Shown one piece after another: positions 1 through 24,712 of a DNA stretch of 24,712 nt; positions within the stretch are counted from its first letter, which is position 1; each line of letters starts with the position of its first letter. The DNA is from Welwitschia mirabilis (Eukaryota). The translations under genes and the position numbers were made by a program. Where the stretch lies: NCBI GenBank assembly GCA_051453625.1, contig JBOZIK010000001.1:19358501-19383212 (forward strand), written 5' to 3'. The notes beneath the pieces were generated by a model. That model was given only the letters and a program-made list of their open reading frames with translations, did not search any database and was not told the origin of the DNA.

Positions 1-936
1 TTCAGCTAAACGAGTTTTAAGATTTTCTTCTAAATTCATAAGATTAAGTTTATAGGTAGAACGATAAGAATTATAACAAACATCAACAGGTAAAACACAG
101 ACTTTACCATATACAAGTTCGTAGGGTGAGAAACCAAGTGAATTACGCCAAGTGGTATGGTAAGCCCAAAGAACATCATTTAGTTTAAAATCCCATGACT
201 TCTAATTACTAGAGACAAGTTTTTGAAGCATTTTTTTGATTTCTTTATTTAGCATTTTTAGCTTGTCCATTGGCTTAAGGATGGTAAGCACAAGCTACTC
301 TATGTTCTATAGCAATGGATAAAAGAACTTTTCTAAAAAGATGATTAATGAAATGAGTTCCCTAATAACTAATAATTATTCAAGGAAAGCTAAAACATTA
401 AAAAATTTGAGTTCTAACAAAGTTACAAATGGTTCGGGCATCATTTGAGGAAGTAAAAACTGCTTCAAACCATTTAGTCACATAATCTATAGCCACTAAA
501 ATGTAATTTTTGTCTTTAAAAGATGGTTTAATTGGGCCTATGACATCGATGTCCTAACAGTCAAAAGGTTCGCACTCAAGAACATGTTTGAGGAGCATTT
601 CCTATGATCGTAAAAGGCTACCAAAACATTAACATGCATCGCACCTTCTAGTATACTCAAAGAGTCCTGAAAAAGACTAGGCCAATAGAATCCAGAGTAA
701 AGAATTTTCATGGTTGTTTTCTGACCGCTAAAATTTCCATCACAAAGATCATCATGATAAAGATGAAGGATATCAAATTTTTCCCATTCTGGTATACATT
801 TTCTCATAATTTGATCCTTACACCTATGATAAAAATGGGGCTCTATCCACTCGTAGTTACCTATCTTATGGAGAAAAGATTTTCTTTAATTATGACTCTA
901 ATTTTGTGGTGTTTTTAAAGTAACAAGATAGTTGAC
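1..936 (-). pseudogene. Gypsy (Athila-like) integrase: Zn-finger region and catalytic core
   Basis: ORF 538-807 reads RKCIPEWEKFDILHLYHDDLCDGNFSGQKTTMKILYSGFYWPSLFQD. Downstream I translate HRVACAYHP*ANGQA, then after a frameshift NKEIKKMLQKLVSSN*KSWDFKLNDVLWAYHTTWRNSLGFSPYELVYGKVCVLPVD. Confidence 0.93.
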
Positions 937-1803
937 NNNNNNNNNNNNNNNNNNNNNNNNNNNNNNNNNNNNNNNNNNNNNNNNNNNNNNNNNNNNNNNN
1001 NNNNNNNNNNNNNNNNNNNNNNNNNNNNNNNNNNNNNNNNNNNNNNNNNNNNNNNNNNNNNNNNNNNNNNNNNNNNNNNNNNNNNNNNNNNNNNNNNNNN
1101 NNNNNNNNNNNNNNNNNNNNNNNNNNNNNNNNNNNNNNNNNNNNNNNNNNNNNNNNNNNNNNNNNNNNNNNNNNNNNNNNNNNNNNNNNNNNNNNNNNNN
1201 NNNNNNNNNNNNNNNNNNNNNNNNNNNNNNNNNNNNNNNNNNNNNNNNNNNNNNNNNNNNNNNNNNNNNNNNNNNNNNNNNNNNNNNNNNNNNNNNNNNN
1301 NNNNNNNNNNNNNNNNNNNNNNNNNNNNNNNNNNNNNNNNNNNNNNNNNNNNNNNNNNNNNNNNNNNNNNNNNNNNNNNNNNNNNNNNNNNNNNNNNNNN
1401 NNNNNNNNNNNNNNNNNNNNNNNNNNNNNNNNNNNNNNNNNNNNNNNNNNNNNNNNNNNNNNNNNNNNNNNNNNNNNNNNNNNNNNNNNNNNNNNNNNNN
1501 NNNNNNNNNNNNNNNNNNNNNNNNNNNNNNNNNNNNNNNNNNNNNNNNNNNNNNNNNNNNNNNNNNNNNNNNNNNNNNNNNNNNNNNNNNNNNNNNNNNN
1601 NNNNNNNNNNNNNNNNNNNNNNNNNNNNNNNNNNNNNNNNNNNNNNNNNNNNNNNNNNNNNNNNNNNNNNNNNNNNNNNNNNNNNNNNNNNNNNNNNNNN
1701 NNNNNNNNNNNNNNNNNNNNNNNNNNNNNNNNNNNNNNNNNNNNNNNNNNNNNNNNNNNNNNNNNNNNNNNNNNNNNNNNNNNNNNNNNNNNNNNNNNNN
1801 NNN

Positions 1804-2606
1804 AAGAATAAGCTCTTTTTCAAATTTAAATGAAGGCCACACTCCATGCATCTATTAAGGACTTTTTCTAATCTTTCTAAGATTTGATTAAAAGTTTCTC
1901 CAAAAATTGAAAAGTCATTCATAAAGATTTCTATCCAATCCTCTAACATGTTTGAAAAGATGCTCATCATAGCACGTTGAAAAGTTCTGGGAGCATTACA
2001 TAGTCTAAAAGGCATTCGTCTAAAAGAAAACATCCCAAAAGCCAAAGTAAAAGTTGTTTTAGCATGGTCTTCACTAGCTATGCAAACCTAGCTATAACCG
2101 CTATATCCATCTAAAAAGCAATTAAACGCATGTCCTTGAATTCTATCGAGTATCTAGTCAAGGAAGGGTAGGGGACAATGATTGTTTTTCATGACTTCAT
2201 TCATCTTTCTAAAATCTATGCATACTCTCAATTTTCCACTCTTCTTTGGTACTTTAGTTAAGGGAATAAACCATTCACTATCTAATATAGCATAAATGAT
2301 TCCAGCATCCATTAATTTGATAATTTCATTCTTAATTACTTGTTCTAGTACTACATTTAATCTGCTTTGTAGTTATCTAACAGGTTTCACATTTTCCTCA
2401 AGATAGATTTTATGCTAAACAATAGAAGAAGGAATAGCAAATAAATCTTTATGAGACCAAATAAAGGCATGAATTTTGGAAGTCAAAAGGAAGATTAAGG
2501 TTGAATCTTTTTTAGAAAAGAGATTTGCATTGTTTATGAAAGGTTTGTTCCGATCGTTACAGAGAAAAATATACTTCAGTTCACTAGGAAGATTTTTTAG
2601 GTTCAA
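1804..2606 (-). pseudogene. Gypsy reverse transcriptase (with upstream LKNLPSELKYIFL linker)
   Basis: KLMDAGIIYAILDSEWFIPLTKVPKKSGKLRVCIDFRKMN...HCPLPFLD*ILDRIQGHAFNCFLDGYSGYS*VCIASEDHAKTTFTLAFGMFSFRRMPFRLCNAPRTFQRAMMSIFSNMLEDWIEIFMNDFSIFG. The catalytic FMDD is mutated to FMND. Confidence 0.95.
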
Positions 2607-2959
2607 GTTTAAATTAAGATTTTCAGTTTCTGACTCATGTAGTGGACGATCTTCCTCAAAGTGTGAGTTTTCACTTGTTCTTAATAGTTGGACTTCCTTA
2701 CAGAATAAGACTTATATTTCTTCTTCATTTTGCTCCAAGAACTGATTTTCTAAATAATCAAAGTTGGACGTATTGAACTCTTCTAAGTTTTCAATTTCAA
2801 GTGGATCGTCAGAAAGCATAAGTTCGTATAACATTAGCCATCTTTCTTCAAGGGGACGATGTTGAAGGAATAAAGTTGGATTGGTTTAATGTGACTTTTT
2901 ACATCCCATTCAATACCTAGGTCTTTCTTAGATACCTTAAAAACTCTAATAGAAAACTT

Positions 2960-3416
2960 TTTGTTCCCTAGATGACACTCCATTGTCCCAGCTCTTGTGT
3001 CGATAATGCAGTGGGCTATTACAGAGAAGGCCCTTCCTATAAGAAATGGGTAACCTCCATTATGTTCGACTTCTATGATAATCATATCTATCAAGTATAA
3101 TACTCCTTCAATTTGGATCACTAAATCTTTGATGTCCCGTAAGGGTTTCTTAATTGAAGTGTCTGCTAATTTCAAGAGAATTCGAGTAGGCTATATTCTA
3201 CCTTCTGATTCAACTCTCTTACAAATATGTAATGGCATGATGTTGACACTTGCTCTAATGTCGATTAAAGATCTTTTTATTCTTTTGTCTCCCTTTAATG
3301 TAACACCCACAGTTACTACCCCTGGGTCCTTAAATTTTGAGATTTTTGTAATACTAAATTTGTAAGAGATTGAGCTAAAAAGACTTTGCTAGGAATATTT
3401 TGTTTTCATTTTCTTC
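2960..3416 (-). pseudogene. Retrotransposon aspartic protease (Athila-type)
   Basis: KFKDPGVVTVGVTLKGDKRIKRSLIDIRASVNIMPL...*PTRILLKLADTSIKKP...PFLIGRAF, matching the KDPG / LCDLGASIN / LADRS / ILGRPF pattern. Confidence 0.9.
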
Positions 3417-4052
3417 NNNNNNNNNNNNNNNNNNNNNNNNNNNNNNNNNNNNNNNNNNNNNNNNNNNNNNNNNNNNNNNNNNNNNNNNNNNNNNNNNNNN
3501 NNNNNNNNNNNNNNNNNNNNNNNNNNNNNNNNNNNNNNNNNNNNNNNNNNNNNNNNNNNNNNNNNNNNNNNNNNNNNNNNNNNNNNNNNNNNNNNNNNNN
3601 NNNNNNNNNNNNNNNNNNNNNNNNNNNNNNNNNNNNNNNNNNNNNNNNNNNNNNNNNNNNNNNNNNNNNNNNNNNNNNNNNNNNNNNNNNNNNNNNNNNN
3701 NNNNNNNNNNNNNNNNNNNNNNNNNNNNNNNNNNNNNNNNNNNNNNNNNNNNNNNNNNNNNNNNNNNNNNNNNNNNNNNNNNNNNNNNNNNNNNNNNNNN
3801 NNNNNNNNNNNNNNNNNNNNNNNNNNNNNNNNNNNNNNNNNNNNNNNNNNNNNNNNNNNNNNNNNNNNNNNNNNNNNNNNNNNNNNNNNNNNNNNNNNNN
3901 NNNNNNNNNNNNNNNNNNNNNNNNNNNNNNNNNNNNNNNNNNNNNNNNNNNNNNNNNNNNNNNNNNNNNNNNNNNNNNNNNNNNNNNNNNNNNNNNNNNN
4001 NNNNNNNNNNNNNNNNNNNNNNNNNNNNNNNNNNNNNNNNNNNNNNNNNNNN

Positions 4053-4396
4053 TTTATAGTACTTTAAGGTTTATTTCAAAAGTTTCTAGAATGGTAAGTT
4101 GATACTCACATTTTGCATTAAGGATTTGAGACATTCGTTGAAGGTTGGATTAATGTTAAGCCTATCAAGCCAAGCGGTAGGTAGTTTCTTTTCTGTTTGT
4201 TGTGAAGAATTTTTCTTTTTAATTTTGCCAAGAGAAGGGAAGTTGTGATGTTTTAGTATTTTAATGTCCTCTTTTTCCTCATCATCCCTAATGTTGTTTT
4301 GGGAGGTTAATGCTTCACAAGGAGGAGGGTTTGCCTCATGTTTACTTCATGTTACAACCTTACAATCTTTTCTCTCTTAGTTAGAATTCAGTAAGG
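4053..4396 (-). pseudogene. Gag C-terminal / gag-protease linker fragment
   Basis: LPTAWLDRL...LMQNVSINLPF*KLLK*TLKYYK resembles the Athila INIPFLEALEQMPKYAKFLK motif. Confidence 0.7.
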
Positions 4397-5516
4397 NNNN
4401 NNNNNNNNNNNNNNNNNNNNNNNNNNNNNNNNNNNNNNNNNNNNNNNNNNNNNNNNNNNNNNNNNNNNNNNNNNNNNNNNNNNNNNNNNNNNNNNNTATC
4501 AAGGAGTGTTCTTTTCTATCTTTTACTTTACTTATTCACTTTAGTCTTCTTAAGTGTATGATCCTGTGGGAATAATTACTCTTTTTGTTAAAAAAATAAA
4601 TAAATAAATAAAATAAAAATAAAAATGAAAAGCATGATGTCCTATCACAAGTACACTGGGGCAAATATTTCCGAGAGGAGCCTTTGGCAATGTGATATGG
4701 TAGCTAAGGGAACTCCACTGGGAGGTCAGTTGGCCATACTTCGCAGGTCCTTACTTCTTTGATTGTGGTTGCAATCCCCTTATCATGGATAATAAAGTTG
4801 TATTTAAACTTTGAGGCTATGGGATTAGTTGTGTTTCTGGTGTTATCAGAGGCATTGCTTGATTCCTAAACTCTTAGTCCTTTCACATGATCATTTCATT
4901 TCTTGAGATTTGGGTGTTTGTTTTGAGATGATGGTAGGTGAGTTCATTTTTGAGAAATTCTTTGGTCTGATCATTCATTGTTTAAAGCATTTTATTTTAG
5001 CATCATCATAACCACTAACTTATTGAATGGAATTTTTATACATTAAGTCATGCATTTTTCACATCAAGTGATGTTACGATTTCTTTTATAGGAGTTTGCT
5101 AGGTTAAAATATCAAATCGATGAGCCTATTTTATGTTATCTTATGCCCATTCTTCTTTATTTTCTTTTGTGACTTAATTGGTTATCTCCAAATCATTATC
5201 GTATGTTATTATCTTATGTTTTTTGTTTAGTTTTCAATAAAAGATAATTTCTTAGATGAGTGTTTTCTTAATAAATTTGTGCAATTTATTTTTCATATTT
5301 TTGGTGTTCTAAGTGCTGCTTGTGTTCTTTTTGTGATGAAACATTTTTTTTACCACTCTTTTCTGTACCTGTCAGAATATTTCATATCTCTTTTTTTTCA
5401 AATCTGACATTACTTAGCTTTGCACTTTATTTAGAAAGTTGTCCTCTTTTACCTATCTTCCCACTCTCGTTTACTTTCTTTGCTTTATTTTCCAATATAG
5501 GATGTATTGCTTTTTC

Positions 5517-5574
5517 TTTTTTTTTTTTTTTTTTGATTAGGGAGAGGGATGGGGGAAAGGGGGAAGAGGGGTGG
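5517..5574 (+). repeat. Poly-T run (T18) followed by a five-tract G-quadruplex-forming motif
   Basis: T-run at 5517-5534, then GGG-AGA-GGG-AT-GGGGG-AAA-GGGGG-AAGA-GGGG at 5540-5571. Confidence 0.8.
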
Positions 5575-5865
5575 TAAAGGCTCATTTTCATGGCTCATTT
5601 AAAATTTTTTTTAACTTAATTCAGATCTTTTATGACATAAAATTTTCAAATTTTTATACACATTATGCATTACTTGTCATTTATCTATGTGATGTATTTT
5701 ATGAGATAGTTTATAAATTCCAGATTTATCTTTTGAAAAACAAATTGGCTCACAGTTATGATTTTTTCACCTAGTTTTTATTAGGAACTGACAAAGACTA
5801 AATGGGGACTATATTACGCTGCCAATTTGTGGTTATTTGATGGGGTTTTATGAGTTGTTTTACAG

Positions 5866-6071
5866 GACTTTTATATAGGTTTAGGTGCAATTCTGAGGAT
5901 TTTGAAGGTTCAATAGGAAATCTCGGAAATGTGCAATTCTTACCCAGATTTGATGTATTAAAGGCAGATTTTGATGCACAGAGCTTTGGAGAAGGATTAC
6001 TAACAAAAATGCTAAGTTTATCCTTAAGAAAATGATCAAAGAAGACCATCATCTCCTTCATCGTCCCCATG
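5866..6071 (+). other. Candidate exon of an unidentified host gene or gene fragment
   Basis: TTGTTTTACAG acceptor ends at 5865 after about 1 kb of T-rich intron-like DNA. Open frame LLYRFRCNSEDFEGSIGNLGNVQFLPRFDVLKADFDAQSFGEGLLTKMLSLSLRK* (stop ends 6035). Family not recognised. Confidence 0.4.
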
Positions 6072-9000
6072 ACATACAGGACGACGACTGCTTATGTGGA
6101 CTATTGAATCATTGTTGAGTCATCATTCTGAGTTATCTTTTATAATGTACTATCATCCCCATTGTCATCTGGATGATAGTCAGANNNNNNNNNNNNNNNN
6201 NNNNNNNNNNNNNNNNNNNNNNNNNNNNNNNNNNNNNNNNNNNNNNNNNNNNNNNNNNNNNNNNNNNNNNNNNNNNNNNNNNNNNNNNNNNNNNNNNNNN
6301 NNNNNNNNNNNNNNNNNNNNNNNNNNNNNNNNNNNNNNNNNNNNNNNNNNNNNNNNNNNNNNNNNNNNNNNNNNNNNNNNNNNNNNNNNNNNNNNNNNNN
6401 NNNNNNNNNNNNNNNNNNNNNNNNNNNNNNNNNNNNNNNNNNNNNGTTGTTCTGTAACCCAGATGATTATTACTTTTTAATATAAAATCTATTTTACTTT
6501 TTATATTTGCATAGTAGAATTTCTGATCTTCCTTATAGTCTATGTTTCCCTTGATCTAGTGACAATTTCTTGGGTGATATAGATTATCAAGGGCAGCCTT
6601 TGTTAAGGCTAAAAGCAAGTAGTATTAGTTCCATTTTTCATTTCATCTAGATAAGTTTCATCTTTTCATTGGCATTACATTCCTTTATTTTCTACATTGT
6701 TATTTATTTTTGGTTCCTATATTTTCTTTTGCAAAGCAATCCGAGTCTCATCTCATAGTCTTCAATGTGAATATGACATTTTGGTTCTACTCTCACTCAT
6801 ACTAGTGTGATGTATTGTGTAAGATATCTTTTTATTTTATGAATTACAGAATCTTTCTGAACTTAAGCACTTGCATAAATACACACCATAACAAGTGGCT
6901 TTTTAAAGTTAAGAATGCTTTCTATGATTTTGTTTCTTTACAAAATATGATGGTACAAGGTAAAGAAAATAACGGTAAAGAAGAACATCTTGAATTTTTG
7001 ATACTTTATTTATAGCAATGCAAAGGTTGATTGCATTAAATGTGGTTTAATTATATCTCCTATCTAAATCTTGGTTATCACTTATTTTCTTTTGATTTTT
7101 TATGGTGCCTTCATTTCTAAGTGAGCCTTATTTTAATTTAAAAATTGTATGTGCACGCATGTATTAAGATTATTTGATGCTCCTTTTATTTTATGTATTA
7201 GATTTATGTTCTTTTATTCTTAGGCTTATTTTTAATCTATATCATTTTTCATAGTTTAGGATATTAAAATTTTGATATAATTTTCTACTTTATAGTGATG
7301 ACATATCTTTGATTGTGCTTTTAGGTATTTGTTCTTTTGAGTTCTCTTTTATGCTTTATTGATCTCCTTTAAAATTCTTAACTAATTTGGTTTCTTCTTT
7401 TTATGTTGATAAAGTTTATTATTTAATTATTAGCATTTATTTTATTAATTGTTATTACAATTATGATGATGATTATGTTAATACATGGAAAACAATACCA
7501 TATTCACCAGGGTTCTTGGTTGGCTTGACTAGGTGTAACTTGACACATTTTATTATATTATCATCTTAGCATATGTTATCTTGTTCTAGGTTCACAAGTT
7601 TATCTTTTATATGTCTATCCCATAAAGGTTTTAGTAAAATTTATATCTGCATGGGAATTCTTTCTTAGTGATCAAGAGTAAGAGGCTTATGACTTGTGAG
7701 ACACGGCAACACATTAAATTATTACTTTTACTCACTGAATTGATCACACTAAAAATTTATCTATTCTATGTTTAGTCATTTCTCTTTTTAATGTTTCATT
7801 ATCACTAAAAGAATAAAATGAGCAATAGTCAAGAACAAACATACAAATGAATACATCTATTCATTTCTTTTTAATAAAATAATAAAGGTTAGATAAAATT
7901 TCCAAGATGAAAAGATTTAAAAAGGCTTGGTATTTGTCCTTTTTTTACACTTATGCACCTATTAAGAAGAGATTACTTGATTTTCCTTTATATTTCATGT
8001 ACCTTAGATTGAGTTATACCTCATTCCATTTTGTATGTCTTCCATAAATCATATAGATTTTTCCACCAATGTCATCTTTATTTTTTTCCCATAATCACAT
8101 GTCTCTTAAACATTCAATAGCTATTTTAATAACATATCTGTGTGGATTCCATTGACATAGCTAGATTTCAACCATGTATCTGAATCCCATTTGTGATTTG
8201 TTTTCATCAACACTTTTGTATAATCAATCTCATCTGTAAAAATTCATTGCATCCATATAATTAAATTTCACCTGTAAAGACAGGCTCCACCTATAATACC
8301 TTTAATTTAACTACACCATGTTAATACATATTGATTTATTATTCCAATAATATTTTGGGGATTTAGATGTAAGTATCTAAGAGAATGTTTTTCTTACAAT
8401 TAGAAAAAGTGTTCAAAATCAAGACATCATTGCCTGAACAACAAGTGTGCTTGAAGACACTAAAAAACAAGGCATCAAGAGATTAAGACAAAGATACTAG
8501 TCCAAATGAAATAAATACAGCAACTAAATAGAATTCAAAGAAAAGACATTATGTGAAAATTTTTAATTCTAATTTTGTGGCTACAACTGATCAATAGAGA
8601 GTTGTATATAACCATTAGCAGTAGCAGTGTCACTTTAGTCATTAGTCATAAGTTTAGGATGAGGTTGTAAGATCAAAGGGATTGAGTTTTAGACAAGCAA
8701 GATGGATTGATAAAGGGACACAATTTTTTTTAAGGTAATGATAATTAATAACTTTAAGAGCACAAAAACCTAAAATGCATAGAAATATTAAGATTTCATT
8801 CAAGCATTATAACAAAATATACTAGCTATGTAAGTCATAGTTTTTCTTTTTATCACATCATTTAAAGATTTATTAGTTCTTAATTATAAAATTACTATAA
8901 ATCATAGCACAAAATTTTAAAGTTTGACATCCTTCCTTCCTTAAATCTTCTTTCCTCAAATAAATAAATATAAAATATTTTCTTTTTATCACAAGGGTTA

Positions 9001-9512
9001 CCACCATAAGATGTGATTTATCAAAAAAAGTATTTACATCATTTCTTTCAATGATTTAGCATGCTAAGCCATGACTTTCATACTGATTTTATCATAGGTA
9101 AAATCTATTTTTATTTGATTCAAAATTTTCTTTAATTGTTAGCTAACTCTAATTAATTTATGATCATACATTATGCTTTTTTCATCACTATTTTAATAGT
9201 ATTTCCTTATGGTTATTTTTAAATTTCTTTCAATTTGTATCAATATCAATCATTATATGTTTGGAAAAATATTTGAAGCCTCCTTATTTTTACTATTTCA
9301 ATCGTTTGTACATTTTAGTAGTCACATTTCATTGTAGTCATCAAAGAGGGACACATCAAAAACAAATAATAATTGCTAATTTCATTTTTTTATCTTTTAT
9401 GAAACATATCTACCTTAATTAGTATGAAGGGATTAGGACATAATGTCTTTATATTGTTGAGAGGTTTTATAAGATTGTAAGTTTGTTTAGAGTTTAAAAT
9501 GTTTTGATTATG

Positions 9513-9614
9513 AAAGGATTATTACTAAGAATGCAAATATGAATAAACATTAAGCCATCCCATAAAGGATTATTACTAAGAATACAAATACAAGCAAACA
9601 TTAATCCATCCCAT
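9513..9614 (+). repeat. 51-bp tandem duplication (2 copies)
   Basis: AAAGGATTATTACTAAGAATGCAAATATGAATAAACATTAAGCCATCCCAT (9513-9563) versus AAAGGATTATTACTAAGAATACAAATACAAGCAAACATTAATCCATCCCAT (9564-9614). Confidence 0.95.
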
Positions 9615-9932
9615 ATTCTAAAAATTTATCTTACTTTTCTCTCATGTGGAAACCATCAACACAATTTAACTCTATTTAGTCAGGCTGAGCAAGGGACTTA
9701 CTAGATTTATTTATAAGAGAATTAAGTGAAACAACATTCTAAACGAGTTTTAAGCATTATTTCAAAGAATTTTTATGCATTTTATGGGGTTTGCCTAAGT
9801 CTTTGTGAATTTTAGAATGCTATCTTTGACATATTCAACTAGTTTTATAGATAAGTCATACTAAATAAATCATTAAATATATTTGATATATAATTATATT
9901 AAAGAATATGAACATGTAAAAAATGATGATAT

Positions 9933-10122
9933 TATTGGGAAATAGAAGAGAAAGGATCTTGAGCAATGTTTCCCAAAAATCAAATCTTTATTTCTCCAAA
10001 ATATTCTCTATCACTTATTACAATAAAGAGCTTGCTTTTAAAGGCAATAAAATCATTAGGGTTTCACTAGGATCTTCACACCCCCTAGGTGTATGACCAT
10101 AATATGCATATACACCTTAACA
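9933..10122 (-). mobile_element. Short (~190 bp) copia-type 3' LTR
   Basis: The minus strand starts TGTTAAG directly after a PPT and ends CCCAATA (probably decayed ...AACA). It contains, in order, AAACCCTAA, a TATA-like CTTTAAAAG and AATAAA. Confidence 0.65.
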
Positions 10123-10135
10123 ATTTCCCCTTCAA
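10123..10135 (-). other. Polypurine tract (PPT)
   Basis: Minus strand TTGAAGGGGAAAT immediately 5' of the TGTT LTR start. Confidence 0.65.
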
Positions 10136-10329
10136 CATGGTATTACATTCACTTCCAAGGGAAAACTGGAGTACCTGGAGAAAATCCTTAGAATGTGACC
10201 TACAATAAGACCTCCTTAAAGGAGTTCTTATGTAAGAGAACTACTTTATTAAAGAAGGAGTCAAGTTACTACTATGCATCCCATAGTAGATAGGACTATT
10301 ATGTGCATTACATCTACCATAATGTTAGT

Positions 10330-10396
10330 CCAAAATATGTACTACAAATTTCATAGTACTAGGCCAAAATTGTACTACACATTCTATAGTACTAAA
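10330..10396 (+). repeat. Two ~34-bp tandem units, each with a GTACTA...TAGTAC inverted core
   Basis: CCAAAATATGTACTACAAATTTCATAGTACTAGG / CCAAAATTGTACTACACATTCTATAGTACTAAAA. Confidence 0.8.
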
Positions 10397-10609
10397 ATCA
10401 AGAGGGACTTTGGAGAGAGAATCAAAAGTCAAATGAAGCCTTAATGTACAAGAAAAAATGAATTTAAATCAACTCATTATTAGTTTATTTTTGGATTATA
10501 AGTGCTAGAACTTCTCTTGACCAAGTATTTTTATTTGAGTATTAATTATTCATTATATGATTAGATGATGTGTTGGTTTAATAACTTCATGTTACAAAAG
10601 TTCCTTAAT

Positions 10610-13421
10610 TTTATGGACCAACTCCCATGTACTATTTTCTACAAGTGCATAGTATTCTTCTTTCATGGCTTGGACCAATAAATTATGTAGAATGATGTAT
10701 TTTAAAGAAGTTGATTTACCCTCAAATGTTAAGTGAATCTCAATATCATCATCATCATGAGTTGTATTCAACCCATGTATAGTTTTAGTTTTACTTTTCT
10801 CATCATCATGAACATCTTGAAAAGTAGGCTATAGCCAAGTACTTCGATGTCATCTCTTAGTAGTATCAATTTCTTCAGTTGAAAAACTCACTGAATTACT
10901 ATTGAAACCATGATTAATCATGCTAAGAGCACAAAGTTGCTTAATTCCTATAGGTTGCAAAGTGGACATATTAATAGAATGAGCTGAAGCATTACTAGTG
11001 GCCACATCTCCCTCCTTAACTGTAGGAACTAGGCATTCAATATGGTCACTGGGTTAGAGGAATGATGAAGATTTGAAGGATCGAGCTAAGAATTATTGTT
11101 TGAAGTCTCTAAAAATATGAATAATGGAAAACAATGATCTTATGATGCTCTATGAGACACACTTAATAACCCTTCTATTCAGTTGGATATCCCATAAAGA
11201 TGCTGATGTGAGAATGTACTTCAAATTTGTCACAATGTTCTCTTTAAATATAGACATATCAATTGCAATAAAAAAGGTGAAATTGGTTCAAATTTGACTT
11301 GTACCCATATCACATTTTAGCTAGATATACTCCTTTTTCAATATATCAACCAATATGATTATTAATATGTACTACATTGTTTACTGCTTCACCCCAAAAA
11401 TAGGTCTTACAACCATTGAAATACATCATGAAATGTGTCATATCCATGGTTATTCAATTAAATCACTCAATAATACCCTTTTATTGGGGTATCCCTAGGT
11501 AGGTATTCAAATGTCAAATCCCTTCAGAAGTAAGAAAGTCCTTGAACTCGACAGTTGTGTTCTCACCATCATTAGCTGAGTAGAAACTTTTAATATGATA
11601 GTCAACTTTCTTTTTAACTTTAGTTTTAAAATTCTTGAAAATATCTAAAGTTTACAATTTGTATTTGATGAGATATATCCCAGCCATTTGGAAATAATTA
11701 TTAATATAGGAAATAACGCAACAAAATCTATGGAAAATGGAAACTGACATAGGTCCACATAGATCACTATGAATAAATAAAAGATTTTGATTAACATGTA
11801 ATTTAATTAATGAAAACTACTATCTAGTTATTTTTGACCAGAATAAATGCTTCACACTAACGAAAATTCCGTGATATGGACAAAAAATGCTTATGCCATT
11901 TTCATGTATTACATTCATTATGCTAAGAGTAGAATGCCCTAGTCGAGCATGCCATAGTAGTAAGGGAGATATCTCATCTTGTAAAAGGGCATAGGTGGTC
12001 TCTCACATTCTAACACAACCATAAAGATGAAAACACTTACCATCCATATAGCCTTTCATAACCAATAATCAATTATCATCATAAATGTCCACTGAGTGCT
12101 TCATCATGGAAATAGAGTGATCTTCTTACATCATACTTAAAAGTAATAGAAGATGAAATCATAAAAAAGAAATATACAAAACATGTAAAATAGTTTGTGA
12201 AGAGAGCAATGTCTAGTTAAGGGTAATCAAACCATAATCTTCTAAAAAAACTAGTGTTTTATCTACTTAATAAACATGAGCTAGTGCTTTAACAAATTCA
12301 TTAGAATAATTGTATTGATAAGTTATGTAATGAGTTTCACCTGTGTCAAGAATCCTTATCTCATTATAAGGTATGTATTGACTTATACTAATAAAATAAA
12401 AGTTTTAAAAAAATAGCATTTGATTCAAAGTTTTCAACATCATCAAGGGAATTAGATTCTTTAGTAACTGCATTTTTCTTAGGCATAGAATCTATCTTAT
12501 CCCAAGGAATCCTACAAAATTCTGTTGTCTTATCTTGTCTTCCACATTATGGGCATTGATATTTTCTCTTCTTAGGAGTCATAGTATTTAAAACTTACTC
12601 CTTGTTTTACTATTTCTAATTAGGGTTCTTGTTTTATGATTGCTGTGGAGCCTTATCCTCATCATGGTGCAATTCCTTTTGCAGATGGAATTTGCTAATA
12701 GGTTATTTATTTTTATGAGGAGTGCCATGAAAATGAGAAACTTTACATGCAGCTTCAAAGGAAGAAGATGTGATGAAGTTAAACTAAGATTTAGTAGAAA
12801 TAAAATTCTTATTAAGTATATCAAAAGTCATATTATTTGATGGCTTACTGCCATGTAGTGGCATAATATAAGTACATGTAAAGAATTATTTCAAACAACA
12901 ATGGATTAAGTTGACATAATGAATGCAAAATTGTTTTTATGAATCAATCTTCACTACCTTTAGCTTGATGTCTTACATCTATGCAATAAATTATCTTATC
13001 TTTCCTTTCTCATAATGTAAATTGTTCATGTGAGTTATAAGGTTAAGAAGCTCCAAATTATTTTTGGAGTAGAATGTGTTCCTCAAGATATAGAATTTGG
13101 TATCACTTGTTTTGGTACAATCACTAAACCTACTATATTGATAAGAGATAAGTTTACACATAATCTATAATCAATTTTTTGTCAATATGTTACTAAGTAA
13201 CTTATTTAGTTAGATCGTGAAGAAGTGTATGATCATGTATTAATAATTCCTTTTCATAATCATAAATCTACACGGTTAGTATGAAATCCTCATACCAAAC
13301 CCAACATGACTCATGATCTTAAAGAGTGACTCTGATATTGGTCATGATCCTAAAGAATGGATGTGAAAGACTCTAACAATCACTAAAACTTACCCTTTGA
13401 AGATGATGATATCTATGCCAT
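10610..13421 (-). pseudogene. Degenerate Ty1/copia gag-pol (gag, Zn knuckle, protease, integrase, first residues of RT)
   Basis: Zn knuckle QCP*CGRQDKTTEFC (~12515-12560); protease ILDTGETHYIT (~12322-12355); LLWHARLGH (~11935-11962); FIHSDLCGPM (~11748-11778); FWGEAVNNVVHINN; IFMGYPTE*KGY; RT start VQAMKEEYYALVENSTWELV (~10617-10676). Integrase before RT is the copia order. The gag start at 13421 is tentative. Confidence 0.93.
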
Positions 13422-13817
13422 GATAAAGAGGGGATGAGTATGAGAAAAGAGTTAATAAGGTAAAGTCAAGAATCATCTTTCTCACATCCATAACTAAAAG
13501 TGATCTATTCATCATACAAAGAAATTTTATTAAAATTTAAAAAAATAAGAAAAAGAGAACCAAAAGATGTTATATTCATAAGAAAAGGGATCTTTCTCTC
13601 ATTCACAATTTCAAGTAATTTATCCAATTTACAATGCAATGAAAGCAAACAAACAAAAATGTCATGATGAGAGGTAAAATCACAAGGAAAGGAAATAAAG
13701 CCAAAATCGAGTGATCTATCTAAAACATAAAATGTGATAATTTATAATCCACATTTTGTAATATTTAATTAGTAATCATAATGACATGATTACGAGAGTC
13801 TCTAAATTATCTAATAC

Positions 13818-13829
13818 ATTTTGATACCA
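13818..13829 (-). other. Degenerate tRNA-iMet primer binding site
   Basis: Minus strand TGGTATCAAAAT versus consensus TGGTATCAGAGC, about 400 bp upstream of the putative copia gag start. Confidence 0.5.
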
Positions 13830-14664
13830 ATTTTAATGAAAATCCTTTTTTTTTAAAAGTGAGAATCAATGGGTATTCTTATAATTGATAATGTAATATG
13901 CAAAACATATATTTTAAAAGTTACTTACTTAATTAATCTTAATTTTAATTAATCTTAATTTTGGGTAATTTTATTATTTTAAAATATAATGATAAGAATT
14001 TTAATACTAAATATACCTATTTATGATTATGTAAGCAATTTAATGGTTAAATAGTTAAATCGAAAAATTCATATGAAGGTGTAAAATAATCTCTACAAAA
14101 ATGGCATGTGACATATTTATTTTAACTATGTCTTCATGTGTCTTATTCAAATCTAAAAAGAAACTAAAATTACTTAGTAAAAGTAAAAGAATAGTAAGTA
14201 AGAATACTATGTTCAATTATGACAATTTCTTACATTTAATTATGACATTCCCTTCTTGTATGTTGTTGATATGATAGATCATGAAGAGTGTAAACATGTG
14301 AGTAAGAACATGCACTCTTATCCATAAAGTAAAAATAATAAATGAATATAATTTATTCTATCATGACTTTTATCCTTATTAATGTTTTTGGAAGTACTTT
14401 ATGCATAAAATATTATTTTTCTTATTGTGTTACATGACAATTTTGAAATTGGTACATTTGTTCTTCTAATGCATGTTTTGGATTAATTATGAGTCCATGA
14501 ATGATGAAGAAGGAACTAGAATAAAGAAATTATGCATCTAATTAATTTTGTTAATTAAAGCAAGAAGATTACTCATCTAAATTAGGTGCATAAGTCATAA
14601 ATAAGATTCCTTTTGTCATTGATACATTACTTTCACTTTTTACACAAGCTCTTATAACTTCACA

Positions 14665-14843
14665 TTGATTACATAAGCTCATCCAACTTGTTATTAATTA
14701 ATCTTGTCATTGTCATTCACATTTCCATATCACTTTTATACAAAGTCCATCCAACTTGTTATTAATCAATCTTATCATTGTCACTAATATGTCAATGTCA
14801 TTTTTACATAAGATCCATTCAACTTGTCATTAATCAATCTTAT
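14665..14843 (+). repeat. 68-bp tandem repeat, about 2.6 copies, just upstream of the LTR TATA box
   Basis: CATYCAACTTGTYATTAATYAATCTT recurs at 14680, 14748 and 14816. Confidence 0.9.
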
Positions 14844-14932
14844 AAAGTAAAAGAGATTTCCTTGTCTTATGAGTAAAATGATATAGGTGGTCTTTAATCA
14901 ATTATATCAAGAACCTTTAATATACCATTTAT

Positions 14933-14941
14933 CTATAAATA
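14933..14941 (+). promoter_or_regulatory. Putative LTR TATA box
   Basis: CTATAAATA followed by a pyrimidine-rich initiator-like tract. Confidence 0.55.
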
Positions 14942-17611
14942 AAGCCCTCTTACTTTCTCTCAAACTAGTATTTTTTAAGCAAGTTTATGTTTCCAAAATT
15001 TCTTCTTAATATTTCATTCTTTTAAATGTGGAGTGGGAGCTTGGAGGTTGGAGCTTAGAGGTTGAATCTTGAAGATTAGAGCTTAAAATCTTGGAGATAG
15101 AATCTTAGAGCGTAGAACTTTCTCAATCTTATTCAAGGATCATCAATCTCCTTACCTCTAAGTAGGTTCTTCTTTCATGAGAGTTTTAGCTCCATTTCTT
15201 GCATTAGGCCTATGCATATGATTTGTGTTTGCTCTCCTATTAGCTGATACTAAGACAAGGAAGAGAATTGAGGGATCTTTATATGATTATCTAATGGGGC
15301 TATCAATGGTTATATATATTTTTCCCTCCCATTGACATAGACTAAGATGATGGAGGGAGTTGAGGGACCTCTTAACATGCTTAGCTTCTATGTGTCTAAT
15401 GGATATTTTGGTCAAGTAACCAAAGGATTCACTATGATTTTGGGTACTCATATTGTATTGCATTGTATTATTGTTTAGATGCATTTTACATCATATTTTC
15501 ATTAGAGTCTTGTTAGGGTAAACAAAGTTTAATCCTCAAGAATCTATTTAGGCTAGGCATTCCTTATTAGAAAATTCTAAGGCTCACGCTATTGATGCAT
15601 TGTTTATTATAGTAAATTGAGTTTATATTAATGTTTAGAATAAAAATTCATAGTCAATTTATTTGATTTTATTTTTGTAAATTGGTATGATTTCTCTTGT
15701 TCTTAGTTTAGTTAAAGTTTATCTTTTTTTTTAAGGACAAGAAAATTAAGAAAGTTATAACTCATTTAATACTATGTAAAATTTTATGAAATTTTTTATT
15801 AGGTCTAAAATTATGTTAGGAAGTTAAAATTTTTAAAATAGTAATTTTGATGACATAAAATAATTTTTAAAATTTCTTTTGTAAAAAAATCTCAAAATTT
15901 ATAAGCAAAAAACAAGAAGTAAAAAGTTTTAGTTTTTAGAATTTATAGAGAGTTCTAGGAAAAATTGGAGTAGTCAAACTTGTGGAAAATTAAATAATAT
16001 TTTTAAAAAGTATTTACACATTGAAAAACACTAAGTATATCAATAGTTATAGCCATTTTCGTAAAGGGTATTAGTTTAGCAATTCTAAGAATTAGGCAGT
16101 TTTCATAGTTTAAAGTATGAACATATGAAATACATCTAGGCTAATTTAAATTTATTAAAATTATTTTTTAAGAATAGTGTAGTTAGTCTGATTTTAGAAA
16201 ATTAAGTCTAATTTATTTTTAAATAATTAATAAAAAATTTTTAGATTTAATGCCGTCTAAAAGTTAAGAAAATTTGTAAATAACTTTAATAATTATAGAA
16301 AATTAACTAATGCAAGTACCATATGATTTATACTTAAGTTAAGTCTTTTTTGTATCATTTTTATATAATATTTATCAAAATTTAGGTTCTTCTTCTTACC
16401 TTTCAAGCATAAACATTAAGGTTATCTACTTAATAGTCCTAGAAGCATGTAGCCCAATTAATTAGCTTTATTAATGTTTATTTTTGAAAAAAATGCATAT
16501 AGTTTATCTAACTTTATTTTAATATAGACACTTAGAATGATTAAGAGGGTTTAAAAGTTGGCTTAGTTTCATAAATGAAGGATGTGTTGTAATAGAACTT
16601 AGATGTATTAATGTGTCTTGTTTGAAAACAATTACTATAATATAGAAAAACGAAGAAATGTTTTCTTTAATTTATTTTTATTATTATACTTTGAAAATGT
16701 ATGATTTCCATTTATGTAAAATAAAAAATATGCTTATATGTTCTACTCTTCTTTTGTATGATTATTTTCTTAAAATAAACCTTATGATGATTAGAATTAT
16801 TTTTACTAGACAAACAACCCACTAAATATTCACATATTGTATGCTTGAATTTGTATGGTGTATTCATTTAACTAAATCAAGATAATCTTAATAATTATCC
16901 ATCCCCATACTTGGATTTTATCATCAAGTTAGGTTTAATTGTACTTTTATTTTCAAACCCTTTTGGAAGTGGATTTGATCACCACTCTCCTACCTTATGC
17001 ATGCATGGACTTACTCTGACTTAATATCTCAAGCCCTTAATATCAAAGGATAATGTTGCACCATCTTGAAATGCTTTAAGGAATCAGGGGTTACTTGAAA
17101 GTATGCATCCACCTCACGTACCACCTATCACCTGTATTAGGGGTATATCGAGATGAAGTCTAAGCCTCTAGAGTTGAGCCTAATTATGTCTGTATAGTAT
17201 AGAACTTGAAATAGAACCAACTCATATCTGGAGGGTGGCCAGATATCGAGTTGTAATGCCATTAATAGGAGATGCAACCTCCCATTATATTGGTTAGGAA
17301 CTATCAAAAAACTTATCCATTATATGTAATAAAACAAGTTTACATCCCATCAACTTTATACAAGATATCTATATATGATGAAAACAAAAGTTAGGAATAA
17401 ATATAAGACACAATTTTAACATCATTATTGTATGTAAACCAAATGGATTATAATTAAGTAATAATTATGTTATCTAATTATTTTAAATCTTATAATGTGT
17501 TAATAGGATCTAAATAGGATTTGATCCTAAGTTCTATTATTCATGTTAGTTAATAATGTCTAGAAAAAAATATTGATTAATTAGGGTAATTAAAATTAGG
17601 GTGTTACATAT

Positions 17612-18357
17612 CATTAGAAGCTATATGATTATATTGATAGATTTAAAGAGCATTTAGAAAGTATCATTTAGAATAATTCTAGGGAATGGTCAAAGATTAG
17701 CAAAATTTTTAGTAACTATAAAAGAGATATTAAATCCTTAAGAATAGAAATTGTACAAAGAGAGAAGACATTTTTACCAAAGAATTTAAAACTTTTTTAA
17801 ATGATATGGTCACACAATTTTATAGAATATTAAAAGAATGCAAAACAGATATGAAAGTTTTTGTAGTATTCTCTTAGGATTTTTAGTAGTTATATTCCTT
17901 TAGAGATATAATTATGAAAAATATAACCATGCTTAGAGGCACTTTTATAGATATCTTTTCAAAATTAAAAAATAAGGATTTATCAAAAATGTATATAGTC
18001 TTAATAGGAAAAACTTCAAGGGCGGCAGTACAAGTTGAGATAGCTTCAGAACCAGAACATGTACTTCAAAGTCCCAGAATAAAAATTCCTCTAGCCCTTA
18101 AAAGAAAAATAGGAAATTCAAAGCAGCCAAGGGCTCCTTCAAGAGGAAGAGACAAAGGCAAAAATGTAACAACTAGAAAACCAACAGATATAGAAATTAT
18201 AGCTTTAAATGATTCTACTTTATTTGAGGAACAAAGAAAAATTTTGGTTGTGTTAAAATAGGAAAAATAGTAGGTCCAATAGGCCAAGAAATTAAAAGAA
18301 TAAGAGTCTAATAAAGAGCATCCTTTTATTTTCAAAAGAAGAAATGAAAAATGTTGA
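17612..18357 (+). pseudogene. Fossil accessory ORF (~250 codons) in the 3' internal region of an Athila-like element
   Basis: Frame from 17612 reads H*KLYDYIDRFKEHLESII*NNSREWSKISKIFSNYKRDIKSLRIEIVQREKT. After one frameshift (~17770) it reads FTKEFKTFLNDMVTQFYRILKECKTDMK..., runs into ORF 17914-18261 and continues *EK**VQ*AKKLKE*ESNKEHPFIFKRRNEKC*. Confidence 0.6.
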
Positions 18358-18385
18358 GCTTTTCTTTCTCTTTCTTTTGTATATA

Positions 18386-18423
18386 TTTGTTAAGGACTAA
18401 CAAAACCTTGAGCTTAGGGGAAC
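18386..18423 (+). other. Athila-type PPT and upstream motif
   Basis: TTTGTTAAGGACTAACAAAACCTTGAGCTTAGGGGAAC resembles the Athila GAGGACNAGCAA...AAGCTTGGGG motif and abuts TGATGAG. Confidence 0.75.
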
Positions 18424-18838
18424 TGATGAGAATCGATAATGGTGTAAATTTTTCTTATTAATTAAATAATTTTGTTTTTATAATTATATATTTTAGATGG
18501 TATTCAACATTTCTCTTTAGAATTTAAGTTTATAAACCAATTGGTTAGTAGGTTAGTTAGTTAATATGTTAATAGGTTAATATATGTTATTATGTTATAG
18601 GTACAAAAAGTCGTTTGATATGAGGATGAGGGAGAATGTTAAGGTGGCAGAAATATAGTAACAACTTCAATCATAAACCTATTTCTCAAGAGCAAAAAAA
18701 GGAAACAGTAAAATGGAAAGAAGCTAAAGGGTATAAGAAGGAGATCATCACAAGGAGTAGGGATCTTTTGGCAAAAGAGCTATAGAAATAGAACTAAGAA
18801 AAAAGGTCAAGAAGAATCTCCAATTATCTTGAAAAAGG
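18424..18838 (+). mobile_element. 5' portion of an Athila-like 3' LTR, interrupted
   Basis: Starts TGATGAG right after the PPT. A T-rich segment, then TAGGT and an A/G-rich segment as in Athila U3. Composition changes abruptly at ~18839. Confidence 0.65.
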
Positions 18839-21005
18839 TGTAGCATCATCTAATGTTCTAATGTTGCCTACAAAGCAAAACAAAAATCTTATTAGTACAT
18901 TTTTGTATAGCATTTTGATATTTTAATATAAAGCTAAAAAGCTAATATTTTGAAATATCATTGTGAACATGTAATTACTTGCTCTTGTTTCTACAACTAA
19001 AGATGGATTAAGATAATTAGTAATACTTAGAAATAATTATTATTCACCATTTCATCTAAAATATATATCATGCTTTTTTATTTTCTTATTCCCTATAATG
19101 TAATATATTTATATAGTAAACTTATCAATTATCAACCTGACTAGTTCAAGTAACTTCATCATGAGCTTTTTGTGGTGATGCATTTTGAACTAAATGGTTG
19201 AAGTACAAATAGTCTTAACTAGTTCTTTAGTAAACCTGTCACATTCAAAATTTTTCAAGGTCCAAAGGTTTAGCTTAAAATTTTAATTAAAATAATTTTA
19301 TTATTATAGAGTCCTCAAGTTAGTTTTATTATTGCATGTATTTACTTCATGACTTCCATTTGTGTAATCTTATTGTGAAAATTTTGTGCATAACTCCTCA
19401 CATTTTTTAGTAGTCATAATATTATCCTTGTTAAAAATTCTTATGGTTTAATTATGGTTCTTGTGGTTAAAATCTTATAATTTTTTCACTCATATCTAGA
19501 AAATAGTTTAAAATATGGTTGTTGAAAATTTTTCATTATTGTAATAATTGCATGATGAGCATCACTATTTATTGTTATGATATTAATGCACCTAGTGGCC
19601 TCACAAGGAATGGAATAAGGGTGGTTACCAAATCCTTGAAAACTTTTGCCGCCTTGACCATCCTTTGCATTTCACCAAACCTGAGTTATAAATAGAACCC
19701 TTTTCCTCCTTTCTCCTTACTTTTATTTTGAAGAAGCCTTTACTACTAAATCTTAGAGCTTGGATAACCCTTCGAGCCTTTGAGCCTTGGAATCTTTGAG
19801 ATTTTTTGAATCTTCAAATTAATTTGGGTATGTTTTTATGGCTTAATCTATTTTCTTATATGGTTCTTGTGTTTTTTCATTTAACTCTTGTATGACTTAT
19901 GGTTCTTTGATTCCTTTCTTATATGATTTTTTATTCTTTGAATCCTTTCTTGTATGGCTTATGGTCCTTTGATTTCTTTCTTGTATGGTTTATATTTCTT
20001 TAATTATTTTCTTAAATGATTTATGAGCTTCCATCTATTTCTTGCATCTCTTATATGTTTCATGGATTTTCCCTGCTATCTTATTTATTCATATAAGTCT
20101 TTTCTTACGTATATAATATCTTAGTTGTGAATTCAATTCTATTCTTTAAACTTTGCTAAGTAATCAAATTATGTGGATTCAAGGGCTGGACCGCCTAAAG
20201 GGATCCCATTGACCATGGGAGTGAGCTATCAGAGTGATCATGGTGATGTTTGTGACCCTTCTAGTTATGCATAAGATGCAGCTTCAAAGGGTTTATCCCA
20301 CATGAAGGGTTCCTATTGGCCATGAGAATTAACCTTTAACAAATGGATATTTTTGACATGCTTCTGACAGATCATACTATTCATTATACATTATTGAATT
20401 ATCGAGACTTGGAATTGTATCTGGATTATTGTATCTAATATAAGGTTTTGATTATTCGATATTCTTAAGAATCCCTTGTTGAGATTGAAAAACCCCTGAC
20501 TTAAAACCTTGTCATGGATCATATTAGGAACTATGAATGTTATAGTTCTCACACCATGTTGTTTGTGTTTAACAGGTGGTTGAGTGAAGCATAGAAAAAA
20601 CTGATCTGTCTTACTAAGAAGGGCATTTAAAATGTTTATTTTTCTAGCTTGTGCATGACAAATTATAAAAATAGAGTGATTTGTTCATCCTTATAACTTA
20701 TATTCTATTATATGTTATGATTTACTTTTGAGATATGATGTCAATTTATTACTTGTGCTATCCTCGAATTAAAGAAGGCTTATTTTCTCTTATGTGAGTC
20801 ATTTATCTTCTCTACCTTCAAAATATACTCAAGGATGTATTTTATTTGCATGCATATAAGTTCATTTAAGAATAGTTGGCTCAAATATATAATAAAAGCA
20901 TTTGCTAAAGTTTAAGCTCATAGTTTTGGATTAAAAATTCTATGACATTTCATTTTGATATCAAAGCTACATGAAGTTTTTAAGTGTGGAATTTGATATG
21001 TTACA
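18839..21005 (+). mobile_element. ~2.2 kb gypsy-type (Tekay/Del-like) 5' LTR; left boundary uncertain
   Basis: Ends GATATGTTACA immediately before a PBS. Candidate start TGTAGCATCATC. TATAAATA at 19687-19694 is followed by a pyrimidine tract and GAGCTT/GAGCCTT repeats. Confidence 0.7.
19826..20041 (+). repeat. 31-bp minisatellite, 5-7 degenerate copies, inside the LTR
   Basis: Unit TTGTATGGCTTATGGTCCTTTGATTTCTTTC starts at 19888, 19919, 19950, 19981 and 20012, with weaker copies upstream. Confidence 0.88.
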
Positions 21006-21008
21006 ATT

Positions 21009-21020
21009 TGGAATCAGAGC
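21009..21020 (+). other. tRNA-iMet primer binding site (1 mismatch)
   Basis: TGGAATCAGAGC versus TGGTATCAGAGC, 3 nt after the LTR-terminal CA. Confidence 0.88.
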
Positions 21021-21614
21021 ATTGGTTATGGTCTCACTAGGTGTAGCATTATGATGGGCACTACCTTGATTGACTGGTACTCTAGGTTTGGAGACATGAA
21101 AACAACAAAGTATTTATTTAATGTTATGCCTTATAGGAACATTACATATTAGACCTAACTAATAATTAGCTAGGTGGAAAATTTTAAGTTAGTAGCATGG
21201 GGAAAAATTAAGATAAACATAGCCAAAAATATAGTTTATACCCATGATTGAAATGAAGATCTTTAATATGTAAGATTGATATAATAACTATCTATGCCAA
21301 ATACTTTGATTTATATCAGATCTTTATCATCTGATACAACTATACTACCATGTTTTCTTGGAGTCATTAATTTGCTAACATATGTTTGGTAAGACCAATA
21401 CTAATTTTATACCATCTAGTATTAGCTTTTTATAATCTTGACTATAAATGAGCATTTATAGGTTTTAGTTGGTATTATTAAATGTAATAAATGCCATTTC
21501 CTGATAACATTGGCAAAATACTTAGTGGTGTAGTAGTGAAATCAGTAAAAGAGGAGAAGATAAGAATATCACATAAGAAGAGCTCAAGAAAAGGAAAAAT
21601 AAAAACTACAAGAT

Positions 21615-21950
21615 GCCACAGAGGAGATAATTCGATGAAGGAGTATCTGCTTCTCATGAGAAAACCAACAATCCATTCAAATAATAAAAATCTCTTGTGA
21701 GTACTACATAGCATTAAACAGGAGACAAAATGTATGAAGATGCACTGGAGTACTCTTTGAAACCAAGAATAGCAGTGCATCACTAGATAGCTGCTTGGCG
21801 GTTGGGGTTATGTAGTTATTGATTGAGCTTAATAGAAAATGCCATAGTTTCCATTGATGAGGAATTCAGCTTAAGGGATGATATTTGAAAACAACATGAG
21901 TAAGCATTATGGGATCATTAAAGGACATGATTTTGAGTGTTATAATAGTT
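21615..21950 (+). pseudogene. Possible decayed gag N-terminus
   Basis: ATGCCACAGAGGAGA (MPQRR, cf. MPPRR chromovirus gag starts) about 600 bp after the PBS. The rest is heavily interrupted. Confidence 0.35.
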
Positions 21951-22296
21951 GCTTAATCAGAAGCAAGCGGCATTGCTTCCCTTAGCAACTGCAGACATAT
22001 AACTTACTCCTTCATAAATTCTCGGGCCTTCGTATGTGTTGATGTCTTATGTCTTGCATTTGCTTATCATGCCTTATCCTTTCTTCTATCACTCATACAA
22101 GGCGCACATCGTCATTTCTCCCATGATGCATTTTTGCTCTTAATTTTTAGTGATTCAACACTGATAATCTCAACTCTGCTACAAAAGACTTGGTACTGTA
22201 ATTTCATAGTTTAATCATAAGTCTCATGTTTTTATTAGATCATCTAATAATCTTCGTGCCTTTTAAAATCAAATAATCATTGAACTTAGTTGGTAA

Positions 22297-22380
22297 TGTT
22301 GGAATAATGGACCTATATACAATGTATATGGACTTGTTTGTTGGAATAATGGACCTACATACATTGTATATGGGCTTATT
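22297..22380 (+). repeat. 42-bp tandem duplication of the LTR 5' terminus
   Basis: TGTTGGAATAATGGACCTATATACAATGTATATGGACTTGTT (22297) and TGTTGGAATAATGGACCTACATACATTGTATATGGGCTTATT (22339), 4 differences. Confidence 0.95.
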
Positions 22381-22789
22381 ATGATTATTTAGTTACAATT
22401 GTATATTATGTGCTATCATATGGTGTGGCCTAAATAAAGTGATCCACTCAAGTTAAGGTTAAGTGGGTTATAAATCATCTTGTAAAGTATGGGTCCATAT
22501 TTATGTGTAGATACCCAATCTGCTTATTTTTAATTAATGATGGGCTGATTAGAAATAAGGGTTTATAAATAAACACACTAGGATTATGGTCCCCTGTCGA
22601 ATGAACGTAGTCTCCTACTAATATCCCATCATTAGAGAGAGAAAACCCTAACGCTCGTACCAACTAGAAGTCACATAACCCAAAGGGGATTTAATGGAAC
22701 TAGGTGCGCTTCTACCTTCTTATTCTAATCTAGATAATTTGATATAAAGATTATAGTTTATTATTTGGTTATGAAATTTAATTCCATCA
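22297..22789 (+). mobile_element. ~490 bp 5' LTR, probably Ty1/copia
   Basis: Termini TGTTGGAAT...ATTCCATCA (8/9 inverted match), TATAAATA at 22564-22571, and a perfect PBS directly downstream. Superfamily inferred from LTR size and style only, since no coding region is visible. Confidence 0.88.
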
Positions 22790-22791
22790 AG

Positions 22792-22804
22792 TGGTATCAG
22801 AGCC
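22792..22804 (+). other. tRNA-iMet primer binding site
   Basis: Perfect TGGTATCAGAGCC, 2 nt after the LTR-terminal CA. Confidence 0.95.
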
Positions 22805-23548
22805 TCCTTCATATTAGATTATTTGGAATCTATTTTGTATTAAATTAATATGAATTATTTGTTTTTATGTGTGATGAATATTCAATTTGTTTCGACTTTG
22901 GAATTGCATGAATCAGATTTATCACTTTTTATGTGATTAGTAGTTTCAGATCTCCTTTAGGGGATTAATTTAGTTTTAAATGATATTGGTTTTGGTGATG
23001 ATGCTTTTGTCTATTTGATTTTAGTTTCTGCTTTGAGTTTTCTTTTACTGCATATGATAAACATTAGAATATTTATTTTTTTGATTGGCTATATCTCTCT
23101 TTGAGGATTCATGTATCATAGCATATATGAGATGCATGATTATTATGACTAGTATTTTCAATAATCATTATTGTAATTGCTAATAATATGCCACATGCTT
23201 TCGTTCAGGATTCCATAGTAAATCTTCCTTGATTATTTTATTGTATTTCTCTTTTACAGGTATTCATATTAGAAATTTATTGTCAGACATTTGGGTAAAC
23301 TTATTGGTAATATATTTTATTACTAAGATGTTGTTAATTCATGAATTCTTAATGATATCATCACTCGACCATGCATGTTTATAATTTTTTATATTTTTTG
23401 TTGCCAATAATGGTTTAGTTATTTCAAGGATTGCTATGGTTATTCTGCAAGACAATATTAGCATATATTCTATTTACATTTACATGATGACATATAAATT
23501 CGGATTCAGATTTAAATTTTTGGTAATAAGGTTATAATTTTCTGATAT

Positions 23549-23890
23549 ATCTAATATTCTAAATTAGTTAATTTATACAATATGTTACCAAAGGAATCTC
23601 TTTTGTGTATATTGATTAATTTGAAATATTAAGATGATTGTAGGTGTTTGAATTTCATGCATTTAACAACTTGCTCAAAGAAAGTTTATTATTTGGCTAG
23701 AATTCAAACATGCTTATGGTGATGAATATGTGATAATTATTAGGTTTTCCATGTGAATGTTAAGTCAGCCCAAAGATAGACTTGATATTTGACATGAATT
23801 TTATTGTCAATATTTGATCACTGCAAAAAGAGTACCGCTTACAAGTTGATCTTTCTATCCAAAGACTAAAAATCAATGTTGTGCTAGGTA
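23549..23890 (+). repeat. Array of four long imperfect inverted repeats with shared CAAAG loop motif in the retroelement leader
   Basis: Stems at 23549-23635, 23645-23710, 23724-23815 and 23833-23890. CAAAG sits at 23589, 23676, 23771 and 23860, each between the arms. Confidence 0.85.
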
Positions 23891-24136
23891 TCTTGTGATG
23901 GGTTTTGCCTTTATTTNNNNNNNNNNNNNNNNNNNNNNNNNNNNNNNNNNNNNNNNNNNNNNNNNNNNNNNNNNNNNNNNNNNNNNNNNNNNNNNNNNNN
24001 NNNNNNNNNNNNNNNNTACCTTAATTACCCGATAATTATGAAGTTAATTATACCTATTATAATCTAATTTTATGAATCATTGTTGCAGTGCATATTTTGG
24101 TAACCCTTTTACCTTAATGAATCCTAATAATCACAA

Positions 24137-24154
24137 TATATATATATATATATA
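24137..24154. repeat. (TA)9 microsatellite
   Basis: Direct read of sequence. Confidence 0.95.
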
Positions 24155-24712
24155 ATGCAAAATACACACTCTAGTATGAATGGGAGTGACCCAAATGTCA
24201 TAACCCATTAAAGACTTATAAGAGGATAATGATAATTGATTTTTAGAGAAATATCATATCCAAACTTAGGAACAATGTAAGAAATCAAAGATGCAATATA
24301 ATGTAAATGCAATCTAATCTAAATGAACACCTATTCGAGTACTGAATCAAAGTGTTAAGAAGATTAGCCTTATATAAGCTAAATCAGCCAAGGAGACTAT
24401 CACTAATCAAAACTAACTTAAGCTATCAGATAAATCAAATAAATGCAATGCAAAATAAATCTGAAACTACTTTCTTCATTCTTAATAAAGGCTACCCTTA
24501 AGACCTATAACATTAATGAAACTATCATTAGATTAAGGACAACATAAATGATAAGGGAAATATAACAGAATTGAATGCATAAATGAAATAGAGTTTGATA
24601 TTAAAATAGAACCAACATCTAGATTATAAAATAGCCAAGCCTCAATAGAGCATGCACAACCCTTTACAAAGGGAATGTCTTTCTGTAACTCATGAGATGG
24701 ATCTCCAGCCCT
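24155..24712 (-). mobile_element. Probable fragment of another LTR in reverse orientation
   Basis: Composition flips from T-rich to A-rich with recurring AATGCA/ATGCAA words, mirroring the plus-strand gypsy LTRs in this window. No terminus identified. Confidence 0.3.

Follow-up and report, generated by a model that had tools for sequence, protein, structure and literature searches.

A periodic array of four RNA hairpins with unrelated stems and a common CAAA tip in the leader of a high-copy Ty1/copia retrotransposon

LTR retrotransposons make up the bulk of many plant genomes, and to our knowledge the way in which these elements choose RNA for packaging is essentially uncharacterised, the split between translation and replication being equally unclear. 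Among retroviruses, Psi, a domain of the 5' leader that serves packaging and dimerisation, is represented by the stem-loops SL1-SL4 of HIV-1 and by those of MoMLV, which bear conserved GACG tetraloops. Tandem repeats in the untranslated regions of plant LTR retrotransposons were reportedly described by Macas et al. in 2009, and a 2007 paper by Tanskanen is said to be the primary account of the PSI and DIS motifs of BARE. Excerpts of PMC3735527 and PMC4350172 mention these motifs as proposals for the untranslated leader of two barley copia elements, BARE1 and BARE2, and the TR-GAG study covered by the same excerpts saw no significant structure in the leader of the family that it examined. In the reverse-transcribing plant viruses CaMV and RTBV, a purine-rich packaging signal sits atop a leader stem-loop (PMC5902531, excerpt). 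In STNV-1, dispersed and degenerate stem-loops present AxxA loops on variable stems, and the excerpted text itself doubts the in vivo relevance of such dispersed signals (PMC6475782).

The locus described here lies in a window of 24,712 nt from Welwitschia mirabilis (the whole stretch of DNA that was analysed), which is AT-rich and plant-like and is interrupted by five N gaps. It contains four real hairpins in a row, with unrelated stems and a common CAAA tip. No published description of this array was found in the open-access literature, and none of the systems above combines four regularly spaced units with a single tetraloop module. Like retroviral Psi, it places several stem-loops side by side, each ending in a conserved tetraloop, in the interval bounded by the PBS and the gag AUG (the latter known from a relative, L003), it belongs to the sense genomic RNA, and a splice donor, here a donor-like site, lies among the stem-loops. 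Unlike Psi, its CAAA tip is closed by C-G and has no exposed G, its hairpins are much longer (60-105 nt), its donor-like site is at the 3' end rather than 5' of the hairpins, and its likeness to Psi is one of predicted structure. BARE1 and BARE2 offer a plant Ty1/copia leader with predicted cis-acting packaging or dimerisation structures, although a periodic array or common tetraloop goes unmentioned in the excerpts of PMC3735527 and PMC4350172. With CaMV and RTBV, as portrayed in the excerpt cited above, the array shares a plant reverse-transcribing element, a long AUG-rich leader and an A-rich apical loop on a stable stem; there the capsid protein binds the RNA, for which the counterpart here is a predicted knuckle in the Gag of relatives, but those are viruses with one large elongated hairpin, a single signal and a different PBS position, whereas this is a retrotransposon with four hairpins. 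STNV-1, as excerpted, follows a like principle, with many stem-loops on any stem, a short common loop and multivalent capsid binding (here proposed); variable stems with one loop motif, as in STNV or MS2, occur here in four of four hairpins in two copies, yet the STNV-1 signals are spread genome-wide and those of the array are confined to the leader at a regular spacing of about 90 nt. The tandem repeats in untranslated regions of plant LTR elements are likewise a periodic feature of a non-coding part, but the units of the array have no common sequence beyond the tip.

The host of the array is the leader of a Ty1/copia retrotransposon, and the description in the earlier note as a retrotransposon leader is supported by the LTR and PBS upstream, by a step in sequencing depth at the LTR start and by the copia gag that follows the array in L003. 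The 5' LTR (22297..22789, + strand) runs from TGTTGG to CATCA, with a tandem doubling of the first 42 nt according to a repeat search of the window. Two bases past its end lies the PBS TGGTATCAGAGC (22792..22803, + strand), which we take to be the complement of the 3' end of plant initiator tRNA-Met; the TG..CA-ended repeat directly before a PBS is of the Ty1/copia type. In DNA runs from two organisms, contig depth climbs from about 10-23 in the flank to 2000-7000 in the bin 22283-22343, a step of roughly 100-fold or more where the LTR begins, and from there onward it stays at 190-7800 and remains high through the array, which therefore belongs to a very high-copy element. The repeat search detected no second LTR copy in the window; the element enters an N gap and leaves the window, and tblastn gave no match to gag within the window, where the N gap follows the array. 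A copia fragment at 11166-11957 (- strand) was considered as a comparison copy and set aside as belonging to another lineage (29% identity).

From the PBS to the N gap the leader spans 1113 nt with 37 ATG, and no ORF of at least 90 aa was found in it. Its upstream part (22804..23547, + strand) is AT-rich and ORF-free, and its fold does not surpass that of shuffles (z -1.17); in DNA contigs 88-471 nt of it are passed over, so its length differs among family copies. The earlier note had placed a fifth, weaker hairpin here at 23401..23450 (+ strand), and this one did not hold up, with z +0.15 and 109 of 200 + strand shuffles folding equally well; no homology was detectable between this interval and L003.

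The four hairpins themselves are as the earlier note described them. Each was folded alone and compared with 200 dinucleotide shuffles on the + strand. Hairpin 1 (23548..23635, CAAA tip at 23589-23592) has z -4.55, with 0 of 200 shuffles as good; hairpin 2 (23644..23711, tip at 23676-23679) has z -2.01 (8/200); hairpin 3, which with its extended base covers 23718..23822 (tip at 23771-23774), has z -2.87, or -2.98 for its core (1/200); and hairpin 4 (23828..23895, tip at 23860-23863) has z -1.70 for its core (14/200) and -1.31 when extended. The repeat search independently returned the inverted repeats 23552-23580/23603-23631 and 23645-23669/23686-23710, which are the arms of hairpins 1 and 2, and all four hairpins appear in both the MFE and the centroid fold of 23390-23916 and again in those of 23540-23900. 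Against shuffles, the longer of these intervals is unremarkable (z -0.75 on the + strand, -0.30 on the - strand), which taken literally is the outcome that the earlier note had named as counting against it; the array alone, 23540-23900, reaches z -2.79 with 1 of 100 shuffles as good.

CAAAG starts at 23589, 23676, 23771 and 23860, at the spacing of 87, 95 and 89 nt given in the earlier note, and is apical in all four predicted folds. Among the 45 + strand CAAAG sites of the window, those of the array are enclosed by 36, 31, 29 and 29 pairs and the next best by 26. Outside the array, the tip of an equally good hairpin falls at 20 of 3638 sampled positions (0.55%), so four consecutive hairpins with one pentamer lie far beyond chance. 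The stems are not copies of one another, as had been claimed: motif-anchored identity among the units is 25-32% against 30% expected from composition, pairwise unit alignments give z-scores of -1.46 to +2.50, and TRF finds no period near 90, on which grounds a tandem repeat or satellite in a retrotransposon untranslated region was rejected. As the earlier note had it, every 3' arm in the window is followed by GATG or GATC; in L003 three of four are.

A homologous copy came from a scan of metagenome contigs in which hairpins 1-3 supplied the search pattern, namely their tips at the spacing found in the window. Six loci were returned, of which one, L003 (1220 nt), is homologous to the array and the other five (L001, L002 and L004-L006) are chance matches. 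L003 and the window are 72% identical over 365 nt, with 23550-23906 matching L003 268-621. CAAAG lies at 307, 395, 489 and 576 of L003 (spacing 88, 94, 87), and the MFE and centroid folds contain the same four hairpins. The array of L003 folds with z -5.30 (0/100 shuffles) and its 531-nt leader with z -4.22 (0/100). Taken singly on the + strand, the counterpart of hairpin 1 (262-352) has z -2.77 and that of hairpin 2 (353-436) z -5.68 (0/200); hairpin 3 depends on its limits, with -2.90 for the full base and -0.16 for narrower bounds, and the counterpart of hairpin 4 with its full base (540-614) has -4.08 (0/200), or -1.92 with narrower bounds. Since the scan demanded the tips of hairpins 1-3, their conservation in L003 is a matter of ascertainment. 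The ten-letter tip of hairpin 4, TCCAAAGACT, was outside the search pattern and is identical at 10 of 10 positions.

L003 also shows where the array ends. A copia gag begins at base 666 (Pfam Retrotran_gag_2, 34.7 bits against a cut-off of 27; the ORF is broken after residue 168), and its ATG follows hairpin 4 by about 55 nt. The array thus stops before gag, and the suggestion that it might continue into the N gap is probably wrong. Elsewhere the search yielded no further copy: viral contigs had no match to the LTR-PBS junction, to two conserved blocks or to the gag protein, and a two-tip-motif scan of genome contigs gave 26 loci, all bacterial or archaeal and without BLAST similarity to the array, against about 27 chance matches estimated by hand.

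In the folds of L003, each tip module presents CAAA as a tetraloop; the pair that closes it is C-G, the mini-helix on which it stands has 2-4 bp, and an internal loop usually lies between the module and the long stem. In the window, the tetraloop of hairpin 2 is closed by U.G instead. Pairs 2 and 3 of the mini-helix vary from hairpin to hairpin, so what is kept is the helix rather than its sequence. Two of the mini-helices are weakened in the window copy, and beside the loops, at 23594, 23675, 23681 and 23769, both the read majority and L003 carry a letter able to pair with the opposite base. The tip region of hairpin 2 bears five changes private to the window copy. At 23672, 23675, 23681 and 23685 the window differs from the read majority and from L003, and at 23688 it differs from the read majority but not from L003. 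Among the 40 differences listed (of 287 places where window and reads differ), 13 fall in the array, and L003 sides with the read majority at 9 of them, which marks the window copy as old and privately mutated. Transitions predominate among the read-versus-window differences at the places listed.

The structure belongs to the sense strand. Summed over the eight hairpins of the window and L003, folding energy is -147.8 kcal/mol on the + strand against -85.1 on the - strand, and seven of the eight are stronger on the + strand. On the - strand, the window hairpins have z -1.30, -1.91, -0.52 and -2.42 and those of L003 -0.23, +0.45, -0.44 and -1.41, the exceptions to near-zero values being window hairpin 4 and the extended hairpin 3 of L003 (-3.05). 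The earlier note had pointed to an excess of G-T mismatches that would pair as G.U in the sense RNA; the raw counts agree (20 G.T against 7 A.C, p 0.019), but p rises to 0.16 once composition is allowed for, and the excess was therefore dropped as evidence.

Covariation was assessed between two DNA copies, the window and L003. RNAalifold on a MAFFT alignment of the whole array gives z -3.58 (0/60) on the + strand and -2.28 (3/60) on the - strand against column shuffles, and the consensus folds of single hairpins give -4.28 for hairpin 3 (0/200), which is the best-conserved unit, -3.46 for hairpin 4 and -2.42 for hairpin 1; the value of -0.80 for hairpin 2 is uninformative because MAFFT misaligns this hairpin. 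With the window structure laid on the alignment, 85% of cells pair, compared with 36-44% when partners are slid, and 12 pairs are changed on both sides yet still paired, against 0-4 when slid, a count that 12 of 500 shuffles reach. Pairs that differ between the copies include a U-A pair of the hairpin 1 mini-helix that is C-G in L003, the hairpin 4 pair 23848/23874, which is G-C in the window and A-U in L003, and the outer helix of hairpin 2, fully paired in both copies (12 and 16 pairs) with several pairs differing and with three extra pairs in L003, on both arms.

A structure-blind alignment of the arms is less favourable. Over the 125 window pairs, 70 are unchanged, 23 broken and 14 in gaps, 12 are kept with one change and 6 with two, so that broken pairs outnumber kept ones among the changed (23 against 18). 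One-sided changes are kept in 12 of 32 cases, near the expectation for neutral drift, and two-sided changes in 6 of 9. The claim of the earlier note that structure and loop were selected stands at moderate strength, carried by the four hairpins, spacing and tips found again in L003, by pairing that exceeds the shuffled and slid controls and by the strand bias, with the near-neutral one-sided changes against it. Taken together, the two alignments give moderate rather than strong evidence that pairing was selected.

Traces of the array reach beyond the family. The gag of L003 has 233 homologues at E of at most 1e-5, among them full-length copia polyproteins from many eudicots, which measure 1300-1380 aa and carry rve and RVT_2 domains. 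The homologue sequences include a CCHC knuckle in Gag, and in one of these relatives (P0005) the integrase motifs lie before YVDD, which places integrase before reverse transcriptase. The conserved start of gag reads (A/S)STISAN..IP.LNGTNF, with no conserved Met upstream, and predicted starts spread from 1 to about 55 residues upstream of (A/S)STISAN. In 6 of the 120 gag homologues listed, translated hairpin 4 with its tip appears upstream as the peptide ..ITVQRLDINVVL(G/A); the carriers are Abeliophyllum (two), Olea, Lupinus and Citrus (one each) and one ENA contig, which also bears the hairpin 3 tip as ..SKDS... Second codon positions in these traces imply that one stem pair of hairpin 4 is A-U, G.U (Olea) or G-C (Citrus), and at the pair beside it L003 has A-U where the window has G-C. 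Residues 1-82 of P0003 (translated leader), used as a query, retrieved P0003 itself and nothing else.

Several explanations can be offered for these observations. The earlier note had proposed a multivalent protein-binding RNA scaffold and listed packaging, splicing or translation control and a small-RNA source as its uses; the position of the array favours packaging, but the functions offered are not narrowed by computation alone, splicing being still live and a small-RNA source fitting worst. The array is probably a handle by which the RNA of the element is recognised, most likely for packaging. More specifically, we tentatively favour a sense-strand, Psi-like recognition domain for Gag, although we give it somewhat less than an even chance of being right. 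The position of the array, its sense-strand structure, the identical tip on arbitrary stems and the knuckle in Gag point in this direction. On such a model, the array would be a selected domain of the sense genomic RNA occupying the 3' end of the leader, past the PBS and ahead of gag, and its four long stems would be free to drift while each presents one CAAA module; the CCHC zinc knuckle of Gag would bind the four tips multivalently and thereby pick full-length RNA for packaging into virus-like particles. We infer both steps, the reading of the tips by Gag and packaging as its outcome. Retroviral zinc knuckles prefer an exposed G, and the tetraloop here exposes A's without an unpaired G, which speaks against the Psi-like view.

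The same hairpins could instead serve splicing. Here hairpin 4 would hide a 5' splice site of the leader, the array would govern how large a share of the RNA loses an intron of about 94 nt before gag, and the region that begins with the 3' arm of hairpin 3 and includes hairpin 4 may even be translated, as a small first exon. The donor-like site CTAG/GTATC (23884..23892, + strand; the slash marks the putative splice point) forms part of the basal helix of hairpin 4, paired in the window and in L003 alike, and lies in one of the blocks that these two copies conserve best. In L003, positions 603-696 (94 nt) begin with GT and close, behind a U-rich tract, with an AG that sits directly ahead of conserved gag; immediately 5' of the GT this copy is shorter than the window by a single base, and its two frames are out of register by one. 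Five of the six trace-bearing gene models, from four genera, splice at that exact point, ending an exon after VVL(G/A) and resuming just before the conserved gag start, and the lack of a conserved Met ahead of (A/S)STISAN in the gag homologues also agrees with an upstream exon. Against this, the gene models may be ab initio predictions, or one may have been modelled on another, and the putative exon-1 frame holds stops in both DNA copies. The donor consensus has a G at +5, which the weak donor GTATCT lacks. Two RNA runs gave no splice joint from leader to gag, among 5 and 2 reads at a likeness of at least 80% (none at 95% or more), too few to speak of expression; their sole joint (23276 to 23419) occurs in DNA contigs too. 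The common tip on hairpins 1-3 is also left unexplained, and known copia introns sit around the protease, not in the leader (PMC5580714, excerpt). On balance we regard splicing control as unlikely.

The one donor-like site encountered sits 3' of the array and bears on the Psi-like view as well, because spliced and unspliced RNAs would then both carry the array, whereas a Psi-type signal is expected on unspliced RNA only, downstream of the major donor. The two functions could also be joined in an RNA switch shared across this lineage, a copia clade widespread in eudicots, in which the tips recruit Gag to full-length RNA and hairpin 4 masks the donor. Whether an RNA is spliced into a translatable gag mRNA or left unspliced and packaged as genome would then depend on opening of the hairpin or binding of Gag. 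As a whole we consider this switch, too, an unlikely description of the array.

A rather unlikely account, though one that part of the comparative evidence fits, is that the hairpins have no function in RNA and are quasi-palindromes that arose and persist through DNA-level inverted duplication and template switching inside palindromes, and that decay neutrally in both copies. One-sided changes do break pairs at about the neutral rate, and similarly strong hairpins are not rare in this AT-rich window, hairpin 1 ranking about 15th among 2221 windows of 90 nt for folding. Imperfect palindromes can undergo a templated "correction" that looks like compensatory change and could mimic compensation here. 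Neutral decay leaves unexplained why four unrelated stems carry one asymmetric tip (a chance of about 0.0055 per site), why folding is so strongly asymmetric between strands, and why the hairpin 4 tip is kept in rosid and asterid copies.

Control of translation, by an IRES-like platform or a ribosome shunt that would carry ribosomes to the gag AUG past the AUG-laden leader, is improbable. The length of the leader and its many ATG make scanning implausible, the array abuts the gag AUG in L003, and a short uORF ending in ATGTGA lies at the 5' base of hairpin 3 in both copies, reminiscent of plant pararetrovirus leaders, which according to the excerpt of PMC5902531 pair a short uORF and a large stem with an apical purine-rich packaging signal. 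The geometry is nevertheless unlike that described in the excerpt, as the stop of this conserved uORF falls inside the helix rather than a few nt before it as in a CaMV-type shunt (PMC5902531), and the array consists of four separate hairpins, not one elongated stem.

A small-RNA source or decoy (Dicer substrates, miRNA-like precursors or hairpin siRNA loci) is very improbable and fits worst, because, although stems of about 22-36 pairs with few mismatches have the size of precursors, the tips are conserved while the stems drift, the opposite of miRNA genes with their conserved stem and variable loop, and Rfam (E up to 10) places no known family in the array. Elsewhere, Rfam gave sub-threshold matches only, namely mir-4536 at the LTR start (26.8 bits against 76) and SNORD73 at 23479-23549 (24.5 against 42), both rejected. 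There is also a small chance that the array is something other than a Psi-like domain or any of these four rivals.

As for packaging signals in plant LTR elements, the predicted PSI and DIS motifs of BARE are the only ones that we encountered (excerpts of PMC3735527 and PMC4350172). The array offers a compact and defined candidate, four hairpins with one invariant tetraloop module and a masked donor-like site, in a family of very high copy number, with traces in several eudicot genera. If the RNA switch were true, plant Ty1/copia elements would gain in it both their first defined packaging signal and their first intron in the leader. The question of packaging becomes directly testable by Gag binding, structure probing and reporter packaging, and the array provides a searchable signature with which this lineage and its non-autonomous riders can be annotated.

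A GT donor-like site lies within the base of hairpin 4 of the array (window 23884-23892; in L003, the metagenome contig that carries the same four hairpins, the site and the stretch after it occupy 596-696). In L003, a 94-nt GT..AG stretch follows this site and ends just before the conserved start of gag, and five gene models from four genera place their splice point at the donor-like site in the hairpin 4 base. The available portion of a paper on copia splicing (PMC5580714) makes no mention of such a leader intron.

Among the 120 protein homologues listed of the 233 that match L003 gag (P0001-P0120), the gag N-terminus is conserved without a conserved start codon, and the predicted starts scatter widely. 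F, L, S, and V are abundant among the residues preceding the conserved part in these same listed matches, which is what translation of a U-rich tract would yield.

The 5′ end of L003 (positions 1-165) is unrelated to the window leader and contains tRNA T-arm-like words on both strands; ARAGORN called no tRNA there. This segment may be a SINE-like insertion, or it may mark a breakpoint that truncated the leader of the L003 copy.

Elsewhere in the window are tandem repeats with periods of 51 nt (9513-9615), 68 nt (14680-14843), and 31 nt (19886-20024), together with a decayed remnant of another, unrelated copia element on the minus strand (11166-11957; fragments 10592-12002). Its integrase is 29% identical to P0005, one of the gag-matching proteins, and the fragments also include ORF remnants resembling the start of reverse transcriptase and gag-pre-integrase. 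In the Ty1/copia element that carries the array, the LTR begins with two tandem copies of a 42-nt unit (22297-22380, 92% alike), and the sole Rfam match to this interval was miRNA-like and sub-threshold.

In the upstream leader, CTTTGG at 22896-22901 is complementary to the CCAAAG tips of the array, and there are two further CTTTG at 23031 and 23099; these are candidate partners for long-range or intermolecular pairing with the tips. Family DNA contigs from both organisms skip 88-471 nt within 23046-23518, and thus the length of the leader upstream of the array differs between copies.
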